Positions 1 through 64,000 of a stretch of DNA of 64,000 nt are shown here, piece by piece. The notes beneath the pieces were generated by a model. That model was not told the DNA's origin, made no database searches, and saw nothing but the letters and a program-made list of their open reading frames with translations. Position numbers and translations under genes: made by a program. The stretch is from an uncultured Clostridia bacterium (GTDB lineage Bacteria > Bacillota > Clostridia > TANB77 > CAG-508). The stretch spans positions 57,907 to 121,906 of the forward strand of contig CALXPW010000001.1 of assembly GCA_944390365.1 (NCBI GenBank), written 5' to 3'. Numbering within the stretch: position 1 is the first letter of the stretch; the number at the start of each line of letters is the position of its first letter.

Positions 1-180
1 CTAAAAAGACTAAGCCAAATTTGTGATATTCTAGGTATTACTGAAGGAAGTATTCTTAACGGTTCATCAAATAATTCTGACACTTATTTAGTTTCTGAAT
101 TTGATGATATATTGAAAAATACTACTCCAGAAAAACAAAAACTAATTTATAAAATTGCTAAAATTATAAATGAAGATTAA
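1..180 (+). CDS. 3' end (59 codons) of a gene that begins upstream of the window; product unknown
   Basis: Frame 1 is open from base 1 to TAA at 178-180 (...ICDILGITEGSILNG...KIAKIINED*). There is no start codon inside the window. Confidence 0.3.
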   Translation, partial: LKRLSQICDILGITEGSILNGSSNNSDTYLVSEFDDILKNTTPEKQKLIYKIAKIINED

Positions 181-368
181 TTTTACACGATTAGATTTTC
201 TTTAGAATAATAAAAAAAATATTACCTATAATAACATTATTATAAGTAATATTTTTTTACTTTTTTGTTGATATTATGTCGTTTTTATGATATGCTTATA
301 TATGCAGTATTATTATATAAGAAACACAATAATAATATAAATTATTGTTAGAATATGGAGGTTTTATT

Positions 369-2612
369 ATGGATTTTAAGCAATGGGAAGGCTTTAATAA
401 AGCCGGAGAATGGACAAAAGAAATAGATGTTAGAGGGTTTATCCAAGCTAACTACACACCTTATGAAGGCGATAGTAAATTCTTAAAAGGTGCCACAGAT
501 AAGACAAAAAAATTATGGAACAAGGTACTAGATCTTTATAAAAAAGAAAGAGAAAATGGTGGAGTTTTAGATGCAGATTGCAAAACACCTTCTTCTATAA
601 ATGCTTATGATGCAGGATATATAGATAAAGATTTAGAAGAAATAGTAGGTCTTCAAACCGATAGCCCTTTAAAAAGAGCAATTATGCCAAATGGTGGTAT
701 CAGAATAGTTGAGAAATCAGCTGAAGCTTATGGATTTAAGGTAGATCCAGAAACAGAATATATTTATCATAATTTAAGGAAAACACACAATGATGGTGTA
801 TTTGAGGTTTATACTCCAGACATAAGAGCTGCTAGAAGCTCTCACCTATTAACTGGTCTTCCAGATGGATATGGACGTGGAAGAATTATTGGTGATTACA
901 GAAGAGTTGCACTATATGGTGTAGACGCTTTAATCGCAGAGAAAAAAGTTGAACTTGAAATTTTAGATACTGATGAATTTACAGAGGAAATTATTAGAAA
1001 TCGTGAAGAAATTGGTGACCAAATCAAGGCGTTAAATGATTTAAAGGCAATGGCAGCAAAATATGGATTTGATATATCAGTTCCAGCATCAAATGCTAAA
1101 GAAGCTATTCAATGGTTATACTTTGGATATTTAGGTGCTGTAAAAGATCAAAACGGTGCAGCAATGAGTTTAGGAAGAACTTCTACTTTCTTAGATATTT
1201 TCATAGAAAGAGATTTACAAAATGGTAAATTAACAGAGGAGCAAGCACAAGAATTGATGGATCAATTTATTATAAAATTAAGATTAGTAAGATTCTTACG
1301 TGCACCAGAATACAACGAATTATTTAGTGGAGACCCAGTTTGGGTAACAGAAAGCATTGGTGGTATGGGTGTTGATGGTAGAACATTAGTTACTAAGAAC
1401 TCTTTCAGAGTACTTCATACTTTAGATAACTTAGGACCAGCTCCAGAACCAAACTTAACTGTATTGTGGTCAAATAATTTACCAAAAGGATTCAAAGATT
1501 ACTGTGCAGATATATCTATTAGAACTTCATCAATTCAATATGAAAATGATGATTTAATGAGAATTACTTTAGGTGATGACTATGGAATAGCTTGTTGTGT
1601 ATCTGCAATGAAAATAGGTAAACAAATGCAATTCTTTGGAGCTAGAGCAAATCTTGCAAAAACTCTACTTTATGCTATCAATGGTGGTAGAGATGAAAAC
1701 TCTGGAAAACAAGTTGCTCCAAAATATCAACCAATTACTTCTGAATACTTAGACTATGATGAAGTTATGGAAAAATTTGATGTAATGATGGATTATGTTG
1801 CAAAAATATACATTAAAGCATTAAATGCAATTCATTATATGCATGATAAATACTCTTATGAAGCATTAGAAATGGCTTTACACGATAGAGACGAAGACAT
1901 ATTAAGAACTATGGCATGTGGTATCGCTGGTTTATCAGTAGTAGCTGATTCACTTTCTGCAATAAAATATGCTAAAGTAAAAGTTATAAGAGATGAAACA
2001 GGTCTTGCTGTTGATTACCAAGTTGAAGGTGATTTCCCTAAATACGGAAATGATGATGACCGTGTAGACCAAATAGCTGTAGATGTTGTAAAATCATTCT
2101 TAAGAAAATTACAAAAACATCACACATATAGACATTCAAAACACACATTATCAATACTAACAATCACATCAAATGTTGTATATGGTAAAAACACAGGTAA
2201 TACACCTGATGGACGTAGAGCTGGAGAACCATTTGGACCAGGAGCAAACCCTCTACATGGAAGAGATTCTAACGGAGCTTTAGCTGTAATGAATACTATT
2301 GCAAAACTTCCTTATGAATATTCAGAAGATGGTATTTCATTTACCTTCTCAATAACACCAGCTGCTTTAGGTAAAGACGAAGAAACTAAAGTTAATAACT
2401 TAGTAAGTATGCTTGATGGATACTTTAAACAAACTGGACATCATATAAATGTAAACGTATTTAATAGAGAATTACTTATAGACGCCATGAATCATCCAGA
2501 AAATTACCCACAACTTACAATTCGTGTTTCTGGATATGCTGTTAACTTTATTAAATTAACAAGAGAACAACAATTAGATGTTATAAATAGAACTATTCAT
2601 GAAAGAATTTAG
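369..2612 (+). CDS. pflB: Formate C-acetyltransferase (pyruvate formate-lyase, glycyl-radical enzyme)
   Basis: The protein is 747 aa with the C-terminal glycyl-radical motif RVSGYAVNF and the Cys-Cys active site (IACCVSAMK). GGAGG lies 7 nt upstream of ATG 369, so the ORF-track start at 345 is an N-terminal overextension. Confidence 0.9.
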
Positions 2613-2627
2613 TTCTTGGAGGAATTT

Positions 2628-3365
2628 ATGGTTGAACAAAACTCAAATAATCAAGTAAAAGCAAGGATTCATTCTTTTGAGTCTTTCGGTGCAGTAGATG
2701 GACCAGGCATTAGGTTTGTGGTATTTTTTCAAGGATGTGGACTTCGTTGCAAATACTGCCACAATAGAGATACTTGGGCTGTAAATGCAGGTTTAGAATA
2801 TACCTCAGATGAACTAATTGCAAAAATTTCGAGGTACAAAAATTATTTTACAGTATCTAACGGTGGGGTTACTCTTTCGGGAGGTGAACCACTTTTACAA
2901 CAGGATTTTTTACTTGAATTATTGCCTAAGTTAAAAAAATTAGGAATTCATACAACAATCGATACTTCAGGTAATTTTCCTCTTACTGATAAGATGAAAA
3001 AAATTATTGATTTAGCAGATTTATTTTTGCTTGATATTAAATGCATAAATGATGATATATGCAAGGATTTAGTGGGAGTTTCAAATAAACTTGAACTTAA
3101 ATTTGCAAAATATTTAAGTGATATAAATAAAGATGTATGGATAAGGCAAGTTTTGGTTCCTGGAATTACTGACCACGAAGAAGATTTACTTAAACTTAAA
3201 GATTTTCTAGCTACTCTAAGAAATGTAAAAAAAGTAGAAATACTTGCATATCACGATTTAGGTAGATTTAAGTGGGAAAATTTAGGTTGTAACTATGAAC
3301 TTGAAGATGTTCCTAATGCTACTACAGAAGATGTTTCTAGAGCGAAAAGAATATTAGGATTATAA
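2628..3365 (+). CDS. pflA: Pyruvate formate-lyase activating enzyme (radical SAM)
   Basis: The radical-SAM CxxxCxxC motif is present as CGLRCKYCHN. The gene is directly downstream of pflB, with GGAGG upstream of ATG 2628. Confidence 0.9.
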   Translation: MVEQNSNNQVKARIHSFESFGAVDGPGIRFVVFFQGCGLRCKYCHNRDTWAVNAGLEYTSDELIAKISRYKNYFTVSNGGVTLSGGEPLLQQDFLLELLPKLKKLGIHTTIDTSGNFPLTDKMKKIIDLADLFLLDIKCINDDICKDLVGVSNKLELKFAKYLSDINKDVWIRQVLVPGITDHEEDLLKLKDFLATLRNVKKVEILAYHDLGRFKWENLGCNYELEDVPNATTEDVSRAKRILGL

Positions 3366-3387
3366 TAAAGTATTTCAAATTTTACCA

Positions 3388-3428
3388 AAAGAAGACTTTA
3401 CAACAAATGTAAAGCCTTCTTTTTTTAT
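3388..3428 (+). terminator. Rho-independent terminator after pflA
   Basis: The sequence GAAGACTTTACA-acaaa-TGTAAAGCCTTC is followed by TTTTTTT. Confidence 0.7.
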
Positions 3429-3529
3429 TGCATAGAATTTTTCCAGAGTAACAAGATTAAACTTCCTTTGGCCGTGCGTATTTGCAAATCGAAACGCGCT
3501 ATAAAAGGCAAAGCCACTTTTCTTATAAC

Positions 3530-3793
3530 CTAGCAATATTTATCATAATCATTATAGCAACAACAAGTATCTTTTTGCTTATCTTTACTACATATTAAAT
3601 TTATAATTCTTAATATTAGTAATACTGCTAAAATAGCAATTATACCTATTAGTGCTCCTAAATTTAATATAACAATTATTGCAGTTAATGCTCCAATTAG
3701 TAATCCAATTGTAAATGCTAGTAAAGATGTTAAAATGCATATTATTAAATCTACACAACATTTCTCTTTTTTGCAACATTTATTTTGTGACAT
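3530..3793 (-). CDS. Small Cys-rich membrane protein (two predicted TM helices flanked by KCCKKEKCC and TCCCYNDYDKYC)
   Basis: An 87-codon ORF with a GGAGG-like RBS. Hydrophobic core. The cysteine clusters at both termini are seen directly in the translation. Confidence 0.45.
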   Translation of the reverse strand: MSQNKCCKKEKCCVDLIICILTSLLAFTIGLLIGALTAIIVILNLGALIGIIAILAVLLILRIINLICSKDKQKDTCCCYNDYDKYC

Positions 3794-3955
3794 AGTCTCT
3801 TACCTCCTAAGTAGTATTAAGTAATACTACCTAATATATATTATGTTATAATTCGACATTTATTTACAATTTTTCAATCTTTTATTGAATTACTAAACTA
3901 TATTTATATCAAGCAAAAAAGAGCAGACAGTTTTGTTTGCTCTTCTACTTTCTTA

Positions 3956-5128
3956 TTATCCAAATAATCCTCTCTTTTTAACAGGTGGTTGTTCATTCAT
4001 AGTTTTTGCAAGTTCTACCATTAAATCTCTTTGCTCTTTAGTAAGTTTCTTTGGAACTTGAACAAGTACAGTAAATACAAAGTTTCCTTGTGAGCCATTA
4101 TTTATATTCTTAAATCCTTTTCCTCGAATTGTAAACTTTGTTCCTGGCTGAGTTCCGTCTGGAATTCTATATATTTCCTTTGAGCCATCAACCATAGGTA
4201 TTTCCAAATCTGCTCCCAATGTAGCTTGTGTAAATGTTATTGGTACTTCACAAAGCACATCTTGACCTTTTCTTGTAAAGATGCTATGTCTTTTTATATG
4301 TATAGTTATATAAAGGTCTCCCTTGGCACCACCTTTTTCTCCTGGCTCTCCTTCGCATCTTAATACAATTGTTTGATTCTCATCAATACCTGCTGGAATC
4401 TTTACAGAAACACGCACTTGCTTTCTAACAATTCCTTTTCCCTTACACTCTACGCAAGGATCTGGAATAATTTCACCTGTTCCATTACAATTTGTACATG
4501 GTCTTACAGTTTGCATCTGTCCAAATATTGTTGTTTGTGTTTGCTTTATTTGACCAGTTCCATGGCACATTGAACACGTTTGCTTTTTAGTTCCAGGTCT
4601 TGCTCCTTCTCCATGACAAGTTGGGCAAGTTTCATTTCTTGTTAAATTTATCTGCTTTTCTGTTCCTAAAAAAGATTCTTCAAATGTAATATCCAAATTT
4701 GCTCTTAAATCAGCTCCCTGTTTTGGTCCGTTATTATGTCTAGTATTACTTCTTCCACCAAAGCCACCACTGAAAAATGAAGAGAAGATATCTCCTAAGT
4801 CGCCAAAATCACCAAATCCGTCAAATCCTCCTGAAGAGGAATATGAATAATAACCATTTCCTCCACCAAAAGGACCACCAGCTCCTCCTCCAAATCCTTG
4901 GCTTGGATCTGCTGTTCCAAATTGATCATACATTTTTCTTTTTTCAGGATTAGATAATACTTCATAAGCCTCATTTACTTCTTTAAACTTTGCCTCTGCT
5001 TCTTTTTTATTGTCTGGATTAGCATCTGGGTGATATTTTTTAGCAAGCTTTCTATATGCCTTTTTTAGTTCCTCATCGCTTACGTTTTTATCTACTCCCA
5101 ATATTTCATAATAATCCTTATTTGCCAT
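3956..5128 (-). CDS. dnaJ: Molecular chaperone DnaJ
   Basis: J-domain (YYEILGV...HPD), G/F-rich region and four CxxCxGxG zinc-finger repeats. The true start MANKDYY is at 5128 with a GGAGAG RBS; the ORF-track start at 5188 is an extension. Confidence 0.9.
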
Positions 5129-5214
5129 ATACTTCTCTCCTTCAAAAAGTCTTATTATCATAATGTTTGAGGTTGGAGTTTTTTCCAACCTCTAAACACA
5201 ATTATCTTGGAATC

Positions 5215-7182
<1,968 letters not shown>

Positions 7183-7203
7183 TTACTTATATAAAATTAA
7201 AAA

Positions 7204-7722
7204 CTAATTTGCTACAATAACCATAGAATGACGTATTACCTTATTACCTATCATATAACCCTTTCTATACTCTTGTACTATTTCTTTTTCTCCCTTAGAA
7301 GCATCTTGTACACTACTTACTGCCTCATGTAACTCTGGATCAAAAGTTTTTCCTACAGTTTCTATCTCTGTTACACCTCTTGCTGATAGTACATCTTTAA
7401 ATTGTTTTAATACAAGTTCTATTCCTTTTTTGTATTCCTCATCTTTTGTCTCAGCTTCTACTGCTTTCTCTAGGTTATCTAATATTGGTAAGAAGTTTGA
7501 AACAATGTCTGCTATAAGAGAATTGTACAATCCATCTCTTTCCTTTGTGTTTCTTTTTTTATAGTTATCAAACTCGGCTGCTACCCTTTTCAATCTGTCT
7601 TCAGTCTCGTCTATTTGTACTTTTTGACTTTCTATTTGCTTTTTTAACTCGATAATTTCATCGGCTTTTTTATTATTTTCCTTTTTTTCTGTATCTTGAA
7701 CCTCTTTTTCATCTTTTTCCAT
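7204..7722 (-). CDS. grpE: Nucleotide exchange factor GrpE
   Basis: 172 aa with an acidic coiled-coil N-terminus and a GrpE C-terminal domain. Sits between hrcA and dnaK. Confidence 0.85.
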   Translation of the reverse strand: MEKDEKEVQDTEKKENNKKADEIIELKKQIESQKVQIDETEDRLKRVAAEFDNYKKRNTKERDGLYNSLIADIVSNFLPILDNLEKAVEAETKDEEYKKGIELVLKQFKDVLSARGVTEIETVGKTFDPELHEAVSSVQDASKGEKEIVQEYRKGYMIGNKVIRHSMVIVAN

Positions 7723-7772
7723 TATCTTCTACCTCCGTTTTATTAACTATTTTACAAATTACTTGCCTTGCG

Positions 7773-8774
7773 TCATTCTCCATTAAGCTTTTTGCTAATA
7801 TATTTCATTACTGAAATAACTTTTGAATAATCCATTCTCGTTGGTCCTATAATTCCTATAGTACCTAAATCCTTGTTTTTATATCTATGTTTAAAAGTAA
7901 CTATACTAAAATCTTTAAGCTTTTCATTTTCGTTTTCATTTCCAATATATACGTTTATATCATTTGCGAATCCAGTATTTAATAAATCTGCTACTATTTC
8001 TTTTTGGTCTAATACATTTATAAAATTCTTAGCCACTTCTAAACTTTTAAATTCTGGCAAATCAAATGCTTTATTTGCTCCCTCTAAATATATTTCTTCT
8101 TCTTCGTTTATAGCCTTATTTAATTGCTCCATTATTGGCTTTATTACATTTAAGCTATAATTCATGTGTGAAAAAATATATTCTTCTAATGGTTTGTCTA
8201 TTTCATCTAAAGGCTTTCCTTTTAATTTGTTATTGAAGATAAAATTTAGAGTTTCTACTTGTTCATTTGTAATATCTTCATCAAATTTAATAATTGTTTC
8301 TTTTATTATTCCTGAATCTGTTAATATAACTGCCATTAGCATTCTAGTTCCCAAAAGCACAAATTTTATTTCTTGTATATTTTGTAATTGCGTTTTTGGA
8401 CCTATTGCAACTGTTGTGTAATGTGTTACTTCTGAAATGGTACTTGTAGCGATTTTGGTTAAATCCTCCATTTCGTTTACTTTATCCATCAACTTAGATT
8501 GAATATATTTTATTTCTGCTAAACTAATATTTTTATCGTTTAATAATTCATCTACATATAGCCTATACCCTTTAGCAGAAGGAACCCTACCACTTGAAGT
8601 ATGAGTTTTTTCTATGTAACCTACTCTTTCAAGTTCTGCCATTTCATTTCTTATAGTAGCACTACTGAAATCTAACCCATATCTTTTAGCAATACTTCCT
8701 GAACTTACTGGCTCTGCTGTATTTATATATTCTTCTATTATTGCTTGTAATATTTTCTTTTTTCTATTATCCAC
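7773..8774 (-). CDS. hrcA: Heat-inducible transcription repressor HrcA
   Basis: HrcA signature (ILQAIIEEYI...VSSGSIA...). The start is reassigned to GTG at 8774 (MDNRKKKILQAII), which has an AAGAAGGTG RBS. The ORF-track start at 8846 would place the CIRCE operator inside the coding sequence. Confidence 0.85.
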   Translation of the reverse strand: MDNRKKKILQAIIEEYINTAEPVSSGSIAKRYGLDFSSATIRNEMAELERVGYIEKTHTSSGRVPSAKGYRLYVDELLNDKNISLAEIKYIQSKLMDKVNEMEDLTKIATSTISEVTHYTTVAIGPKTQLQNIQEIKFVLLGTRMLMAVILTDSGIIKETIIKFDEDITNEQVETLNFIFNNKLKGKPLDEIDKPLEEYIFSHMNYSLNVIKPIMEQLNKAINEEEEIYLEGANKAFDLPEFKSLEVAKNFINVLDQKEIVADLLNTGFANDINVYIGNENENEKLKDFSIVTFKHRYKNKDLGTIGIIGPTRMDYSKVISVMKYISKKLNGE

Positions 8775-8788
8775 TTTTACACCTTCTT

Positions 8789-8815
8789 TTAGCACTTGTT
8801 CTTTTGGAGTGCTAA
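8789..8815 (-). promoter_or_regulatory. CIRCE operator (HrcA binding site): TTAGCACTC-N9-AAGTGCTAA
   Basis: Matches the CIRCE consensus TTAGCACTC-N9-GAGTGCTAA at 17 of 18 positions. Lies between the putative promoter (-35 TTGACT 8853..8848, -10 TAATAT 8830..8825) and the hrcA RBS. Confidence 0.8.
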
Positions 8816-8839
8816 ACTTTATATATATTATATCCATTT

Positions 8840-8866
8840 TTAGCAAAAGTCAATACTTATTGCTAA
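8840..8866. promoter_or_regulatory. Second, degenerate CIRCE-like palindrome (TTAGCAAAA-N9-TATTGCTAA) overlapping the -35 of the hrcA promoter
   Basis: Outer arms TTAGCA/TGCTAA are perfect but the inner CTC/GAG is lost. Its position overlaps the -35 hexamer. Confidence 0.35.
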
Positions 8867-8925
8867 TTTTAATTGTGAATTTTTTGTGAAAATCATTAAA
8901 TTTTTAATTTTTTTTCTAAAATCTA

Positions 8926-8954
8926 TTGACATATAACAAAAAATGCATTATACT
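8926..8954 (+). promoter_or_regulatory. Sigma-A-type promoter for the tRNA pair (TTGACA-N17-TATACT)
   Basis: Consensus -35 at 8926..8931 and -10 at 8949..8954 with a 17-nt spacer, about 18 nt upstream of tRNA-Met. Confidence 0.55.
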
Positions 8955-8972
8955 TTTAATTGCGTTTGAGAT

Positions 8973-9049
8973 GCGCCCTTAGCTCAGTTGGTTAGAGCAA
9001 CCGGCTCATAACCGGTAGGTCCAAGGTTCGAATCCTTGAGGGCGCACCA
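8973..9049 (+). tRNA. tRNA with CAU anticodon (elongator tRNA-Met, or lysidine-modified tRNA-Ile2)
   Basis: Cloverleaf read by eye: acceptor stem GCGCCCT/AGGGCGC, anticodon loop CUCAUAA, T-loop GGTTCGAATCC, 3' CCA. G1-C72 is paired, so this is not an initiator. Confidence 0.85.
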
Positions 9050-9091
9050 TTTTTATTAAATAGATTTTTCTATTTAGTAAATTTATATTTT

Positions 9092-9177
9092 GGGTAGGTG
9101 GCCGAGTGGCTAAAGGCGGCAGACTGTAAATCTGTTCTCATTTGAGTACGATGGTTCGAATCCATCCCTGCCCACCA
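9092..9177 (+). tRNA. tRNA-Tyr (GUA) with long variable arm
   Basis: Acceptor stem GGGTAGG/CCTGCCC, anticodon loop CUGUAAA, long variable arm, T-loop GGTTCGAATCC, 3' CCA. Confidence 0.85.
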
Positions 9178-9232
9178 ATAAAACAAGTTTTAACTTGTTT
9201 TATTTTTTTGCACTTATTGTTAAAACTTGTTC

Positions 9233-9553
9233 TTAGTGTGTGGGTGTATCAATCTCCACAATATCCCACACACTTATATTTTCTTCACCATCTATTTGAA
9301 TCCTCTTCTTTGTATAATCTATATTAGTTACAATTCCTATTTTTTCTATATATTTCTTATTTTTATAAAACTTAATCTTAGCCATTCTTCCCTTTTCTAG
9401 CCTATTTAAACTGTTCTCTAGTTCTTCATAACTATCTTCTGTAAGTTCTTTTTTATCTTCGTATTCTGTTTCTTTCTCTTTTAAAGCTTCTCTAAAGCCT
9501 GCTAAGGCATCAAAAGGTAAAAACTGTTTTGCTCTACTTACTCTACTTGCCAT
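9233..9553 (-). CDS. YolD-like protein (small partner of Y-family polymerases)
   Basis: 106 aa, located immediately downstream of the Y-family polymerase gene as in B. subtilis uvrX-yolD / yqjW-yqjX. Contains FLPFDALAGF. Assignment is partly by context. Confidence 0.5.
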   Translation of the reverse strand: MASRVSRAKQFLPFDALAGFREALKEKETEYEDKKELTEDSYEELENSLNRLEKGRMAKIKFYKNKKYIEKIGIVTNIDYTKKRIQIDGEENISVWDIVEIDTPTH

Positions 9554-9644
9554 TTTATAGCCCCCTTACAAAATTCATTCTCTTTTTGTTTTTCTTTTTG
9601 TATAATTCTAATTTAAATAGCCCGCTAAAGAATTATCTTTTATT

Positions 9645-10913
9645 TTACTCTCCACTATTGTGTCCACCAATAAGTGTATTTCTAACTAATGTTGTTGCAC
9701 CTTCTTGTAAATCCATTCCTCTTAAAATTTTATTTTTTCCCATTTCACTTTTTATTCTATTTATTACTAATTCTAATTTTCTTTCTTTATCTATCTTTTT
9801 TTGGTCTTTAAATAGATTTAGTTGCACATAATCATCTTCCCTTACATTTGCAAAACTAATACCTATTCGTCTTATTCCAATGTTTCTATTTGTAGTTCTA
9901 TCATAGAGCCTTAAAAAGGCACTTACTAAATCAGAATATACATTTGTATAATTATTAGTTCTTTCTGTGCCTCCTGTTGCAGGAATAACATCTTTAGAAT
10001 ATCCTATATATAGTTTTACTGTATCTGTAGATAAATTCTCGTCAATTAGGCGTAAACTACCTAATTCCACCATTTCTTTTAAAACTAATCTTGCTTTTTC
10101 AAAAGAATAATCTTCAAACAACACTTGACTATTGCTAATGCATCTTGCTTGTGGCTTGTATTTTTTTATATCTTCAATAGTACAACTTTCTCTGCCCCAC
10201 GAATGGTCTATTAAATATTCTGCATTAACTCCAAATTCTTTATATAATTTCTTTGGTTCTGCATTGGCCACATCATACATATCATATAATCGCAATTTGT
10301 TTAGTCTTCTTTCTATTCCGTGTCCAATTTGCCAAAAGTCTGTAAGTGGCTTGTGATGCCATAATTCTTTTTTATATTTTTCTTCATCTAAATATCCTAT
10401 ATTAGTAGCACTATGCTTTGCAGTAATGTCTAACGCAACTTTTGCTAGATACATATTAGTTCCAATTCCAGCAGTAGCCGTTATCCCATAATTTTTAAAT
10501 ACGTCTTTTATTATGGTTTTAGCAAGCTCTATTGGTGTTAATTTATACATTTTCAAATAGTTTGTAGCATCCATAAAGGCCTCATCTATCGAGTATACGT
10601 GAATATCTTCTTTTGAAAAGTATTTTAAGTAAATTGCATATATATTAGCAGAATATTCTATATATTTTTTCATTCGAGGAAGAGCTACAATGTATTGTAT
10701 ATTTTGTGGTATTTCATATATTCTGCATCTATTTCTTACTCCAAGCATTTTCATTTTTGGACTTACTGCTAAACATATTGCGCCCTTTCCTCTACTTGGA
10801 TCTGCAACTACCAAATTAGTGTTAAATGGGTCTAATTTTCTTTCTACACATTCAACAGATGCATAAAATGTTTTTAAATCAATACATAAATATATTCTTT
10901 GCATTTTTACCAC
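9645..10913 (-). CDS. Y-family translesion DNA polymerase (UmuC/DinB-like; UvrX/YqjW type)
   Basis: The N-terminus (IYLCIDLKTFYASVE) and the YSIDEAFMD palm motif are typical of the ImpB/MucB/SamB family. 422 aa. Confidence 0.85.
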   Translation of the reverse strand: MVKMQRIYLCIDLKTFYASVECVERKLDPFNTNLVVADPSRGKGAICLAVSPKMKMLGVRNRCRIYEIPQNIQYIVALPRMKKYIEYSANIYAIYLKYFSKEDIHVYSIDEAFMDATNYLKMYKLTPIELAKTIIKDVFKNYGITATAGIGTNMYLAKVALDITAKHSATNIGYLDEEKYKKELWHHKPLTDFWQIGHGIERRLNKLRLYDMYDVANAEPKKLYKEFGVNAEYLIDHSWGRESCTIEDIKKYKPQARCISNSQVLFEDYSFEKARLVLKEMVELGSLRLIDENLSTDTVKLYIGYSKDVIPATGGTERTNNYTNVYSDLVSAFLRLYDRTTNRNIGIRRIGISFANVREDDYVQLNLFKDQKKIDKERKLELVINRIKSEMGKNKILRGMDLQEGATTLVRNTLIGGHNSGE

Positions 10914-11035
10914 TATCCTTTTTGTATTTACTCATAATCATATTATACTATTTTGTTTTTAAAATGTAAACACTTGTTTGTGTTTTCGAATGTGGTAATT
11001 TTTTACATTATTAGATATTTTTTCCTTATTTTTTA

Positions 11036-11075
11036 ACGTTAAACGCCGTGGCGTAAACCACGGCGCTAACTTATG
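11036..11075 (-). terminator. GC-rich hairpin terminator downstream of the 11082..11354 gene
   Basis: CGCCGTGG-tttacg-CCACGGCG followed by a T-rich tract on the minus strand. Confidence 0.5.
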
Positions 11076-11081
11076 GAACGT

Positions 11082-11354
11082 TTATTTTACCCGGTGCTTT
11101 TCAATAAAATCTTTTGCGCACCATTCATGGTTTTCATTCTCATCTGCCCTATATGCTACAAAGCACATCAGGATAAAAATGAGTCCTGCCACCACCAAAG
11201 CTAATATACTTCCATTGTAGTAGAACAGATACAGGCAAAATGCCATGCCAATGATTGCCCCAATCATTGTTGCAAAAAATAAAATTTTCCGTCCCATTTT
11301 TTGTTCCTCCTTGAATTCACAAGTAGTTTTTGTACTAATAGCTATTGCTATCAA
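11082..11354 (-). CDS. Hypothetical small membrane protein (2 TM helices)
   Basis: 90 codons with GGAGG upstream of the start and a hydrophobic core. Confidence 0.4.
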   Translation of the reverse strand: MIAIAISTKTTCEFKEEQKMGRKILFFATMIGAIIGMAFCLYLFYYNGSILALVVAGLIFILMCFVAYRADENENHEWCAKDFIEKHRVK

Positions 11355-11500
11355 ACTATATTATATCACAATTTACATAATTTTACAATTTTTAAAATTG
11401 TATTTTTTAAAAAATTTTTCGAATATTTTTTTATTTTTTGTATACACTAATAATAGTCTTAAAATTTTACAGAGCAAAATCTGCTTAAGTGGAGGTTTTT

Positions 11501-11695
11501 ATGAAAATTATTGATAAAATAGCTCTTGTTTTAGTTGTAATTGGTGCTATTAACTGGGGATTAATTGGAATTTTTAACTTTAATTTAGTAGATGCCATAT
11601 TTGGAGCAATGTCTATTCTAAGTAGAATTATATATATATTAGTTGGTATATCAGGATTATGGTCAATTAGACTTTTATTTGTAGATTACGATTAA
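11501..11695 (+). CDS. DUF378-family small membrane protein
   Basis: MKIIDKIALVLVVIGAINWGLIG... is typical of DUF378. GGAGG lies 8 nt upstream of ATG 11501; the ORF-track start at 11489 is an extension. Confidence 0.6.
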   Translation: MKIIDKIALVLVVIGAINWGLIGIFNFNLVDAIFGAMSILSRIIYILVGISGLWSIRLLFVDYD

Positions 11696-11772
11696 AACAT
11701 AAATGCTAAATAAAAAAATAAAAGACGGAAAGTTTTAATTTCCATCTTTTATTTTTATAAACAAATATAATA

Positions 11773-12630
11773 TTATTCTTCTCCTCTGCCCTCTGGTAAA
11801 GCATTTGGAATTTCTATAACTACTTTAATTTTCATTATATATTTTATTGCTTTTACAAATTTACTATTTTTAATACGTTGCCACAATGAAGGTTTTACTT
11901 CTACTCTAGTTTGTTCCATGTAATCCTTGTTTTCTTCTACTGCTTCTGGCAATATTGGTGCTTGAACTTCTTCAACATTTTCTTGAGTTACAGTTTCTAT
12001 TGGTTCTTCAGGTGTAGGTATTAGCTTTAATGCATCTGCAACTTCTATACCTATGTAACTTAAGGCTTTTGATCTATCTTCTATTCTTTCCATATCTATT
12101 TCAATATGTAAGTTTGTCTCTAAATTGCCAATTCTTGCATTTATTAGTTTTACTGCATCTTGATAATTTTGAGATGTAGAACCTTTTGCTCTTCCTATAA
12201 CTCCTAAAGTTTCAATTATATCCTCTGAAAAGTCATTTGATATTTGTTTTATTGTTTCTTTCCAATCTTCTGATTTATTTTCTACTGCATCTAAAGCATC
12301 TTTTAAACTAGCTGCTAATGAAATATTTTTTTCTCTTTGTCTTATTAAATCTTCTATTTTTTTAGTATTTTCTTCGAATTGATTTGTTGCATACTCAACT
12401 AACCCATAGGCTGCCTTATATACACTTATTGGGAAGTTCTTTTTCTTTGGATATTCTATTAAATAGGTTTTTATTGATTCTATTAAATCTTTAAAATACG
12501 CATCATCTTCTAATTGGATGATTTGCTTTTTACTATTTGGATTTATTAATTTTTGTACTTTATCAATATTTGATAAAATTTTCTCTTCCGTGATTACCAT
12601 TCTCACGTTTACTATGCCAGATCTAGACAT
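11773..12630 (-). CDS. Hypothetical protein (285 aa, acidic, no recognised domain)
   Basis: A long ORF with an RBS. I could not assign a family from the sequence. Confidence 0.5.
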   Translation of the reverse strand: MSRSGIVNVRMVITEEKILSNIDKVQKLINPNSKKQIIQLEDDAYFKDLIESIKTYLIEYPKKKNFPISVYKAAYGLVEYATNQFEENTKKIEDLIRQREKNISLAASLKDALDAVENKSEDWKETIKQISNDFSEDIIETLGVIGRAKGSTSQNYQDAVKLINARIGNLETNLHIEIDMERIEDRSKALSYIGIEVADALKLIPTPEEPIETVTQENVEEVQAPILPEAVEENKDYMEQTRVEVKPSLWQRIKNSKFVKAIKYIMKIKVVIEIPNALPEGRGEE

Positions 12631-12793
12631 TGTAAACCTAACCTCCTTTATCCTATGTAATGCTTATTTCCGTAAGTAATTTTTATATATAGGATTGCCT
12701 CTTACTTTACATTAACATTGTATTACAAGTTTTATTTTAAGTCAAGTATTTTTTTGTAATAATTTGTCTTTTTTTATTATGTATTTTCAACTT

Positions 12794-14659
12794 TTACTTA
12801 TCTTTTTTTATTTCTTCATATCTTTTTATTTTCATTGTAGTTGTTTTTACAAAATCATCATGTTTTATTTCTAATTTTTTAATAGCCTTGTATGAAGTTA
12901 GTTCTTTATTTACTTCTTTAACTTTATCCCAAATTATTTTATATATTTCTTCTTCGCTTAAATCTTTTCCATAATTTTCTTCTATTACTTCATAGTTTGG
13001 AATAACTTTAGCAGTAATAATTAATTCTTTTTCGCCTTCTACTTCTTTACCATAAACCATACATTCTTTTATTTCTGGATGTTTTGAAAGCATTAGTTCT
13101 ATTTCTTCTGGATATATATTTTTTCCATTTTGTGTTACTATAACGTTTTTGCTTCTACCTGTTATATATAGAAATCCTTCATTGTCCATATAACCAATAT
13201 CTCCAGAGTGGAACCATCTTTCTCCATTTTCTTCAAAGATTGCTTCTTTTGTAGCCTCTTCGTCCTCATAATATCCAAGCATTAAAGTCTTACTACAAAT
13301 TAAAACTTCTCCTTCTCCATTTTCATTTGGATGGTCTATTCTTAATTTTGCTCCTACTACAGCTTTTCCTGCAGAACCAACTTTTGGTTCAAAGTCTGGT
13401 GTTAATGCAGCTATTGGTGCTGTTTCTGTTAAGCCATATCCTTGTAAGAAAAGAATTCCAATATCTTCTACCCATTTTCCTATTTTTGCATCTATTGGTG
13501 CTGCTGCAGAAACTATTATTCTTAATCTTCCACCTAAGTTCTCGTAAATTTCATTAAATACTTTTCTCTTTATATCTACCCCAACTACTTTTAGCGCATT
13601 TGTTACGTGAATCATTGAATTTACTAAACCATCTTTTTTGCTCTTTTTAATGTTAGCATTTATTTTTCTGTATAAGCTTTCAACAAGTAATGGTACAGTT
13701 AATAGTGCTGTTGGTTTTGTTTCTTGTAAGTCTGATACTATATGTTTTAAACCTTGGCATACACTTATAGAAGCACCAATTCCAAATGGTAATAGAAATC
13801 CTATTGATGATTCATAAGTATGGTGTAATGGTAATATTGACATTAGTCTATCGTCTGGTGTAAGTTTTACATAAGCTGTTGCTGCATTTACGTTTTGCGC
13901 TAAATTTCTATTGCATAGCATAACGCCTTTTGCATTTGAAGTAGTTCCTGATGTAAATATTAAAACTTTGAACTCATCTGGGTCTATTTCTATGCTCATA
14001 AAGCTATTGTCTCCACCATTTACTAATGCTTTTCCCTCTTCTATTAAATAATCTAAACCTACAAATCTTCCATCTATTTCTTGGTCAGAATTCATTTGTA
14101 TAAAGTATTTTACATCTGGCAAATTTTCTGATACTTTTTTAATAACATCTGCTTTCTTAGTAGAAAATATTACAGCTGATGCTTTTGCTCTTTTTATAAC
14201 ATTTTCTATTTCATTTTCTGGTAACTCTTTATCAACTGGAACTGCAATTCCTGCACCACATAGCATTGTCATATATGATACATACCAATGATGTGTATTT
14301 TCTCCTATTATAACAATTCTCGTATCTTTTAAATTTAGCTTTCTTGTTAACGCTGTTCCAAGTCCTATTACTTCATTTTTGAATTGATTATATGTAATTT
14401 CTGTCCAATCTCCCTTTGGATTAAATTTTTCTAATAAAAAAGTTCTATCTGCATACTCTTTAGATGAGTTAATAAAAATTTCTTTTACTGTATTAAATGA
14501 TGTTCCTTCATAATTTTTAGTTCTTTTTTTCTTCTGATTTTCTTCTGCCTTTTTTACTTTATCATAATCAACTTTTACTTCATCGATTTCGTCAAGTTCC
14601 TTCAAATGAAATTTTGGGAATTTGAAATTTGGAACTTTAAAATCTTTTAGTATTCTCAT
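12794..14659 (-). CDS. Long-chain fatty-acid--CoA ligase (AMP-binding enzyme)
   Basis: AMP-binding motif TSGTTSNAKGVML. 621 aa. Sits downstream of a TetR-family regulator. Confidence 0.85.
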   Translation of the reverse strand: MRILKDFKVPNFKFPKFHLKELDEIDEVKVDYDKVKKAEENQKKKRTKNYEGTSFNTVKEIFINSSKEYADRTFLLEKFNPKGDWTEITYNQFKNEVIGLGTALTRKLNLKDTRIVIIGENTHHWYVSYMTMLCGAGIAVPVDKELPENEIENVIKRAKASAVIFSTKKADVIKKVSENLPDVKYFIQMNSDQEIDGRFVGLDYLIEEGKALVNGGDNSFMSIEIDPDEFKVLIFTSGTTSNAKGVMLCNRNLAQNVNAATAYVKLTPDDRLMSILPLHHTYESSIGFLLPFGIGASISVCQGLKHIVSDLQETKPTALLTVPLLVESLYRKINANIKKSKKDGLVNSMIHVTNALKVVGVDIKRKVFNEIYENLGGRLRIIVSAAAPIDAKIGKWVEDIGILFLQGYGLTETAPIAALTPDFEPKVGSAGKAVVGAKLRIDHPNENGEGEVLICSKTLMLGYYEDEEATKEAIFEENGERWFHSGDIGYMDNEGFLYITGRSKNVIVTQNGKNIYPEEIELMLSKHPEIKECMVYGKEVEGEKELIITAKVIPNYEVIEENYGKDLSEEEIYKIIWDKVKEVNKELTSYKAIKKLEIKHDDFVKTTTMKIKRYEEIKKDK

Positions 14660-14728
14660 ATATAAACCTCCATTTGAGCATTTTGCTCCTATAAAACTAA
14701 AATAAAACTTCTAAAAGTTCTATTACTT

Positions 14729-15292
14729 TTATGCACGTAGCTTCTTAAGAAAAGAATTGTCTACTTCTTCAAAAATTTTTTGTACATCCACCTTGTTATG
14801 TCTCATTTTATAAATATAACTTGAACAAGTAAATCCAAATATTCCAGAAGCTATAATGTCTGAATCTCTATCTACTATTTCATGCTTTTGTATTCCTTTT
14901 TTTACTATTTCTTCTATCATATGTATATATTCAAACACATATTTTTTGCATAATTTACTTCTCTCGTCATTTCCCCAAATTTGGCTTAATATTATTGTTA
15001 TAAAGTTTTCGTATTTGAATAGTATTTTTATTTGTATTAAAACTATTGCTCTTATTTTGTCTAACGAGTTGTTTATTTTTGCAGTTTTTATACTAATGCT
15101 ATTTTTCAAAAGCTTCATTCCCTCATCAACTAAGAAATTAAAAATTTCTTCTTTGCTTGAGAAATGATAGTATAACGTTCCCTTTGCCACGCCTACTGTT
15201 GCTGTTATTTCTTCTATACTAGTTGCATCATAACCTTTATCTGCAAATAGTTTCATTGATGTTTCAAAAATTTTTCTCTTTGTTTTATTCAT
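14729..15292 (-). CDS. TetR/AcrR-family transcriptional regulator
   Basis: N-terminal TetR HTH (RKIFETSMKLFADKGYDATSIEEITATVGVAKGTLYYHF). Confidence 0.85.
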   Translation of the reverse strand: MNKTKRKIFETSMKLFADKGYDATSIEEITATVGVAKGTLYYHFSSKEEIFNFLVDEGMKLLKNSISIKTAKINNSLDKIRAIVLIQIKILFKYENFITIILSQIWGNDERSKLCKKYVFEYIHMIEEIVKKGIQKHEIVDRDSDIIASGIFGFTCSSYIYKMRHNKVDVQKIFEEVDNSFLKKLRA

Positions 15293-15408
15293 CTACTTCA
15301 CCTTTACACAAAAAACTATATTTATTATATAATTTATTAAGAAATTATGCAAGTGTTTATGGTATTTTTGACTCATTGTACCAAAAAAAGCGAGATGCTC
15401 TCTCGCTT

Positions 15409-16410
15409 TTATTTCTTTCCTCTATCTAATGTATCTAAATTGTCCAAAGCTTTTCCTGTTCCTAAAGCAACACATGATATTGCTTCTTGGGCAATCATAA
15501 CATTTATTCCTGTTTTTACTTGTAATAGCTTATCTAACCCATCTATTAAGCATCCTCCACCAGTCATATATATTCCTCTATCACTTATATCTGCTGCAAG
15601 TTCTGGTGGTGTTTTTTCTAATACAGAATGAACACTATCTACTATCATCATAGCTGGCTCTATAAGTGCCTCTAACATTTCACTAGAATGAATAGTTATG
15701 TTTTTAGGTAGTCCTGTAATTAAGTCTCTTCCTCTTATTTCCATTTCTGTATCTTGTATTTTTGGATATACACAACCTATATTTATCTTTAAATCTTCTG
15801 CAGTTCTTTCGCCTATCATTATGTTGTGTTTCCTTTTTATATATTTTACTATTGCCTCATCAAATTTATCTCCTGCAACTTTTAAAGACTCACTAACTAC
15901 AGAGCCTCCTAAAGAAATAACAGCTATGTCTGTTGTACCTCCACCAATATCTACTACCATATTTCCACATGGTTTAGATATATCTATTCCGGCGCCTATT
16001 GCTGCTGCAATTGGCTCTTCAATTAAGAATACTTTTCTTGCTCCTGCTTGTGAAGCTGCATCTATAACAGCCTTTTTTTCTACTTCTGTAACTTGTGATG
16101 GTATACATATCATAATTCTTGGAGAAAATACAAATTTACCACATATTTTATTTATAAAATATTTAAGCATTTTTTCTGTAACTGTATAATTTGAAATTAC
16201 TCCATCTCTTAATGGCCTTGTTGCCACTATATTTCCTGGAGTTCTACCAAGCATTCTTCTAGCTTCTTTTCCTACAGCTAGAACCTCTCCTGTATTATTA
16301 TCTACTGCAACAACAGAAGGTTCTCTTAATACTATTCCCTTTCCCTTTACATACGCGATTACAGTTGCAGTTCCTAAATCTATGCCTATGTCTTGTCCCA
16401 ACTTAAACAT
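15409..16410 (-). CDS. mreB: Rod-shape determining protein MreB/Mbl (actin homologue)
   Basis: IGIDLGTATV...DIGGGTTDIAVISLGG, 333 aa. Confidence 0.9.
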   Translation of the reverse strand: MFKLGQDIGIDLGTATVIAYVKGKGIVLREPSVVAVDNNTGEVLAVGKEARRMLGRTPGNIVATRPLRDGVISNYTVTEKMLKYFINKICGKFVFSPRIMICIPSQVTEVEKKAVIDAASQAGARKVFLIEEPIAAAIGAGIDISKPCGNMVVDIGGGTTDIAVISLGGSVVSESLKVAGDKFDEAIVKYIKRKHNIMIGERTAEDLKINIGCVYPKIQDTEMEIRGRDLITGLPKNITIHSSEMLEALIEPAMMIVDSVHSVLEKTPPELAADISDRGIYMTGGGCLIDGLDKLLQVKTGINVMIAQEAISCVALGTGKALDNLDTLDRGKK

Positions 16411-16598
16411 ACTTAAATCTTTCCTTTCTAATGTTTCGGCTGTATTTCATTTTTATTACATTTGCGTTACAATTATATTACATTTAATTTAAAATAGCAA
16501 TTACTTTTTTTATTTTATATAAAAAAACTACCTTTAATATTTATATTATATTTAAAGGTAGTAATTTTATACATTTTTTAGTAATTTTTCAAATTATT

Positions 16599-17027
16599 TC
16601 ATAGCACTTTTTCTGGTATTGTTAATAAATAAAAATGCTTTATATAATCTCTTTTAAATTTTAGTTCATACGTTTTTGTCTCACCTGCTGATAAATTTCC
16701 TATTTCAATATATTCAGTTCCTTTTATTTCGTAATTTTCATCCAATAGTACGAAGCATAAATATCCGCCATTTACTTCGCTATCACTTTCGTTTTTTACT
16801 TCTCCTTTTATATATCCATTTACATTAGTTGCTTTAGCCTCAGTAACTGTAATACTTGGATTACCAGCACGTATACTATATTCAGTAATATCTGTATACA
16901 TTGTTTTTACTGCCAAATAGGTTCCAACAGTTACAAATGCAAATAATAATATAAACCAAATGAGCCATCTTCTTAAGTTTCTTGTTTGTACTCTTGTGTC
17001 TATAAACCAAAAATCATCATAACTCAT
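16599..17027 (-). CDS. Hypothetical membrane-anchored protein
   Basis: 142 codons with one N-terminal TM helix. Confidence 0.45.
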   Translation of the reverse strand: MSYDDFWFIDTRVQTRNLRRWLIWFILLFAFVTVGTYLAVKTMYTDITEYSIRAGNPSITVTEAKATNVNGYIKGEVKNESDSEVNGGYLCFVLLDENYEIKGTEYIEIGNLSAGETKTYELKFKRDYIKHFYLLTIPEKVL

Positions 17028-17057
17028 TCTATTTCATTCCCTTCTTCATAATATTAT

Positions 17058-17801
17058 TTACATTTTTCTAAATACACCTATTACTTTTCCAAGTATTTGA
17101 CAATCTGGAACTATTATTGGATCCATTGTGCTATTTTCTGGTTGTAATCTTATATGACCTTTTTCTTTGTAGAAAGTTTTAACTGTAGCTTCATCATCAA
17201 TTAAAGCTACTACTATTTGTCCATTTTCTGCTACATTTTGTCTTCTTACTAGAATAAGATCTCCATCTAATATACCTGCTTCAATCATACTTTCTCCACT
17301 TACTAGCAACATAAAGCATTGGCTATTTCCTGCAAAATCAACAGGAACAGGCACTGTATCTGTTATGTTCTCTACAGCAAGAATTGGAGCTCCAGCAGTA
17401 ATTTTTCCTACGATTGGAACATCAACCATTTCTTTTCTGTTGTAAAAAGCTTTTAGATTATCGCTTTCTTTACCTACTCTAGCTGTATCGTAGAAGTCAT
17501 CTTCTTTCTTTAGAACTCTTAGAGTTCTACCTTTTTGATTCTCTTTCTTAATATATTTCATTGCTTCTAGTTGTTTTAAGTATGAGTGTACTGTAGCAGT
17601 TGAGCTTAGACCTACTGCCTTTCCTATTTCTCTTACTGATGGTGCATATCCATTTTTTTCAATTTCTTTTGTAATATATCTTAAAATTTGTTTCTGTCTT
17701 GTAGTTAGTCCTTGAGTTCTTGGCTTTCTCTTTTTTGTTTTACTTTTTTCTTTAGGTTTTGGTTTTGTATTATACTTTTTGTGCTTAATCTCATCCTCCA
17801 T
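17058..17801 (-). CDS. lexA: LexA repressor (SOS regulator) with a basic N-terminal extension
   Basis: HTH ([21 protein letters not shown]) plus an S24 peptidase domain with the [10 protein letters not shown] cleavage-site region. An approximately 40-aa K-rich extension sits before the LTTRQKQIL motif, so the start may be internal. Confidence 0.85.
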
Positions 17802-17924
17802 CTATTCATCCCTCCAAATTCGATTTTACAATATAGTATCATACAAACAAAAAATTGTCAAACAAATTTTTGATTTTTTTATTTTTTTCCACTTGCTTGT
17901 AGCAATTTACTGATTTAAGAATAA

Positions 17925-18073
17925 GCAAAGGATGTATATTTTAATTTTTTATTGGAGTGCTTAAGGTGGGGACCGACAAGTTTACAAACTGTTAAACGAA
18001 ACGCAAGTGAAGTTTTTACAGTTTGTACGCAGTTGGGGGCCGGAAATAAAAAATTAAAATATACATCCTTTGC
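17925..18073 (+). repeat. Palindromic repeat family 1, copy A (MITE-like, ~150 bp: diverged ~30-bp TIRs plus a conserved core)
   Basis: Left end GCAAAGGATGTATATTTTAATTTTTTATTGG, right end CCGGAAATAAAAAATTAAAATATACATCCTTTGC. Core GAGTGCTTAAGGTGGGGACCGACAAGTTTACAAACTGT-loop-ACAGTTTGTACGCAGTTGGGGGCCG. This core is shared with copies at 31141, 38123, 49543 and 57433. Confidence 0.85.
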
Positions 18074-18099
18074 CAAAATAAAGCAGTAAATTGTTACCT

Positions 18100-19398
<1,299 letters not shown>

Positions 19399-19437
19399 TT
19401 AGAATATAAAACAGCGATCCTATATTCTATTATTTTT

Positions 19438-20454
19438 TTACATTTCGTCAAAATAATCTAGTTTCATTGCTTTTTTTACTTTTTTCATTGTTTCTTTTGC
19501 AGTTTTTCTTGCTTTTTCAGTACCTTTTATCAACAATTCATCTACAAGTTCTGGTCTTTCTTCATAATATTTTCTCTTTTCTCTCATTGGTTTTAAAAAT
19601 TCTATTATATTATTTGCAAGCTCCTTTTTACAAGCTACACAACCTCTTTTACCAGCTTTGCACTCTTCACATACTTTTTTGCAATCTTCTTTGCTAGTAA
19701 ATAAATTGTGGTAATATGCGACCATACAAATGTCTGGATTGCCTTTATCATCCTTTCTAATTCTGTTTGGATCTGTAATAGCACTCATAACCTTTTTAGT
19801 TATTTCCTCTGGCGAATCAGAAAGATAAATGGCATTTCCTAAAGACTTCCCCATTTTTTCGTTTCCATCTAGGCCTTTAATCCTCTTAGCACTTGATAAA
19901 ACAGCCTCTGGCTCTGTTAAAACCTCTCCATATATACTATTAAACTTTCTTACAATTTCTCTGCATTGCTCAATTAGTGGAAGCTGGTCTTCTCCAACTG
20001 GCACTATTTTACCCTCAAAAGCAGTTATATCTGCTGCTTGGCTTACAGGATAACCTAAAAATCCATAAGTAACACTCTCTCCAAAAAGTTCTCTCTTCTG
20101 TGCAATTTCAGTCTTCACAGTAGGGTTTCTCTCAAGCCTAGCTATTGTTACTAGATTAGAATAATATACTGTAAGTTCTGCTACTTCTGGTATCATAGAT
20201 TGAATATATATAGTAGTTTTTTCTGGGTCAATTCCCACAGACAAATAATCTAGCATAACCTCTTTTACATTCTTTCTTACCTTTTCAGGATTATTAAAAT
20301 TATCTGTTAAAGCTTGCACATCAGCAATTAAAATATATGGGTCATATTCACCTGAATTTTGCATCTCTACTCTAGTCTTTAACGAACCAAAATAATGCCC
20401 AATATGCAATCTTCCTGTTGGTCTATCTCCTGTTAAAATTCTTTTCTTTTCCAT
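19438..20454 (-). CDS. trpS: Tryptophan--tRNA ligase
   Basis: Class I motifs are present: HIGH-like HIGHYFGS and KMSKS as KMGKS. 338 aa. Confidence 0.95.
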   Translation of the reverse strand: MEKKRILTGDRPTGRLHIGHYFGSLKTRVEMQNSGEYDPYILIADVQALTDNFNNPEKVRKNVKEVMLDYLSVGIDPEKTTIYIQSMIPEVAELTVYYSNLVTIARLERNPTVKTEIAQKRELFGESVTYGFLGYPVSQAADITAFEGKIVPVGEDQLPLIEQCREIVRKFNSIYGEVLTEPEAVLSSAKRIKGLDGNEKMGKSLGNAIYLSDSPEEITKKVMSAITDPNRIRKDDKGNPDICMVAYYHNLFTSKEDCKKVCEECKAGKRGCVACKKELANNIIEFLKPMREKRKYYEERPELVDELLIKGTEKARKTAKETMKKVKKAMKLDYFDEM

Positions 20455-20568
20455 AAAAATCCTCCTTTGGCACCTTGGTGCCTGTCACAAAAGTGCCATT
20501 TGGCACTTTGGGGGACAGGTCTGTTTGAGACAACTCTGTCCTTTTTAGACCTGTCCCCAAACATGACA
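20455..20568 (-). promoter_or_regulatory. Structured leader between znuB and trpS: long GC hairpin, intrinsic terminator (GTGCCA-aat-TGGCAC-TTTT) and an RBS-proximal hairpin
   Basis: Read on the minus strand: GGGGACAGGTCT-24 nt-AGACCTGTCCCC, then GTGCCAAATGGCACTTTTGTG, then GGCACCAAGGTGCC, then AAAGGAGG and the ATG. There is no room for a promoter between the terminator and the RBS. Confidence 0.5.
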
Positions 20569-21415
20569 TTATTTTCCTTTTACCCTGCCCTTAATTCCTA
20601 GTGTAATAAAGTAAATCGCTCCTGATAATATTACTATCATAGGTCCTGTTGGTATATTGTAATAATATGATAATATTAAACCTGCTACTCCTGAGAATAG
20701 TGAAAATATTATTGCATATAAATGGTACCATCTCATATTTTTTGCAATGTTTCTGCTTGATGCAGCTGGCAAAATAAGTAATGAGTTAATAAGTAGTATA
20801 CCAATCCATCTTATTGAAATCATTACTACTATAGCTATTAGTACTACGAATATGTTGTCTATTTTTTTTGTTTTTACTCCTTTACTTTTAGCCAATGTAG
20901 TATTTATGCTTATTAAATGTAATTTGTTGAATGTGAAGTACCAAAATACTAATACTACAATTGCAATTAAAAATACGTATATTATTTCTGTATCTGTAAT
21001 GCTTAATATATCTCCAACTAGATAACTAGAATATCCATTAAAGTTACCTGTTTGTGCTAAAATTGCCAGTCCTATTGCTATTGCAATTGATGAAAATACA
21101 CTAATTATTGTGTCTGCACCATAAGTTGTTTTATTCTTTACATAGTTTAGTAAAAGTGCAAATCCTATTGCAAATATTATCATACCAATGTTTAAATTAC
21201 TTATGCCTAGTAGGCTTCCGAATAGCAATTCCTGTTAATGCTGAATGCCCAAGAGCATCAGAGAAAAATGCCATTTTATTATTTACTATCATTGTTCCCA
21301 ATATTGCAAATATTGGTGATATTAAAATTATAGCAAGTAAAGCATTTTTCATAAATTCATAATTTATAAAATCAAATGGTAATATTACTTCTAATATACT
21401 ATCTATTACTTCCAT
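20569..21415 (-). pseudogene. ZnuB/MntB-like metal ABC transporter permease interrupted by a +1 frameshift (pseudogene or sequencing error)
   Basis: The 72-aa ORF (21197..21415, ...FFSDALGHSALTGIAI) and the 219-aa ORF (20569..21228, LLGISNL...) overlap by 32 nt in different frames. Together they reconstruct one ~280-aa ABC-3 permease. Confidence 0.5.
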
Positions 21416-21475
21416 TTCTTCCTCATTTCTACTTAATTATTTTACTATAAATAAAAAATATATATCTATATTTAT

Positions 21476-22231
21476 TTAAGACAATTCTCCAAACCTATTT
21501 TTAAACTCAAGGCTTTTAAAAACATCGTCTGGTGTCCCCTCTTTTATAACTTCTTTGTCTAACAAAATTACTTTATCTGCGTATTTTTTTGCTAGGTCTA
21601 AATCATGTGATACTAATATTATTGACATATCGTATTCTGATTTTAATTTACTTATTATTTTATAAAATTCTTTTATTCCGTTTCTGTCAATACCTGATAC
21701 TGGCTCATCCAATATAAGTAAATTTGGAGTAGGCTTTGTAGCTATTGCTATAAGCACTCTTTGCAATTCTCCACCTGATAAATCTCCAATACTTTTATCT
21801 ATTAACTCATCTGCGCCAAATATTTTTAAATGTTCTTTTATTTCATCATATATTTTCTTATCTTTTCTTAAGAATACTGGAATATGTGTAATGCATGAAG
21901 CAAAAAGGTCATAAACAGTTGTAGGCATATGTCTTTCTACATTGATACTTTGTGGAACATAACCTATTTTTATTTTCTTAGTAACATTATCTTTTTGGTC
22001 TACAAACACAATATTTCCTGTGTGCTCTATTTCACCTAAAATAGCTTTAAGTAATGTACTTTTTCCTGCCCCATTTCTTCCTATAATAACAGTTAATTCT
22101 CCACAATGAATATGAATATTAACATTTTTTAGTATTACATCTTTTCCAATTTTAACTCCAATATTATTTATTTTTGTACAGTGTAATCCACAAGCTTTTT
22201 CCATATGCACCTCCGCGCTTTTAATTAACAC
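21476..22231 (-). CDS. Metal (Zn/Mn) ABC transporter ATP-binding protein
   Basis: Walker A GRNGAGKST, the ABC signature LSGGELQR and Walker B ILDEP. Confidence 0.85.
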   Translation of the reverse strand: MLIKSAEVHMEKACGLHCTKINNIGVKIGKDVILKNVNIHIHCGELTVIIGRNGAGKSTLLKAILGEIEHTGNIVFVDQKDNVTKKIKIGYVPQSINVERHMPTTVYDLFASCITHIPVFLRKDKKIYDEIKEHLKIFGADELIDKSIGDLSGGELQRVLIAIATKPTPNLLILDEPVSGIDRNGIKEFYKIISKLKSEYDMSIILVSHDLDLAKKYADKVILLDKEVIKEGTPDDVFKSLEFKNRFGELS

Positions 22232-23267
22232 CTTTTAATATTTCTATATTCTCTTTCATAGCATTTATATATGCATCCTTATCTAAGCTTCCTGTTAATC
22301 CAGAATTTAATGCATATATTTCTGCATTAGTTTCATTTGCTATTGTTTCAGCATTTGCCCTATTATCGTTTTTGTCAATTATAATTATTTTTATATCTTG
22401 AGTATTTGCCATATCTATTATATTTCTTAAAGTTTCTGCAGACATTGTACTTTCTTCGTGGTCAGTTTGAATACTTGTAAGCTGAAGTCCTATATCTCTC
22501 CCCATATATTCAAATGCTTCGTTTAAGCATATAGCCCTATCGTCTTTTAAGTATTCTAATTGGTTTTTAAATTCATTTTTTAATCTATTAAGTTTTGCAA
22601 TATATGCCCTTCTATTAGCTTCATATATAGCTTCGTTTCCTGGATCAAGCCTTTTTAACTCTATTGCTACTGTTTGTACTTGTTTAAGGTAATTATCTAT
22701 ACTTGTCCAAATATGAGGATTAGTTTCGTCTTCATCCAAAATTGGATTTTCTATTTTTGCACTAGAATCGATTACATCCATATCTTGATTTGCTTCAATT
22801 AGTTTACTTATAAAACTTTCCATTCCTAATCCATTAGAGATAAAAATATCGGCATTCTCTACTTTTTTTATATCCTCTGTTTTTAAAGTATAGTCGTGCA
22901 AGCATCCCACGTTTACATCTGCCATATTTGTAAGTTCAACATTGCTTGCTCCATCCACCAAATTTTCTGCTATTATATACATTGGATAAAATGATGTAAC
23001 TATTTTTGTAATACCATCATCTTTGTTTATATTTTTATTTCTATTTATATTCAATACTGCAATTACAGTAATTAAAACCAATACTACAATTGCTATTGCA
23101 ACGTATTTTATATATTTTGAATACTTTGCATCTAGTTCTATTTTTAATTCTTCCTCTGACTTTGTTTTATTATTTCCCTTTTCATTTTTTGTTTTATTGT
23201 TTTTCTTGTCTAGCTTAGTTTTCTTTTTTTCCTTCTCTGACTTTGTTTTCTCATTTTTATTTGGCAT
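22221..23267 (-). CDS. Metal ABC transporter substrate-binding protein (ZnuA/TroA family) with a Lys-rich N-terminal extension
   Basis: Cluster-9 SBP fold markers (HDYTLKTEDI..., DIFISNGLGMESF). The N-terminal ~50 aa are K/N-rich low complexity, followed by a TM anchor. Confidence 0.8.
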   Translation of the reverse strand: MPNKNEKTKSEKEKKKTKLDKKNNKTKNEKGNNKTKSEEELKIELDAKYSKYIKYVAIAIVVLVLITVIAVLNINRNKNINKDDGITKIVTSFYPMYIIAENLVDGASNVELTNMADVNVGCLHDYTLKTEDIKKVENADIFISNGLGMESFISKLIEANQDMDVIDSSAKIENPILDEDETNPHIWTSIDNYLKQVQTVAIELKRLDPGNEAIYEANRRAYIAKLNRLKNEFKNQLEYLKDDRAICLNEAFEYMGRDIGLQLTSIQTDHEESTMSAETLRNIIDMANTQDIKIIIIDKNDNRANAETIANETNAEIYALNSGLTGSLDKDAYINAMKENIEILKGVN

Positions 23268-23370
23268 AGATTATCTCCTTTTTTCTTAAATCATACAATA
23301 CAATAATACCATTTTTTGTATTATTTTTCAATATTTATATGATATGGACTAAGATTTTTTTACAAAAAAT

Positions 23371-23419
23371 ATAAGTGTAATTAATTATAAAATTATTTAT
23401 TATAATCTTTACACTTATA
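23371..23419. promoter_or_regulatory. AT-rich palindromic candidate operator upstream of the znu operon (possible Zur/Fur-family box)
   Basis: ATAAGTGTAA-N29-TTACACTTAT with a perfect 10-bp inverted repeat. The interior TTATAAAATTATTTATTATAA is itself quasi-palindromic. It lies ~110-150 bp upstream of the znuA-like start. Confidence 0.25.
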
Positions 23420-23456
23420 TTTCTTTTAATTATTAAATTAATAACTTCCTTTTTTA

Positions 23457-23741
23457 TTATTCAGCTGTATATGGTAATACTGCTATTTGTCTTGCTCTTT
23501 TTACTGCTAGTGTTATATCTCTTTGATGTTTTGCACAAGCTCCTGTTGCTCTTCTTGGAAGTATTTTGCCTTTATCATTAACAAATTTTCTTATTTGATC
23601 AGCATTTTTATAATCTAATACTAAATCTTTATCTGCACATAAAGGACATACTTTCTTTCTCATTTTTCTGAATTTTGGATTGTAATCACTATCAGTATTA
23701 TTGTTTCTATTATTTCTTCTATTCTTTTTGTTGTCTGCCAT
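23457..23741 (-). CDS. rpsR: 30S ribosomal protein S18
   Basis: The C-terminal region ([36 protein letters not shown]) is characteristic of S18. Confidence 0.9.
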
Positions 23742-23794
23742 TTAACTCTACCCCCTTCGTCTAAACTTTCTATACTCTATTTTTTTCTTACACA

Positions 23795-24223
23795 TTAAAA
23801 TGGTAAATCGTCTCCTGAAGATATTTCAAAATCTGAATTTCCACCAGCATTTGGCATTGCTCCAAATGTAGCATCAAAATTTGCAGATGATACGTCTGCA
23901 TCTCTTTTGCTATCTGCAAAATATGCTTCTTCTGCAACAACCTCTGTTACATAATGCTTTTGTCCTTGGTCATCATCCCAAGTTCTAGTTTGAATTCTTC
24001 CTATTATACCTACTTGTTGACCTTTTTTGAAGTATTTGCTACAAAACTCTCCAAGCTTTCCCCAAGCAACAATATTTATAAAATCTGCTTGTCTTTCTTC
24101 TCCTTGTCTTACAAATCTTCTATTAACTGCTAAACTAAAAGAAGCTACAAGTGTGTTACTTGTTTGTGTATATCTAACTTCTGGATCTCTAGTTAATCTT
24201 CCCATTAAAATTACTTTGTTCAT
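23795..24223 (-). CDS. ssb: Single-stranded DNA-binding protein
   Basis: OB fold (MNKVILMGRLTRDPEVRYT...) and the acidic tail DDLPF. Confidence 0.9.
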   Translation of the reverse strand: MNKVILMGRLTRDPEVRYTQTSNTLVASFSLAVNRRFVRQGEERQADFINIVAWGKLGEFCSKYFKKGQQVGIIGRIQTRTWDDDQGQKHYVTEVVAEEAYFADSKRDADVSSANFDATFGAMPNAGGNSDFEISSGDDLPF

Positions 24224-24279
24224 ATTTTACACCTTTTACCTTTCTTAAGGCCCCCGAATGGGTTATAGTAATTTTATTA

Positions 24280-24558
24280 CTATTTTTTAACAACTATGAA
24301 TTTGATTATTTCATCAGTGATTCTATAGTTTCTTTCAAGCTCTGCAATTAGTTTTGGATTAGCTTCAAAGTCATATACTACATAGTATCCTTCTTTGTTT
24401 TTGTTAATTTCATAAGCTAATTTTTTCTTTCCTAATTCATTAACTTGTTCTACTTTTCCATCAGTGTTAATTAATGTTTGGAATCTTTCTATTAACTCCT
24501 TTAGAGCATTTTCTTCAACATTAGGATTAACAATGATAACACTTTCGTATTTATTCAT
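24280..24558 (-). CDS. rpsF: 30S ribosomal protein S6
   Basis: MNKYESVIIVNP... with a GGAGG RBS 9 nt upstream of ATG 24558. The ORF-track start at 24576 is an extension. Confidence 0.9.
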   Translation of the reverse strand: MNKYESVIIVNPNVEENALKELIERFQTLINTDGKVEQVNELGKKKLAYEINKNKEGYYVVYDFEANPKLIAELERNYRITDEIIKFIVVKK

Positions 24559-24864
24559 TCTTTTACACCTCCTCATGGATATATAACCTATGAACTAGTC
24601 ATAAGTAAGGATTAAAAAATAGCAACGCTATTTTTTTAACGCTACTATTCTATCATCATTTTATAAAAAAATCAAGTATAATTTGGTAAATTTACATAAT
24701 CTTTTTTCTCTGAGTTGACACATTTTCAAAAATATAGTAATATACTATCTATAACTTTAAGAATAGCTTTACAAATAATAAAAATTTATAAAGAGAGGAG
24801 TTATCATTTTTTAACCAGAATTATATAAATATAGTAATTGTTTAAATAGATTTGGTTATTGTTT

Positions 24865-25050
24865 TAGCGCCTGGACATAGGGTATTTCTTTTAGTTTTAA
24901 CTAAAAATTTATTAAATTCACTATGTTGACGAGGTAGAGGCTTATCGAAAGATTCGGCGGATGGTCTCTTGGTACTAGATTACTACCACAAATATTAGTT
25001 AAAGCCTTGCAGTGATGCAAGTATACAAAGCTAATAGAGTAGTCTTTATT
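24865..25050 (+). ncRNA. glmS ribozyme: glmS ribozyme (GlcN6P-dependent self-cleaving riboswitch)
   Basis: A cleavage-site motif A|GCGCC is at 24865. The conserved core GTTGACGAGG-tAGAGG-CTTATCGAAAGATTCGGCGGATGGTCTC matches the B. subtilis glmS ribozyme core. It lies immediately upstream of glmS. Boundaries are approximate. Confidence 0.8.
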
Positions 25051-25127
25051 TGTAATGCTTTCTTAAAAATAGGTGTTCATAAATTTATATTAAACAAGAA
25101 CACTTTTAACTTTAAGGAGGTATTTTT

Positions 25128-26981
25128 ATGTGTGGTATTGTAGGATACGTTGGTAGCAAAAAAGCTACACCTATACTAATTGATGGTCTTTTATGTTTGG
25201 AGTACAGAGGTTATGACTCTGCCGGAATTGCAACTATAGAGAAAGATGTAATTAAGGTTATGAAAGATAAAGGTAGAGTAAATAACTTGTATAATTTGGA
25301 AGGAATAAATGATTTAGAGGGAACTGTGGGTATTGCGCATACTAGATGGGCAACACACGGCAAACCATCTAAAGAAAATTCTCACCCTCATATGGATAAT
25401 AGCAATACATTTGCAGTTGTTCATAATGGTATTATCGAAAATTATTCTGAACTAAGAGATTTTTTAAGTTCTAAAGGATATAATTTTATCTCTCAAACAG
25501 ATACAGAGGTTATTCCTAACTTAATACATTATCATTATACAAACGGACCTGAATCTGTAATTGAGGATAATCACGAAAGAGTTTTAACTGCAGTAAAATC
25601 TGCTGTACAAGATTTAAAAGGAAGCTATGCAGTTGAGGTTATTTCCCCTCTATGCCCTGATGAGGTTATTGTGGTTAGAAAGGATAGTCCACTTGTTATA
25701 GGAAAGGGTACAGATGGAAATTATATAGCATCAGATATTCCTGCTATATTAAAGTACACTAAAGATTTTTATTTATTAGATGATAATGAATTTGCAGTAG
25801 TTACTGCTGATAAGGTTAAATTTTATGATAATAGCCTAACAGAGCATAACAAAGCAATTAAAAATATTGAATGGGATGCAAATGCAGCCGGAAAAGATGG
25901 ATATGAAGATTATATGCTTAAAGAAATTTTTGAGCAACCATCTGCTATAAGAGAAACAATCGGTTCAAGATTCCGTTTAGGAGAAAAATGTTCTTTTGAT
26001 GATATGGATATTTCTAAAGAGTATTTGAGCAAAGTAAATAAAATATACATTGTTGCTTGTGGTACAGCAATGCACGCTGGATTAGCTGGCAAAAATTTAA
26101 TAGAAAAACTTTGCAAAATTCCTACAGTGGTAGATATTGCATCAGAATTTAGATACAGAGACCCACTTATTGATGAAAATACACTTTGTATATATATAAG
26201 TCAGTCTGGTGAAACAGCTGACACCATTGCAGCTTTAAAACTTGCTAAATCTAAAGGTGCCAAAACCCTTGCAATTTCTAACGTTATTGGAAGCTCTATT
26301 ACAAGAGAGGCAGACTATTCTATTTACACTCACGCAGGCCCAGAAATTGCTGTTGCATCTACAAAGGCATATACTTCACAAGTTGTTCTGCTTGCAATTC
26401 TCGCAATGCATTTTGCTGAAATATTAGGAACTTGTGATGCAGCTTGTATAGAAAGCTTGAAATCTGACTTGATAGATTTACCATCTAAAGTAGAGCAAAT
26501 ATTAGACAACATAGATATAGTTAAAGCTTTTGCAGAAAAAGTATATACAGAAAAAGATATGTTCTTTTTAGGCAGAGGCACAGATTATAATGTTGCATTA
26601 GAGGGATCTTTAAAATTAAAAGAAATATCTTACATCCATTCAGAAGCTTATGCTGCAGGTGAATTAAAGCACGGCCCAATAGCACTTATCGAAAATGGTG
26701 TAACAGTTGTAGGTATTATTACAGACGACAAATTGGTTGAAAAATCTATTAGCAACATTCAAGAAGTTGTTACAAGAGGAGCAAAAACTTTAATTATTAC
26801 AAATCAAATATTACCTAACAGTCACTTTGATTACGTAATAAATATTCCAAAAACTAATCCTCTAATTTCACCAATACTTTCTGTTGTACCAATGCAACTT
26901 TTGTCTTACTATATTGCTAAGGCTAAAGGATTAGATGTAGATAAACCACGTAATCTTGCGAAATCTGTTACAGTAGAGTAG
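25128..26981 (+). CDS. glmS: Glutamine--fructose-6-phosphate aminotransferase
   Basis: N-terminal MCGIVGY (Ntn amidotransferase), two SIS domains and the C-terminal ...AKSVTVE. 617 aa. Confidence 0.95.
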   Translation: MCGIVGYVGSKKATPILIDGLLCLEYRGYDSAGIATIEKDVIKVMKDKGRVNNLYNLEGINDLEGTVGIAHTRWATHGKPSKENSHPHMDNSNTFAVVHNGIIENYSELRDFLSSKGYNFISQTDTEVIPNLIHYHYTNGPESVIEDNHERVLTAVKSAVQDLKGSYAVEVISPLCPDEVIVVRKDSPLVIGKGTDGNYIASDIPAILKYTKDFYLLDDNEFAVVTADKVKFYDNSLTEHNKAIKNIEWDANAAGKDGYEDYMLKEIFEQPSAIRETIGSRFRLGEKCSFDDMDISKEYLSKVNKIYIVACGTAMHAGLAGKNLIEKLCKIPTVVDIASEFRYRDPLIDENTLCIYISQSGETADTIAALKLAKSKGAKTLAISNVIGSSITREADYSIYTHAGPEIAVASTKAYTSQVVLLAILAMHFAEILGTCDAACIESLKSDLIDLPSKVEQILDNIDIVKAFAEKVYTEKDMFFLGRGTDYNVALEGSLKLKEISYIHSEAYAAGELKHGPIALIENGVTVVGIITDDKLVEKSISNIQEVVTRGAKTLIITNQILPNSHFDYVINIPKTNPLISPILSVVPMQLLSYYIAKAKGLDVDKPRNLAKSVTVE

Positions 26982-27003
26982 TTTGAATTTTAATATAATT
27001 TAA

Positions 27004-27060
27004 AAAGAGGTTGATTAAAATATGCTTAAAAAGCTCAAAAATCAGCCTCTTATCTTTGTT
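27004..27060 (+). terminator. Terminator after glmS
   Basis: AAGAGGTTGATT...AATCAGCCTCTT long hairpin followed by a T-rich tract. Confidence 0.45.
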
Positions 27061-27111
27061 AAGTTTTACATTTGTAATTATGTATATTTTTATGATTTAT
27101 AATAAAAGAAT

Positions 27112-27454
27112 TTAATTAAATAATTGATTGAAATAATTAAAAATTTCTTTTTTATGTACTTTAAAAAAATTAGTCTTATCTTGCCTTACATTAAAAATAT
27201 ATCTGATATAAATAATATTTTCTTCTTCTAGAATAAAATAAATGATTCTAAACTTTTCGCAAATTCGTTCTCGATAACGTTTATCAGGTATTTCAAGAAC
27301 GTATCTACCAATATACGGAAAATCTTGTAGCTCCTCAATATATGAACGAATTTTTTTATAAAATTCTAATTGCATAACTCAGTGATATTTTCGAATTATA
27401 GTCAAATAATTCTAATAAATCACTTCTAGCTCTTTGCGTTATTATAACTTTCAT
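27112..27454 (-). pseudogene. RelE/ParE-family type II toxin disrupted by a frameshift
   Basis: The 32-codon N-terminal frame (MKVIITQRARSDLLELFDYNSKISLSYAIRIL*, start 27454, overlapping the antitoxin stop by ~29 nt) shifts by +1 into the 87-codon ORF. That ORF carries the RelE/ParE core (KKIRSYIEELQDFPYIGRYVLEIPDKRYRERICEKFRIIYFILEEENIIYIRYI). Confidence 0.55.
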
Positions 27455-27623
27455 ATACCTCCTCCATTTCAGCTTTTACTTCGTCTAATGTATATACCCT
27501 ACCATTTTTTATATCATCTTCACTTTCTTGGAGTTTTGCAAAAAATACTAAATTATATATAATATCATATAGAGTATTTTCTTTTGTGTTAATTTGATTT
27601 AAAGTTTTTTTCATAAAATCCAT
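27426..27623 (-). CDS. RelB/DinJ-like antitoxin (RHH-type)
   Basis: 65 aa ending in the RelB-like GRVYTLDEVKAEM. AAAGGAGG lies 9 nt upstream. The 3' end overlaps the toxin start, which is the classic type II TA arrangement. Confidence 0.5.
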   Translation of the reverse strand: MDFMKKTLNQINTKENTLYDIIYNLVFFAKLQESEDDIKNGRVYTLDEVKAEMEEVYESYNNAKS

Positions 27624-27639
27624 TTATATAAACCTCCTT

Positions 27640-27852
27640 TTAATTTGGCTTTTTGTCTTCAAGCATCTCTTTTAATGTTTCATAGTTCAAATGCTTATCA
27701 GTGCCTGGAATAATAGTTGTTTCATCTTCTCCATATCTTTTTATATATTCCATCATTAGTTTAAATACCATTTCTGTTGGCTTTAAGCCATCAAAATAAT
27801 CATCAGGTACAGAATTAACAATATCTATCATTCTCTGCTTTACATTTGGCAT
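27640..27852 (-). CDS. Hypothetical 70-aa protein packed tightly upstream of the TA pair
   Basis: The ORF ends 16 nt before the antitoxin start. No family recognised. Confidence 0.35.
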   Translation of the reverse strand: MPNVKQRMIDIVNSVPDDYFDGLKPTEMVFKLMMEYIKRYGEDETTIIPGTDKHLNYETLKEMLEDKKPN

Positions 27853-27880
27853 ATTTTCTGGCTCCTTTCTTTAAAATATG

Positions 27881-28192
27881 TTAATAGTATACCATAAAAA
27901 AATTTAAATTACTACAATTTACCCGTAAAATTATTTTTAAAATTATAAGTAATAGTGCCCCTGGTAATCCCAATAATCCCACAAGTACAGATGTTAATAT
28001 ATTCAATCCAATATGAAAGCCAAAATTTGCACCAATTAAATTTATAATAAATATACACACGCCACCAAGAACGGAGTTAAATACCAATTTTAATATGCTT
28101 TTTAGTGGCCATATAAATATTTTTCCTAATATAAATAAAACGATTATACAAGTTAAAATAGTTATAACTGAATTAAAGTCCAATTTAATCAC
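27881..28192 (-). CDS. bofA: Pro-sigma-K processing inhibitor BofA
   Basis: Two TM helices and the C-terminal LGLPGALLLIILK, which is typical of BofA (compare LGIPGIAALVVIK). The neighbouring YaaL-like gene matches B. subtilis yaaL-bofA synteny. Confidence 0.6.
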   Translation of the reverse strand: MIKLDFNSVITILTCIIVLFILGKIFIWPLKSILKLVFNSVLGGVCIFIINLIGANFGFHIGLNILTSVLVGLLGLPGALLLIILKIILRVNCSNLNFFMVYY

Positions 28193-28242
28193 CTCTTTAA
28201 ATGCTCTTACTTATTTTTATGATTAAATTTGGACAAATATTA

Positions 28243-28518
28243 CTATGCTTTATTTTTTCTTATATAAATTTCATTTATCATATCTAAAACTATACCCTTT
28301 TTTTGTGCTTTCTTCATTAAGTAATCTAATTTTGTTTGATTTGCTTTTATTTGATACGAGTAGTAATCTATAAGCCCCTCTTCTGCAAATTCAAAATTTT
28401 TTTGAGCTGAATCCAATTCATTTTTAGTTTTTATTATACTTACAATAAGCTCTAAATTTTTCTCTTCTTCCGACTTGTCCTCAATTTTATTTTCTCTTAC
28501 ATATTCTTGATATGACAT
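28243..28518 (-). CDS. YaaL-like (DUF2508) sporulation-associated small protein
   Basis: 91 aa. Assigned mainly by position next to bofA and by size and pattern. Confidence 0.35.
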   Translation of the reverse strand: MSYQEYVRENKIEDKSEEEKNLELIVSIIKTKNELDSAQKNFEFAEEGLIDYYSYQIKANQTKLDYLMKKAQKKGIVLDMINEIYIRKNKA

Positions 28519-28637
28519 AGGCTACCTCCATTATTTATAAACTAATTATTACCATTATATGCAGTTACTGTAAAATTATTCGTCCTTTATTGCTAAATTA
28601 AGTGTATTATGTGTTCTGAATTTTATATTTTTGCAAT

Positions 28638-28829
28638 AGGTTAGAGTAAACTTCTAAAAAAAGTATTTCAAATATGTCGGTCCAGCTACTTTCTCGTAGA
28701 AATTCTAAATTGATTTTATGGCACCCTTCCATCAGAGATGAACTCTTTCCATAAAATCAATCGAGAATTTCTAACTCAAAGTACTCTCCATTCCATATTT
28801 TCATACTTTTTTTATAAGTCCACTCTAAC
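28638..28829. repeat. Palindromic repeat family 2, copy 1 (192-bp long-hairpin element)
   Basis: The ends GGTTAGAGTAAACTTCTAAAAAAAGTATTTCAAATATG and CATATTTTCATACTTTTTTTATAAGTCCACTCTAACC form an inverted repeat. An inner inverted repeat GTAGAAATTCTAAATTGATTTTATGG / CCATAAAATCAATCGAGAATTTCTAAC surrounds a ~27-nt centre. The second copy is at 51764..51954, ~95% identical. Confidence 0.85.
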
Positions 28830-29054
28830 CTAAATCAAATAAAATTTTAGCTTATTTAGAACACATAATATACTAATTTAGCAATAATTTTACCCCTTGT
28901 ACCAAATTTTCTTGATTTTTCCATAAAAAAATGATACTATACTTAAGTATAAAGATTGTATAACAATAATAAATAAAATAATTAACTATAATACTTACAT
29001 TATAATTTTTAGAAAATAATTTTGAGCATTTAATTGCTCAGGTTGGAGGTTTAT

Positions 29055-30341
29055 ATGATAGACATTAAATTTTTAAGAGAGAATCCAGATGCAGTTAAAG
29101 AAAACATCAAGAAAAAATTTCAAAACCATAAACTAGTTTTGGTTGATGAAGTTTTAGAGCTTGACAAGAAGAACAGAGATGCAAAACTTGCAGGCGATGA
29201 TTTACGTATGAAAAGAAATTCTTTAAGTTCTGAAATAGGTAACCTAATGAAAAACGGAAAAAAGGACGAAGCTGAAAAGATAAAAGCTGAAGTTCAAGAA
29301 ATAAATAAAAAACTTGAAGAAAATGAAAAATTAGAAGCTGAATATTCTAGCCAAATAACAGAAAGAATGATGAAAATCCCAAATATGATTCACGAATCTG
29401 TTCCTATTGGCGAAGATGATAGCAAAAATGTAGAAATAGAAAAATTTGGAGAGCCAGTAGTTCCAGATTATGAAATTCCATATCATGCAGACATAATGGA
29501 AAGTTTTAATGGTTTAGACTTAGACTCTGCACGTAGAGTTGCAGGAAATGGATTTTACTATCTAATGGGAGATATTGCAAGACTTCATTCTGCAATTTTA
29601 TCTTATGCAAGAGACTTTATGATAAATAAAGGCTTTACTTATTGTGTGCCACCTTTCATGATTCGTAGCGATGTTGTTACAGGTGTTATGAGTTTTGAAG
29701 AAATGGATGCAATGATGTATAAAATAGAAGGTGAAGACTTATATTTAATTGGAACTAGTGAGCATTCTATGATAGGAAAATTTAAAGGACAAATTCTAAA
29801 AAAAGAGGATATGCCATATACTATGACTTCTTATTCTCCATGTTTTAGAAAGGAAAAAGGAGCACATGGTATAGAAGAACGTGGCGTTTACCGTATACAT
29901 CAATTTGAAAAACAAGAAATGATAGTTGTATGTGAGCCAGAAGATAGTTGGAAATGGTATGACAAGTTATGGTCATATACAGTAGAACTATTTAGAAGTA
30001 TGGATATACCTGTTAGAACACTTGAATGTTGCAGTGGTGACCTAGCAGACTTAAAAGCTAAAAGTTGTGATGTTGAAGCTTGGAGCCCAAGACAAAAGAA
30101 ATATTTTGAGGTTGGAAGTTGCTCTAACTTAACAGATGCACAAGCAAGACGTTTAGGAATTAGAATTAAAGGCGAAAAAGGCAACTACTATGCACATACT
30201 TTAAACAATACTGTAGTTGCTCCACCACGTATGCTAATTGCTTTCTTAGAGAACAATTATAATGAAGATGGTAGTGTAAATATACCAGAAGTACTTCGTC
30301 CATATATGGGTGGAACAGAAAAATTAGTACCAAAAAAATAG
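29055..30341 (+). CDS. serS: Serine--tRNA ligase
   Basis: An N-terminal coiled-coil arm followed by the class II core. The start is MIDIKFLRENPD at 29055 with a GGAGG RBS. Confidence 0.95.
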   Translation: MIDIKFLRENPDAVKENIKKKFQNHKLVLVDEVLELDKKNRDAKLAGDDLRMKRNSLSSEIGNLMKNGKKDEAEKIKAEVQEINKKLEENEKLEAEYSSQITERMMKIPNMIHESVPIGEDDSKNVEIEKFGEPVVPDYEIPYHADIMESFNGLDLDSARRVAGNGFYYLMGDIARLHSAILSYARDFMINKGFTYCVPPFMIRSDVVTGVMSFEEMDAMMYKIEGEDLYLIGTSEHSMIGKFKGQILKKEDMPYTMTSYSPCFRKEKGAHGIEERGVYRIHQFEKQEMIVVCEPEDSWKWYDKLWSYTVELFRSMDIPVRTLECCSGDLADLKAKSCDVEAWSPRQKKYFEVGSCSNLTDAQARRLGIRIKGEKGNYYAHTLNNTVVAPPRMLIAFLENNYNEDGSVNIPEVLRPYMGGTEKLVPKK

Positions 30342-30349
30342 CAGAGTGC

Positions 30350-30390
30350 GTGGACAAGAGGGACTACTGCCTTTTGTCCACACTTTTGCT
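30350..30390 (+). terminator. serS terminator; copy 1 of the GTGGACAA...TTGTCCAC hairpin
   Basis: GTGGACAAGAGGGACTACTGCCTTTTGTCCAC followed by ACTTTTGCTT. A near-identical hairpin occurs at 50948..50979. Confidence 0.6.
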
Positions 30391-30522
30391 TAACTTTCTT
30401 TATAATAATAAGATAATAGTTAAATTTGTGGACAATAGTAAGGAGTTAGTTTAAATTGAAAGAAATTCTTCATTACAATGTGTGCTTTTAAAGCAAAATA
30501 CGAGAAAGGAATGAAATTTAAG

Positions 30523-31104
30523 ATGATAATTAAAAATCCAGAATTTAAGATTTCTGCAGTTAGTCCTAAGCAATATCCAAATGATGGTTTACCTCAAATT
30601 GTTTTAGTTGGTAAATCTAATGTAGGTAAGTCTTCTTTTATAAATACTATGGTAAATAGGAAAAAACTTGCTAGAACAAGTAGTGAGCCCGGAAAAACTA
30701 GACAAATAAATTTTTATAGTATGGATAACAAGTTTTATTTTGTAGATTTACCCGGATACGGCTATAGTAAGATGTCTAAAGAGGAGCAAGTTCGTGTTGG
30801 TAGCTTTATAGAGGAGTATTTAAGCAAATGCCAAAATATTGCTTTAATAATATTCTTAATTGATATTAGGCATTCTCCAACAGAAAATGATAGGCTAATG
30901 TATAATTATGTTATAAATGCAAATAAGCCTTGCATAATTATAGCAAATAAGGCAGATAAAATTGCTGTAACTAAGGTAGATGCACAAGTTAAAGCTTTGC
31001 AAGATGAACTAAATCCACTAAAAGATTTTACCTTTTTACCATTTTCAGCAGAAAGACGCATTTACAGTGAGAAAGTTTGGGAAGAAATCGAGAAATTTAT
31101 TTAG
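30523..31104 (+). CDS. engB: Ribosome-biogenesis GTPase EngB/YsxC (YihA)
   Basis: GKSNVGKSSFIN (G1), DLPGYGY and NKADK motifs. The start is chosen at MIIKNPEF by alignment with B. subtilis YsxC; ATG 30511 or 30478 remain possible. Confidence 0.85.
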   Translation: MIIKNPEFKISAVSPKQYPNDGLPQIVLVGKSNVGKSSFINTMVNRKKLARTSSEPGKTRQINFYSMDNKFYFVDLPGYGYSKMSKEEQVRVGSFIEEYLSKCQNIALIIFLIDIRHSPTENDRLMYNYVINANKPCIIIANKADKIAVTKVDAQVKALQDELNPLKDFTFLPFSAERRIYSEKVWEEIEKFI

Positions 31105-31140
31105 TTCTTAATTTGTTGTATTATGTAAGTCTTATAGCGA

Positions 31141-31279
31141 GCAAAGTAGGCTTAAAATTTTTCTTTGAGTGCTTAGGGTTGGCACCAAAAAGCATACAAA
31201 GTGTTTAACGAACGTTAGTGAGTTAATACAATTTGTGCGATGTTGGGGGCCGAAAAGAAAAATTTTAAGCCTACTTTGC
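31141..31279 (+). repeat. Palindromic repeat family 1, copy B (more diverged)
   Basis: TIRs GCAAAGTAGGCTTAAAATTTTTCTTTG / CAAAGAAAAATTTTAAGCCTACTTTGC. Degenerate core GAGTGCTTAGGGTTGGCACC...ACAATTTGTGCGATGTTGGGGGCCG. Confidence 0.75.
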
Positions 31280-31329
31280 TTGTTTAGTATATTTTTTATG
31301 TAAATTTATTGACTTTACCAGCTTTTTGT

Positions 31330-31358
31330 ACTATAATATATGTTATCAGGTTTTATAC
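31330..31358 (+). promoter_or_regulatory. Near-consensus sigma-A promoter (TTGACT-N17-TATAAT) for the GC-rich small ORF
   Basis: ttgactttaccagctttttgtactataat, followed ~20 nt later by AAGGGAGG and ATG 31389. Confidence 0.6.
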
Positions 31359-31388
31359 TTGAAATAATAATAAGGGAGGCCATACATT

Positions 31389-31634
31389 ATGGCAAAAAAA
31401 CCTACGTTCGCATTTTTGTTCCCCAGTGTGGAAGCTGCAGAGGATTTCCTCAAGTACGCTAGTGCGCACATGAAATCTTCTCTGGCACAGCACCCTGTCA
31501 ACAACTCCGTTGTTGATAAAAAGCGGGTCCTCGTAAGCGGTACTGGTAGCAACGTCTATGACTGGCAGATGAGATGCGAGCTCGTAGAGTACGCAAGATC
31601 CCTTGGTGGGGATGTTGTTCCTAAGCATGTCTAA
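31389..31634 (+). CDS. Hypothetical 81-aa protein in a GC-rich island
   Basis: MAKKPTFAFLFPSVEAAEDFLKY...GGDVVPKHV. The ORF has a consensus promoter, an AAGGGAGG RBS and a clean terminator. GC here is about twice the local background. Overlapping antisense ORFs exist only because of the high GC. No family recognised. Confidence 0.5.
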   Translation: MAKKPTFAFLFPSVEAAEDFLKYASAHMKSSLAQHPVNNSVVDKKRVLVSGTGSNVYDWQMRCELVEYARSLGGDVVPKHV

Positions 31635-31665
31635 AGCGCTTAGTAACTAGTCCTACCGCAAACTA

Positions 31666-31697
31666 CCGGGAGTCCACTGGACTCCCGGTTTCTTTTA
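31666..31697 (+). terminator. Rho-independent terminator (CCGGGAGTCCA-CTGGACTCCCGG + TTTCTTTT)
   Basis: A perfect 11-bp GC-rich stem followed by a T-tract. Confidence 0.8.
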
Positions 31698-31737
31698 TTT
31701 ATGTACTTTTTTACTTCTCTTTATTTTTATATACTAT

Positions 31738-31938
31738 TTAATTTTCAGTATCTTTCTCTTCTTTTTCCACTTTTCTTACTATCATCTTAAGGGCTTTTGG
31801 TCTTTCCAGCATTATTGTATGTCCACAACCAAGGCACTTTAATTTAAAGTCTACACCTACCCTAGTAATTTCCCATAACTTACTTCCACAAGGATGTTGT
31901 TTTTTAGTTCTTACTACATCTCCTACATTGTATTCCAT
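31738..31938 (-). CDS. DUF951-family small protein
   Basis: 66 aa with the pattern GDVV..KK.HPCGS..WEI.R.G.D.K.KCLGCG..IM..R. Confidence 0.55.
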   Translation of the reverse strand: MEYNVGDVVRTKKQHPCGSKLWEITRVGVDFKLKCLGCGHTIMLERPKALKMIVRKVEKEEKDTEN

Positions 31939-32024
31939 TACCAGTCCTCCATTTACCTCTTTATTAAAAATATGTATGTTTACCTATTAAAAATAAACAT
32001 ACATACTAATTTTATTAAATCCTA

Positions 32025-33674
32025 TTATCTCATTGCCCTTTCTAAACGTTTTGTCACTACTTCTTTTCCTAGCACTTGCATTATTTCGTACATATCTGGA
32101 GTATTTGTTCTTCCTGTTAAAGCTACTCTTAAAACTGTACTTACATCTCCAACATGTGCTTTGTATGCATCTGGGTTTGCTTTGTATTCCTTTACTTCTT
32201 TTGCATAGCCTAATTCCCCTGCTAATTCCTTTATTCTGTCAAACCATGCTTGCTTATCGTCTTTTTCATTATAATACTTGTCTATGTACAATTTTAAAAT
32301 TTTATTTATTTCTTCTTTATCATTTATTACTTGGTATGGATATTCCATATCTTTATTAGAGAAAAGAGCATCATACATATATTCTATATTATACATTACG
32401 TCAGACCATTTTGATATGTCTTTTCTAGGCTTTTTATTTCCTCTTTCTATTCCAAATACTTTTAGAGCATAATCTTTATCTTCTAAAACTTTCTCTAATT
32501 CTTTATCATATTCTTGTGCCCATTTAAATGAGTTTTCGTATACTTCTTCAGCTGTCATTCTAGATATTACTGTTTTTCCTATATCCAGTAATTTAACCAT
32601 GTCAAATAAAGCACCACTTACACTCATTTTGTTTAATTGAAAATCAAATTCGTCTAAAGATTTATCTGGATTTGCTCTTCTCCAATTTTCAAATGTAGAG
32701 TTTGCTATATTCAAAAGATATTCTTTTACAGCATCTACTGGTATTCCCTCTTCTTTGTAATAGCTTACTGCTGCTTCTGGGTCTTTTCTTTTACTTAGTT
32801 TACGTTTATTTCCATTATCATTTTTCATTATTGGTGAAATATGTGCATACTTAGGTGCTTTAAATCCTAGCTCGTGGAATAATTGTAAATGTAAAGGAAC
32901 AGATGATAGCCACTCATCACTACGTATTACAAGTGTTGTTCTCATTAAATGGTCATCTACTGCATGCGCAAAATGGTATGTTGGAAGGCCATCTGCTTTT
33001 ATTATAACTATGTCTTGGTCATTTTCTGGAAAATCTACATTTCCTTTTATTAAATCGTGATGTTTTATTTTTCTGTCTTCTCTGCCTGGAGATTTAAAAC
33101 GAATGATGTAATTTTCTCCATTTTTTATTTTTTCTGCTGCCTCTTCTACACTTAAGTTTCTACATTTTGCCCATACGCCATAATATCCTGTCCTTACTTT
33201 GGCACTTTCTTGTTTTTTTCTTGTTTCTTCTAACTCCTCTGTAGTACAAAAGCATGGATATGCTTTTCCTTGCTCTAACATATATTTTGCATAAGATTGG
33301 TATATTTCTTTTCTTAAAGATTGTTTATATGGTCCATAATTTCCCTTTTCTTCAGTTTCTGTAACCATACCTTCATCTGGTAATATATCAAAATCTTTTA
33401 AAGAATTTACTATTCCTGTAACACCATTTTCTACTTCTCTTTTTTGGTCTGTATCTTCTACTCTTAAGAAAAATACACCGCCTGTTTTTTTAGTCATCTC
33501 TTTTGCAACTAAGGCTTGGTATAGTCCACCAATATGCACAAATCCTGTTGGGCTTGGTGCAAATCTAGACACAACTGCTCCTTCAGGCAAATTTCTTTCT
33601 GGATATTTTTCTTCGTAGTATGAAATGTCCTTTGCGTCTGGAAATATTAAATCTGCTAAGTCTTTATAATTCAT
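32025..33674 (-). CDS. gltX: Glutamate--tRNA ligase
   Basis: Class I: RFAPSPTGFVHIGG (a HIGH variant) and KLSKRK (KMSKS). 549 aa. Confidence 0.9.
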   Translation of the reverse strand: MNYKDLADLIFPDAKDISYYEEKYPERNLPEGAVVSRFAPSPTGFVHIGGLYQALVAKEMTKKTGGVFFLRVEDTDQKREVENGVTGIVNSLKDFDILPDEGMVTETEEKGNYGPYKQSLRKEIYQSYAKYMLEQGKAYPCFCTTEELEETRKKQESAKVRTGYYGVWAKCRNLSVEEAAEKIKNGENYIIRFKSPGREDRKIKHHDLIKGNVDFPENDQDIVIIKADGLPTYHFAHAVDDHLMRTTLVIRSDEWLSSVPLHLQLFHELGFKAPKYAHISPIMKNDNGNKRKLSKRKDPEAAVSYYKEEGIPVDAVKEYLLNIANSTFENWRRANPDKSLDEFDFQLNKMSVSGALFDMVKLLDIGKTVISRMTAEEVYENSFKWAQEYDKELEKVLEDKDYALKVFGIERGNKKPRKDISKWSDVMYNIEYMYDALFSNKDMEYPYQVINDKEEINKILKLYIDKYYNEKDDKQAWFDRIKELAGELGYAKEVKEYKANPDAYKAHVGDVSTVLRVALTGRTNTPDMYEIMQVLGKEVVTKRLERAMR

Positions 33675-33860
33675 AAATCTCCCTCTCTTTTTTATGTGAA
33701 CAAAAAGGATTGTTCCTTTAGTTCGTTGCTTAAAAATTTCTTGTATATTATATATTATTTTTTAGTAATTTACAATAGTAATATTTTTATTTTTCTATTT
33801 ACATAATTGATTATTTATAGTAAAATATATTTGCACTATAAGTTAAAGGAGAACTAAATC

Positions 33861-34598
33861 ATGAAGCAGACTTTGTATATAAACATTGATGATTCTGGAA
33901 AACTAGTAGATACCGAAAAGGTTGCTATTTATGCAGGATTAGTCTTTACATCTAAAAAAGAAAAAGATAGATTTATTACTCAATATCGCAGTATCGTACA
34001 AAATATAAAATGTAAATATTGCAACCAGAATATTGCGATTTGTAGAAGTAATAAATCCTGCCCTGAATTAAAACATAATATGTTAAAAGCTAAACATAAT
34101 AGGCAACTTATGAATTATATCAAAAAATATTCCACAATATGTTGTATAATAAATAATGATAAAGTATATCCAAATATAAAAGCAGATACTGCTTCTAGAG
34201 GTAGATTTTTAGATTATTCACTAAAGTTGTTAATAAAGCAAGTGATAAAGAATATGATTAGAGAAAAGAAAATAAATCCAGATTTACCAATTAAATTAGT
34301 AATAAATATTGATGAGCAAACAACTAAAACTAATGGATATTATAATCTACGAGATGGCATTATTGAAGAATTAAAATACGGGATTTTTAATTACAATTAT
34401 AGTTATTTTAATACACCAATAGTAAATTCTGATTTAGAAGTAGATGTTTGCTATCAAAAATCTGAAAAAAGTTACCTAATTCAAGCATCTGACTTAGTAG
34501 CAGGAACAGTTCGTAGACTTTACCTAAATAATACAAATAATCTATTAGAATTTTCAAAAAGAATAGAGTTCATAAATTATAAAATTTTTTTACCATAA
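33861..34598 (+). CDS. DUF3800-family protein
   Basis: N-terminal LYINIDDSGK and C-terminal LIQASDLVAGTVRR are the two hallmarks of DUF3800. It is a single plus-strand gene between minus-strand gltX and rnj. Confidence 0.65.
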   Translation: MKQTLYINIDDSGKLVDTEKVAIYAGLVFTSKKEKDRFITQYRSIVQNIKCKYCNQNIAICRSNKSCPELKHNMLKAKHNRQLMNYIKKYSTICCIINNDKVYPNIKADTASRGRFLDYSLKLLIKQVIKNMIREKKINPDLPIKLVINIDEQTTKTNGYYNLRDGIIEELKYGIFNYNYSYFNTPIVNSDLEVDVCYQKSEKSYLIQASDLVAGTVRRLYLNNTNNLLEFSKRIEFINYKIFLP

Positions 34599-34617
34599 AA
34601 TCTATATAGTAAATGAA

Positions 34618-34641
34618 AAGAGGCTACTTAAGTAGCCTCTT
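34618..34641. terminator. Perfect palindrome AAGAGGCTACTT/AAGTAGCCTCTT after the DUF3800 gene (possible bidirectional terminator)
   Basis: A 24-bp perfect inverted repeat. The T-tract is weak on the plus strand and modest on the minus strand. Confidence 0.4.
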
Positions 34642-34825
34642 CCCAACTAGACTGACGTACTTAACATACGCTTAATTATTTAAAATCAGTATCTAGCTAT
34701 CGACCGAACAAAGGTATATTGCCTTCTGGTATAATAATTGTAACATCTTGAGAAAAAAATGTCAACAATTATATCTTTATTTTATTCAAAAAATGAAAAA
34801 ATATTCTTCTACTACAACAAAAATT

Positions 34826-36769
34826 CTACACTTCCATAATAATAGGCAAAATCATCGGATTACGTTTAGTTCTTTGGAATATATAGTCTCTAAGGTCATC
34901 TTTTAATGTTGATTTTATTGTTGACCAATCTCTTACTCCCTCTTCCTCAAATGTTTTTACTTCTTGTTTAATAACTCTTTTTACATCATCCATTAGGGTT
35001 TCAGATTCTCTAACATATACAAATCCTCTAGATACAACGTCTGGTCCTGACACGATTTCTCCTGTAGAACTATCCATTGTCATAACTATTACTATCAATC
35101 CATCTTGTGATAGATGTTGTCTATCTCTTAATACTATGTTTCCAACATCTCCAACTCCTAAACCGTCTACTAGTATTTTTCCTGATGGAACTGAAGTTGT
35201 TATTTTAGCTTCTTTTTTGTTTAGTTCTAGTGTTTTACCATTTTCTAGTATAAATATATTTTCTGCTGGTATTCCCATTTCTTTGGCTGTTTCTGCATGT
35301 GCTCTTAATTGTCTATATTCACCATGAACTGGCATAAAGTATTTTGGTTTTGCAAGTGAAATTATTAGTTTTTGCTCTTCTTGGCAAGCGTGTCCTGATA
35401 CGTGAACATTTTCTAATGCACTATATATAACTTCTGCACCAATTTGCATTAAGTCGTTTATTACATTTGATACCAATTTTTCATTTCCTGGAATTGGAGT
35501 AGCAGAAATTATTACCATATCATTTGGTGTGATTACTACTTTTTTATGCTCTCCTGCAGCCATTCTTGTTAAGGCTGACATAGTTTCTCCTTGGCTTCCT
35601 GTTGTTATTATTACTAATTGGTCATCTGTATAATTTTTTATCATATCTATGTCTATAAACATGTTTTCTGGTGCATCAATGTAACCTATTTCTCTAGCCG
35701 TTTCTATCATGTTTATCATGCTTCTACCACAAACTGCAATTTTTCTACCATATTTTTCAGCAGAATTAACAATTTGTTGCACTCTGTGTACATTTGATGC
35801 AAATGTTGCTACAACTATTCTTTTTTTGTTGTTTTGGAATAGTCTATCAAATACATCTCCTATTGTTCTTTCTGACATAGTATAACCTTTTCTTTCAGAG
35901 TTTGTACTATCTGACATTAGTGCTAAAACACCTTTATTTCCAAGTTCAGCAATTCTTCCTAGGTCCATTATTTTGTCATCAATAGGTGTAAAGTCTACTT
36001 TAAAGTCTCCTGTGTGTAGTACAACGCCTACTGGTGTGTGTATTGCAAGCATTACTGAGTCTGGTATACTATGGCTACTTCTAATAAATTCTACTTTAAT
36101 ATTTCCAAAGTTTATAGTTTGTCCTTGTTCTACTGTAACTAGTTTTGTAGAAGCAAGTAATTTATGCTCCTCTAATTTGTTTTTGATTAGTCCTACTGTT
36201 AGTCTAGTTGCATAAATTGGTATATTTATTTGTTTTAATACATAAGGAATTGCTCCTATATGGTCTTCATGTCCGTGTGTTACCACTAAACCTTTTATTT
36301 TTTCCTTATTTTTCTCTAAATATGTTATATCTGGTATTACTAAGTCTACACCTAACATATCATCTTCTGGGAACTCTAGTCCACAGTCCACTAAAACTAT
36401 TTCGTTTCCATATTCAAAAACAGTTATGTTTTTTCCTATTTCGTCTAATCCACCAAGTGGTATAATTTTTAAATTATCTTTTTTAAACTCAAATTTTGGT
36501 GTATTATTCCTTTTCTTTGATTCCATTCTTCTTGATATGTTTTCTTTTATTTCATTTGCGTTTGGTTTGTTTTCAATTTTAACTTCTTTTTCACTAAGTT
36601 TGTTTTCATTTCTTGGTTTTCTTTCATTATAACCATTCTCGTTTCTTACTTCTTTTTTATTAGAATTAGATTGCCCTTCGTCTTTTCTTGTATTTCTTCT
36701 AGGCATTCTTCTTTTTTTTGTTTCTGTTTTTATAAAAACAGTTTTCTCCATTGTATCATTGTTTTCCAT
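34826..36769 (-). CDS. rnj: Ribonuclease J with a ~95-aa basic low-complexity N-terminal extension
   Basis: Metallo-beta-lactamase HxHxDH (VVTHGHEDHIG), a beta-CASP domain and the C-terminal domain. The N-terminal ~95 residues are K/R/N/E-rich and precede the usual LKIIPLGGLDEIGKN start region. Confidence 0.9.
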   Translation of the reverse strand: MENNDTMEKTVFIKTETKKRRMPRRNTRKDEGQSNSNKKEVRNENGYNERKPRNENKLSEKEVKIENKPNANEIKENISRRMESKKRNNTPKFEFKKDNLKIIPLGGLDEIGKNITVFEYGNEIVLVDCGLEFPEDDMLGVDLVIPDITYLEKNKEKIKGLVVTHGHEDHIGAIPYVLKQINIPIYATRLTVGLIKNKLEEHKLLASTKLVTVEQGQTINFGNIKVEFIRSSHSIPDSVMLAIHTPVGVVLHTGDFKVDFTPIDDKIMDLGRIAELGNKGVLALMSDSTNSERKGYTMSERTIGDVFDRLFQNNKKRIVVATFASNVHRVQQIVNSAEKYGRKIAVCGRSMINMIETAREIGYIDAPENMFIDIDMIKNYTDDQLVIITTGSQGETMSALTRMAAGEHKKVVITPNDMVIISATPIPGNEKLVSNVINDLMQIGAEVIYSALENVHVSGHACQEEQKLIISLAKPKYFMPVHGEYRQLRAHAETAKEMGIPAENIFILENGKTLELNKKEAKITTSVPSGKILVDGLGVGDVGNIVLRDRQHLSQDGLIVIVMTMDSSTGEIVSGPDVVSRGFVYVRESETLMDDVKRVIKQEVKTFEEEGVRDWSTIKSTLKDDLRDYIFQRTKRNPMILPIIMEV

Positions 36770-37206
36770 TTAAGTTAAATCTCTCCTTTTCTAAATATAT
36801 TTTCGTTTTATGTCACTAAAAAATAAATTTATATACAATCTAATATAAAAATCTCTTTTATTTACAATTACATTTTATCCATATTTTTTATATGTATTCA
36901 AACTTTCTAAATATACATATAAAAAACAAAAGTAATTTATATAATATTATAAATTACTTTTAATTTTGCACAAAAACATTATAAAATTGATTTACTTACA
37001 CTTCTATTTTTCCATTATCACATAAAACATGCCTATTATATTTTCCGGACCATAAGCATATTTCTATATTATCTATAATTTTATAATCTCACTTTAATAA
37101 TTTACAATATTATATTCTTCAAACTATATATAAATCTCTTCTTTACCGTATTTTGGTAACAACTGTAAACTATTATACTATGTTTTATTATATTTGTCAA
37201 ATCTGA

Positions 37207-38091
37207 CTAGAGAATTGCTCCTATCATACCAGCATCATTCTTTAATTCTGCTAGTAATATTTTAGGTATATCATCTTTGTTAAATGTATATTTTCTTTTT
37301 TTCATTTCTGTCACAAGTTTTTCATAAAATAAATCTTTAAAATATACAAAGCTACCTCCAAAACTGATTGCTTCTGGCTCAAAAACATCAATTACATTTG
37401 ATAGTCCTATTATTAGGTTATCTATATATTCATCTATTAATTTTTTTATTTCATAGCTATCTTTATTTCTTTTTATTTCTTCTAGTAACTCTTCTGATGT
37501 TATATTATCTATATTTAGTAACTTTTTAGCTTTCTCTTTAAATCTTTTCATCGCGCAATATGTTTCAAAGCAACCCTTTTTACCACAATTACATTGCTCT
37601 CCATTTCTATCTATCACAATATGTCCTAACTCGAATCCAATATGTTTATTTGCTTGTAACAACTTTCCATTAAGAAATACAGCAGAACCAATTCCAGTAC
37701 CCAAGCATAAAAATACAGCATCATTGTATTCTTTTAGAGAACCATATTTAAACTCTGCTAAACCTGCTGCTTTTGAATCATTTTTTAATTTTATTGGTAT
37801 ATTATGCTTTTCCAAAATACTTTTTAATTCTAACTTTTCTATGCCTAAATTTACTAAATTTGAAATAGTTAAATCATTAACTTTTGGATTACCTGGACTT
37901 GCTATTCCTATTAGTTCTATGTTGTTATTTTGTTTAAACTTGCTTATGTAAAAATCTATTATTTCTAAAATTTCTGATTCTATATTTTCTTTTTTTTCAA
38001 TATCCATTTCAAATTTTTCCAAAATTTCATTCTCATCATTTATTAAAGCAATTCCAATATGGCTTCCACCTAAATCAATTCCAATTTTCAT
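37207..38091 (-). CDS. ROK-family glucokinase
   Basis: MKIGIDLGGSHIGIAL at the N-terminus and the ROK Cys motif region (CNCGKKGCFETYC). The start is taken at ATG 38091. The ORF-track extension to 38265 runs through repeat copy C and is not coding. Confidence 0.8.
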   Translation of the reverse strand: MKIGIDLGGSHIGIALINDENEILEKFEMDIEKKENIESEILEIIDFYISKFKQNNNIELIGIASPGNPKVNDLTISNLVNLGIEKLELKSILEKHNIPIKLKNDSKAAGLAEFKYGSLKEYNDAVFLCLGTGIGSAVFLNGKLLQANKHIGFELGHIVIDRNGEQCNCGKKGCFETYCAMKRFKEKAKKLLNIDNITSEELLEEIKRNKDSYEIKKLIDEYIDNLIIGLSNVIDVFEPEAISFGGSFVYFKDLFYEKLVTEMKKRKYTFNKDDIPKILLAELKNDAGMIGAIL

Positions 38092-38122
38092 TTTTTTATC
38101 ATCCCTTTCTACAAAAAATTTA

Positions 38123-38272
38123 GCAAATAATGTATGTTTAAAATTTTTATTGGAGTTCTTAAGGTGGGGACCGACAAGTTTACAAACTGTAAAATTAAGC
38201 GTTAGCGAAAATTTATACAGTTTGTACGTAGTTGGGGGCCGACAATAAAAATTTAAAACATACATTATTTGC
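38123..38272 (+). repeat. Palindromic repeat family 1, copy C
   Basis: TIRs GCAAATAATGTATGTTTAAAATTTTTATTGG / CCGACAATAAAAATTTAAAACATACATTATTTGC. Core GAGTTCTTAAGGTGGGGACCGACAAGTTTACAAACTGT...ACAGTTTGTACGTAGTTGGGGGCCG. Confidence 0.85.
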
Positions 38273-38286
38273 TTTTTTTATAAATA

Positions 38287-39642
38287 TTATATTGGCAAAT
38301 CTACCGCGTCAAATAGCCATGTACCCATATATAATTGTATACATGGAACTATAATTACGATAACTAGGAATATTAAGAATATACCAACTATAGAATATAC
38401 TACTTGTGGTAATACCGCCATAACTTTTTGCATTAAGTTGTTTATATCCATTTCCATATATTCTACTATTTTCCTCATCATTTCTGGTAAGTCTGTTTGC
38501 ATACCTATTTTTAACATTTCTGTTTGCATTGATGAGCAAAGTCCAGAATTTTCAAATGGTTCTATCCAAGATGCACCAATTAATATATTGTTTATTGCTG
38601 TTTCAATAATTGAAAGTAGTACATAGTTTTTAACAACCGCCTTACTAACTTCTAATGATTCCTGAATTCTCATTCCATTTTCTAGGTTTAATAGCATTGC
38701 TCTCATAAGTCTTGAAAAGTCCATTGCAAATATCAATTTTCCGAAAATCGGCATTTTATATTTAAAATAATGAAAATTATATTTTCCTTTTGGTGTATTT
38801 ACATATAGCACTACAAGACCTGTGACTATTGCAATCATAATTACTGGTATATACCAAACATTAATAAATCCATTACAAAAATCAACAAACCATAATGTTA
38901 TTTCTGGCAATGTTTCTGTTGTCCCTGCATCTGAGAAAGCATCTTGTATCATTGGAATAATATATGCAACACCAAAAATTAAAATTGCAATTATTGCCAA
39001 TAATTGTAGTACATTTGGTATTATAATTTTTCTTAATCTATTACCTGTTGTATCTACGTCCTCAAGATATTTAACTGCTTGTTCTAATGATTTTGTTAGC
39101 GATCCTGATAATTCTCCAACTCTTATCATATTCGTATAAATATAAGGAAATATATTTGAATAGTATTCCATTGTTGTATACATGTATTCTCCGGATTCAA
39201 CTCCAGCTAAAATATCCTGTAAAACTCCTCTTAACGAAAGATTCTCTGTACTATCAATAATAGTACTTAGTGCATGTATATTATTGAAGTTTGCCTTTTT
39301 TAATAAATAAAAGTTTTGTGTAAATATTACAATATCTCTTGTAGTTATTTTTTCATCTCTTGATAATGCTAAATTTACTCTTTCCTTTAATGAAGGTTTT
39401 GTTCTTTCTCTACCTTGCATTATATTAGCAGAATCAGCTTGTTTCATAATATCATCGATATCCATTATATTTCTTCTGTTTGCTTTAGCTTTTCTGCTTT
39501 TATAACCAACTTGTATAATGCTTATAGGAAGTAAATCATTATTTTTTAGCTTTTTTACGAGATTGTTTTTGTTTACATCCTCTACTCTATTTCGCACGAT
39601 CTGTCCTTTTGACGTTACTGCTCTATAAATATATTCTGGCAT
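38287..39642 (-). CDS. pilC: Type IV pilus assembly platform protein PilC (GspF family)
   Basis: 451 aa, polytopic membrane protein with T2SS-F repeats. It is the last gene of the pilus cluster. Confidence 0.8.
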   Translation of the reverse strand: MPEYIYRAVTSKGQIVRNRVEDVNKNNLVKKLKNNDLLPISIIQVGYKSRKAKANRRNIMDIDDIMKQADSANIMQGRERTKPSLKERVNLALSRDEKITTRDIVIFTQNFYLLKKANFNNIHALSTIIDSTENLSLRGVLQDILAGVESGEYMYTTMEYYSNIFPYIYTNMIRVGELSGSLTKSLEQAVKYLEDVDTTGNRLRKIIIPNVLQLLAIIAILIFGVAYIIPMIQDAFSDAGTTETLPEITLWFVDFCNGFINVWYIPVIMIAIVTGLVVLYVNTPKGKYNFHYFKYKMPIFGKLIFAMDFSRLMRAMLLNLENGMRIQESLEVSKAVVKNYVLLSIIETAINNILIGASWIEPFENSGLCSSMQTEMLKIGMQTDLPEMMRKIVEYMEMDINNLMQKVMAVLPQVVYSIVGIFLIFLVIVIIVPCIQLYMGTWLFDAVDLPI

Positions 39643-39676
39643 TTTTTCTCCTTTCTACAAAATATTAATTACTGAT

Positions 39677-40786
39677 CTATTTATTAATTTTTTCTTTCTT
39701 TATTTTTAATTGCATTATAGTTCTATTTAATGTTTCTATATTTTTTTCTTCAATTTGTGCCTTTGCTTGATCTAACGTTATAACATCATCCACAAATAAC
39801 TCAGCAATTGAGTTTATTAAACCTATGCTACCTTTTTCTAGATTACTTTGAATAGCATCTTCTATTTCTGATACACTTATTTTTTCTTTTCTTATTATAC
39901 CAGAAACAATGTTATCTACAACCATTACTTCTGGAACTAATACTAACTTTCCTGATTTTGATGGTAATAATCTTTGAGAAATAACAAGCTTTAATAATGA
40001 AGATATTAAGTATTTTACTGTTTGTTGATCTCTTATTTCATAAAAGTTTACCATTCTATCGATAGTCTCTGCACAAGATTTTGTGTGAAGTGTTCCTATA
40101 ACTAAATGTCCTGCTTCTGCTGTTTCTATTGCTGCCTCCATTGTTTCTCTATCTCTAATCTCTCCTATTACTAGTATATCACAGTCCTCTCTTAAACAGT
40201 TCTTTACACCATCACTATAGCATAAGCAATCTCTTCCTGCACCAATTTCTTTTTGCACTATAACAGATTTTTTACTTGTGTGTTTATACTCTACTGGGCT
40301 CTCTAGTGTTAGTATTTTTTTGTTCTGATTCTCATTTATTTCATTTATTAACGCATTTAAAGTTGTTGTTTTACCCGAGTTAGTTTTTCCTGTAACTAAT
40401 ATTAAGCCTTGTGGTTGATATGTCATTCTTCTTACTATATCTGGTACACCTAATTCTTCATATGTTGGTAATTCGTTTTTTATAAGTCTTAGGGTGAATA
40501 TTGGTATTTCGTCTGCTAAAGAAATATTTACCCTTAGACGTATATCTTCAAATTCATACGACATATCTAGTTTTTTAGTTTCTTTAAAAACATTATCCTT
40601 ATCCACATTTCCTCTTACAAAATAATCATATATATCATACATATCATCTTCTGATAATGGTGATGGGCATTCATATTCAATTAAATCTCTTCTAATTCTT
40701 AGCATAGGCTTTAAGTTACATATTAAGTGAACATCTGATGCATCTTTTTCCTTTGCTGTATCTAAAACTTTATCAATATCTATCAT
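39677..40786 (-). CDS. pilT: Type IV pilus retraction ATPase PilT
   Basis: 369 aa. Walker A GKTNSGKTTT, and the size and pattern of PilT-class secretion ATPases. Confidence 0.8.
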   Translation of the reverse strand: MIDIDKVLDTAKEKDASDVHLICNLKPMLRIRRDLIEYECPSPLSEDDMYDIYDYFVRGNVDKDNVFKETKKLDMSYEFEDIRLRVNISLADEIPIFTLRLIKNELPTYEELGVPDIVRRMTYQPQGLILVTGKTNSGKTTTLNALINEINENQNKKILTLESPVEYKHTSKKSVIVQKEIGAGRDCLCYSDGVKNCLREDCDILVIGEIRDRETMEAAIETAEAGHLVIGTLHTKSCAETIDRMVNFYEIRDQQTVKYLISSLLKLVISQRLLPSKSGKLVLVPEVMVVDNIVSGIIRKEKISVSEIEDAIQSNLEKGSIGLINSIAELFVDDVITLDQAKAQIEEKNIETLNRTIMQLKIKKEKINK

Positions 40787-40803
40787 TGGTTACCTCCAAA
40801 ATA

Positions 40804-42429
40804 TTAATATAGGGCTAATTTATTATTTAACTCTTGCATATTTGTTATTCCTCTTATTACCTTGTTTATTCCATCAACAATTAGTGGAACATAACCAGAT
40901 TTTAATGCTTCTTTTCTTATATCGATTGTAGATTTATTATCCACTATAAGAGTTCTTAGTTCATCATTTATTACTAGGATTTCAAATATACCAATTCTAC
41001 CAAGATATCCAGTATTATTACATTTTTTACAACCAAAAGTATCAAAAGTTTTTTTGCCCTCTAAATCAAATTTGATATTGTATTTTTCCCCTATCTTTGC
41101 AATATATTCTTTTTCCTGGGTTGTATAATCTCTTTCTTTTGAACAATATGGACATACTTTTCTTACCAATCTTTGTGATACTGAAGTTGCCAAAGTACTA
41201 GAAATATCGTAATTTGATACACCCATTTTTCTAAGTCTTGTTATTACTTCTATTGCATCTATTGTATGAATTGTAGATAAAACATAATGTCCTGTTTGAC
41301 CCGCTTGCATAGCTATTTCAGCAGTTTCTTGATCTCTTATCTCACCAACTAAAATTATATCAGGATCTTGCCTTAAAACTGTCCTTAATGATTCTGCAAA
41401 TGTAACCTTTGGATCTACTTCTATTTGGTTTAGACCATTTATTCTTATTTCCACTGGATCTTCTATTGTTGTAATATTTATTTCTGGTTTATTCAAATAA
41501 TCTATAATACTATATAATGTAGTAGTTTTACCTTCTCCTGTTGGTGCAGCTATAACTGTTATACTATTTTTCTTATTAAATGCATCCTTTACTAATTTTT
41601 CATCTTGTGGAAATCCTAAATCAAATATTGATTTTACATCTGCATTTTTCTTAAGCAATCTTAGAACAAATTTTTCTCCATATATATTTTTTTGTGAAGA
41701 TACACGAATGTTATAATCTGGGTACAATATAATTCTACCATCTTGCGATTCTTGTTTTTCTTGATGCATATTAGATATTGCCTTTAATCTACCTACTATT
41801 TGAGCTTGTTTTTCCTTACTTATATTAGCTGCATCAATTAATACACCATCAATTCTATATCTTACTCTCATATTTTCTTGCATTGGCTCTATATGAATAT
41901 CGCTTGCTCTTTTTTCCATAGCTGTTTTTATAACACTATCTATAAAACTAGAAACATCAGCATTAACATCTATACTTTCAGAACTTCCTGCAAAAGAATT
42001 TAGTATTAAATCTATATTTGTTTCGAAAGTAATATATTTTTCCATTATAAGACCTTTATTCAAAAGTAAAAGTCTTACTGTTTCAACAGCTCTTCTATTT
42101 GAAGTATCTGCAAAACAAACTTTTATTTTTCCATTTGACTCTTCAAAAGGTATTGCTTTATATTGTTTTGCAATGTCTAAAGAAATATAATCAAGTATAT
42201 TTACTTTTATATCTGATTCTTTTAAGTATATTGCTTTTTCATCTAGTATTTCTCCCATTGCATTTATTAATACATAGGGGTCACAAAGTCTTAAAATATT
42301 TAATATATCTCCTATTTTTTTCTTAGGTTCTGCTTTTTGGTAGTCTAATGCTCTTTCAATATCTTCTTCTGTTACAATCCCTCTTTTTACTAGCTCTATT
42401 CCTAATGGTTGTCTTTTTTTTGAATCCAT
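40804..42429 (-). CDS. pilB: Type IV pilus assembly ATPase PilB (GspE family)
   Basis: 541 aa with an N-terminal GSPII domain, Walker A APTGEGKTTT, a CxxC...CxxC zinc motif and Asp/His boxes. Confidence 0.85.
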   Translation of the reverse strand: MDSKKRQPLGIELVKRGIVTEEDIERALDYQKAEPKKKIGDILNILRLCDPYVLINAMGEILDEKAIYLKESDIKVNILDYISLDIAKQYKAIPFEESNGKIKVCFADTSNRRAVETVRLLLLNKGLIMEKYITFETNIDLILNSFAGSSESIDVNADVSSFIDSVIKTAMEKRASDIHIEPMQENMRVRYRIDGVLIDAANISKEKQAQIVGRLKAISNMHQEKQESQDGRIILYPDYNIRVSSQKNIYGEKFVLRLLKKNADVKSIFDLGFPQDEKLVKDAFNKKNSITVIAAPTGEGKTTTLYSIIDYLNKPEINITTIEDPVEIRINGLNQIEVDPKVTFAESLRTVLRQDPDIILVGEIRDQETAEIAMQAGQTGHYVLSTIHTIDAIEVITRLRKMGVSNYDISSTLATSVSQRLVRKVCPYCSKERDYTTQEKEYIAKIGEKYNIKFDLEGKKTFDTFGCKKCNNTGYLGRIGIFEILVINDELRTLIVDNKSTIDIRKEALKSGYVPLIVDGINKVIRGITNMQELNNKLALY

Positions 42430-42490
42430 AGAACTTCTCCTTTCATTTGTTATTTATATATTTATATTATTTGCATTTTTATAAAGATTA

Positions 42491-42940
42491 TTACCAATAT
42501 CTTAAGGTAAAATCTACATCTTGCATTACAGATCTATTATCACTCTTTCCAATTTGCATGTTAACATTAATAATGTTCTTACTCATTGTTCCAACCTTGT
42601 ATGGTTCTTCTTCTGTAAAAGTACATTTCATTATATATTCTGCTATTCTTAAATCATTTCTATATATTGCTCCATCTTTAAATGTATATGTAGGTCCGTT
42701 TTCAAATTCTATTGTTGTATCTGTTACTGTTGCAGAACTATAGTTTTTTATATCAGCTACAAAGAACATTGTAAATTTATTAAATTCACCTAAATATTTA
42801 GGAGTATCTAGTACTTCTCCAATGTTTCCATAAAAGTAAGTGCTCATTGTGGTCATTGCTGCCATAACTATTGAAAGAGCTAAAATATATATAACAAGTG
42901 ATGTTAAGGTAATACCTTTTTGATTAGTTTTAATTTGCAT
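42491..42940 (-). CDS. Pilin-like protein (prepilin-type N-terminus KG|ITLTS, lacks Glu5)
   Basis: A class III signal-peptide-like N-terminus followed by a hydrophobic helix. 149 aa. Confidence 0.5.
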   Translation of the reverse strand: MQIKTNQKGITLTSLVIYILALSIVMAAMTTMSTYFYGNIGEVLDTPKYLGEFNKFTMFFVADIKNYSSATVTDTTIEFENGPTYTFKDGAIYRNDLRIAEYIMKCTFTEEEPYKVGTMSKNIINVNMQIGKSDNRSVMQDVDFTLRYW

Positions 42941-42969
42941 TTAACTTTAAGCACTCCTTTCTAAAATAA

Positions 42970-43389
42970 TTACATTTCTTTTATTTTTAGTCTTTGTACT
43001 TTATATTCTGTCGTTTCATCATCAAATTTATAACTTACCTTTAAATTTACTATTTTTATAACATCTTCCAAGTTTTCACCATAGTCCGAAAATTGTAAGT
43101 CTATATTAAATCCTGCTGGAATTGAGAATTTTTCTTTATAATATTTACCATCTGTATTTTGAGCATCTTCATATGAAATTTTATCAATATCTTCTAATAT
43201 CTCTACCGCATAACTTGTCATTTGTGCCATTAGTCTTGTTTGCATATTTGTTTTATACACATACGTCATTAGTCCTGCAATTGTTCCAATAAAAATTGTT
43301 AATATTAAGCAACCAGCAAGTAAGTCTTGCATAGTAAAACCATTTTCTGATTTTAACTTAAATTTTATTCTTTGTATAATTTTTTTCAT
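42970..43389 (-). CDS. Pilin-like protein (G|FTMQD, Asp at +5)
   Basis: MKKIIQRIKFKLKSENG|FTMQDLLAGCLIL.... The start is taken at MKK (43389) to avoid overlap with pilD. Confidence 0.5.
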   Translation of the reverse strand: MKKIIQRIKFKLKSENGFTMQDLLAGCLILTIFIGTIAGLMTYVYKTNMQTRLMAQMTSYAVEILEDIDKISYEDAQNTDGKYYKEKFSIPAGFNIDLQFSDYGENLEDVIKIVNLKVSYKFDDETTEYKVQRLKIKEM

Positions 43390-43403
43390 CATATCACCTA
43401 AAT

Positions 43404-44219
43404 TTATAAATAAAATATCATAAAGTTTGTCGCAAGTAACACAATTATATTCGCTACACACATATAAAATCCTATTGGAATTTTCTCATTCTCTACTTTA
43501 ACTTTTTTTACTACTTTGCTGTTTTTCTTGTGTAGTTTACATATTATTAATTGTATTGACGTAGCAAGTAATGTAATTATAACTGTACCAATATAAACAG
43601 TTTCATATGTAAATAGAACCATCAGCATTGATAATATTAGTATATCTATTGCATAACTATCTTGACCTTTTTTTCGTAAATATCCAATACTAAACAGTAA
43701 TAATAAGCATGATAGTATTAAATAAATGACATATCCATAGATACTAGGATCATTTTCTATTATATATAGATATATCATATATATTGCAACACAAATAAAG
43801 CCAAATAAAAGAACTGGCTTTTCTATTCTTATTCTTTCTTTATCAATTCCTGCAATAATAAATAGTGTTGCTAAATACAATGCTCCAACTATTAAATATA
43901 TAACAGTCTTGCTATTCATTGAAAATATACTTAATTTTATAGATAATGCAAATAATACAAAAACTAAACCAGATAATATTTCTAATAGCAAATATCTTAT
44001 TCTTATTTTTTCTTTACAATATCTACATTTTCCACCTAAAAAAGCATAACTGAATATAGGAATCATATCCCAAAAACCTAATTTATGTTTGCATTTTGGA
44101 CAATATGAACGTGTATGTGTTATATCTTGTCCTATAGGTATTCTATATACTGCTAGTGTAAAAAAGCTACCAAATAATGCACCTATGCAAAATATTAGTA
44201 AATATAATATATAGTCCAT
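43404..44219 (-). CDS. pilD: Prepilin peptidase PilD (A24 family)
   Basis: N-terminal zinc-binding CPKCKH...CRYC. Polytopic membrane peptidase, 271 aa. Confidence 0.85.
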   Translation of the reverse strand: MDYILYLLIFCIGALFGSFFTLAVYRIPIGQDITHTRSYCPKCKHKLGFWDMIPIFSYAFLGGKCRYCKEKIRIRYLLLEILSGLVFVLFALSIKLSIFSMNSKTVIYLIVGALYLATLFIIAGIDKERIRIEKPVLLFGFICVAIYMIYLYIIENDPSIYGYVIYLILSCLLLLFSIGYLRKKGQDSYAIDILILSMLMVLFTYETVYIGTVIITLLATSIQLIICKLHKKNSKVVKKVKVENEKIPIGFYMCVANIIVLLATNFMIFYL

Positions 44220-44351
44220 ATGCCCTCCTTATTTTTAAAATAGAGGTTATACTTAAAATATAATTATATATTTTAAATTATATTTGACAAGTAATAACCT
44301 CTTTTATTATAGTTTAAAGAAATTTTAAACCGTTTAAAACTTTTCAAAAAA

Positions 44352-44579
44352 TTAATCTCCACTGTATTTTTCTATTAGATTTGCAAATGATGAATCTATA
44401 AGATTTAAAGTTCTTTGTTCTGTTTCTGCTGATTCTTTATACATATCAGCACCTTGTTGTGCTCTATCAAATAGTCCTCCATTTACTGCAAATGAGATAG
44501 ATACTGTTGCTAAAATTATTAATATAACTATTGTTATAACTAAAGCAACTAAAGTAATACCTTTTTCACTTTTAAACAT
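44352..44579 (-). CDS. Short pilin-like protein (KG|ITLVA, 75 aa)
   Basis: Prepilin-type leader plus a hydrophobic helix. Short for a major pilin. Confidence 0.45.
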   Translation of the reverse strand: MFKSEKGITLVALVITIVILIILATVSISFAVNGGLFDRAQQGADMYKESAETEQRTLNLIDSSFANLIEKYSGD

Positions 44580-44660
44580 AAAAAACTCCTCCTTTAAAAT
44601 TTTTGTGTATATCTATATAAAATAAATATAACCTAAGTTACTTATGAATTAAATATATTA

Positions 44661-45098
44661 CTATTTAATTCCTTCCTCATTAAAAAATGTTCCTGTTGAA
44701 TTTTTATCTACTGTATCTGAATTATTATTATCATTATTATTGTTATTATTTCCAGTGCCATTTGCACTGTTTTCTTCATTTGTATTATTTGGATCTGTTG
44801 TACTTTCTAAAGCAAATGGATTTGCCTTTCCTTCTGAATAACTACCTGTTTGCTTATATATATTTAAATCTGCATCTGTAACTTCATAAGTTACTTCGAT
44901 TTTTTCTGATTCTGTTATTTCTTCATCTATTTCATTTTTTACTTCATCAGGCGTACTATAAGCTTCTGGTTGTGGTACAACTCTATTTATAGGAATATAG
45001 TCATAAAACAGTATTCCTAATATTAATAATATGGCTATACTTAATAGTAATATTATAAAAATTTCTTTTATTACTGATTTTAGCATATTTTCCTCCAT
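44661..45098 (-). CDS. Hypothetical membrane-anchored, Asn-rich protein in the pilus cluster
   Basis: One TM helix and a low-complexity Asn/Asp tail. Confidence 0.4.
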   Translation of the reverse strand: MEENMLKSVIKEIFIILLLSIAILLILGILFYDYIPINRVVPQPEAYSTPDEVKNEIDEEITESEKIEVTYEVTDADLNIYKQTGSYSEGKANPFALESTTDPNNTNEENSANGTGNNNNNNDNNNSDTVDKNSTGTFFNEEGIK

Positions 45099-45103
45099 TT
45101 CTT

Positions 45104-45763
45104 TTATTGTGCAACATTGTTTGGATTTTCTTGATTTTGTATATCTGCTTGTGCATTATCATTAACTGATACTGTTGTATTCTCTATTTTAATTCTAACT
45201 CCTGTTACGTTAAATGTTGCTTGTAAATTGTCTTCAGAAGATGGTGTCATATGAAAATCCTCAATTCTAAAATCAAGTTCACTGTCATCTTCTAATGCAG
45301 ATATAAAGTCCATTATTGCAAAATATTGTCCTACTAGTGTAAAATCCAAATTCTTTGTAACTTCATCTCCTGCATCACCAGTTTTTACATTCATTGTCAA
45401 ATTAACGCCTTCTGTTCTAGCATATCTACCAATTTTTATACTCAAATATTCATATGTGTATGTTTCTTCGGTATTTGCTCTGCTTATTTCACTTTCTGTA
45501 CTTACATTTGCTAAATTGTAATAGCTTTCCTTATTATCAAGTAAAATATCTATATTTTGTTTTAATTCAGTTTCTTTTGATTGTAAGTCACTTTTAATTT
45601 TTTTATTTGCTTCTTCTATCTTAGTTGTTAAATTGTCATTTAATTTTACAATTCCACTAGTACTTAATATTTCAAAATCTCCTATAGAAATTCCTTCAAA
45701 TATAGTGAAGTATGCCAATATTATTAGTAATATAAGTAAAATAGAAATCAATAATTTTCTCAT
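45104..45763 (-). CDS. PilO-like pilus assembly protein
   Basis: N-terminal TM helix, a coiled-coil segment, position after pilM/N. 219 aa. Confidence 0.5.
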   Translation of the reverse strand: MRKLLISILLILLIILAYFTIFEGISIGDFEILSTSGIVKLNDNLTTKIEEANKKIKSDLQSKETELKQNIDILLDNKESYYNLANVSTESEISRANTEETYTYEYLSIKIGRYARTEGVNLTMNVKTGDAGDEVTKNLDFTLVGQYFAIMDFISALEDDSELDFRIEDFHMTPSSEDNLQATFNVTGVRIKIENTTVSVNDNAQADIQNQENPNNVAQ

Positions 45764-47379
45764 GGCAAATCCCCCTCTATAACCATTTTAACAAATTCGC
45801 CCTGTTTTTCTCCTTGTGTCGAAACCACATTGGTTAATATTCCATCTTCTTTGAGTTTTGCTTTGAAATATCCAAGTTCATCATAATATTGTGATTGTGC
45901 ATATATTACAATATGTCTATCTTCATTATTCGATGTATTTTCAATTTCTGTTACTTGTACAGCTTTAGGTATACTAGATGCAATTTGCATAAGTAAATTT
46001 GGAATTGAACCTTTCAAACTCAAGTCATCTTCAATCTTATTGTTAATATTTCTAAGATTATTTTCCATATCTGTATATCTATTTGCTTTTTGTTTTACAC
46101 TATTTATGTCACTTTCAGCTAAAGCTATTTGAACATCTGTAAAAGAGCTTACTTCTTCTGCTTCCGCTATTTTACTATTTATTCTGTTATCTAAATAAAT
46201 TGAAAATCCAGAATATAGTAACGTAAGCATAACTACACCCATAGCACTTCTTAACAGCCATTTCTCTGTCGCGTCCAATTTTCCTTTCATGTTAAAATTA
46301 AAGTTTGTTTTTGTCTTTTTTTCTTTTTTTCCTAGACTCACATCTAATTTTAGCCAATCTGGCAATTGATCTGAAAGACTTGGCTTTTTAAAGTTCATAT
46401 TTTTTATACCATAGCCTAATCCTTGCATACCAATTGCAATAGCTGAGTTTACTTCTATATAGTCTTTGATATTTATTTTTATACTATCTTTAACAAAATA
46501 TGGTCTTAATATTTCACATTTTTCTGTTTGGAAAAATTCTTGAAAATATAAATCTATATTATTTACAACAGACATTGTCCCTGTTATATAAATTTTGTCA
46601 AATCTAATAGTGTTTGTTAATACATATTCTTGAACTTTTGTAGCTATCTTATATAATGTTGGCATTATATATTCTAGATACTCATTTTCTTCATCTTGTA
46701 ATTCTTTTCCCTCCATAGTATATATTGTTGAGTTTTTACAAATTTCATATGCTTTTGAATATGAATTTTCCTTATTTGCAATTTTATCTAATATTTTTTC
46801 TGCGCCTTCATCTAATCGTGTAACATTGTATACTTTTTGATTGACAACAGTTGTAACTGTGGTCTTGTCCTCAATGTTTACAATTATTATATTTTCTTTT
46901 GGTTTTATTGAAGCAATGTTTGTAATGCTTGTACCAACCGGAGTTATTGTAGATACTTTATATTCGCTTAATGACTGTAATGATTTTGTAATTGATGATT
47001 TATTAGAAGAAACATGAATTATTTTTAATTTGTCTTTATCCTCAGGTTCATTAGAAATTGCATATCTAGCTTCAAAAGCATTTTTATTTAACTTTTTATC
47101 ATAGCAATATGATTCAAACTCCGTATCTACTGCCTTTTTTAAATCATTTTTATTTAATAAACTGAACATGTAGAAATAATTATATGTTTCTTCAGACAAA
47201 TTTATGCTGATTGGTATATTATAACTAAAAGTTTCTGAAACTATTTGATTTAAAGCTTCTCCAATTTTGTCATAAAACTTTATGCCAAATGATTCTATCT
47301 TTAAGAGCTCACGATCTTTAGTTACTTTTGCATATTTAATTACATTGTTTTCTATATATAATCCTAAACAGCTAGTCAT
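45760..47379 (-). CDS. PilM-PilN fusion (actin-like ATPase domain plus a TM/PilN-like C-terminal region)
   Basis: N-terminal LGLYIENNVIKYAKV (PilM/FtsA-like), a mid-protein TM segment (LLRSAMGVVMLTLLYSGF) and a coiled-coil C-terminus. 539 aa. Confidence 0.65.
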   Translation of the reverse strand: MTSCLGLYIENNVIKYAKVTKDRELLKIESFGIKFYDKIGEALNQIVSETFSYNIPISINLSEETYNYFYMFSLLNKNDLKKAVDTEFESYCYDKKLNKNAFEARYAISNEPEDKDKLKIIHVSSNKSSITKSLQSLSEYKVSTITPVGTSITNIASIKPKENIIIVNIEDKTTVTTVVNQKVYNVTRLDEGAEKILDKIANKENSYSKAYEICKNSTIYTMEGKELQDEENEYLEYIMPTLYKIATKVQEYVLTNTIRFDKIYITGTMSVVNNIDLYFQEFFQTEKCEILRPYFVKDSIKINIKDYIEVNSAIAIGMQGLGYGIKNMNFKKPSLSDQLPDWLKLDVSLGKKEKKTKTNFNFNMKGKLDATEKWLLRSAMGVVMLTLLYSGFSIYLDNRINSKIAEAEEVSSFTDVQIALAESDINSVKQKANRYTDMENNLRNINNKIEDDLSLKGSIPNLLMQIASSIPKAVQVTEIENTSNNEDRHIVIYAQSQYYDELGYFKAKLKEDGILTNVVSTQGEKQGEFVKMVIEGDLP

Positions 47380-47671
47380 TTTATTCTCCTTCGTTTTTTA
47401 TTTGTAACATTATTATGTTTTACAAAATGTAACAAATAATACTTGTATTTTTTTCCTTCTTAAAAATTTCTACATTATTTTTTACAGTTCTGCTATTATT
47501 TTATCTTTTTTTATTAAAAAGTCAATATGCATTTATACGATTTAATATAAATGTAATATTCTTGTAATATTTTTGTAATATTTCTTTTGTTTTTTATAAA
47601 ATTTTCATAAAAAAAGAATATAAAATTACAACTAATCTATTGTAATAATATATCCCTTTTTGTCATTTTTA

Positions 47672-48523
47672 TTATACTAAGCAAAAATATAATAAAACTA
47701 TTATTCCTAATATAATTCTGTAGTACCCAAACACTTTGAAGTCATGTTTTTTAATGTAATTCATTAAGAACTTAATTACAAACATCGATATAATAAACGA
47801 TACTAGCATTCCAATTACTAATATTACTATCTCAGCAGTTGTAAATGCTAATCCGAATTTTAAAACTTTAAGTAAGCTTGCTCCTAGCATAGTTGGAATA
47901 GCTAAGTAAAATGTAAATTCTGCAGCATTTGCTCTTGATAGTCCAATTAGTAAGCCTCCAATAATTGTTGCTCCCGAACGTGAAGTTCCTGGAAATATTG
48001 CAGCTAGCAACTGAAATATACCTATTATCAATGCATCTTTATATGTAATTTCAGAATTTTTATCTTTGCCACCTCTTTTATTTTTATTCCAGTTTTCTAC
48101 TACAATAAAAGCTACGCCAAAAACAATTAAAGCAATTGCTATACATGTTGGATTATAAAATAATTCTTCAAAAATTTCATCAAACAAAATTCCTATAATA
48201 GCTGCTGGTATGCAGGCAACTAAGATTTTGCCCCACAAATTCATAATGTTTTTATCAAAAAAAGATAAAATTCCTTTTGGTTTAATTGCTTTTTCTTTGT
48301 TTTTTGTAAATGGCCATATTTTTTTAAAATATATTAGTATAACAGCAAAAATAGCTCCTAGTTGAATAACTACCTGAAACATTGACCAAAATTCTGGTGA
48401 AACATTTTCAAATTTTATAAATTGTTCTGCTAAAATTAAATGTCCTGTACTGCTTATAGGTAACCATTCTGTTATTCCTTCTATAATTCCAAATATAATT
48501 GATTTTACAATATCTAAAAACAT
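47672..48523 (-). CDS. uppP: Undecaprenyl-diphosphate phosphatase
   Basis: The BacA signatures TSRSGATIIGGLLIG and PGTSRSG are present. 283 aa. Confidence 0.9.
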   Translation of the reverse strand: MFLDIVKSIIFGIIEGITEWLPISSTGHLILAEQFIKFENVSPEFWSMFQVVIQLGAIFAVILIYFKKIWPFTKNKEKAIKPKGILSFFDKNIMNLWGKILVACIPAAIIGILFDEIFEELFYNPTCIAIALIVFGVAFIVVENWNKNKRGGKDKNSEITYKDALIIGIFQLLAAIFPGTSRSGATIIGGLLIGLSRANAAEFTFYLAIPTMLGASLLKVLKFGLAFTTAEIVILVIGMLVSFIISMFVIKFLMNYIKKHDFKVFGYYRIILGIIVLLYFCLV

Positions 48524-48582
48524 ATCTTACTCCTTTTCTTTTTTACTTTTTGTATTATATCATATATTATTTTTATAATATA

Positions 48583-49494
48583 TTAAAATTTTATTAATTT
48601 ATCAATTGTTTCTTTTATATACCTTCCTGCTGTCTTTGGCATTTCTTTCCCTGGGATTCCTAAAGCAGTTATTACTTTTAATCCAAGCTTTTGTGCACTT
48701 GCTTTGTCAATTCCTCCTGGATTCGATGCCACATCTATTATTAAAACATTTTTATTAAATAATTTTAATTGTTCTTCTGTTAATACAATATGTGGTACTG
48801 TGTTAATTATTATATCAAATCTATCAGAGAATCTTGGCAATTCTGAATATAATAATGGAATATACCTTTTTTCTCTTATCCATGCCAAATCGCTTTCTTT
48901 TCGTGCTACACAATAAACATTAGCACCTAATTTGCTGAACCTATCACATAATATTTTTCCAATTCGTCCAAATCCACATATTAGCACATTGCTTTCATGT
49001 ATTGTCTCTTCTCTTTCTTCTATTGCTATTTTTATTGTGCCTTCTACTGTTGGAATAGTATTTAAAATAGTAAGTTCTTCTATTTCTAATAAATCTACTA
49101 AATCTATGTTTTCTAATTTTTTTGTTTCTTTTTCTATATAGTAGTTTTTAGGAATTCCTCCTGCAAAAAATTTTTTATTAGAATTTTCTTTAAAAAGCAT
49201 ATTCTTTAATTCTTCCAATTTAATTTCTTTATTTGCAAATGGAGCATTTACAGTAATATTGTCTTTTGTAAAAGGCATGCCACTTACAATGTAATTTGAA
49301 TTTTTAATAGTCTCTTCTATGCTGTTGCATAAAAAAATGTTGTTGTACTCTGCTTCTTCTATTTTTTTGTTATAGCCTTTTCCATTATCATAATATTTTT
49401 CTACACCATAAGTGTAAACGTTGTATTCTTCTGTTGCATACATCTCTGCAAGTCTTACAATTCGTAAATCTCCACCTATTATTGATATATTCAT
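48583..49494 (-). CDS. dpaA: Dipicolinate synthase subunit A homologue (SpoVFA/DpaA-like)
   Basis: IIGGDLR, NTIPTVEGTI, ICGFGRIGK...LGANV, INTVP, IIDVASNPGG and ALGIPGKEMPKTAG each align with B. subtilis SpoVFA motifs. No DpaB homologue is adjacent. Confidence 0.7.
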   Translation of the reverse strand: MNISIIGGDLRIVRLAEMYATEEYNVYTYGVEKYYDNGKGYNKKIEEAEYNNIFLCNSIEETIKNSNYIVSGMPFTKDNITVNAPFANKEIKLEELKNMLFKENSNKKFFAGGIPKNYYIEKETKKLENIDLVDLLEIEELTILNTIPTVEGTIKIAIEEREETIHESNVLICGFGRIGKILCDRFSKLGANVYCVARKESDLAWIREKRYIPLLYSELPRFSDRFDIIINTVPHIVLTEEQLKLFNKNVLIIDVASNPGGIDKASAQKLGLKVITALGIPGKEMPKTAGRYIKETIDKLIKF

Positions 49495-49542
49495 AAAATC
49501 ATCAGCCTCCTATAATTTTATTATATGATGGAGGTTCTATTT

Positions 49543-49695
49543 AAGACCGGGCAAAGTATGTATTTTTTACTTTTGGTTGAAGTTCTTAAGGTGGGGACCG
49601 ACAAGCTTACAAACTGTAAAACGAAGTTTGTACAGTTTGTGCGATGTTGGGGGAACGTAAACCAAAAGTAAAAAATACATACTTTGCCCGGTCTT
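49543..49695 (+). repeat. Palindromic repeat family 1, copy D (perfect 36-bp TIRs, shortened loop)
   Basis: AAGACCGGGCAAAGTATGTATTTTTTACTTTTGGTT and its exact reverse complement flank the core GAAGTTCTTAAGGTGGGGACCGACAAGCTTACAAACTGT...ACAGTTTGTGCGATGTTGGGGGAACG. Confidence 0.85.
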
Positions 49696-49709
49696 GATTA
49701 AAATAGATA

Positions 49710-50915
49710 CTAGCCTCTTTGCTTTTCGTTCTTTTCTATTTCTTTTTGCTTCAAATTCTTCATCATAGTTAAGTCATCATTGTTAAGTTCACTAATTAAA
49801 GAACAAGTTTTAGATAAATGATTTAATGCTTTACGTTCTTTTAACAATAACTTAGTTTGCTTCTTTTCCTCCATTTGTACTTTTTCAGGTTTTTTTATTT
49901 CGTTTTTTATTGGTGTAAAGACTGTTTCTTTTTGCGCTTTTTTATATATTTTAGGGTCTAATTCTACTGCTATGTTCATATAATTTGTTGCTTTTTCTTT
50001 ATCACCTTTTAGCATGGCTACTTGTGATAAATAATAATATGAACCTGCTTCTACATCTTCTCCCTTTAAACTTTCTTTAAAATATTGCTCTGCTTCGTCC
50101 AAGTCGCCTGCAATTAGTGCAATTTGTCCTATACTTAATTTTGCATTGTATAATAGCGAATTTATTTCTGCAGCCTTCTCATAAAATTCTTTTGCCCTTT
50201 GGAAGTCATTTGTCATTGTAAATACAATTCCTAAATTATAATACAAATCATAATTTCCTGGATTATATCTTAAGGCATTCATATATACATTTATTGCCTC
50301 TTTATATCTTTCATTTGCACATAAAACATCTCCAAGTAAATTAGTTGCTTCATAATATTCTGGATTCTTTTTTAGTATATCCTGTAATACAGTTATTGCC
50401 TCTTCTGACCTCTCTGTTTTGCTTAAAAGTCTTGCTATATTATAATTTAATTTAATATCTTTATTGTTTATTTCTGTAGCACGTATGTATTCGTCTACTG
50501 CTACTGAATATTTTTCTTCCTTTTCATATACCTCTGCTAAAGTTTTATGTCCAATGTAGCTTTCAGGATATTTATTTATTAGCTTAAACAAATAATCTTT
50601 TGCTTTTTCTGTATTGCCAGAGTGTAATGCAATTTTAGCTAAAATAATATTTAGCATTTCTGGAAAATCCATTTTTGTTTTATATTCGGCTAATAGTATA
50701 ACTCCTGGTATTACTATTGCAAGAATATACATTATTATTTTAAAGAAAATGTTAAAGGTAACATTTGAAAGTAGTTCTATAAAATTTATTACTATGCCAA
50801 TAAATTCTAATACCAAGATGTATACGTAACTTGTATCATTTTTCTTAATAAATCTTCCAAAAACAATTATAAAAATAGTAAATGCTAGTAGATTAAAAAT
50901 AATTTTTTCTATCAT
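49710..50915 (-). CDS. TPR-repeat membrane protein
   Basis: Two N-terminal TM helices and multiple TPR repeats. 401 aa. Confidence 0.7.
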   Translation of the reverse strand: MIEKIIFNLLAFTIFIIVFGRFIKKNDTSYVYILVLEFIGIVINFIELLSNVTFNIFFKIIMYILAIVIPGVILLAEYKTKMDFPEMLNIILAKIALHSGNTEKAKDYLFKLINKYPESYIGHKTLAEVYEKEEKYSVAVDEYIRATEINNKDIKLNYNIARLLSKTERSEEAITVLQDILKKNPEYYEATNLLGDVLCANERYKEAINVYMNALRYNPGNYDLYYNLGIVFTMTNDFQRAKEFYEKAAEINSLLYNAKLSIGQIALIAGDLDEAEQYFKESLKGEDVEAGSYYYLSQVAMLKGDKEKATNYMNIAVELDPKIYKKAQKETVFTPIKNEIKKPEKVQMEEKKQTKLLLKERKALNHLSKTCSLISELNNDDLTMMKNLKQKEIEKNEKQRG

Positions 50916-50947
50916 ATCTTTTCACCACCTTGCAACCGTGGACAAAG

Positions 50948-50979
50948 GGGACTACTGCCTTTTGTCCACATATATTTTA
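50948..50979. repeat. Copy 2 of the GTGGACAA-RRGGGACTACTGCCTT-TTGTCCAC hairpin (5' region of the TPR gene)
   Basis: 33 of 35 bases are identical to 30346..30380. A further half-related hairpin GTGGACAA-aaagagcttctta-TTGTCCAA lies at 51036..51063 overlapping the ppa stop. Confidence 0.7.
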
Positions 50980-51043
50980 TTACTTTTTATGCCTATTCTT
51001 ATTTTTTAATTTTCTATTTAATCGTGTGGACAAAAAGAGCTTC

Positions 51044-51574
51044 TTATTGTCCAAATTTCTCGTCATACTTTTTCATACATTTTTCAATTATCTTTTCTGC
51101 ATCTTCTCTTCCAAGCATCCTATCAACTGTAGTTGTTTTTCCCTCTAGTTGCTTATATACTTCAAAGAAATGTTTTATCTCGTCAGCTATGTGGTTTGGA
51201 AGTGCAGATATATCATTGTATACATTTAAGTATGGGTCTCTCTTTGCAATAGCAATTATTTTTTCGTCCTCTTCTCCACTATCATTCATAATTAAAACTC
51301 CTACTGGATAACACTCAACTAAAGTTAGTGGTACTATTTGCTCATTACATAAGATTAATACATCCAATGGGTCATTATCTTCTGCGTAAGTGCGTGGAAT
51401 AAAGCCATAATTTGTTGGATAATGTGTTGATGTATATAAAACTCTATCTAATTTTAGCATTCCTGTTTCTTTATCAAGTTCATATTTTACTTCTCCTCTT
51501 TTTGGTATTTCCACAATTCCTATAAAGTCTGTTTTTGTTATTCTTTCTTTAATTATATCATGCCAAATGTTCAT
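51044..51574 (-). CDS. ppa: Inorganic pyrophosphatase (family I)
   Basis: DNDPLDVLIL and other family I motifs. 176 aa. Confidence 0.9.
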   Translation of the reverse strand: MNIWHDIIKERITKTDFIGIVEIPKRGEVKYELDKETGMLKLDRVLYTSTHYPTNYGFIPRTYAEDNDPLDVLILCNEQIVPLTLVECYPVGVLIMNDSGEEDEKIIAIAKRDPYLNVYNDISALPNHIADEIKHFFEVYKQLEGKTTTVDRMLGREDAEKIIEKCMKKYDEKFGQ

Positions 51575-51763
51575 TCGTTATCTCCTCCTATGCGTGTGAC
51601 TTGTGTGTCAGATTACTCATTATCTACGTCACATTTTCAAACAATATTGTAAAACAAATATGGGAAAATGTCTAGTAGTATATTTTATATTATGTGCTTT
51701 ATTTGTTACAATATAATGATTTTATGCTATATAATTTAAATAATTCTTGTTATCTGTTTATAT

Positions 51764-51954
51764 GGGTAGAGTAAACTTCTAAAAAAAGTATTTCAAATAT
51801 GTCGGTCCAGCTACTTTTTCGTAGAAATTCTAGAATAATTTTATGGCACCCTTCCATCAGAGATGAACTCTTTCCATAAAATTATTCTAGAATCTCTAAC
51901 TCAAAGTACTTTCCATTCCATATTTTCATACTTTTTTATAAGCCCACTCTACCC
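51764..51954. repeat. Palindromic repeat family 2, copy 2
   Basis: About 95% identical to 28638..28829. The differences between copies are paired compensatory changes in both stems. Confidence 0.85.
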
Positions 51955-52074
51955 TAGTTAGAAAATGCTTATTTAAATTATAAAGCATAAAACCATTATA
52001 TTGTAATCTTCACTTTTAATAAGTTAGTTTGCTTTTATATAAAGTTGTAAATTGTAATAGCAAAGCAGAAAACT

Positions 52075-52107
52075 GCGTGCAAAGGGGAGCCGAGACTCTC
52101 GGCTCCC
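52075..52107 (-). terminator. GC-rich terminator (GGGGAGCCGAGA-ctc-TCGGCTCCCC) for the secreted-protein gene
   Basis: A perfect 11-12-bp stem followed by TTTGCACGCAGTTTT on the minus strand. Confidence 0.6.
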
Positions 52108-52126
52108 CCACAACCTTCTACAGGAG

Positions 52127-52552
52127 TTATCGCTGTATCAGTATTGTAATTGAGTCTAGAATGAACTTCTTAAAGTTCTGCCATTTCTGGCAAATCTCTT
52201 TCCATTCCTCCTTTGCCATTGCGTCTTGCCTTAGCTCCTCACGGTATGCCTGAGGATCGTCTTCAACTGTTGTTTGGTCCTCTTTTTTCTCCTCTGCCAC
52301 CTCATAGATTGGCTCTGCCTCATATACCTCTTCGGTATATGCAGAATCTCCAATCTTGGTCGGAGCTTCGTAGTAAGCTGCCTCGCCGATTTCAGTCAGT
52401 CTTTCGTAGGAGATTGCCTCTCCTATCATTGTTGGAGCTTCTGCATATGCAGTTGCTCCACAAGCGAAGCTCACACTGAACAGTGTAATTGCCATTATCA
52501 AAATGGTCAACACCTTTTTTGCGAAGAGCTTCCGTTTTTCGTCTTTTCTCAT
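52127..52552 (-). CDS. Small acidic secreted protein with internal EAPTxIG repeats, in a GC-rich island
   Basis: Signal peptide with an AYA cleavage site. Glu/Ala/Tyr-rich mature part. AGGAGG lies 8 nt upstream of the ATG. The 5' UTR holds the perfect inverted repeat CTAAGTGGAA-ct-TTCCACTTAG. The locus is markedly GC-rich relative to its flanks. Confidence 0.5.
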   Translation of the reverse strand: MRKDEKRKLFAKKVLTILIMAITLFSVSFACGATAYAEAPTMIGEAISYERLTEIGEAAYYEAPTKIGDSAYTEEVYEAEPIYEVAEEKKEDQTTVEDDPQAYREELRQDAMAKEEWKEICQKWQNFKKFILDSITILIQR

Positions 52553-52825
52553 GTTTTTTTACCTCCTGTTTCAGTAGGTTGTTTTTACTAAGTGGAACTT
52601 TTCCACTTAGTGTCGTACTGAATGCACTTTCGCATTCAACTATATTATACCATAAATTGGAAAAAATATCAAAAAGAAAAAAGGCTCTAGCAGCGATAAA
52701 GAGTAAATTTTCTTTTTTTGCTTATGATTTACTATATATTATAAATTATTTTACCATATATTGGTAAATAAAATCTTTTTTTACATAAAATACCCCTTAC
52801 CCCAAAATTTTGAGGTTTTCTATCA

Positions 52826-52886
52826 GCAATGAAGAGTAAAAATTCTTCTCTTTTATTGCGAAGAATTTTTACTCTTCATTGCTATA
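52826..52886. repeat. Perfect 25-bp inverted repeat (CAGCAATGAAGAGTAAAAATTCTTC / GAAGAATTTTTACTCTTCATTGCTG) with an 11-nt loop
   Basis: Seen directly in the sequence. It is intergenic, between the two secreted-protein genes. Confidence 0.8.
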
Positions 52887-52970
52887 ATATTCAAGCCATA
52901 TATTTCTCCAATTTAATTTTTCTTTAACTTTACAAAAATTTTTTATGAATTTATACTTTTTCATTTATTT

Positions 52971-53002
52971 ATGTAAAAACTCGCTTGCAATACGCAAGCG
53001 AG
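52971..53002 (-). terminator. Terminator (CTCGCTTGC-aatac-GCAAGCGAG + T-tract) for the 53046..53513 gene
   Basis: A perfect 9-bp stem; a T-run follows on the minus strand. Confidence 0.6.
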
Positions 53003-53045
53003 AAAAGTATAAGAATAACTTAGTTATCATTTAAGTACAGTATTT

Positions 53046-53513
53046 TTATACCTGAACAATTACTTCAGCAACAACAACCATATCTTTATCTGATGTAGCT
53101 GTTATTACGAGCATAAGGTCATCACCTTTATAAACCCAATCGCAGTACTCATAACTTGCTTCTCCATTTGCATCCACCTCATGCGAAGCTATTTCAGCAT
53201 AATTTCCCAAAATATTCTTTGCATACAGTGTTGCCTTAATTTTACCATCTGACGTACCATCGGTTGGCATTCCGATGAGTGCAATTCCTGCTTTTCCACT
53301 CATTGGTGACTCAAAGTACTTTACTGCTGAGTCATTAAATCTACCATTTTCATAGTGATAAATCGTTACTGCCGCTCTAGGCATAACAGAACTTTCTTCC
53401 ACTATCTTCCGGACATCAGTAGTTGCTTCCATTGCATAAGCAGTACTAAAACTACTTAAAAGCAATACTAGTGTTGCAAGCATTGCAAACACTCTTTTGC
53501 AAATTCTTTTCAT
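53046..53513 (-). CDS. Secreted hypothetical protein (155 aa, signal peptide ...STAYA)
   Basis: A type I signal peptide is followed by a hydrophilic domain. GC is moderately elevated. Confidence 0.5.
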   Translation of the reverse strand: MKRICKRVFAMLATLVLLLSSFSTAYAMEATTDVRKIVEESSVMPRAAVTIYHYENGRFNDSAVKYFESPMSGKAGIALIGMPTDGTSDGKIKATLYAKNILGNYAEIASHEVDANGEASYEYCDWVYKGDDLMLVITATSDKDMVVVAEVIVQV

Positions 53514-53715
53514 GTTTTTCTCCTTTACTTTTTTCCAGTCATTCTTATACTTTTTTGGGAGATAATGCTAATTAGCATTATCATATTATGTTGGTTTTCA
53601 ACCAACGATTAAAAGTATATCATTTATGTTAAAATTTGCCAATGCATAAATACATTATTTATCTTCAATCCATTTAGTGCTTAAAGCATTCCATAATATT
53701 TAATTTCTTTCTTAT

Positions 53716-54252
53716 TTAAAACAACACACTATATACCTTATCTATAGGTACACACCCAAAACTTCTACTATCTGTAGAATCTTGCCTATTATCTCCTAAT
53801 ACATATATGGAATTTTCTGGTACAATTAGATCCACAAACATATAATCAGCTTTAAGAGCATATCCTATTTTCTCTCCATTCAAATATAATTCATTTTCTT
53901 CTGTTATTTGTATATAGTCGCCTGAAATTCCAATTATTCTTTTTACATATCTTGTTCGAAATGGATTGTAGTTTACTTTATCGTATTTTGCTAACAAGTT
54001 TTGACTATTAAATTCTTCTTTTGATATATATGTTTCACTTGGCTCTTCAATTAAAACTATATCTCCTCTATTTAAACTTTGTTTTGTAATTACTTTCCAA
54101 CGATTTGATAGTTTTATTTCATTTGGTGCCATTGTTGGGAACATAGACATTCCTTCAATTTTACATGGAAATATAAACAGGTTAGTAACTATAAAATATA
54201 CAAGTGAAAAAATCAATGCAATTAGTATAGCTTTTTTTATTGCTCTATTCAT
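53716..54252 (-). CDS. lepB: Signal peptidase I
   Basis: S26 motifs GMSMFPT (Ser box), KRIIGISGD and GDNRQDSTDSR. 178 aa. Confidence 0.85.
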   Translation of the reverse strand: MNRAIKKAILIALIFSLVYFIVTNLFIFPCKIEGMSMFPTMAPNEIKLSNRWKVITKQSLNRGDIVLIEEPSETYISKEEFNSQNLLAKYDKVNYNPFRTRYVKRIIGISGDYIQITEENELYLNGEKIGYALKADYMFVDLIVPENSIYVLGDNRQDSTDSRSFGCVPIDKVYSVLF

Positions 54253-54320
54253 GAAAAATTAAGCTCCTTTCCCTTTTTTTCATATTTGAACATATTTGTA
54301 AGCCAGAATCTTGTAAAGTT

Positions 54321-55022
54321 TTATTTTTCTATATATGTATATTCATCTAAATTTGGAATTTCCACAATATCACTAGTTACAGTATTTACTTCTGTTTTAT
54401 AAGTTACAATGCTTTCAAGTATGTTATCTTTATAACTTTCTTCTTTTATAACGAAACCATTATCTAAGTTAATCCATACTTTTATATAATCCACTTTATT
54501 ATCCATTGTACATTTTACAATAATACAACTTATACTATCAATTTTTTCTTTTCCTAAATACTTATAGTTTCTATAACTAGATATAATATTATTGTAACTT
54601 TCATATTGGCTTTTTAATGGGTTCATAGATATTATTTCTTTCGTTGTTATAAGTATTTCTTCTTCACCATTGTCGGTTGCCTTTGTTTTCGAATATCTTT
54701 TCAATTTTTCATTTATCTCACAGTCATTATAATATAACATTACCTTTCCTGTATCTTCATATATTATTTTACGAGCATCTTCCATTTGTACTACTTTTTC
54801 TATTTCAGTAGTATCTTTTTCTATTAGATATTTTTCTTTTGATAATATATAATTACTAGTGTTACCATTTTTTTCTATAAGTTCTTTTGCGAATTTTCTT
54901 GAGTATATGCTGTTAATTACCATTTGGTATATAAATATTGCAATTATAACTACATTTATAATTGTTATTATATTTATAAGCAATTGTTTTTTGTTCTTCA
55001 TATATTTTCCTTTCTTTTCCAC
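54321..55022 (-). CDS. Hypothetical membrane-anchored protein
   Basis: An N-terminal TM helix followed by an extracytoplasmic domain. 233 aa. Confidence 0.45.
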   Translation of the reverse strand: MEKKGKYMKNKKQLLINIITIINVVIIAIFIYQMVINSIYSRKFAKELIEKNGNTSNYILSKEKYLIEKDTTEIEKVVQMEDARKIIYEDTGKVMLYYNDCEINEKLKRYSKTKATDNGEEEILITTKEIISMNPLKSQYESYNNIISSYRNYKYLGKEKIDSISCIIVKCTMDNKVDYIKVWINLDNGFVIKEESYKDNILESIVTYKTEVNTVTSDIVEIPNLDEYTYIEK

Positions 55023-55032
55023 ATAGAACTTT

Positions 55033-57363
55033 TTATTTCAACTTTTCTTCTGCTCTTTGCACTGCTTCTCTCTCATCCCAGAAGTATTGTACTCCTTTTA
55101 TTTCTTGGTATTGTTCGTGTCCTTTGCCTATTAGAAGTATAATGTCCCCCTCTTGTGCATTTTTCATCGCATATTCTATTGCTTCTTGTCTATCATCTAT
55201 TGTTATATATTTTCCACCACTTCTGTTTAATCCTGTTATAATGTCATTATTTATAGATTCCATTTCTTCAAAACGTGGGTTGTCCTCTGTAAGGATAGTA
55301 AGACCTGCATATTTTCCAGATATTTCTCCCATATCAAATCTTCTATCTCTTGCTCTGTTTCCTCCACCACCAAAGATGCATACTATTCTTTTTGGCTTGT
55401 ACTCCATAATTGTTTCCATTAAATTGGTCATTTCGTCTTCATTATGAGCATAATCTATTATTAGTTTATACTTATCATTTGAAATTGCAAGCTCCATTCT
55501 GCCTTTTACATATACTGTTTCTAATGCTTTCTTCATTGAATCTACTTTTAGTCCCAATTCATTTGCTATTGTTATAGCACATAAAGCATTATATACAGAA
55601 AATCTACCTGGAATTGCAACTTCAAATTTATCATTTACTTTTCCTGTTACATCAAATCCCATTCCTAAGAATTTGTCTGTCATAATAAATTTGATGTTTT
55701 CTGCTCTTAAGTCTACATTTTCTGAATTTATACCAAACTTTATTATATTGCAAGTATGGTTTTTAATAACATTTTCCCAGCTCTTATCATCTACATTTAT
55801 TATTCCAGTTTTGCATTTTTGGAATAACAAGCTTTTGCAGTACATATATTCTTCAAAGCTTTCGTGCTCATTTGGTCCTATATGCTCTTTAGAAATATTT
55901 GTAAATACCCCATAGTCAAATGTAAATCCATCTACTCTATGCATTTTTAGTCCTTGTGAAGACACTTCCATTATTGCATATTTGCAACCATCTTCTACCA
56001 TTTCTCTAAATAGCTTTTGGATTTCATAATTTTCTGGTGTAGTATTATGAAGAGTTATTTTTCTCTTTCCTATAAACGCACCTATTGTGCCAATTAGCCC
56101 AGCCTTTTCCCCATTTTCTTCAATCATTTTCTTTAAAATAGTTGAAGTTGAAGTTTTTCCTGCTGTTCCTGTAATTCCTACAACAGTTAGCTCTTTTGCT
56201 GGATATTTAAAATATGCTGATGAGATTTCTGCCATTGCTTCTCTTGAAGATTTTACCTTTATTATTGTAACATCTTCATCAGGAAGAACAATGTCTTTTT
56301 CTACAACTAATACCTTTGCCCCTTTTTTTATTACATCTGGTATATATTTATGTGAGTCTGATGTAGAACCAACTTTTGCTATATACATATCGTTTGGCTC
56401 TACTTTTCTAGAATCGTCTTTAATATCTGAAATATCTACATCTAGGCTTCCTTTTACAAGCTCATAATCCACATTTTGTAACAAATCTTGCAATTTTGTA
56501 GTTCTATATTTGTTTATTATATCGTCTACATCAATTTCTGACTCGAATACTGTATGTGATGGGCCTTTCATAAACATTTTTCCTGTTTCTTCGTCCCAGT
56601 TAGTTTCTAGTATTCCACCTATTTGGTGAACACTTACTTTTCTATCACATCTACCTGTTAAAACTGCTGCAACTGTAGCAGTACAACAACCTGTACCACA
56701 ACCTATAGTTTCTCCTGTTCCTCTTTCCCATTCTCTCATTTTTATATTGTTTCTATCTATTACTTGGGCAAAAGTTACATTTGTTTTGTTTGGGAACAAG
56801 TCTGTTTTATACTCAATAGCTTTTCCGTATTTTTCTACATCAAAATTATCTACATCATCTATAAACATTACACAATGAGGATTTCCCCACGATACTGCAG
56901 TAATTTTAAAAGTTCTGTCTAGTATTTTTACCTCTTGCTCTACAAATTCTTTCAAGTTTGTATTTACTGGTATTAAGTTTGTATCTAATACCGGTTTTCC
57001 AATATTTGCTTCAATATTAACTGCTTTTCCATTTTCTACAGTTAATTTAACGTGTTGAATTCCACCAAGTGTTTCTATTTTTAGTTCTGTTTTATCTGTT
57101 AACTTATGGTCATATACATATTTGCTTAGAGACCTTAGAGCATTGCCACACATTTCTCCTTCTGTTCCATCTGGGTTGAACATCCTCATTCTAAAATCTG
57201 CCACATCTGATTTGCAGATTAGCACTAGCCCATCTGAGCCTACTCCAAAGTGCCTATTGCTTATGTATTTTGCAAGTTCGTGTACATTGTTTATTTTTTG
57301 ATTTATTGCATCTATATATACATAGTCGTTTCCGTATGCTTGCATTTTTGTAAATCTTGTCAC
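55033..57363 (-). CDS. dapF-murE: Bifunctional fusion: diaminopimelate epimerase (DapF) + UDP-MurNAc-tripeptide (meso-DAP-adding) ligase MurE
   Basis: The N-terminal ~280 aa are DapF (FTKMQAYGNDY, SWGNPH, ERGTGETIGCGTGCC). The rest is a Mur ligase (VVGITGTAGKTSTS) carrying the DNPR motif (LTEDNPRF) that marks DAP-adding MurE. The frame is continuous. The start is taken at GTG 57363, which has GGAGG 8 nt upstream. Confidence 0.75.
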   Translation of the reverse strand: MTRFTKMQAYGNDYVYIDAINQKINNVHELAKYISNRHFGVGSDGLVLICKSDVADFRMRMFNPDGTEGEMCGNALRSLSKYVYDHKLTDKTELKIETLGGIQHVKLTVENGKAVNIEANIGKPVLDTNLIPVNTNLKEFVEQEVKILDRTFKITAVSWGNPHCVMFIDDVDNFDVEKYGKAIEYKTDLFPNKTNVTFAQVIDRNNIKMREWERGTGETIGCGTGCCTATVAAVLTGRCDRKVSVHQIGGILETNWDEETGKMFMKGPSHTVFESEIDVDDIINKYRTTKLQDLLQNVDYELVKGSLDVDISDIKDDSRKVEPNDMYIAKVGSTSDSHKYIPDVIKKGAKVLVVEKDIVLPDEDVTIIKVKSSREAMAEISSAYFKYPAKELTVVGITGTAGKTSTSTILKKMIEENGEKAGLIGTIGAFIGKRKITLHNTTPENYEIQKLFREMVEDGCKYAIMEVSSQGLKMHRVDGFTFDYGVFTNISKEHIGPNEHESFEEYMYCKSLLFQKCKTGIINVDDKSWENVIKNHTCNIIKFGINSENVDLRAENIKFIMTDKFLGMGFDVTGKVNDKFEVAIPGRFSVYNALCAITIANELGLKVDSMKKALETVYVKGRMELAISNDKYKLIIDYAHNEDEMTNLMETIMEYKPKRIVCIFGGGGNRARDRRFDMGEISGKYAGLTILTEDNPRFEEMESINNDIITGLNRSGGKYITIDDRQEAIEYAMKNAQEGDIILLIGKGHEQYQEIKGVQYFWDEREAVQRAEEKLK

Positions 57364-57432
57364 TGTTAATTCCTCCTCTTTTCGCAAAAGGGGACGGGTT
57401 TATTTTGTAAAAAGACTATTTTATCTTTTTAT

Positions 57433-57578
57433 AAAATTATATGTATTTTATTTTTTGTCGGAGTGCTTAAGGTGGGGACCGACAAGTTTACAAACTGTTG
57501 AACTGAATGTTAGTGAAGTTTATACAGTTTGTACGATGTTGGGGGCCGGAGACCAAAAAGAAAATACATATAATTTTG
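57433..57578 (+). repeat. Palindromic repeat family 1, copy E, nested inside an outer perfect 28-bp inverted repeat (57384..57411 / 57601..57627)
   Basis: Core GAGTGCTTAAGGTGGGGACCGACAAGTTTACAAACTGT...ACAGTTTGTACGATGTTGGGGGCCG. Outer arms GCAAAAGGGGACGGGTTTATTTTGTAAA / TTACAAAATAAACCCGTCCCCTTTTGC. Confidence 0.85.
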
Positions 57579-57637
57579 AAATATAAAACAAATCTGATAT
57601 TTACAAAATAAACCCGTCCCCTTTTGCAAATTTTCTA

Positions 57638-58816
57638 TTATTCCATAGCTTGTTTTAAATCTGCAATGATATCATCTGCATCTTCTATACCTACAGATAA
57701 TCTAAGTAATGTATCTGTAATTCCTAAAGCATTTCTTTTATCTTCTGAGATTTCAGTATGTGTTCTACTTACAGGGTGTGTAATTAAACTTTCTACTCCA
57801 CCTAAGCTTTCTGCAAATGTTACCAATTTTAAGTTTGCTAAAATTTTATTTACAGTTTCCATACTGTCTACTCTAAATGATATCATACCACCAAAGCCTG
57901 TGGTTTGTTTTTTAGTTACTGCATAGTCTTTATGGTCTTCAAATCCTACGTAATATACTTGTTCTACCATTGGTTCTTTACGAAGCCAGTTTGCTACTTT
58001 CATTGCATTTTCTGCGTGCTTGTCCATTCTTAATGCAAGTGTTTTTAGTCCTCTTAACATTAACCAAGAGTCCATTGGTCCTAAGCCAGCGCCATAAATA
58101 TACATTTGAATTTCTAGCTTTTCTCCAATTTGACTATCTTTTACAACAACTATTCCTCCTAATACATCATTATGACCAGCTAGGTATTTTGTTCCACTAT
58201 GAACTACAATATCTGCACCTAATGTAAGTGGTCTTTGGAAGTATGGTGTTAAGAATGTATTATCTACAACAACTAGAGCACCTATTTCGTGACCTATTTT
58301 AGATATTTTTTCAATGTCTGCAACTTTCATCATAGGGTTTGTTGGAGTTTCTATAAATATCATTTTTGTGTTTTTCTTTATTGTCTTTTTTAGTAAGTCT
58401 AAATCTGACAAATCTATGCTATCATATTCTACTCCATTTACAGTTAATACTTCGTTTACCTCTCTAAAAGTTCCACCATATATATCGTCTGACATAATTA
58501 TGTGGTCTCCTGGTTTAAGTAGTGAAAATACTAGTGTAGTTGCTGCCATACCAGAATTTACAGCAAATGCTCTTGTGCCTTCCTCTAAAATTGTCATTGT
58601 TTTTTCTAGTTCTTCTCTTGTTGGATTGATACATCTAGCATAATTGTATAGATCTTTCTTTTCTATTCCACTATGCTTAAATGTAGCAGTTTGATAAATT
58701 GGGAAGCTTATTGACCCAGTTACTGGATCTACTCCTAATGCACCATGTACTACTTTTGATGCTAATTTTAAATTTTCCTTTCTGTCAAAATTTTGATAAT
58801 CTTTTGAATCTTTCAT
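57638..58816 (-). CDS. PLP-dependent cystathionine gamma-synthase / beta-lyase / methionine gamma-lyase family enzyme
   Basis: Cys/Met-metabolism PLP fold with the lysine motif region (HSGTKYLAGHNDV). 392 aa. Confidence 0.85.
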   Translation of the reverse strand: MKDSKDYQNFDRKENLKLASKVVHGALGVDPVTGSISFPIYQTATFKHSGIEKKDLYNYARCINPTREELEKTMTILEEGTRAFAVNSGMAATTLVFSLLKPGDHIIMSDDIYGGTFREVNEVLTVNGVEYDSIDLSDLDLLKKTIKKNTKMIFIETPTNPMMKVADIEKISKIGHEIGALVVVDNTFLTPYFQRPLTLGADIVVHSGTKYLAGHNDVLGGIVVVKDSQIGEKLEIQMYIYGAGLGPMDSWLMLRGLKTLALRMDKHAENAMKVANWLRKEPMVEQVYYVGFEDHKDYAVTKKQTTGFGGMISFRVDSMETVNKILANLKLVTFAESLGGVESLITHPVSRTHTEISEDKRNALGITDTLLRLSVGIEDADDIIADLKQAME

Positions 58817-58956
58817 GTTTATTCCCTCAGTTTCTATAATATTGTAACAGTATACTCTTAATTAAGAATATAAGCCTGTTGGTTTAAACACGCTATTATT
58901 ATATACTATTTTTTTTAATTAGTACAGAGTTTTTGAGGATTTATTTAATGGTATCC

Positions 58957-60084
58957 TTATTTTTTTAAAACTATTAATGGAACTTCCATTTCATCTTTAG
59001 TAATTCCTGCATGATAGGTTTTGAATGCTTTACCTTTTTGATCATAACGTAAACACGTATTTTTTATAGCAATAGCAATAAAATCCCCTATATTATCTGT
59101 TACTATACTATTTTTTATTTTTTCTCCGAATAGTTGATACTCTATTACTTCTTCTTTTGAATAAAGTTTAAATTCATTACCATAATTTTTTAAAAACAAG
59201 TTTTTAAAATAATCTTTATCTACTTTTTCTTTCAATTTTATTGAGCATGCTCTTGGCTCTAGTGCAGTAGTTCTTTCCAACAACTCGAACAATGTATTGT
59301 CCTCACTTAATGTTTTATATTCACACTCTATATGACCATGGTCTGCAATTACAATTATTAATGTTTTTGATGGAAGTATTTTATATAATTTTTCTGTCAT
59401 TTTATCTATCTTAGTAATCTCATTTCTCACATTTATACTCTTGAATCCTTCTTGATGTAATATCTTATCTGGATTATTATAATACGAATATATAAATTTT
59501 TTATTTGGCATATCACATAAAGCACATATTCTCTCGCTAATTTCTTCTAATGTGTTACAAGGATATTTTTCGTCAAACGGCCAGACTATATAGGCATCAT
59601 TAGAAGATTCTTCATTAATTTTTTCTATAATAGTTTTATATTTCATTTCTGGTCTTTCTTTTACATTATGTTTTGCCGGAATAGAAGTATCTTTTATAGT
59701 GTTCATATATACAGATACGGTTTCATTGTCATCTTTGAAGAACATATCCCATCCAAGCCATCCATGTTCACTTGGTTCCAGTCCTGTTAATACACTTGTT
59801 GTCGCTGCAACAGTTGTTGCTGGGAATACAGATGAAATATTACACACTTTATTTTTTTGCAAAAAAGATTCTTTAGGTAAAAATTTATCTAAGATACTAC
59901 TTCCTAATCCGTCATACAGTAATAGTACTATATTTTTATATTTTTCTTGCAACAAATATACATCTAGTTCCTTTAATGTACTGTTTAAGATTTTTACATC
60001 CATTGCCTTTAATATAGAATTACTTAGATTAGTCAAATTTTTTCCCTTAATTGGAAACATAATTTCAGTTTCTGCTTTTCTCAT
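58957..60084 (-). CDS. Type I phosphodiesterase / nucleotide pyrophosphatase-family protein (alkaline phosphatase superfamily)
   Basis: LLLYDGLGSS, VFPATTVAATTSVLTGLEPSEHGW and IVIADHGH match the metal-ligand blocks of the family. Confidence 0.55.
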   Translation of the reverse strand: MRKAETEIMFPIKGKNLTNLSNSILKAMDVKILNSTLKELDVYLLQEKYKNIVLLLYDGLGSSILDKFLPKESFLQKNKVCNISSVFPATTVAATTSVLTGLEPSEHGWLGWDMFFKDDNETVSVYMNTIKDTSIPAKHNVKERPEMKYKTIIEKINEESSNDAYIVWPFDEKYPCNTLEEISERICALCDMPNKKFIYSYYNNPDKILHQEGFKSINVRNEITKIDKMTEKLYKILPSKTLIIVIADHGHIECEYKTLSEDNTLFELLERTTALEPRACSIKLKEKVDKDYFKNLFLKNYGNEFKLYSKEEVIEYQLFGEKIKNSIVTDNIGDFIAIAIKNTCLRYDQKGKAFKTYHAGITKDEMEVPLIVLKK

Positions 60085-60299
60085 ATTAGCATCACCTCAT
60101 TAAAAGTATCATTTTTAAACTAGTTGCATAATAGCATGCTTTGCATGTTTTGTCAATATAAACGTATCAGTTGTGTGAATAGCTTTCAGATTTATTTTTT
60201 GACTATTATGTTAATGCGTGATATAATAATTATCGTATAAGTAATATGCTTTGTATTACTTTTTTCGTCCTAACACATAATAATAAGGAGGAAAACATT

Positions 60300-60551
60300 A
60301 TGAAACGGAAAGCTTTGGCAATTTTGATTAAGGAGATTATAAAGAGGAATTTTGCTATAATACTAAATTTTGCTCCTGCAATCATAGGATTCGTTATTAC
60401 ATTTGTTATCGGAATGTTCAATAGCAATGATATATCGGAAACTCTTTTGCTAGCACTTTTTGTTGCTTGGATATGCTCTGCTGCATTTGTAATTATATTC
60501 TTTATTGTTGATACAATAATAAAATTAAAAAAAGAATACAATAACATTTAA
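60300..60551 (+). CDS. Small membrane protein (83 aa, 2 TM helices)
   Basis: AGGAGG lies 8 nt upstream of ATG 60300. It is followed by the terminator CCCCCACAGCACATTTTGCCGTGGGGG + TTTTT at ~60600..60640. Confidence 0.5.
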   Translation: MKRKALAILIKEIIKRNFAIILNFAPAIIGFVITFVIGMFNSNDISETLLLALFVAWICSAAFVIIFFIVDTIIKLKKEYNNI

Positions 60552-60817
60552 GACAATTTAAATAATTGTCACGACGAAAACAAATAGCCATACTTTTCTC
60601 CCCCACAGCACATTTTGCCGTGGGGGCTTTTTATTTCTTAAATATTAAATTCACTAAAAAGCTATTTATGAATCGCTTTAATTATCTATATAGAAGAAGT
60701 GCAAATTTTCACACACAAAAAGAAGGCTACCTGATTTACAAGTTGCCTTCTTTTTGATGAATAGATTTTTGCCAATTTTAAAAGTGCTGCTTTTATATAC
60801 TTTCCCATTATGCCTAT

Positions 60818-60966
60818 CTTACCCACAGGCAAGTAGAAACAAAAACAAGTATTCCTAAAACCACCAATGCAATGGCAGTTTTCCTGTCCTTTTCCATAAA
60901 ACGCCGTATTCCTGCACTTACTAATATAAGTGCAAGAGCAATAAATGGAAACCAGTGCATTTTCAT
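60818..60966 (-). CDS. Candidate 49-codon small membrane protein (MKMHWFPFIALALILVSAGIRRFMEKDRKTAIALVVLGILVFVSTCLWVR)
   Basis: A GAAAGGA RBS, two hydrophobic helices and a hairpin with a T-run downstream. It lies in a different frame from the 115-codon ORF-track entry covering the same region. Confidence 0.3.
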
Positions 60967-61111
60967 ATTCTTGCCATCCTTTCTCTAGTTTAGAGTGTAA
61001 GTATTTCATATATGTAAACTCTGTCCTATTCATAACAGAGATGTTTTAAAGGATTTATACAAATTGTATGCATATACTGTATCACAAAATTTACATAAAG
61101 TCAATTTAATT

Positions 61112-63676
61112 TTACTCAGTTCTCAATGCTTCTACCGGATCCTTTTTGCTTGCCATTCTCGCTGGTATTAAGCCTGCAATTATTGTAAGTACCATACTAA
61201 TTACTACAAGTATTATTGCTCCTGCAGTTGGTAATTTTGCTATTCCAGAAATATCTGTTACTGCTTTTATTATCATATTTATTGGTATATTTAGTAATAG
61301 AGTAACTCCTATTCCTAAAAGACCTGCGCATAAACCTATTATAAATGTCTCGGCATTAAATACCCTTGAGATGTCTTTCTTAGAAGCACCAATACTTCTT
61401 AGTATTCCTATTTCTTTTGTTCTTTCTAGAACTGAAATGTATGTTATAATTCCAATCATTATAGATGATACTACAAGTGATATTGCCACAAATGCTATTA
61501 AAATATAGCTTATTGCATCTATTATAGTAGATACAGAATTCATCATTGTTCCTACTATGTCTGTGTAAGTTATTACGTTTTCTTCTTTTCCATCATCACG
61601 TTGTTTTTGGTTGTAGTTTTCTATTTCTGTCGCAATTTGCTCTTTTGATTCAAAATCTTTTGGATATATGCTTATTGAGCTTGGGCTGTCTAAATCTACT
61701 ACTCCCATTTTTTCTAGGTTTCCCTCATACGTAGCATTTGCATTTTCTGTATATTGTTGCATTAAGTTTGCAAGTTCTTCTTCGCTTAGCGATGCCATAT
61801 ACATTCTTTGCTCTTCTGTTAAACTAGAAAAATCGAATTTGGCATCCGTGTCTTCTGGAAATTCTATTCCTGTAAATATATTTATGTCTGGATTATCTTT
61901 TTGTTCTTTTACAATTTCAGCATTGTTTACTTCGTTTATTACATACTCTTTAAGTTCTTTTGTATAGCCAATTGTTGCAGACATTGCAGTTGCAACTGTT
62001 CCCTCTTTTGGTCTTATAATTCCTGCTATGCTTATTTCTTCTGCATCTTCTAATTTTTCCTTTATATAATCTTCATTTTCAGTATTATCTATCCAGATGT
62101 CTCCGTCTTTTTCATAATAGTCTGTGTTTAGTAACACTTTAAATTTAGTATTTAGTAAGTCGTCATACGTATATGACTTAACATCTTCGTCTTCTACTTC
62201 TTCGCCATCTAATATTTTTTGATATTTTTCTTCTAATTCGTCTTGGTCAAGTATTCCTAATGCATATAAAGTATAGTCATATATTTCGTTATTTTCGTCA
62301 ACAATTAGCACAACTTCGTTATAGTTTTCTGGCCATTTTCCTGCAATTACATCGTACTGTGACTGCAATAATTCGTCATTATCCAAAAGTTCTTGCCATA
62401 CATCAGTCTCTGCAAGCATCATATTGCTCATACCCTCCATACCAAGTTTAGCAAAAATTTGGCTTGGATTTACTTGAACTACCTTGTCGTCATCTTCTTT
62501 ATAAATGTTCAAATCTAAGTTGTAACTGTATTGAACTGCATTTACATAGTCTTTTATTGGGCTATTTTCGTCATCTAAGTATTTCTTGAACTCTTCTAAA
62601 TTGTTGCTTTGAATTTTGGTAGATATTGTACTTAACATATCGTTTACTATATTTTTTGAGTATACTTTTCCCTCTTCGTGCTCGGTCTCTTCTGTTTCTC
62701 CCATAAGAGAGGTCATCATACTTGCCATATCAATGCTTTCTTCTTGCACGGTTATTGGATAAGATGAAAGAGTGTCTTCTTCTACCCTATTTATATATGC
62801 TTGCATACCACTAGATAGCGATAATATCAGTGCAATTCCTATAATTCCAATGCTTCCTGCAAATGAGGTTAATATGGTTCTTCCTTTTTTAGTCATTAAG
62901 TTATTTAGGCTAAGTGATAGTGCAGTTAGGAAATTCATTGAAACTTTACTGTTAGCTTTTGAGTTTCTGTCCTCTTTTTTCTCTTCTTCTACACTGTATG
63001 GGTTAGAATCATCAGTTATTTTTCCATCTAGTATTTTTATAATTCTTGATGAATATTTTTCTGCCAAGTCAGGGTTGTGAGTAACCATAATAATTAGTCT
63101 GTCTTTAGAAATCTTTTTTAGTATTTCCATTATTTGCACACTTGTCTTTGTGTCTAGTGCACCAGTTGGCTCATCTGCTAAAATTATTTCTGGGTCGTTT
63201 ACTAATGCTCTTGCTATTGCAACCCTTTGCATTTGTCCACCTGATAATTGGTTTGGCTTTTTGTTTAGTTGGTCGCCTAGTCCAACGTGCTCTAAGGCTT
63301 CTATTGCCCTTTTTCTTCTTTCCTTTTTGCTTACTCCTGATAGTGTAAGTGCAAGTTCTACATTTGAAAGTATGTTTTGATGTGGTATTAAATTGTATGA
63401 TTGAAACACAAAGCCCACACAATGGTTTCTATAGGCATCCCAATCTCTATCTTTAAACTCCTTTGTAGACTTTCCGTTTATAACCAGGTCGCCTGTTGTG
63501 TATTTATCAAGCCCACCTATTATATTTAGAAGAGTAGTTTTACCACAACCACTTTGCCCTAAAATTGATACAAACTCGCTTTTTCTAAATTGTAGCGATA
63601 TTCCTTTTAGAGCCTCGACTTTGCTATCTCCTGTGATGTACTCTTTAGTAATTTTTTCTAGTCTTAACATATACAA
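61112..63676 (-). CDS. MacB-like ABC transporter, fused ATP-binding and FtsX-permease domains
   Basis: The N-terminus has Walker [10 protein letters not shown], the ABC signature LSGGQMQR and Walker B ILADEP. The C-terminus is an FtsX/MacB-type permease with a large extracytoplasmic loop. 854 aa. Confidence 0.85.
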
Positions 63677-63831
63677 ATTCCTTTCTGTAAGTTTTTATTT
63701 TATTCTATTTACTTTATATGTAATTTATTAGTATTTTTAATTGTTATACTTTTAAATAATACCATTTTGTTGATTTTTATTCAATATTTTTCACAATTTG
63801 TTCACAAAATTTGTCGTCTATATTTCATTAT

Positions 63832-64000
63832 GAATTCGTATTTATTCACCCATTTCACGATGGTAATGGAAGAACAGCAAGATTATGGCAAACTATAATT
63901 CTTGCGCATTGGGAAAAAGCTTTTACTTATTTACCTATTGAAAGTATGATAAAGAAAAATCAGGAAGAATATTATACTGCTATTCAAAATTGTAATAATG
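63832..64000 (+). pseudogene. Fic/Doc (Fido) domain fragment carrying the HPFHDGNGR motif, N-terminally truncated; runs off the window
   Basis: EFVFIHPFHDGNGRTARLWQTIILAHW... contains the canonical Fic motif HPFx[DE]GNGR. The frame is open back only to a TAA at 63757 with no ATG, and upstream is the start of the ABC-transporter gene, so the Fic N-terminal half is absent. Confidence 0.5.

Follow-up and report, generated by a model that had tools for sequence, protein, structure and literature searches.

Five copies of one palindromic repeat, designated A to E, lie between genes of the window, i.e. the whole 64,000-nucleotide stretch of DNA from an uncultured Clostridia bacterium that was analysed. 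Copy A is a GTTAC-type element of 199 bp (17899..18097, + strand) which starts 2 nt past the stop codon of obg and is located upstream of the promoter-like site of lexA (17861-17833, - strand). Its outer terminal inverted repeats (TIRs) are GTAGCAATTTACTG at 17899-17912 and CAGTAAATTGTTAC at 18084-18097. Its internal stem is formed by two arms of 29 nt (17925-17953 and 18045-18073) that enclose a conserved asymmetric core at 17954..18044 (+ strand), a segment which was found inverted in place at other loci. Copy B (31140..31280, + strand; arms of 27 nt at 31140-31166 and 31254-31280) is neighboured by the gene of an EngB-like GTPase and by an 81-aa gene that has its own promoter-like TTGACT..TATAAT sequence. 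Copy C (38122..38273, + strand) has arms of 31 nt that are 97% complementary (38122-38152 and 38243-38273), shows no recognisable outer TIR and occupies the gap from the stop codon of a T2SSF gene to the true start of a ROK gene. Copy D (49535..49703, + strand), located between a TPR gene and dpaA, is a variant with a short apical loop and the P2 helix GTTC/GAAC. Its arms of 51 nt (49535-49585 and 49653-49703) are 90% complementary, and the linker sequence that it has in common with copy A suggests, on inspection, that it is probably an old copy of A's type. Copy E as a whole spans 57381..57630 (+ strand) between the gene of a Cys/Met PLP enzyme and dapF-murE. Its stem and core (57433-57578) are embedded in a second palindromic shell with the ends GCAAAAGGGGACGGGT at 57384-57399 and the complement of this sequence at 57612-57627. 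Copy B is flanked by genes of the + strand and the four other copies by genes of the - strand, as had been described previously.

The preliminary description of this DNA had located five repeats of about 150 bp in these gaps. They indeed align with each other over about 150 nt with a mean column identity of 74%, and the lengths given were too short for copies A, D and E, which reach the full extents listed above. The placement of all cores on the + strand was confirmed: GGTGGGGACCGACAAG occurs exactly 4 times in the window (chance expectation 0.07) and the 3' core motif ACAGTTTGTACGNNGTTGGGGGCCG occurs 4 times (chance expectation 0), and every match of a core motif falls within these copies and on the + strand. 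Decay of the core of copy B (GGTTGGCACCAAAAAG) was likewise borne out by the alignment and by a profile search. A long hairpin is predicted for every copy on either strand, with z-scores of -6.3 to -13.6. The only open reading frames over copy A are calls of 65 and 45 aa, which are spurious; the suspected call at 17915..18112 exists. The same holds for the N-terminal extension of the ROK gene. The ROK ORF as called has 352 aa, its ROK Pfam domain does not begin before residue 61, and ROK proteins are called with 294 aa elsewhere, so the first ~60 codons of this ORF are an artefact of copy C. A promoter scan of copies A and E found no internal promoter. A role as intrinsic terminator was rejected, as in both orientations the U-rich arm comes first and the A-rich arm second (5' to 3'), and the scan found no terminator.

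The interior of the element is a long imperfect palindrome whose ~30-bp arms had been regarded as the TIRs. These arms turned out to be internal, and the real TIRs lie ~25 bp further out: many copies extend outward from the 30-bp arms as a palindrome up to the 14-mer GTTACAATTCACAG...CTGTGAATTGTAAC. The true ends are inverted repeats of 14-16 bp that begin with GTTAC and occur in the two variants GTTACAATTCACAG and GTTACTAGATAATGGT. Element lengths range from 186 to 275 bp, with those bounded by GTTACAATTCACAG mostly measuring 186-211 bp. Target-site duplications were analysed with the flanks of 32 non-redundant elements bounded by GTTACAATTCACAG and CTGTGAATTGTAAC, which were compared as direct repeats in registers of 3 to 12 bp. 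In the 8-bp register the mean flank identity was 0.70 with 7 perfect duplications, in comparison to 0.28-0.42 in the other registers and 0.37 with shuffled partners. Perfect 8-bp duplications were also found around elements with the GTTACTAGATAATGGT variant, namely CACAAAAT in L027, ATGTGAAT in L057, ATTTAAGT in L039, TTTCGTTC in L034 and CAAATCTC in L063. The two TIRs of copy A pair at 14/14 positions in the ortholog L034, with a decayed 8-bp duplication. Elements of 49-100 bp have kept TIR and duplication and lost one arm and the core; with one arm still present, such short elements are deletion derivatives and not empty ancestors. A GTTAC terminus cannot be recognised in about half of the family, B, C and D among them, and within the window these TIRs are clear in copy A alone.

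An exact 8-bp duplication indicates that the copies were inserted by a DDE-type transposase acting in trans. Together with the TIRs, the lack of an ORF and the large number of copies, a duplication of fixed length characterises the elements as MITEs. This possibility had already been raised and is now backed by conserved TIRs and exact 8-bp target-site duplications, by the lack of coding capacity, by the occurrence at more than 120 sites, by insertion sites that vary between species and by the loss of one copy in some strains. We therefore describe the repeat as very probably a non-autonomous MITE of ~190-250 bp that would be mobilised in trans by a DDE transposase making 8-bp duplications. 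The cognate transposase that had been envisaged did not come to light: a search covering orphan TIRs, GTTAC pairs 0.6-3.5 kb apart and multi-copy ORFs found no autonomous IS with matching termini in 840 kb of loci. Since MAG assemblies usually drop IS copies, this counts little against a MITE. Other origins of the element were considered and rejected. The 5' half of the core could have been the remnant of the 5' end of a transposase gene with AAGGTGGGG as ribosome binding site, but a metagenome scan for a parent, i.e. the 5' half of the core followed by ATG, gave only another MITE (L109). Stem and core as a separate DDE transposon nested in the shells would not fit the junctions, where inspection revealed neither direct repeats nor conserved stem termini. 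An integron attC site is contradicted by the termini GTTACAA and GTTACTA, which do not fit the GTTRRRY of conserved R''/R' boxes, and an attC array also by the location of the copies 7-13 kb apart among housekeeping genes.

Scanning species-representative genomes for the exact core pattern yielded at least 108 loci. Among the 108 matches listed, 103 are in low-GC MAGs labelled uncultured Clostridium or Clostridia. L031, L079, L099, L102 and L103 are high-GC chance matches to the pattern and were discarded. The GC content of the host MAGs is ~29%, equal to that of the window. A search profile built from 83 non-redundant copies gave 127 matches in the 840 kb of loci. In 12 of these matches the core deviates from the exact pattern, each time at no more than one to three bases, so that core conservation does not merely result from the way in which the loci had been selected. 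In total, about 100 contigs from uncultured gut Clostridia supplied more than 120 further copies, at a density of about one copy per 13 kb, which corresponds to roughly 1-2% of these small genomes. Insertion sites differ between relatives, some being filled in L064/L048/L056 or in L067 and not in the window. No clean pair of insertion and empty site was recovered; the sole empty allele, at copy A, is a deletion that also took 22 nt of flank. At the window positions 30342-30477, ~47625 and 15372-15400 the intergenic DNA has too little homology for an empty-site comparison.

The preliminary description did not recognise the repeat as a member of any described family, and our searches agree with this. 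The Rfam 15 scan of the whole window at gathering threshold placed no family on the five copies, and at E<=10 copy A was matched only by spurious long-hairpin miRNA models. The sister cargo in L034 (2380-2730) had no match in Rfam, either. BLASTN against plasmid and phage collections gave no match, a scan of viral contigs for the core gave 0 matches, and a full-text search of the literature by sequence had no match. We conclude, with a probability of roughly 0.85, that the repeats belong to a MITE family which had not been described before and is abundant in uncultured low-GC gut Clostridia. As a MITE it would be selfish DNA of an ordinary kind, apart from the unusual behaviour of its core.

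The family is modular. GTTAC termini also enclose unrelated cargos, as in L034 at 2423-2690 (flanked by the duplication TTTCGTTC), in L063 at 809-1068 and in the window at 51705-52007. Conversely, stem and core of copy E sit in a different shell that begins with (T)GCAAAAGGGGACGGGC... and whose arms run on outward as a variable palindrome. This shell also occurs alone as hairpins of 50-150 bp. Altogether, three different shells have kept this one core. No target duplication was found at any offset or length around the copies with the GCAAAAGGGGACGGGC shell, copy E included. With its terminal mini-hairpins and variable palindromic arms, the GCAAAAGGGGACGGGC shell looks REPIN-like, and it may use another route of mobility than the GTTAC-type copies. 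Movement of the element as single-stranded DNA by an HUH (Y1) enzyme, as for REP/REPIN sequences with RAYTs or for PATEs derived from IS200/IS605, would agree with these features of the GCAAAAGGGGACGGGC shell and also with the conserved folded structure with its fixed mismatch and the strand-biased orientation described below. A route via single-stranded DNA would give an intrinsic bias in strand and replication direction. However, the exact 8-bp duplications of the GTTAC-type copies are not made by HUH transposition, and the orientation bias is far from absolute. HUH mobilisation of the main family is thus unlikely. As a side observation, the absence of a target duplication that is typical for PATE and REP elements was seen with the GCAAAAGGGGACGGGC-shell copies alone and not with the GTTAC-type copies.

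The consensus fold derived from the alignment of the 83 sequences consists of five helices. Within the core, helix P2 (GYGC/GCC) is accompanied by the G-rich bulge UUAAGGUGGGGA, helix P3 (CCGAC/GUUGG) contains a fixed G.U pair, and helix P4 (ACAAACUGU/ACAGUUUGU) is followed by a variable apical region, which is either a short loop of the C-GNA-G type or a longer arm. The ~30-bp arms of the outer stem differ among sub-families and are still complementary. In the alignment, 91.7% of the paired cells can pair in comparison to 78.2% in shuffles, 412 cells are changed on both sides in comparison to 135 in shuffles, and the covariation score is 0.352 in comparison to 0.116 in shuffles and at most 0.135 when slid. 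The observed values for pairing and covariation were reached by 0 of 500 shuffles. The earlier statement that the arms differ among copies and yet stay paired holds, with strong covariation. P2 occurs as GUGC/GCC, GUUC/GAAC, GGAC/GUCC and CGUC/GACG, and in P4 double compensations convert ACAAACUGU/ACAGUUUGU into AGAAAGUGU/ACACUUUCU, AAAAACUGU/ACAGUUUUU or ACAGUCUGU/ACAGACUGU.

The evidence on which strand folds is mixed. In the outer stem, departures on a single side gave G.T in 66 and A.C in 60 cases. Such a balance is the pattern of a DNA palindrome and not of selection on one RNA strand. Within the core the G-rich strand is favoured, with the fixed G.U pair in P3 and, in P4, 13 G.U departures and 2 A.C departures (p=0.007). 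The G-rich strand is also predicted to fold ~10-12 kcal/mol more stably than its complement.

Core and stem could be a functional structured RNA that is carried by MITE shells and acts either as an sRNA or in cis within mRNA. The long stem would then be an RNase III or stability determinant and the bulge the active surface, where UUAAGGUGGGGA or, if the mRNA carries the other strand, the C-rich complement UCCCCACCUUAA would serve e.g. as a mimic of a Shine-Dalgarno (SD) or anti-SD sequence. The strong covariation in P1, P2 and P4, the fixed G.U pair in P3 and the excess of G.U over A.C in P4 (13 to 2) are in line with such an RNA, as is the retention of one core in three different shells. The balanced departures in the outer stem, which are those expected for pairing at the DNA level, the lack of a promoter inside copies A and E and the lack of a matching Rfam family are not. 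For the sRNA gene family that had been suggested before, covariation is strong, and neither the outer stem nor the promoter scan supports it. The presence of more than 100 copies per genome beside unrelated housekeeping genes also speaks against an RNA function, and further points follow from the evolution and the orientation of the copies.

Regional divergence was determined from nine orthologous pairs of loci. The core differs at 2.8% of its positions (18/645) and the flanks, which are mostly coding, at 7.7% (399/5179; p=6e-7), with intermediate or similar values for the outer shell (7.6%), the long stem (6.3%) and the apical loop (5.3%). After removal of the two least certain pairs, the values are 1.4% for the core and 5.5% for the flanks (p=4e-5). 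The slow evolution of the core in situ, which would be expected of a structured RNA, could reflect constraint on a folded nucleic acid. Alternatively, the identical cores, of which a genome has more than 100, could be homogenised by gene conversion.

The core can be inverted in place. L028 and L054 are orthologous loci with the order uvrC, 66-aa ORF, element, Fic gene, methyltransferase gene, element, groES. L028 and L054 agree completely in the first element with regard to flanks, TIRs, the two asymmetric linkers and the 31-bp arms, and only the segment GGAGTGC...GCCGGA is reverse-complemented, plus one substitution. The second element of the Fic locus, 2.1 kb away, is likewise flipped between the two. 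In 24 further assemblies with the first element, the core is in + orientation in 13 and in - orientation in 11 with the same arm coordinates, and contigs with 6-kb flanks present all four combinations of orientation of the two elements. Single-nucleotide polymorphisms in the flanks sort these assemblies into three haplogroups, one + and two -. Since orientation follows the haplogroups, one or few heritable inversions suffice, and fast phase variation is ruled out by the haplotype structure at the Fic locus. At the window sites A, C, D and E no flips were found, as all 16 assemblies share the orientation of the window. As the contigs with these sites and those of the + haplogroup at the Fic locus share their samples of origin and match in coverage, they probably belong to the same organism as the window. 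The flips probably arose when the inverted arms recombined with each other or served for template switching.

Both orientations at one site would also be produced by a programmed inverton, i.e. a switch by which adjacent genes are regulated through site-specific inversion of the core between its arms by an invertase. Perfect inverted repeats of 27-34 bp bound the core, the two orientations are almost equally frequent in the 24 assemblies, and the two copies bracket the Fic-methyltransferase pair in all four combinations. On the other hand, the orientation is fixed within the three haplogroups, the 16 assemblies with A, C, D and E show no flips, and the arm sequences vary from copy to copy, so that there is no common recombinase site. 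An invertase site was not evident in the alignment, and the cores of copies A and E contain no promoter-like site. We regard a programmed inverton as very improbable. The persistence of both orientations at the Fic locus also speaks against a functional structured RNA.

Copy A has been lost in some strains. In L111 and in seven similar places the Obg protein is identical and copy A is absent. In L111 exactly 221 nt are missing, namely the copy A element and 22 nt of flank. Judged from the junction sequence, this can be explained by a deletion between two TAAA microhomologies. Because copy A is present in the species-level relatives L009 and L034, its absence in L111 is a secondary loss. This shows that copy A is dispensable between obg and lexA, again in contrast to what would be expected of a functional RNA.

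The orientation of the core relative to its surroundings is biased. With the nearest long ORFs taken as neighbouring genes, the G-rich strand is antisense to both neighbours at 59 loci and sense to both at 15, while 16 cores lie between divergent and 10 between convergent genes. When orthologs are collapsed, 49 antisense loci compare with 13 sense loci (p=5e-6). In the antisense class, the strand that bears the G-rich core has a negative GC skew at all 55 loci. Among the sense-class loci, the skew is positive in 14 of 15 and the entire 8-kb locus is co-oriented with the core, so these loci are true exceptions and not the result of local gene inversions. In the window, the GC skew of the + strand, which carries all five cores, is -0.16. 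Four copies are antisense to genes on the - strand, and the only copy with the G-rich strand sense to both neighbours, B, is the decayed one. Among 12 copies, however, there was no trend towards an enrichment of core decay in sense orientation. The bias is therefore real and not absolute, which does not allow the core to be a strict replichore marker. The preliminary description had offered an orientation that tracks the replichore. Of this, a bias of ~4:1 relative to genes and local GC skew remains, whereas the ~20% of copies with opposite orientation and the two in-place flips do not fit.

A polar chromosomal motif bound by a protein, similar to KOPS, SRS or Chi and with an orientation tracking replication, would explain the two G-rich direct half-motifs of the core, the co-orientation of the five window copies on a strand with negative skew and the uniform skew of the 55 antisense-class loci. 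It would not explain the 15 loci in which the core has the opposite orientation together with the whole locus and with a positive skew in 14. KOPS- and Chi-type motifs have a G-rich skew opposite to placement on the lagging strand, but the prevailing orientation puts the G-rich motif of the core on the lagging strand. In addition, in-place flips had no visible consequence, one copy is deleted in some strains, and ~1 copy per 13 kb inside a transposon is too sparse. Such a motif is thus highly unlikely. A bias relative to transcription could also be expected of a structured RNA; yet the G-rich strand, which carries the wobble signal, is antisense to the neighbours in ~80% of the copies. Taking all points together, we consider a functional structured RNA possible but doubtful.

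As the termini of the element are identical, the transposase should be blind to the polarity of the core, and we infer that the 4:1 bias arises after insertion. In the majority arrangement, with the G-rich strand antisense to the neighbours, the G-rich strand is on the leading-strand template. We hypothesize that the G-rich strand, due to its SD-like AAGGUGGGGA bulge and its more stable fold, is disfavoured in mRNA and/or in the lagging-strand template. The bias could then be established by selection against copies with the G-rich strand in the disfavoured orientation, or by hairpin-driven flipping that would be more frequent out of this orientation. The difference in folding stability is the account of the bias that we prefer.

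A neutral MITE does not explain the slowly evolving asymmetric core that is common to several shells, the co-evolving arms and the 4:1 polarity bias. Neither the fixed G.U pair in P3 nor the ratio of 13 G.U to 2 A.C in P4 is predicted by a neutral MITE. Tentatively, and at a low level of confidence, we consider that the core might be a functional polarity-sensitive module, made of RNA or of folded single-stranded DNA, and that a factor of the host or of the element would recognise it by its G-rich bulge and fixed G.U pair. If so, MITE shells of no fewer than three kinds would have spread this core among the intergenic regions of each genome, at more than 100 sites, and its orientation would have been tuned after insertion by in-place inversion and by selection relative to transcription or replication.

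The family has practical consequences for the study of poorly known gut Clostridia. Spurious ORFs such as 17915..18112 and wrongly extended N-termini such as that of the ROK gene result from it, and masking it would improve annotation. Many copies are located at contig ends, and the family breaks short-read assemblies. The flips and the deletion allele can be used as strain-level markers. Furthermore, co-evolving arms, a fixed core and a biased polarity despite symmetric termini occur here together in one bacterial MITE, which offers a natural system for distinguishing selection on transcripts from replication-linked hairpin dynamics as the cause of strand bias in repeats.

Several known systems resemble the clostridial family in part. 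Correia elements (nemis) of Proteobacteria (Neisseria) are intergenic, non-coding and nearly fully palindromic, measure 100-160 bp, reach more than 100 copies per genome, and have conserved TIRs of 26 bp and a TA duplication. In common with them, the family described here consists of intergenic non-coding near-palindromes with more than 100 copies per genome and a central region that looks functional. In contrast to them, it has an 8-bp duplication, GTTAC termini, variable arms with compensating changes and an asymmetric core that is common to several shells. No similarity between the sequences of the two was evident at the level of Rfam and BLAST. Hairpins that Correia elements form in mRNA are substrates of RNase III (PMC10969869). 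ERIC (IRU) elements are imperfect palindromes of the ~125-155-bp class in which compensatory changes keep the structure; they have orientation-dependent effects on host mRNAs and include variants with extra internal segments (PMC10969869). The clostridial family is similar to ERIC and to bcr1 in being an imperfect palindrome with compensatory changes, and differs in hosts, sequences and target duplications. The bcr1 element of Bacillus cereus, also a structured imperfect palindrome, duplicates TTTAT. To our knowledge, neither an in-place inversion of the centre nor a core common to different TIR shells has been described for ERIC or bcr1.

The resemblance to REP/REPIN sequences is confined to the GCAAAAGGGGACGGGC shell of copy E, which has GC-rich terminal mini-hairpins in an AT-rich genome and forms an inverted doublet with a long hairpin and without target duplication. 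The main family differs by its DDE-type 8-bp duplications and by the lack of a conserved head of the GTAG type. Inversions of non-coding hairpin loops in chloroplasts and bacterial invertons likewise concern a short segment between inverted repeats that occurs either way round at a given site. Unlike in these systems, the flips reported here are few and lineage-bound, they affect the core of a dispersed transposon family, and neither a promoter nor an invertase is evident. With regard to the transposase, the long clostridial 'IS6-like' clades VII/VIII produce 8-bp target duplications and have Clostridia as hosts; their TIRs have a G at position 7 and outermost bases that are rarely complementary (PMC6807381). 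These TIR features do not fit GTTACAATTCACAG, so the clades are a lead only. In conclusion, the family joins the structured MITEs of the Correia, ERIC, bcr1 and RUP type in kind, and adds to them the inversion of a core in place and the presence of one core in several shells.

Besides the hairpin element with its conserved core of about 90 nt, the window holds a second family of nested-palindrome repeats, with copies at 51705-52007 and 28596-28879. The copy at 51705-52007 begins with GTTACAATATAATGATTTT and ends with AAAACCATTATATTGTAAT, and its flanks, CTTTATTT and CTTCACTT, are identical at six of eight positions. On the basis of these termini and of the flank identity, this copy is a MITE of the GTTAC superfamily, whose members have terminal inverted repeats starting with GTTAC and an 8-bp target-site duplication, and it carries a different cargo of about 210 bp. 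This cargo recurs in the window at 28620-28832, where it lies inside a different shell and matches positions 3657-3870 of comparison locus L068 at 91%.

Comparison locus L034 has a 268-bp MITE (2423-2690) that is bounded by GTTACTAGATAATGGT and flanked by a perfect duplication of TTTCGTTC; its structured cargo (GCAGTGACGCGTAAGCGACCAAACGAGC...) is of a third kind. The orthologous position of the window (~15372-15400) is without this MITE. Relatives were found in L054 (7721-7988), L063 (809-1068) and L011 (617-1066), and a search of the L034 MITE against Rfam gave no match.

The spacer between the seryl-tRNA synthetase gene and engB is occupied in the window (30342-30477) by an ordinary terminator-like hairpin (GTGGACAA...TTGTCCAC), while in three related species (L048, L056 and L064) the same spacer contains a copy of the hairpin element instead, the genes there being sense with the element's C-rich strand.

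Among the assemblies of the Fic locus L133-L157, the base that forms the G.U pair in helix P3 (CCNAC) of the core varies between G, T and A. None of these variants is confined to a single flank haplogroup or to one core orientation; thus, the mismatched position is a mutational hotspot. Among the assemblies L158-L176, those of the P0021 lineage carry a third element copy in the spacer that separates the M50 peptidase gene from uvrC, some 2.9 kb upstream of Fic; in the P0030 lineage this copy was not detected. The spacer between groES and groEL in these assemblies measures either 86 nt or about 200 nt, and the additional DNA of the longer form is not the hairpin element.

At the Rfam gathering threshold, the window further contains a plus-strand glmS ribozyme (24855-25046) upstream of the ORF 25128-26981, a minus-strand DUF3800-I RNA (34607-34737) adjoining the ORF 33861-34598, and two plus-strand tRNAs (8973-9046 and 9092-9174). 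In a single minus-strand ORF of 784 aa (55033-57387), domains of a DAP epimerase (DapF) are joined to those of a Mur ligase (MurE-like); this fusion is also present in independent gene calls, there with 776 aa.

The motif AAAGGGGACGGGC lies inside a GCAAAA...TTTTGC mini-hairpin and is itself a dispersed repeat: it has 58 matches in 33 sources (32 loci and the window, where copies lie at 57384-57399 and 57612-57627). Without the element core, it builds hairpin doublets of 50-150 bp. The motif resembles the half-motifs of the core, GGGGACCGAC and GGGGGCCGA.

Follow-up and report, generated by a model that had tools for sequence, protein, structure and literature searches.

The window analysed here, a stretch of 64,000 nucleotides from an uncultured Clostridia bacterium, carries two copies of a palindromic element. 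Copy 1 lies in the spacer between a DUF2508 gene and serS, and copy 2 in the spacer upstream of a pyrophosphatase (PPase) gene; the neighbours of both are housekeeping genes of unrelated functions. The original prediction had placed two copies of a palindrome at 28638 and 51764, and our analysis confirmed these positions, with conserved cores at 28638-28830 and 51763-51955. The locus-specific inverted repeats described at their flanks also exist: in copy 1 they match at 32 of 35 positions, and in copy 2 they are complementary at 36 of 38 positions (95%). The features of the two copies are as follows:

28584-28905: whole gained or lost block of copy 1, 322 bp, consisting of arm, spacer, core, spacer, arm and an 18-nt tail (28888-28905)
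28587-28621: left outer arm of copy 1, within the inserted block, pairs with 28854-28887
28638-28830, minus strand (better fold): conserved palindromic core of copy 1, the 192-bp element of the original prediction
28707-28714: left half of the variable box of copy 1, pairs with 28756-28763
28720-28750, minus strand: invariant apical region of copy 1, which reads GGAAAGAGUUCAUCUCUGAUGGAAGGGUGCC and contains the small hairpin CAUC-UCU-GAUG
28756-28763: right half of the variable box of copy 1, pairs with 28707-28714
28854-28887: right outer arm of copy 1, within the inserted block, pairs with 28587-28621
51682-52006: whole gained or lost block of copy 2, 325 bp, consisting of a 24-nt tail (51682-51705), arm, spacer, core, spacer and arm
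51706-51743: left outer arm of copy 2, 38 nt, pairs with 51969-52006
51763-51955, minus strand (by fold energies): conserved palindromic core of copy 2
51845-51875, minus strand: invariant apical region of copy 2
51969-52006: right outer arm of copy 2, pairs with 51706-51743

Each copy folds into a single long hairpin, in which an irregular middle separates the outer from the inner stem and a 31-nt apical region (GGCACCCTTCCATCAGAGATGAACTCTTTCC) caps the latter. The long hairpin anticipated for each copy was borne out when both were folded, as none of 200 shuffles folded as stably as either of them (z -11.1 to -14.6). The minimum free energy of the copy 1 core was -80.3 kcal/mol on the minus strand vs. 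-66.0 kcal/mol on the plus strand, with 6 and 0 G.U pairs, respectively, and that of the copy 2 core was -83.2 vs. -62.3 kcal/mol, with 7 and 0 G.U pairs. The two cores differ at 14 of 194 positions. They are closely alike, as had been noticed, but their computed identity is about 93%, not the ~95% given at first. The claim that almost every difference between them is paired was overstated: reciprocal changes account for six of the 14, in three pairs (28641/28828, 28710/28760, 28712/28758), 2 are mismatches of copy 1 that become pairs in copy 2, another 2 (28769 and 28819) are wobble-compatible only on the minus strand, and the rest are 2 in loops, 1 indel and 1 at the edge.

The element belongs to a larger family. 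An exact 22-mer from the apex matched 33 loci in species-representative genomes, all of them metagenome-assembled genomes (MAGs) of uncultured Clostridia, with 14 copies in one MAG and 11 in another, and a 19-mer search of metagenome contigs added 9 more true members and 3 chance matches. The search for further copies, which had been proposed together with the original description, thus yielded 42 of them beyond the window pair, in Clostridia MAGs and metagenomes. All copies were ascertained through the exact apex pattern, and every sequence is a metagenome assembly. No further diverged copy was detected in the window by profile search. A phage or plasmid origin was rejected, as viral contigs (searched with two patterns), PLSDB plasmids and phage records contained no match to the element. 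Every copy was intergenic, mostly located between tandem genes, and the orientation of the copies relative to the neighbouring genes was about 50:50. Close relatives share the entire 192-bp core at ~95% conservation. Distant MAG lineages retain just its apical 110-130 nt, with a lower stem made of unrelated yet self-complementary sequence. Similarity between copies falls sharply at the core boundary, from ~95% inside to ~45% outside. The element is an intergenic palindromic repeat of uncultured gut Clostridia, previously undescribed. The MITE-like nature considered for it at the outset holds in substance: the element is multi-copy and intergenic, occurs in either orientation, and is missing at orthologous sites of sister lineages.

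Comparison with such sites revealed that the block including the arms is present or absent as a unit. In three sister contigs (L066, L067 and L068), in which SerS is 97% identical to that of the window and the flanks are 90% identical, the DUF2508-serS spacer lacks copy 1, which is missing as a single 322-bp block. With junctions marked by a slash, the empty site reads ...GTAAAATTATGCGT/TTTTTCTTGATTT, and the filled site reads ...GTAAAATTATTCGT/CCTTTATTGC...GTACCAAA/TTTTCTTGATTT. Similarly, the orthologous spacer upstream of the PPase gene in sister contig L070 (PPase 96% identical) is devoid of the 325-bp block of copy 2, and its flanks align on both sides of the missing block. These two pairs make up the whole filled/empty comparison. 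Since both empty sites miss the arms together with the core, the flanking inverted repeats belong to the element and are not separate from it, as they had been taken to be. For the same reason, a pre-existing hairpin target, e.g., a terminator, was rejected for both copies.

Variable arms, and not the conserved termini of the core (GGTTAGAG/CTCTAACC), lie at the ends of the blocks, and both blocks carry an unpaired tail of 18-24 nt on one side only. No target-site duplication was visible at either filled/empty junction. The dinucleotide TA follows the core in 16 of 18 copies and precedes it in 7 of 18; this asymmetry argues for TA belonging to the element and against a TA target duplication as in IS630/mariner. 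The origin of the arms by inverted duplication of a target flank (snap-back synthesis) appeared to be marginal, as the empty site allows for at most 6-11 nt of it. One hint in this direction is an 11-nt match in copy 1 (GTAAAATTATT/AATAATTTTAC), and the other, toward outward growth of a palindrome by snap-back synthesis, comes from a third palindromic family (L045 vs. L046, see below). The sister sites could have never been occupied, or could have lost the palindrome by precise deletion. At the serS site, the gain in the window lineage appears to be favoured, because more distant relatives are either empty there or carry the third palindromic family (L046 vs. L045). Three other candidates for site comparisons were discarded: the indels in L005/L020 and L014/L033, considered as extra filled/empty pairs, are not palindromic elements; P0243, a member of the SerS cluster, has a different synteny and was uninformative; and L071, considered as an empty site, differs in gene order.

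Inversions of the sequence between the arms have occurred in some lineages. At 3 of 10 orthologous loci (L004 vs. L026, L005 vs. L020 and L014 vs. L033), the arm-bounded segment differs in orientation between genomes that are otherwise collinear at ~95% identity, third genomes included. The inverted segment, of 279-308 bp, aligns at 95-99% only when flipped, while its flanks stay collinear, and flipping it in silico gave a near-perfect alignment that extended through the non-palindromic spacers. At two of the three loci, the polarity of the inversion was given by a third genome. The final k-mer of an assembly is usually longer than the arms at the inverted loci (29-42 bp). As the arms are shorter than that, and as each state was found in independent samples, an assembly artefact is an unlikely source of the inversions. 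Among 11 contigs of the window species from different samples, assigned to it by identical flanking proteins, both copies were unchanged and in one orientation, and no inversion was found in these assemblies at either copy or at two loci of another repeat family, F1 (see below). The lack of inversion within the window species indicates that these events are rare, and rare events are better explained by general recombination or by template switching between the arms than by a dedicated fast switch.

The original prediction had compared the element with the 6S RNAs of Firmicutes, and the length of ~190 nt, the two copies in the window and the long irregular hairpin with an open middle do resemble a pair of 6S RNA paralogues, such as bsrA and bsrB of B. 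subtilis. In 6S RNA, a closing stem, a large central bubble and a terminal stem mimic an open promoter and bind RNA polymerase; the middle region of the predicted fold of the element is irregular. However, the scan of the whole window with Rfam at gathering score gave no match of the element to 6S or any other relevant family and returned only a glmS ribozyme, two tRNAs and a DUF3800-I RNA. When region 28560-28910 was scanned at E<=10, 6S was not among the matches, which were only spurious plant and animal miRNA-precursor hairpin models. The two-copy number holds within this window but not for the family, which has at least 14 copies in one related MAG. A dispersed repeat that is invertible, polymorphic in its insertion and missing at the orthologous sites of sister lineages does not behave like a gene of one or two copies. 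The idea of a 6S pair is refuted for practical purposes, and we consider it extremely improbable; in annotation, long hairpins in MAGs of gut Clostridia should not be called 6S or sRNA genes by their shape alone. Of the Rfam matches elsewhere in the window, the glmS ribozyme lies upstream of glmS (24855-25046, plus strand, 87 bits), and the DUF3800-I RNA motif lies at 34607-34737 (minus strand, 64.8 bits), both above their gathering scores.

The outer arms are 27-44 bp long across copies. Within a copy, the two arms pair almost perfectly (at best, in all 42 of 42 positions), whereas those of different copies are highly dissimilar, with a weak consensus between loci at most and no relation at several of them. 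The weak family consensus of arms and spacers reads AATAATGGTTTTATAyTTTACAATT..., and no solo "pads" of the arm consensus were found in the window at up to 3 mismatches. The distance between arm and core is constant, at 11-28 nt. Within a locus, the arms change in concert. At orthologous locus A, a comparison of L026 with L025 showed about 10 clustered substitutions and one indel of 2 nt in the left arm, all of them mirrored in the right arm, while the core differs by ~2% and the coding flanks by ~7-10%. The mirrored indels and the perfect Watson-Crick complementarity point to the evolution of the arms by DNA-level arm-to-arm conversion rather than by compensation at the RNA level. Gene conversion between arms, one of two alternatives that had been named for the paired multi-base changes, is supported in substance, as orthologous loci showed such changes, indels included, in the two arms alike.

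Patches of the apical stem are also exchanged between copies. The variable box, 8 bp in the apical stem, occurs in 17 variants among 30 distinct copies, nearly all of them still paired. In strain L037 of the window species, both halves of the copy 1 box are swapped jointly for a variant present in other copies; this swap is one conversion tract across the 60-nt apex. The orthologous copies at L018 1192-1602 and L022 7384-7794 match at 100% as far as the apex, across the left flank and the left core half, whereas past this point their identity drops to ~88% and the right spacers differ as well, which indicates a recombination or conversion breakpoint within the apical loop. Such exchanges affect the reading of covariation. 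The consensus fold showed changes on both sides in 31 of 54 pairs, so the covariation check gave a positive count, but because paired changes arrive as single conversion tracts, this count overstates the number of independent events. The 31 pairs can be neither all independent nor a proof of RNA: as conversion itself yields paired changes, covariation alone does not prove an RNA structure here. More generally, "compensatory" substitutions in a palindrome can stem from DNA-level conversion, with arms swapped in one tract and indels mirrored, and the asymmetry between G.U and A.C pairs is a more discriminating test.

All 31 full copies folded better on the minus strand, by 5-23 kcal/mol. In the consensus structure, 109 cells were G.U and 9 were A.C on this strand, in 20 and 9 pair columns, respectively, whereas in the arms and spacers the bias was weak (41 vs. 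21 cells). Symmetric DNA-level conversion would not be a source of such asymmetry, and strand-specific mutation bias should cancel out, since the copies sit in both genomic orientations. No variation of the apex was found among 30 distinct copies, which come from several distant MAG lineages; this conservation is partly a matter of ascertainment, because the copies were found through the exact apex pattern, which covers 22 of the 31 nt. Given the asymmetry in the core and its weakness in the arms and spacers, the constraint seems to act on the core, and most of all on its invariant apex, in the form of a single strand of one polarity, either RNA or ssDNA. Thus, the proposed selection on secondary structure is partly supported by the minus-strand wobble bias and the apex invariance. 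Some of the "compensatory" changes are single conversions. In ssDNA hairpins, G.T is the mismatch that is best tolerated, so the strand bias does not separate RNA from ssDNA. Neither within the element nor beside it did a consensus scan detect a conserved promoter or terminator, and the cores contained no promoter-like site. As the element also has no preferred orientation to host transcription, the evidence is somewhat against a function as co-transcribed RNA. It is compatible with a strand-specific ssDNA intermediate of the kind used by REP/REPIN and IS200/IS605-type systems (PMC3116915).

The window contains another family of arm-bounded repeats, F1, with five copies:

17925-18073, 31140-31280, 38122-38273, 49535-49703 and 57433-57577: copies of the F1 repeat

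The F1 core, of ~85 nt (GGAGTGCTTAAGGTGGGGACCGAC...GTTGGGGGCCGG), is unrelated to that of the 192-bp element and is directly abutted by perfect, locus-variable arms of 23-51 bp that begin with GCAAAG. F1 had no Rfam match and occurs in related MAGs too. Its copy at 17925 folds better on the plus strand (-60 vs. -49 kcal/mol). The F1 core at 49579-49659 is inverted relative to sister contig L070 (2257-2472), with a score of 75 of 81 when inverted vs. 18 when collinear, and a change in the inner arm is mirrored there (CTTTTGGTT/AACCAAAAG vs. CTTTGGGTT/AACCCAAAG). At the site that corresponds to the F1 copy at 31140-31280, contig L066 (~4650-4700) has just GTAAAGTA-TTGC left, the outermost arm bases, which looks like a scar of hairpin-mediated internal deletion. 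Similarly, positions 52825-52883 of the window form a perfect hairpin whose 24-bp arms (AGCAATGAAG...) enclose a loop of 11 nt, and which looks like a remnant of F1 that consists of arms only. Since F1 also flips, changes its arms in pairs and leaves scars, flipping, concerted arms and hairpin-mediated deletion are general to the arm-bounded elements described here. At three loci (window 57381-57630, L007 1055-1312 and L011 4709-4953), F1 is nested in a conserved outer palindrome (GCAAAAGGGGACGGG...CCCGTCCCCTTTTGC), so nested palindromes recur at unrelated loci.

We conclude that both copies are probably members of a dispersed non-coding palindromic family of ~320 bp, which occurs in uncultured, AT-rich gut Clostridia and is similar in kind to MITEs, REPINs and ERIC elements. 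From the outside in, its architecture comprises variable complementary arms, short degenerate spacers, the conserved 192-bp imperfect palindrome and the invariant 31-nt apex. The arms would be kept identical by DNA-level conversion from arm to arm, through recombination or template switching between the inverted repeats, and such events may occasionally resolve as an inversion; because the arms have a weak consensus only, a sequence-specific invertase would not need to be invoked. The core may be held by selection on the folded single strand, the minus strand of the window, which could be either an ssDNA intermediate of transposition or recognition, as in REP/REPIN and IS200/IS605-type systems, or an RNA hairpin. 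No autonomous partner, transposase or recombinase, was found in the loci examined, so a transposition mechanism is not demonstrated, and no second or partial element match adjoined an ORF in 45 loci. The similarity drop at the core boundary is not predicted by a single co-evolving unit and argues against it; the core could have spread later into older hairpin "pads", or could have been homogenised by conversion between copies. Additionally, the "empty" sites could be precise deletions of the palindrome rather than unoccupied targets, for which the F1 scar is a precedent.

Other explanations give the same features a different weight. The element could belong to a family of structured RNA genes or modules with the minus-strand hairpin as the functional product, which we regard as possible but unlikely. 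Its apex, with two AUGGAA motifs ~22 nt apart, would bind a protein or another RNA, its outer stems would need only to pair, e.g., as a stalk for RNase III processing, and the DNA-level features would be secondary. Such a product would account for the concentration of G.U pairs on the minus strand in every copy (109 vs. 9 cells), for the changes on both sides of 31 of 54 consensus pairs, and for an invariant apex above a lower stem that distant lineages replace with unrelated pairing sequence. However, G.T is tolerated in ssDNA hairpins, so the strand bias fits ssDNA, too, and single conversion tracts inflate the covariation counts; the perfect Watson-Crick arms with mirrored indels bear the mark of DNA conversion. 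Moreover, there is no conserved promoter or terminator in or beside the element, and its ~50:50 orientation to host genes, together with flips between sister genomes, means that a co-transcribed sense RNA is not maintained.

The inversions could alternatively be the work of a phase-variation switch (inverton), in which a site-specific recombinase flips the cassette and thereby changes the expression of the neighbouring genes. The cassette is bounded by inverted repeats and occurs in both orientations at 3 of 10 orthologous loci, F1, of the same architecture, flips too, and there is a precedent for dissimilar repeats, as in Clostridioides difficile a single recombinase, RecV, inverts switches of that kind. 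Nevertheless, we find such a switch improbable: both copies have the same orientation in 11 contigs of the window species, as have the two F1 loci, the consensus of the arms is weak, with several loci having unrelated arms, the cassette contains no promoter-like site, the neighbours are housekeeping genes of unrelated function, and flipping changes little in a cassette that is itself nearly palindromic. The abrupt similarity drop could also be explained by a nested structure, with arms and spacers forming an older, diverged hairpin repeat whose apex would be the specific insertion site of a younger mobile element, the 192-bp core. The weak family consensus retained by arms and spacers, the constant arm-core distance of 11-28 nt and the palindrome-in-palindrome arrangement of F1 (57381-57630, L007, L011) are in line with this. 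It is likewise improbable, though, as no arms-only pad of the family of the 192-bp element was found in the window, the TA counts (after 16 and before 7 of 18 cores) show no target duplication around the core, and pad and core are missing together at both empty sites.

A more far-reaching reading, which we consider rather doubtful, is that the element is a mobile invertible cassette for a structured single-stranded nucleic acid, with the apex as its functional module and the arms as an evolved device, and that it represents a new class of repeats. The apex, with its two AUGGAA motifs around a small minus-strand hairpin, could then be a candidate protein-binding RNA (CsrA-type sites are a guess) or, in a so far undescribed ssDNA transposition system, the hairpin that is recognised. 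If so, the self-homogenising arms would both protect the ends of the cassette and allow it to change its orientation to host transcription and replication, and together with F1 the element would define a new class of bacterial repeats in which the unit of selection is the arm-bounded hairpin and not conserved termini.

The MITE/REPIN-like family favoured here shares features with several known systems. Like a MITE (a non-autonomous element of the DDE type), the element is short, non-coding, multi-copy, intergenic and insertion-polymorphic; in contrast to MITEs, its block has no conserved terminal inverted repeats, since its ends are variable arms, and no direct target-site duplication at either junction. 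REPINs are also short, non-coding, intergenic, multi-copy palindromes in which a single strand folds as a long hairpin, often with compensatory changes across it, and their copies are inherited vertically over long periods. As in REP-RAYT systems, one particular strand folds, here the minus strand, on which all copies fold better. The putative excised REPIN intermediate is asymmetric, composed of a hairpin and a tail (PMC3116915), and the gained or lost blocks of the element, with their unpaired tail of 18-24 nt on one side, resemble it. However, in REPINs the ends (REPs) are conserved and the middle is variable, whereas in the element this is reversed, with an invariant apex and variable ends. 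The element is also three to four times longer, no RAYT gene was seen in the 64-kb window or in the loci of up to 8 kb, and REPINs have been described mainly in Proteobacteria, whereas the host of the element is an AT-rich Firmicute.

The ERIC/IRU, Correia (NEMIS), RUP and BOX families resemble the element in being imperfect intergenic palindromes of 100-200 bp, often in transcribed regions and in either orientation. In ERIC, the two orientations give RNA hairpins of different stability, due to G.U pairs. Unlike the element, these families have conserved termini, and Correia and RUP have a TA or other target duplication; the gain/loss unit of the element reaches past the conserved core into the variable arms and has no duplication. 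We know of no reports of evolutionary inversion or concerted arm evolution for the four families. Invertons such as cwpV and the flagellar switches of C. difficile are likewise segments of ~200-300 bp between inverted repeats of 20-40 bp, found in both orientations, but the element has no internal promoter and, in the assemblies, no mixed orientation within a species. Its repeats are not conserved between loci and, being dissimilar, offer no common recombinase motif, and what is flipped is a multi-copy near-palindromic repeat rather than a unique regulatory region. In large palindromes kept identical by gene conversion between their arms, such as the chloroplast inverted repeat and those of the human Y chromosome, arms also diverge between lineages while staying near-identical within a copy, and the spacer between them can flip; these span kilobases to megabases, whereas the arms of the element span tens of bp and the element is a dispersed repeat. 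With 6S RNA (bsrA/bsrB) it shares length and the overall shape of a long irregular hairpin, but it differs from it in matching no covariance model and in being multi-copy, insertion-polymorphic and invertible.

The element combines three features, an invariant apex, outer arms that change fast and in concert, and recurrent inversion of the whole cassette, which to our knowledge are not usually reported together for MITE-like repeats of bacteria. The same architecture is present in the unrelated F1, which suggests that small palindromic repeats of AT-rich Firmicute genomes may commonly be maintained and evolve in this way, and the family offers a tractable system for the study of palindrome maintenance in bacteria.

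Several other observations concern the vicinity of serS. The third palindromic family was found in the DUF2508-serS spacer of another species (L045/L048, 2233-2406), with a core GTCCTGCAACGG...CCCTGCGCGGAC and arms TAGGAGGCAAACTTGTTTAATAGTAT, and it is absent from L046/L047, which carry the empty allele. To its right, ~26 nt look like a diverged inverted left flank, and this left flank is single in the empty allele. In contig L069, with SerS 96% identical, serS has a 460-nt leader (2039-2500) with a T-box-like string, GGTGGTACCGCG; the T-box was seen by eye and scored below every Rfam gathering score, and the window species has no serS leader of this type. The stretch from glmS to the DUF2508 gene (window 27100-28200) varies among strains and species (L034-L039, L051-L053) and contains small ORFs that include a ParE toxin/RHH antitoxin pair and BofA.

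Follow-up and report, generated by a model that had tools for sequence, protein, structure and literature searches.

An A-depleted, GC-rich island between engB and gltX in AT-rich Clostridia DNA: a candidate exchangeable cassette for a polymorphic small protein

Introduction

What sort of gene keeps nearly half of its bases as G or C when the DNA on both sides is about 30% G+C, and why should it sit between two housekeeping genes? A preliminary description of the window (the whole 64-kb stretch of DNA analysed here, from an uncultured Clostridia bacterium) had picked out such an island, judged its 81-codon open reading frame (ORF) to be a well-signalled gene for a protein of no recognisable family, and put its codon usage down to either very high expression or acquisition from a GC-richer donor. 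The reading that we prefer, with a probability of about 0.6, is that the island is a self-contained module, which would provide a constitutively expressed and stabilised mRNA for a polymorphic small protein.

Results

Organisation of the locus

Viewed in 200-nt windows, the GC content climbs to 0.50 (31400–31599) and 0.49 (31500–31699) against 0.29–0.32 on either side, and the ORF itself stands at 0.488 against 0.295 for the whole window, in agreement with the contrast first described. The ORF (31389..31634, forward strand) translates into 81 amino acids exactly as quoted there; we refer to the protein and its gene family as ‘X’. Gene order—serS, engB (MMR_HSR1), X, then DUF951 and gltX, both on the reverse strand—confirms that X occupies a core position between engB and gltX. 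The promoter, ribosome-binding site, start-codon hairpin and GC-clamped terminator claimed for the gene are likewise all present, and stand with a conserved 3′-UTR box in the following order:

31309..31337 (+), sigma-A-type promoter, predicted: TTGACT (31309–31314), 17-nt spacer, TATAAT (31332–31337); scan score 11/12
31346..31362 (+), 5′-terminal stem-loop, predicted: UCAGGU / ACUUGA, 6 bp, about 1–3 nt from the inferred transcription start site (TSS)
31372..31379 (+), extended Shine-Dalgarno (SD) sequence AAGGGAGG, read from the sequence, 9 nt 5′ of the AUG
31379..31393 (+), start-codon hairpin GCCAUA-CAU-UAUGGC, all three AUG bases paired; dG −6.7 kcal/mol
31389..31634 (+), X coding sequence (CDS) including the stop codon, 81 aa, assigned from its substitution pattern, family and AF2 model; the variable body of the cassette
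31655..31664 (+), conserved 3′-UTR box ACCGCAAACT, directly 5′ of the terminator
31665..31699 (+), intrinsic terminator, from a terminator scan: 11-bp stem with 8 GC pairs (31665–31689), then the T tract TTTCTTTT

The predicted promoter is the top-scoring site of the region in our promoter scan (11/12), and the 5′ hairpin begins 9 nt past the −10 hexamer, equivalent to 1–3 nt from the usual TSS position. Within the 64-kb window the terminator has no second copy and we find no other X cassettes; an antisense ORF is also open. Adjoining the promoter on its 5′ side, as reported, is a palindromic element with perfect 27-nt arms (31140–31166 and 31254–31280). Related genomes carry homologues of the gene at the engB locus, the repeat is missing from L001–L003 and diverged copies of it occur elsewhere in the window; we regard it as a separate insertion and find no support for a link between repeat and gene.

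The ORF evolves as a protein-coding gene

Substitutions at codon positions 1/2/3 number 14/11/39, with some 39–40 of 64–66 falling on position 3; dN/dS lies between 0.08 and 0.15 across comparisons (0.13–0.15 for those with the counts just given, about 0.13 at 39/64), and the L003 allele carries a 15-nt in-frame deletion. Judged by its substitutions, X is under purifying selection as a protein. This coding pattern, together with a conserved family and a confidently modelled fold, upholds the initial view that the ORF is a real gene.

An undescribed family with a predicted ferredoxin-like fold

A single-sequence, word-indexed search yielded only four relatives; an exhaustive profile search over 1.84 billion representatives extended the family to 51 members (E<1e-3), mostly of 73–91 aa, none of which bears a name in the sources searched; another round of profile searching brought in none with a name either. 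Scans of X and 34 family members against Pfam, NCBIfam, PHROGs and PADLOC produced only sub-threshold matches confined to single members—RraB (E=0.0016), NuiA_2 (E=0.077) and PDC-S04—sequence profiles of the PDB gave only chance matches to galectin-10, and a literature search for X found nothing specific. The preliminary description was thus right to leave the protein without a family: X belongs to a previously undescribed one, found so far only in low-GC gut or unlabelled metagenome contigs and in metagenome-assembled genomes of uncultured Clostridia. All of the homologues’ contigs that were read consist of 27–34% GC DNA, and no homologue outside low-GC contexts was found among those examined. 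For L008 orf74, homology to the family is undetectable (hhalign probability 0.6%).

The family is marked by the motifs KKPTF.F.F, (A/V)QHP and VLVTGTGS..(F/Y)D...LGG, its conserved residues occupying core and turn positions and the remaining positions being variable. The AF2 model of X (pLDDT 86.7) has the order beta-alpha-beta-beta-alpha-beta, and X lacks a signal peptide; we describe X, some 80 aa long, as cytoplasmic, and on this confident model predict for it a ferredoxin-like fold. Foldseek comparison with the PDB and BFVD finds nothing beyond ferredoxin-like folds of a generic kind and phage proteins without a name; the fold matches have a TM of about 0.6, an identity of 8–15% and an E never below 2.5e-3. 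The conserved LGG is followed by 3–13 variable residues, which are modelled as strand beta4; a double-glycine leader, RiPP or pheromone precursor is rejected, as no exporter or maturation gene is found in any locus.

HMA and ACT domains share the secondary-structure order and size of X; HMA domains are its top PDB matches (TM 0.56–0.62), within a wider group of HMA, de novo ferredoxin and S6 permutant structures (TM 0.56–0.66). X is nevertheless not assigned as an HMA domain: the GMxCxxC motif is missing, the beta1–alpha1 loop reading F-P-S/T-x-E instead; its only cysteine, C63, is not conserved; and none of the 34 members has a Pfam HMA or ACT match. Domains of the HMA/ACT type bind ligands at the N-termini of their helices. 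In the model of X, the conserved FPS/T...E and GTGS...D loops would likewise be found where the two helices have their N-terminal ends, on outer surfaces that are otherwise variable. Such a placement would suit a small module for binding or regulation, with a partner that varies from strain to strain. To judge by the fused and tandem forms described below, X probably works as a dimer.

A cassette that differs between near-identical genomes

The hypervariability of X becomes visible only when other genomes are compared. Between the window and L014, EngB is 98.4% identical at the amino-acid level and X just 46%, and both the palindromic repeat and the DNA downstream match at 100%; between the window and L002 the figures are 99.5% for EngB, 98.4% for GltX and 78% for X, with a dS of 1.25 for X against 0.09–0.19 for its neighbours. 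Overall, dS is 1.2–2.8 in X and 0.03–0.19 in the flanks, and genomes whose EngB proteins are 98–100% identical carry X alleles sharing 78% or 46% identity. A 1.9-Mb contig bears the 78% allele together with one of the 208-aa EngB calls that are 100% identical to the EngB of the window. The extreme case is L008 versus L012, where flanks of 97–99% identity extend over 3.9 and 3.7 kb, the 101-nt leader is 100% identical and the CDSs have no nucleotide similarity.

The borders of the variable segment are sharp. Promoter and leader are conserved in all three comparisons with near-identical flanks, and the terminator is common to two of the three, differing between L008 and L012. In the window, L001–L003, L013 and L014 the terminator stem is the same or differs by at most 1 nt despite divergent CDSs; other lineages have different, equally strong stems. 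Identity with other alleles restarts at the 3′-UTR box, which we take as the right edge: its CACCGCAAACTACCGGG is identical in L001–L003, and the L014 version, CACCACAAACTACCGGG, has a single mismatch even though L014 X is only 46% identical. The locus occurs as a single cassette, a tandem pair (L008, L018) or a fused double (L012), the second half of the fusion being homologous to the family with an hhalign probability of 88%. From these comparisons the X CDS appears as an exchangeable promoter-to-terminator cassette between otherwise near-identical genomes.

Each type is internally well represented: 179 contigs carry a protein identical to the window allele and another allele cluster has 26 members, many of the supporting contigs being short and of low coverage. 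The locus also breaks metagenome assemblies, leaving most carrier contigs below 2 kb, and X is for this reason easy to miss. We judge assembly chimerism unlikely as the source of the hypervariability, since assemblies made independently show the same arrangements—in L008 and L009 and in L002 and L003, these replicates agreeing, and in nine contigs for the L014 allele—and on the long contigs L008 and L012 the replacement is flanked by kilobases.

Strain-specific alleles of this kind bring to mind an arms race, in which X would be a tag for self-recognition or an orphan protein of the immunity or inhibitor type. We think this function unlikely. It would account for the upkeep of strain-specific alleles and for their constitutive expression, and it accords with deeply divergent allele types, each internally conserved, in near-identical backgrounds; with a small cytoplasmic alpha/beta-fold protein that varies outside its core and turn positions; and with the weak single-member matches to RraB and NuiA_2, both inhibitors of nucleases. 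Those matches are, however, the sub-threshold ones noted above, dN/dS is low, and of the marks of polymorphic-toxin immunity X has the strain-variable small cytoplasmic protein and neither an adjacent toxin nor membership of a known immunity family. X has as its neighbours serS, engB, DUF951, gltX and rnj, or else glyS and ppdK; in none of the loci examined does it adjoin a gene for a toxin, secretion or defence, PADLOC gives three single-member chance matches only, and the loci examined hold no adjoining co-varying receptor, processing enzyme or transporter.

Silent sites are depleted of A on the sense strand

The ORF departs from its surroundings at every codon position. Its GC1/GC2/GC3 values are 0.57/0.38/0.53, where the 41 ORFs of at least 150 aa in the window average 0.42/0.30/0.17 (GC3 sd 0.03, maximum 0.26), putting the GC3 of X some 12 sd from the mean. 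At third positions the change is directional. A3 is 0.17 in the window gene, and across 14 X genes the mean A3, C3, G3 and T3 are 0.18, 0.26, 0.23 and 0.33, against 0.47, 0.07, 0.10 and 0.36 in 14 flanking genes; the ranges for A3, C3 and G3 are fully separate (p=7e-6 each), with no difference in T3 (p=0.24). Four-fold sites have A at 0.58 in the flanks and 0.20 in X, and T at 0.36 in both, with C and G taking the place of A. The same A-to-C/G shift is seen in a distant family member at a second locus (L021, glyS-X-ppdK). A-poor silent sites are a strand-specific trait of the family, kept in every relative examined; and it is this that argues against recent import, ordinary expression bias and biased gene conversion as causes.

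Import from a GC-richer donor, with the host composition not yet reached and the alleles representing separate arrivals, was one of the two explanations first offered, and we now consider it quite unlikely. Foreign composition at all three codon positions, the replacement of alleles between close genomes and a GC3 that ranges from 0.35 to 0.63 between alleles are what it would lead one to expect. Set against this, the anomaly is present in 14 of 14 homologues, spanning EngB identities of 81–100%, and again at the second locus; it has not eroded between alleles whose synonymous sites are saturated (dS >1); only A3 is depleted with T3 at the host value, which symmetric amelioration does not predict; the promoter, leader and terminator are of host type; and all homologues whose contigs were read lie in 27–34% GC DNA, the 1.84 billion representatives containing just the 51 unnamed relatives.

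The other suggestion, that very high expression has shaped the codons through ordinary translational selection, is in our view very unlikely. The consensus promoter and strong SD speak for it, as does the enrichment in X of C-ending codons for Phe, His, Asn, Tyr and Cys and of GGT, GCT and ACT; here the codon bias originally reported is real, although it accounts for only part of the signal, G-ending and otherwise near-unused codons contributing as much. G3 rises to 0.23–0.24 from 0.09–0.10, as large a rise as that of C-ending codons; CAG makes up 85% of its pair in X against 5% in the flanks and AAG 61% against 19%, with GAG at 52% in X; CTC and CTG together supply 52% of Leu codons against ~0%; and CTC, CTG, CGG, TCC, TCG, CCC and GTC, at 0.00–0.02 in flanking genes, are used freely. 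The window contains no ribosomal-protein genes that could serve as a reference for a codon adaptation index; dnaK, which does lie in the window and can reasonably stand in for a highly expressed gene, has a GC3 of 0.12 and an A3 of 0.54.

GC-biased gene conversion at a recombination hot spot has the attraction of a single neutral cause for both GC-richness and hypervariability, the locus clearly recombining or exchanging and its 3′ UTR also being relatively GC-rich. But gene conversion of this sort is strand-symmetric, whereas the loss at four-fold sites affects A and leaves T unchanged; the conserved ends, at which crossovers should take place, are AT-rich, and the asymmetry recurs in the distant member at the other locus. 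We rate it a shade below translational selection.

Targeted hypermutation, whether adenine-specific and akin to a diversity-generating retroelement (DGR) or associated with transcription, could in principle yield A-depletion and fast divergence together, and the sense-strand bias, the limitation of variability to the transcribed body and the conserved GC-rich hairpin at the 3′ edge are in keeping with it. It is nonetheless highly improbable, and X is rejected as a DGR target: between L001 and L002, A takes part in 13 changes and is absent from 10 others (C/T 5, G/T 4, C/G 1); alleles differ by indels, and L008 and L012 lack nucleotide similarity altogether; blastn of the transcript against the 64-kb window returns only itself, leaving no template copy; there is no reverse transcriptase among the called neighbours; and divergence is not clock-like relative to the flanks.

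Finally, GC-rich islands in AT-rich genomes are mostly RNA genes, and the near-equimolar composition, a transcript fold z-score of −5.7 against dinucleotide shuffles, the strong promoter and terminator and the open antisense ORF would all suit a structured non-coding RNA with a spurious ORF, a view essentially refuted by the codon-position-3 bias (39/64), the dN/dS of ~0.13, the in-frame indel, the 51 relatives recovered by protein profile, the lack of an Rfam match either at 31300–31700 (nothing at gathering score; relaxing to E<=10 brings up only miRNA and snoRNA matches due to chance, far under threshold) or at nine homologous loci, and the lack of shared CDS structure (RNAalifold energy 0.0, z 0.16 against synonymous shuffles in a codon-aware alignment of 12 alleles).

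What the sense-strand purge of A does produce, across the family, is a near-equimolar and more strongly folding X mRNA. The minimum free energy per nt of the CDS is −0.23 to −0.39 in X genes and −0.11 to −0.24 in controls. Folding beyond that due to composition is modest: synonymous-permutation z-scores are negative in 10 of 10 X genes (mean −2.4), and overlap with those of 13 controls (−0.69±1.35). As no specific CDS structure is conserved, the extra folding could be a by-product of GC-richness; across alleles, only the leader hairpin, the AUG hairpin and the terminator are conserved structures.

Expression signals across the family

The signals that bracket the CDS are kept to a much greater degree. 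All ten family genes put through the promoter scan score 11/12, nine with TTGACT, a 17–18 nt spacer and TATAAT, and L008 orf74 with TTGACA-17-TATACT; by eye, the promoter is also present in L016–L018 and L020, L015 has TTAACT as its −35 element and in L019 a −35 is not evident. A GC-rich terminator is kept in every gene examined, and the 5′ hairpin and strong SD (GGAAGGAGG or AAGGAGG in relatives) in most. RNAalifold recovers the 5′ stem-loop from 13 leaders, with compensatory changes in three of six pairs, and other lineages have different stems in the same 5′ place (CCGTGCT/AGCATGG, CACGTT/AACGTG, TATACGC/GCGTATA).

A hairpin enclosing the whole AUG (−4.5 to −7.9) is predicted in 10 of 15 family genes, where the AUG-pairing of 26 control genes averages −0.26 and never falls below −2.0 (p=4e-5). 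Changes in codon 2 are matched by changes in the upstream arm (GCC..AUGGC, GGAC..AUGUCC, GACC..UGGUC). The hairpin is lacking in the other five genes, at least one of which (L018b) probably has a miscalled start.

Discussion

A proposed module for a long-lived mRNA

Taken as one module, these features would serve strong constitutive transcription and a long-lived mRNA. We envisage that the 5′ stem-loop and strong SD would block decay that depends on the 5′ end, that the body, structured and poor in A, would present few single-stranded stretches rich in A/U for cleavage, and that the 3′ hairpin would hold off 3′ exonucleases; the AUG hairpin may temper or gate initiation. The divergent alleles would be old types kept in the population, and homologous recombination in the conserved ends or immediately beyond them would carry them from strain to strain. 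Both ‘strongly expressed’ and ‘stable’ are readings of sequence signals. Codons near-absent elsewhere (CTC, CTG, CGG, TCC, CCC) are used in X, which speaks against strong expression, such codons normally hindering high-level translation; and with its low dN/dS, X shows no direct sign of diversifying selection.

A bolder version would join the two halves of the story: X as a strain-recognition or immunity module whose A-purged, folded mRNA withstands an A/U-directed ribonuclease that destroys AT-rich transcripts, where the ribonuclease could be an incoming toxin, a toxin–antitoxin interferase or the cell’s own decay machinery under stress. We hold this to be a long shot; if true, the composition of the X mRNA would itself be an adaptive defence trait, tied to the role of the protein.

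Comparison with known systems

The ermC and aprE leaders carry 5′-terminal stem-loops, and the cry3A mRNA of Bacillus thuringiensis a STAB-SD. X resembles these 5′-stabilised mRNAs in its predicted stem-loop near the inferred 5′ end, its extended and highly complementary SD and its 3′ hairpin, and differs in that the SD is a functional ribosome-binding site followed by a hairpin sequestering the AUG, stability here being a prediction. To our knowledge, an A-depleted, GC-enriched coding body has not been described for mRNAs of this type.

In its population behaviour X is closer to comQXP, the agr pherotype loci and orphan immunity genes, whose polymorphic types are exchanged via conserved flanks. 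Shared with comQXP and agr are divergent and internally conserved types, near-identical backgrounds, sharp boundaries and synonymous divergence at least 10-fold over the flanks; unlike them, X is a single cytoplasmic 80-aa protein with no signal peptide and an invariant promoter.

SR1/SR1P and RNAIII/hld are dual-function RNAs, both coding and regulatory, and X likewise is a short structured RNA of ~350 nt with its own promoter and terminator and a small protein. Unlike in those RNAs, the structure and sequence of the X body are not conserved and the protein is, with no pointer to a base-pairing target. An integron cassette can be set aside, each X cassette having its own consensus promoter and no integrase being found among the neighbours.

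Significance of the locus

X is a clear natural example of selection or bias that acts over the long term on the synonymous sites of one strand, against strong genomic AT pressure, the sites turning over (dS >1) while the composition holds; a role for mRNA composition in AT-rich Firmicutes is thus testable by recoding one 243-nt gene. More broadly, a housekeeping slot between engB and DUF951-gltX in gut-metagenome Clostridia hosts a plug-and-play cassette with a deeply polymorphic payload, the expression signals of which are for the most part kept (the promoter in all genes examined, with TTAACT as the −35 of L015 and no evident −35 in L019). Retained signals around a polymorphic payload usually mark self/non-self recognition, immunity or phage conflict; at the loci examined, no partner gene for X is visible. 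The promoter–leader–terminator set also constitutes a ready-made, evolution-tested expression module for low-GC anaerobes.

The X locus and its coding status

Working along the interval between engB and gltX, we find a gene for an 81-aa protein (here X, for gene and product alike; homologous loci from other contigs and genomes are L001–L021) that is an undescribed small-protein cassette, anomalous in composition and hypervariable, whose expression module is largely retained; among kinds already known, the locus resembles polymorphic cassette loci and stabilised mRNAs. As in the preliminary description, the ORF occupies a GC-rich island (GC peaking at 0.50 at 31400–31599 in 200-nt windows, against ~0.30 on both sides), translates to the 81-aa product first quoted, and is surrounded by a consensus promoter, ribosome-binding site, start-codon hairpin and GC-rich terminator. 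The gene order is serS, engB, X, then DUF951 and gltX, both on the minus strand.

Features of the X locus (window coordinates)
31309–31337, +, promoter TTGACT-17-TATAAT, 11/12, best-scoring site of the region
31372–31379, +, Shine–Dalgarno sequence (SD), AAGGGAGG
31379–31393, +, AUG-pairing hairpin, -6.7 kcal/mol
31389–31634, +, X ORF
31665–31689, +, terminator, 11-bp GC-rich stem

X is a real protein gene, as indicated by its substitution pattern, its 51 relatives, a confident structural model and the lack of a common RNA structure in the coding sequence (codon-aware alignment of 12 alleles). Against L001–L003, with which the protein shares 78–79% identity, codon positions 1/2/3 take 14/11/39 substitutions, dN/dS is 0.13–0.15 at a dS of ~1.3, and a 15-nt deletion in L003 is in frame. 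The alternative raised initially, a structured RNA of a known Rfam family with a spurious ORF, fails on this coding pattern, on the existence of a protein family, and on the absence of Rfam matches both in the island (at gathering score or E<=10) and in nine homologous loci.

Protein family and predicted fold

Searched exhaustively with a profile, 1.84 billion representative proteins yielded 51 relatives at E<1e-3 (18 below 1e-10), most of them 73–91 aa long and sharing the motif KKPTF.F.F...A..F...A....(A/V)QHP....D..RVLVTGTGS..(F/Y)D..L...L...A..LGG. The contigs read, which derive from metagenome assemblies (gut or unlabelled) and two uncultured Clostridia MAGs, are all low-GC (27–34%). The family is new, none described matching it, in keeping with the cautious initial view: the window protein has no match in Pfam, NCBIfam, PHROGs or PADLOC, 34 family members give only scattered sub-threshold hits there, PDB sequence profiles give chance matches only, and public sources attach no name to any member.

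AlphaFold with the family alignment models X at pLDDT 86.7 in the order beta-alpha-beta-beta-alpha-beta. Structure searches return generic ferredoxin-like domains (HMA, de novo designs, S6; TM ~0.6, identity 8–15%), although the metal motif of HMA is absent from the family. The protein is probably a dimer, and the conserved loops that follow beta1 (FPS/T..E) and beta3 (GTGS...D) may form a pocket at the two helix N-termini, around which the surfaces would be otherwise variable. It is attractive to see X as an immunity, inhibitor or recognition protein in an arms race, but no partner gene was seen.

Strand-specific depletion of A

The X ORF is an extreme outlier in the window, with a GC3 of 0.53 against 0.17±0.03 (maximum 0.26) for 41 long ORFs. 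This anomaly is a family-wide, strand-specific trait: GC3 is 0.35–0.63 in 14 family genes of different lineages and 0.12–0.26 in their neighbours, and the same shift is seen in the distant member L021, at a different locus (glyS-X-ppdK).

Third-position base frequencies, X against flanking genes (n=14 each)
A, 0.18 against 0.47, ranges without overlap
C, 0.26 against 0.07, ranges without overlap
G, 0.23 against 0.10, ranges without overlap
T, 0.33 against 0.36, not different (p=0.24)

The frequency of A at four-fold sites is 0.20 in X genes and 0.58 in flanking ones, with T at 0.36 in both. Neither cause first proposed, very high expression or a GC-richer donor, finds support. Ordinary translational selection is ruled against by the strand-specific shift, by the G-ending codons gained (CAG 85% against 5%, AAG 61% against 19%), by use of CTC, CTG, CGG, TCC, CCC and GTC, which neighbouring genes essentially never use, and by a GC3 of 0.12 in dnaK. 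GC-biased gene conversion and simple amelioration of a GC-rich import are strand-symmetric, whereas X loses A and keeps T. A recent cause is disfavoured because inter-allele dS exceeds 1.

The resulting mRNA is near-equimolar (A 0.27, C 0.23, G 0.23, U 0.27) and, per nucleotide, its folding is about twice as strong as that of the coding sequence nearby. Synonymous-codon arrangement adds modest structure (z negative in 10/10 X genes, mean -2.4; -0.69±1.35 in 13 control genes), and selection would appear to act on how the mRNA is composed and how far it folds, not on one specific structure.

Genes for aminoacyl-tRNA synthetases are neighbours of X in both contexts: serS and gltX in the window (29055–33674), and the glycyl-tRNA synthetase gene in L021 (4482–9830), where a YbaK-type tRNA_edit gene lies two genes downstream. 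This adjacency may be coincidence, but is notable given the unusual codon usage of X.

A second GC-rich island at 52127–52552 (-; GC up to 0.49) carries a 141-aa ORF with a hydrophobic segment at the N-terminus, EAPT(M/K)IG repeats, no Pfam match, and, in order, TATAAT, leader hairpins, a strong SD and a GC-rich terminator. Its GC3 is 0.46 with T3 (0.18), not A3 (0.36), depleted; thus at least one further gene of this genome escapes AT-rich codon usage, differently from X.

A conserved expression module

The module of promoter, leader, AUG-hairpin and terminator is conserved. The promoter scores 11/12 in 10/10 family-locus genes tested, nine having TTGACT, a 17–18-nt spacer and TATAAT, and the tenth, a 74-aa ORF in L008, TTGACA-17-TATACT; at further loci it is mostly visible by eye (the -35 of L015 is TTAACT, and L019 is without an evident -35). 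At the inferred 5' end, ~9 nt past the -10 hexamer, begins a stem-loop whose sequence changes between lineages with pairing retained (recovered by RNAalifold, with compensatory changes in 3/6 pairs), followed by an extended SD. A hairpin pairing the whole AUG is present in 10/15 genes (-4.5 to -7.9 kcal/mol, against a mean of -0.26 in 26 control genes; p=4e-5), its codon 2 covarying with the upstream arm (GCC...AUGGC, GGAC...AUGUCC, GACC...UGGUC). A strong GC-rich terminator ends the module.

In Gram-positive bacteria, 5'-terminal stem-loops and strong SDs protect mRNAs from 5'-end-dependent decay, as 3' hairpins do from exonucleases. Given these roles, we infer from the sequence signals that X mRNA is probably transcribed strongly and constitutively, stabilised and long-lived.

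Replacement of cassettes between genomes

X cassettes are replaced between genomes, within otherwise closely matching flanks.

Pairwise comparison of loci
Window and L002: EngB 99.5%, GltX 98.4% aa, flank dS 0.09–0.19; X 78% aa, dS 1.25
Window and L014: EngB 98.4% aa, engB dS 0.10; X 46% aa, dS 2.75; palindromic repeat and post-terminator DNA 100% identical
L008 and L012: flanks 97–99% nt over 3.9 and 3.7 kb, promoter-leader (101 nt) 100% identical; CDSs without nucleotide similarity

Between the window and L014, divergence starts in the promoter spacer and stops ~10 nt ahead of the terminator stem. Across loci, X identity saturates at 33–51% regardless of EngB identity (81–99%), so divergence is not clock-like. 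Each allele type is nonetheless conserved and common: the window protein is unchanged in 179 contigs, and the 78% type lies on a 1.9-Mb contig with a 208-aa EngB 100% identical to the window's. Cassette number also varies. L008 has two, one of which is the 74-aa ORF (4577–4801; GC3 0.36), whose leader and terminator are similar but for which homology to the X family could not be detected; in L012 a single 150-aa ORF (4001–4453) fuses two domains, and hhalign relates its second half to the family with a probability of 88%; and L018 has two tandem family genes, each with its own promoter (the second at 919–1203).

The simplest account is that old allele types, or paralogous cassettes, are exchanged by homologous recombination; arrays would grow or shrink via the repeated leader and terminator sequences, and a frequency-dependent or partner-specific advantage may maintain the allele types. 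Assembly chimerism is unlikely, since equal arrangements recur in independent assemblies. A DGR-like process is excluded by a substitution spectrum that is not adenine-specific and the absence of a second copy of X from the window.

L004 (954–1190, equivalent to window 31340–31634) carries the window-type allele minus 55 nt (window 31396–31450), joining an upstream out-of-frame ORF to X as protein P0003; a genuine disruption would point to X being dispensable, the alternative being an error in a 2.6x-coverage assembly. X-bearing contigs are mostly <2.5 kb (L004, L005, L007, L011, L013–L020), and those encoding proteins P0006 (14/14) and P0013 (9/9) are all <2 kb, even though contigs with the neighbouring engB reach 1.9 Mb; a strain-variable locus at which assembly graphs break would fit this pattern.

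The palindromic element and other window features

Copies of the palindromic element
31140–31280, beside the island, perfect 27-nt arms (31140–31166 and 31254–31280) 87 nt apart
38121–38292, 57452–57548, 17940–18058 and 49571–49653, diverged copies (73–81% identity)

The X module and the element are unrelated; the latter is a MITE-like insertion, being absent from the equivalent intergenic region of L001–L003, identical in L014 and present in copies elsewhere, with further matches inside L004 and L005.

The interval from gltX to the RNase J gene (33700–34800) holds a DUF3800 gene (33861–34598, +) and a DUF3800-I RNA (34607–34737, -; 64.8 bits). In L002 some 110 nt separate the blastn hits of these two flanking genes, and the called genes of L003, L006 and L008 are separated by 26–300 nt; the stretch looks like a ~1.1-kb insertion in the window genome. 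The glmS ribozyme (24855–25046, 87 bits), upstream of glmS (25128–26981), and two tRNA genes (8973–9174) are ordinary and correctly placed.

Follow-up and report, generated by a model that had tools for sequence, protein, structure and literature searches.

DapF and MurE are textbook enzymes and antibiotic targets, and meso-diaminopimelate (meso-DAP) stands where lysine synthesis and wall synthesis diverge. Single polypeptides that combine Mur enzymes with other enzymes of the pathway have been surveyed by Shirakawa et al. 2023 (PNAS, PMC10214165), and include MurE-MurF (for example from Bordetella pertussis, PDB 8F5D), MurC-Ddl (from Chlamydia), MurC-MurB, MurG-MurC, MurD-FtsW and MraY-MurG; several of these combine non-sequential steps, and the survey left out sequences from unidentified species. 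Its text contains no occurrence of DapF or epimerase. Two further systems are comparable in part. In the MurF/alanine racemase fusion (NF008897, PRK11930) the maker of a D-configured block is joined to the Mur ligase stage at which that block, or a derivative of it, is used, and the DapF of Chlamydia is a bifunctional DAP epimerase/glutamate racemase (NF038284; PMC5885031) and so serves peptidoglycan precursor supply in two ways.

The locus described here lies in a 64,000-nt stretch of DNA from an uncultured Clostridia bacterium (the window) and encodes a single polypeptide in which a Mur enzyme is combined with a second enzyme of the peptidoglycan pathway, in a pairing outside the catalogued set. 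As in the Mur chimeras, a Mur ligase is joined head-to-tail to a pathway enzyme with a minimal linker or none, neighbouring genes are the source of the fusion, and fixed stoichiometry with a higher local concentration of intermediates can be proposed. Unlike in them, the partner is an amino-acid-supply enzyme of the DAP/lysine pathway placed N-terminal to MurE, and the locus is not part of the dcw cluster of cell-division and cell-wall genes. With the bifunctional MurE/MurF model NF008896 the window protein reaches 400 bits (cut-off 1023). NF008897 gives 79 bits against 804, through the Mur-ligase part only, and that system differs in enzyme pair, chemistry and domain order, with a PLP racemase in place of a cofactor-free two-cysteine epimerase. 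The Chlamydia DapF is one domain with two activities and no fusion, and the window protein, at 100.6 bits where NF038284 demands 350, is no member of that family. Each half matches its standalone orthologues over the full length and with all motifs present, DapF on one side (B. anthracis 2OTN, E. coli 4IJZ) and meso-DAP MurE on the other (E. coli 1E8C, M. tuberculosis 2WTZ), and differs from them in being covalently joined to the other half through four residues. The pairing is the new part, and each half alone is ordinary.

That the two enzymes share a single reading frame is confirmed (Table 1). The ORF list gives one open frame on the minus strand, 55033..57387, which would encode 784 aa if started at TTG; the earlier note's uninterrupted frame of 784 codons stands as a frame, although its length counts from that upstream TTG. 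The likelier start is the GTG at 57363-57361 (minus strand), giving the 776 aa (a product of ~86 kDa) that an independent gene call also returned, and the interval 55033-57363 quoted in the same note agrees with it. The GGAGG of the ribosome-binding site occupies 57372-57376; the site is kept in three related loci (L001, L003 and L031), and a fourth (L004) has ATG where the window has GTG.

Table 1. Features of the dapF-murE locus, in window positions
Feature	Position	Strand	Remarks
Fused dapF-murE gene	55033..57363	-	776 codons + TAA stop at 55033-55035
MurE module, residues 290-776	55036..56496	-	first residue is the one after the Met of unfused MurE (KLxxLL)
Four-codon spacer YRTT, residues 286-289	56497..56508	-	remnant of the stop/ribosome-binding site/ATG region of unfused relatives
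DapF module, residues 1-285	56509..57363	-	ends in native DapF C-terminus ...IINK
Junction peptide of fused protein			...IINKYRTTKLQDLLQNVDYELVK
Ribosome-binding site AGAGGAGG	57372..57379	-	8 nt upstream of GTG start
Inverted-repeat element, 244 nt	57384..57627	.	intergenic, upstream of dapF-murE
Cys/Met-metabolism PLP enzyme gene, 392 aa	57638..58816	-	upstream; conserved third cluster member

The N-terminal half is a complete DapF, as had been proposed from its motifs. PF01678 (DAP_epimerase, Pfam) matches the 776-aa protein in two stretches, and the NCBIfam model TIGR00652 matches over profile positions 2-268 of 270 with 264 bits, above its curated cut-off of 114.65. The catalytic cysteines, C73 and C217 in H. 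influenzae/E. coli numbering, correspond to C72 (57148-57150) and C222 (56698-56700), which lie in CGN and CGTG motifs and align with the catalytic cysteines of the 2OTN and 9MRO structures; neither varies in any of the 117 fused sequences, and the GNPH motif is also present. The second half likewise proves to be a complete MurE of the meso-DAP type. The three Mur ligase domains (PF01225, PF08245 and PF02875; N, M and C) all match, TIGR01085 gives 439 bits (cut-off 257), and the equivalog for meso-DAP-adding MurE, NF001126, gives 500 bits (cut-off 373) over positions 2-481 of 486, while the L-lysine-adding model NF010628 stays below its cut-off (357 bits, cut-off 536). The P-loop GTAGKT (residues 399-404, 56152-56169) and K510, the predicted carbamyl-lysine equivalent, are invariant in the 117 fused sequences, as is DNPR (residues 694-697, 55273-55284; 117/117), which aligns with the DNPR of E. 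coli (413-416) and M. tuberculosis MurE, the Lys-adding enzyme of Thermotoga (4BUB) having DDPR at this position. The DAP-binding residues GKGHE (746-750) are intact.

Between the halves the sequence reads ...FESEIDVDDIINK-YRTT-KLQDLLQNV..., so that the DapF C-terminus does run straight into the MurE N-terminus as first described, with only the four residues YRTT between. There is no stop codon of any kind at the junction, and the result is therefore independent of the genetic code assumed. A confident AlphaFold model of the fused protein (pLDDT 88.7, pTM 0.70) has halves that superpose on MurE structures with TM 0.81-0.87 and on DapF structures with TM 0.84-0.90; no PDB chain covers both halves.

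Taken together, these data point to a genuine gene fusion encoding a bifunctional peptidoglycan-precursor enzyme, a reading to which we assign a probability of roughly 0.8 on the strength of sequence comparison. The DapF module, with its two DAP-epimerase domains and Cys72/Cys222, would convert LL-diaminopimelate to meso-DAP, and the ATP-dependent MurE module with its DNPR motif would ligate meso-DAP to UDP-MurNAc-L-Ala-D-Glu; both activities of the fused protein are predicted from their motifs. Such a protein would guarantee 1:1 expression, and would probably place supply and use of meso-DAP together. A homodimer on a DapF2 core is suggested by the alignment of F273, 17 residues ahead of the start of MurE, with Y268 of the E. 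coli enzyme, which is an obligate dimer via that residue (PMC6061791). The fused protein would be the first Mur-ligase chimera whose partner makes the ligase's own amino-acid substrate, and covalent joining would tilt the meso-DAP branch towards the wall with the two activities locked 1:1. The earlier note expected meso-DAP to be channelled directly into the tripeptide; it may be, or it may just be released close to MurE. Fusion alone is no proof of channelling, since several of the known chimeras combine non-sequential steps. The protein offers a naturally stable, ready construct for asking about proximity channelling in the cytoplasmic steps of wall synthesis, with close unfused relatives (70% identity) as built-in controls. 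No second dapF or murE and no other DAP-pathway gene was found among the annotated ORFs of the window, those outside about 29-37 kb; a standalone dapF or murE elsewhere in the genome would make the fused copy accessory.

The earlier note did not mention the gene directly upstream, which encodes a trans-sulfuration-type PLP enzyme. In about 73 of 78 species-level genome loci such a gene lies directly upstream in the same orientation, and besides dapF and murE no further gene is shared by the fused and the unfused loci; L080 also has it upstream. The cluster of PLP, dapF and murE genes is conserved in many gut Firmicutes, the isolates Diplocloster agilis ASD5720 and Lachnospiraceae bacterium G11 being cultured carriers. 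One reading, which we consider distinctly unlikely, is that the three enzymes make and install a sulphur analogue of DAP, either replacing DAP or beside it: the PLP enzyme would couple units derived from cysteine, one centre of the product would be epimerised by DapF, and ligation by MurE would give a peptidoglycan stem that carries meso-lanthionine or an isomer of cystathionine at its position 3. The conserved position of the gene would fit this, as would the score of the enzyme, which is below every NCBIfam equivalog cut-off (the best being an MccB-type cystathionine gamma-lyase, 485 bits against 594). In work by Richaud et al. in 1993, E. coli was reportedly engineered to live on thioethers made by MetB, with DapF required. 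Moreover, a passage of PMC12681378 citing Mengin-Lecreulx 1994 states that the DAP-type MurE enzymes of E. coli and Anabaena take D,L-lanthionine about equally to D,L-DAP, and the Fusobacterium wall contains lanthionine, the product of a PLP enzyme (PMC11602996). Fusobacterium FN1732 was considered as a precedent for a DapF-like lanthionine epimerase and rejected, as it is a histidine racemase.

Several observations weigh against the sulphur route. The DapF and MurE sequences are canonical, pass the DAP-specific equivalog models and have DNPR and GKGHE intact, and the clustering has a mundane reason in that methionine and DAP/lysine both belong to the aspartate family. Among the 120 closest homologues of the PLP enzyme there is no PLP-DapF fusion and the sole source name is 'cystathionine gamma-synthase', and neither these nor the fused matches include a triple fusion; Rfam models found no riboswitch or T-box near dapF-murE, either here or at ten related loci. 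The lanthionine synthase gene of Fusobacterium is cysK1, whose product presumably belongs to a PLP fold family different from that of the Cys/Met-metabolism enzyme in the window. If true, the route would parallel, in a natural setting, both the pathway engineered into E. coli and the lanthionine-containing wall of Fusobacterium, and the DapF-MurE fusion in these small-genome gut Clostridia would tighten its last two steps.

Turning back to a bifunctional DAP enzyme, the fused frame might be real and yet one half serve as a catalytically dead scaffold, or MurE be made mainly from an internal start. DapF is known to have a second role as a partner of the protein RppH (PMC6061791), and some linker variants still have an ATG or GTG codon where MurE used to start (NR[M/V]KKL), so that in those lineages MurE could be separately initiated. 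We nevertheless regard this as very unlikely, given that neither half varies in any of its catalytic or substrate-binding motifs across the 117 fused homologues, with the CGN/CGTG cysteines, P-loop, DNPR and GKGHE all retained in alignments to solved DapF and MurE structures, and given that the linker class of the window has lost the Met, with no Shine-Dalgarno-like sequence seen before the TTG and GTG codons near the junction.

We give next to no credence to a sequencing or assembly error that erased a stop or frameshift between neighbouring genes. In its favour, 42 of the 78 related loci have dapF and murE side by side but separate, and two divergent fused singletons resemble fresh stop losses or errors (P0106 retains the spacer and Met, and the DapF end of P0107 is truncated). 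The error is nonetheless refuted for the fused clade: the window junction lacks the dapF stop, the ribosome-binding site and the MurE ATG alike, which is more than a one-base change; the same elements are absent across 33 species-level genomes from independent projects, one of them the circular HiFi genome OZ007016.1; an identical fused protein occurs on at least nine contigs; and the linkers of fused homologues, at 33, 39 or 45 nt, differ by whole codons only and thus preserve the reading frame. The uninterrupted dapF-murE frame stands in 33 of the 78 loci, so that the check proposed in the earlier note, whether orthologues are fused in related genomes, comes out positive; the fused protein is conserved within a group of uncultured gut Clostridia. 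Public protein sets hold more than 100 fused protein clusters (clustered at 90% identity), with identities of 52-97%. The architecture is rare, with one fused representative among the best 150 matches in a library of 1.84 billion proteins. The statement that this is not a described bifunctional enzyme holds in that no description of a DapF-MurE fusion was found in the literature searched; the architecture itself was already present in public protein sets, where no name is attached to the fused homologues.

As to origin, unfused relatives have ...IIxK-stop, a GGAG spacer and MKLxxLL at the same place, that is, dapF, stop, ribosome-binding site and murE in succession, and the fusion therefore arose by loss of a short spacer: an ancestral, tightly packed pair lost the stop codon of dapF, the short stretch with the ribosome-binding site that followed it and the start codon of murE, leaving four to six linker residues. 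In neighbour-joining trees the clade of fused loci with nested unfused loci has 100% bootstrap, and monophyly of the fused loci has 24% (concatenated), 51% (DapF) and 0% (MurE), one unfused group being nested among them. With support this low, the trees do not separate a single fusion that later split in one group from repeated, independent fusions. The adjacency of dapF and murE, also absent from the earlier note, is ancestral and widespread. In 29 of the 42 unfused loci the two genes lie in the same frame, often a single stop apart, a count rejected as evidence of read-through because the 80 loci kept were chosen by tblastn rank, which favours same-frame dapF/murE pairs.

A consensus scan for promoters and terminators returned fewer promoter-like sites than in shuffled sequence and nothing useful. 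The 244-nt element upstream of the fused gene has perfect terminal inverted repeats of 27 nt (57385-57411 and 57600-57626). It is present in the window strain and absent from 98%-identical relatives, and lies in the opposite orientation in L079, another sample.

The dapF-murE fusion is real, and its product, complete and undescribed in searchable papers, is a chimera in which the Mur ligase has a partner of a new type. Over 100 clusters of fused, full-length homologues (52-97% identity) were recovered by protein search, every one with PF01678 and Mur-ligase domains, and the identical 776 aa protein occurs on at least nine contigs. A search of one genome per GTDB species yielded 274 related loci, of which 78 were retained and checked one by one for an uninterrupted frame: one ORF crosses both modules in 33, among them the circular HiFi genome OZ007016.1 (1.57 Mb), dapF lies directly upstream of a separate murE in 42, and three have murE only. 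The fusion proposed in the earlier note is thus shared by relatives. The fused genomes are labelled as uncultured Clostridia, Clostridium or Oscillospiraceae, and their isolate or bin names suggest an origin in chicken, human and rabbit (Lapin) gut; among the unfused genomes Lachnospiraceae predominate, with Diplocloster agilis ASD5720, Lachnospiraceae bacterium G11 and Roseburia MAGs in their number. One Lachnospiraceae locus (L068) has a second MurE paralogue (9966-11435, 44% identity) a short distance downstream of its dapF-murE pair.

The frame is uninterrupted, as the earlier note had it, but its 784 codons (55033..57387, minus strand) are the maximal count from a TTG in the ORF table. 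Translation probably starts at the GTG at 57363, which the coordinates of that note (55033-57363) do fit and which gives a product of 776 aa: a GGAGG precedes it by 8 nt, close relatives keep both ribosome-binding site and start (with ATG at the GTG position in the related locus L004), and the independent gene call of a public assembly is also of 776 aa. The claim of a complete DapF joined to a complete MurE of the DNPR type stands as well. Pfam recognises the three Mur-ligase domains and, in two stretches, DAP_epimerase, and the protein matches the NCBIfam DapF model TIGR00652 at 264 bits (cut-off 115; profile positions 2-268 of 270) and the meso-DAP-adding MurE equivalog NF001126 at 500 bits (cut-off 373; positions 2-481 of 486), while falling below the cut-offs of the NCBIfam Lys-adding MurE and Chlamydia-type bifunctional DapF models. 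On alignment to solved structures the cysteine motifs (...EMCGNALR... and ...IGCGTG...) match B. anthracis and cyanobacterial DapF, and the P-loop, the ...YCKSLLF lysine, GGGGNR, DNPR and GKGHE match E. coli and M. tuberculosis MurE, whereas the Lys-adding Thermotoga MurE has DDPR in place of DNPR. C72, C222, GNPH, K403, K510, DNPR (694-697) and GKGHE (746-750) are invariant in a 117-sequence alignment of fused proteins. An AlphaFold2 model built from 42 sequences is confident (pLDDT 88.7, pTM 0.70), its MurE half fitting MurE structures with TM 0.81-0.87 relative to target and its DapF half fitting DapF structures with TM 0.84-0.90; no PDB chain spanning both halves was found.

Junctions were compared by translation in the dapF frame. 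In unfused loci ...ESEIDVSHIIxK is followed by a stop, and a spacer of 7-100 nt containing a GGAG ribosome-binding site leads to the MurE N-terminus, MKLxxLL. The window has lost stop, ribosome-binding site and Met alike: its sequence is ...ESEIDVDDIINK-YRTT-KLQDLL, in which four residues separate the native end of DapF from residue 2 of MurE. Junctions of the fused proteins fall into three length classes (33, 39 and 45 nt) that differ by whole codons, and some 45 nt variants keep M or V at the former MurE start. Two divergent singletons, P0106 (which keeps the spacer and Met) and P0107 (with a truncated DapF end), seem to be either recent, separate losses of the stop or errors. Neighbour-joining unites the fused loci and an unfused group nested among them (L024, L026, L053, L055, L056, L057 and L062) in one clade at 100% support, monophyly of all fused loci receiving 24% in the concatenated, 51% in the DapF and 0% in the MurE analysis; this is compatible both with a single fusion that later split and with two to three independent fusions. 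In 29 of the 42 unfused loci (L024-L067, junction at about 6830-6900) dapF and murE share one reading frame, often with a single stop between them, but tblastn ranking biases the sample towards such pairs and we draw no conclusion from the count.

The best-supported reading of the sequence is that of a bifunctional enzyme, in which the DapF module would convert LL-DAP to meso-DAP and the MurE module would ligate the latter to UDP-MurNAc-L-Ala-D-Glu; fusion would guarantee equal amounts and co-location of both activities at the branch point of lysine and wall synthesis. The interpretation in the earlier note is thereby supported in part; the direct channelling of meso-DAP that it expects is a possible further effect, and the literature on Mur chimeras cautions that such proteins often serve stability or stoichiometry instead (PMC10214165). 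In E. coli, DapF needs dimerisation through Y268 to be active (PMC6061791). Since this residue aligns with F273, 17 residues ahead of the beginning of MurE, it is reasonable to suppose that the fused protein forms a homodimer in which a DapF2 core bears both MurE arms.

Fused and unfused loci alike conserve just one further gene. It encodes a Cys/Met-metabolism PLP enzyme of the trans-sulfuration family and is the immediate upstream neighbour of dapF or of the fused gene, on the same strand, in about 73 of the 78 loci (at about 4700-5990 in L001-L075), with a gap of about 20 nt to dapF in Lachnospiraceae loci such as L040, L044 and L075. The enzyme falls below every NCBIfam equivalog cut-off and is nearest to MccB-type cystathionine gamma-lyase and cystathionine gamma-synthase, the latter being the name that one source gives to a relative. 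An aspartate-family operon is the plainer reading of this cluster. DAP-type MurE enzymes are described as accepting D,L-lanthionine (PMC12681378) and the Fusobacterium wall is built with lanthionine (PMC11602996), so the three genes could instead serve a thioether analogue of DAP; however, nothing in the DapF and MurE sequences favours this, the Fusobacterium DapF-like enzyme proved to be a histidine racemase, and we think such a role quite improbable, if a testable lead.

Only one DapF-MurE fusion (P0092, 70% identical) is among the best 150 matches in a library of 1.84 billion representatives at 50% identity, a list in which even more distant fusions of the two domains would be expected to appear. 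Other long matches checked were MurE-MurF, MurE-FemAB and MurE-aminotransferase; the unusual ones are P0168, a MurE-FemAB protein of 933 aa, and P0283, an 849 aa fusion of MurE to a class I/II aminotransferase, possibly a further enzyme of the DAP pathway (DapL, for example). No NCBIfam model for a bifunctional DapF-MurE was matched, models existing for MurE/MurF, MurF/Alr and DapF/MurI, and public sources attach no names to the fused homologues. We take it as certain that the protein is deposited in InterPro/UniProt as an automatic prediction. No description of the fusion was found in the searchable literature, and a survey of Mur chimeras (Shirakawa et al., 2023; PMC10214165) covering six pairings (MurE-MurF, MurC-Ddl, MurC-MurB, MurG-MurC, MurD-FtsW and MraY-MurG) never mentions DapF, in agreement with the view in the earlier note that this is not a described bifunctional enzyme. 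The survey left out sequences from unidentified species, the kind among which the fusion lives.

The window is otherwise ordinary Firmicute chromosome, with genes for pyruvate formate-lyase and its activase, the hrcA-grpE-dnaK-dnaJ heat-shock operon, MreB, LexA, Obg, a Znu-type transporter, UppP, pyrophosphatase and signal peptidase I. No dcw cluster, other DAP-pathway gene or second dapF or murE was found in it, the Pfam run covering its ORFs outside about 29-37 kb.

Coordinates of features in the window
Feature	Position	Strand	Remarks
glmS ribozyme	24855-25046	+	87 bits; directly upstream of glmS, the standard arrangement
glmS	25128-26981	+	downstream of the ribozyme
DUF3800-I RNA family match	34607-34737	-	64.8 bits (gathering score 44.2)
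Type IV pilus-type cluster	38287-44219	-	two T2SSE ATPases, T2SSF platform protein, prepilin peptidase, several small unannotated ORFs
DpaA-like (dipicolinate synthase subunit A) gene	48583-49494	-	beside uppP/bacA; no adjacent DpaB
dapF-murE	55033-57363	-	776 aa
244 nt element	57384-57627		within the 275 nt gap between PLP gene and fused gene; perfect 27 nt terminal inverted repeats
PLP enzyme gene	57638-58816	-	392 aa

The 244 nt element is absent from the related loci L001 and L031 (98% identity), which have only a short GGGGAC...GTCCCC hairpin at its site, and L003 has a 50 nt palindrome there. In L079, a locus from another sample with an identical fused protein, the element (9737-9979) is flipped relative to its flanks, its inner 94 nt agreeing with the window at 58/94 positions in the same orientation and at 89/94 when inverted. 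Either the DNA between the repeats was inverted, or the element inserted twice at one site, in opposite orientations. At 2857 in L079, about 7 kb away, the repeat-end motif AAAGGGGACGGG occurs once more, which hints at a small dispersed repeat family.
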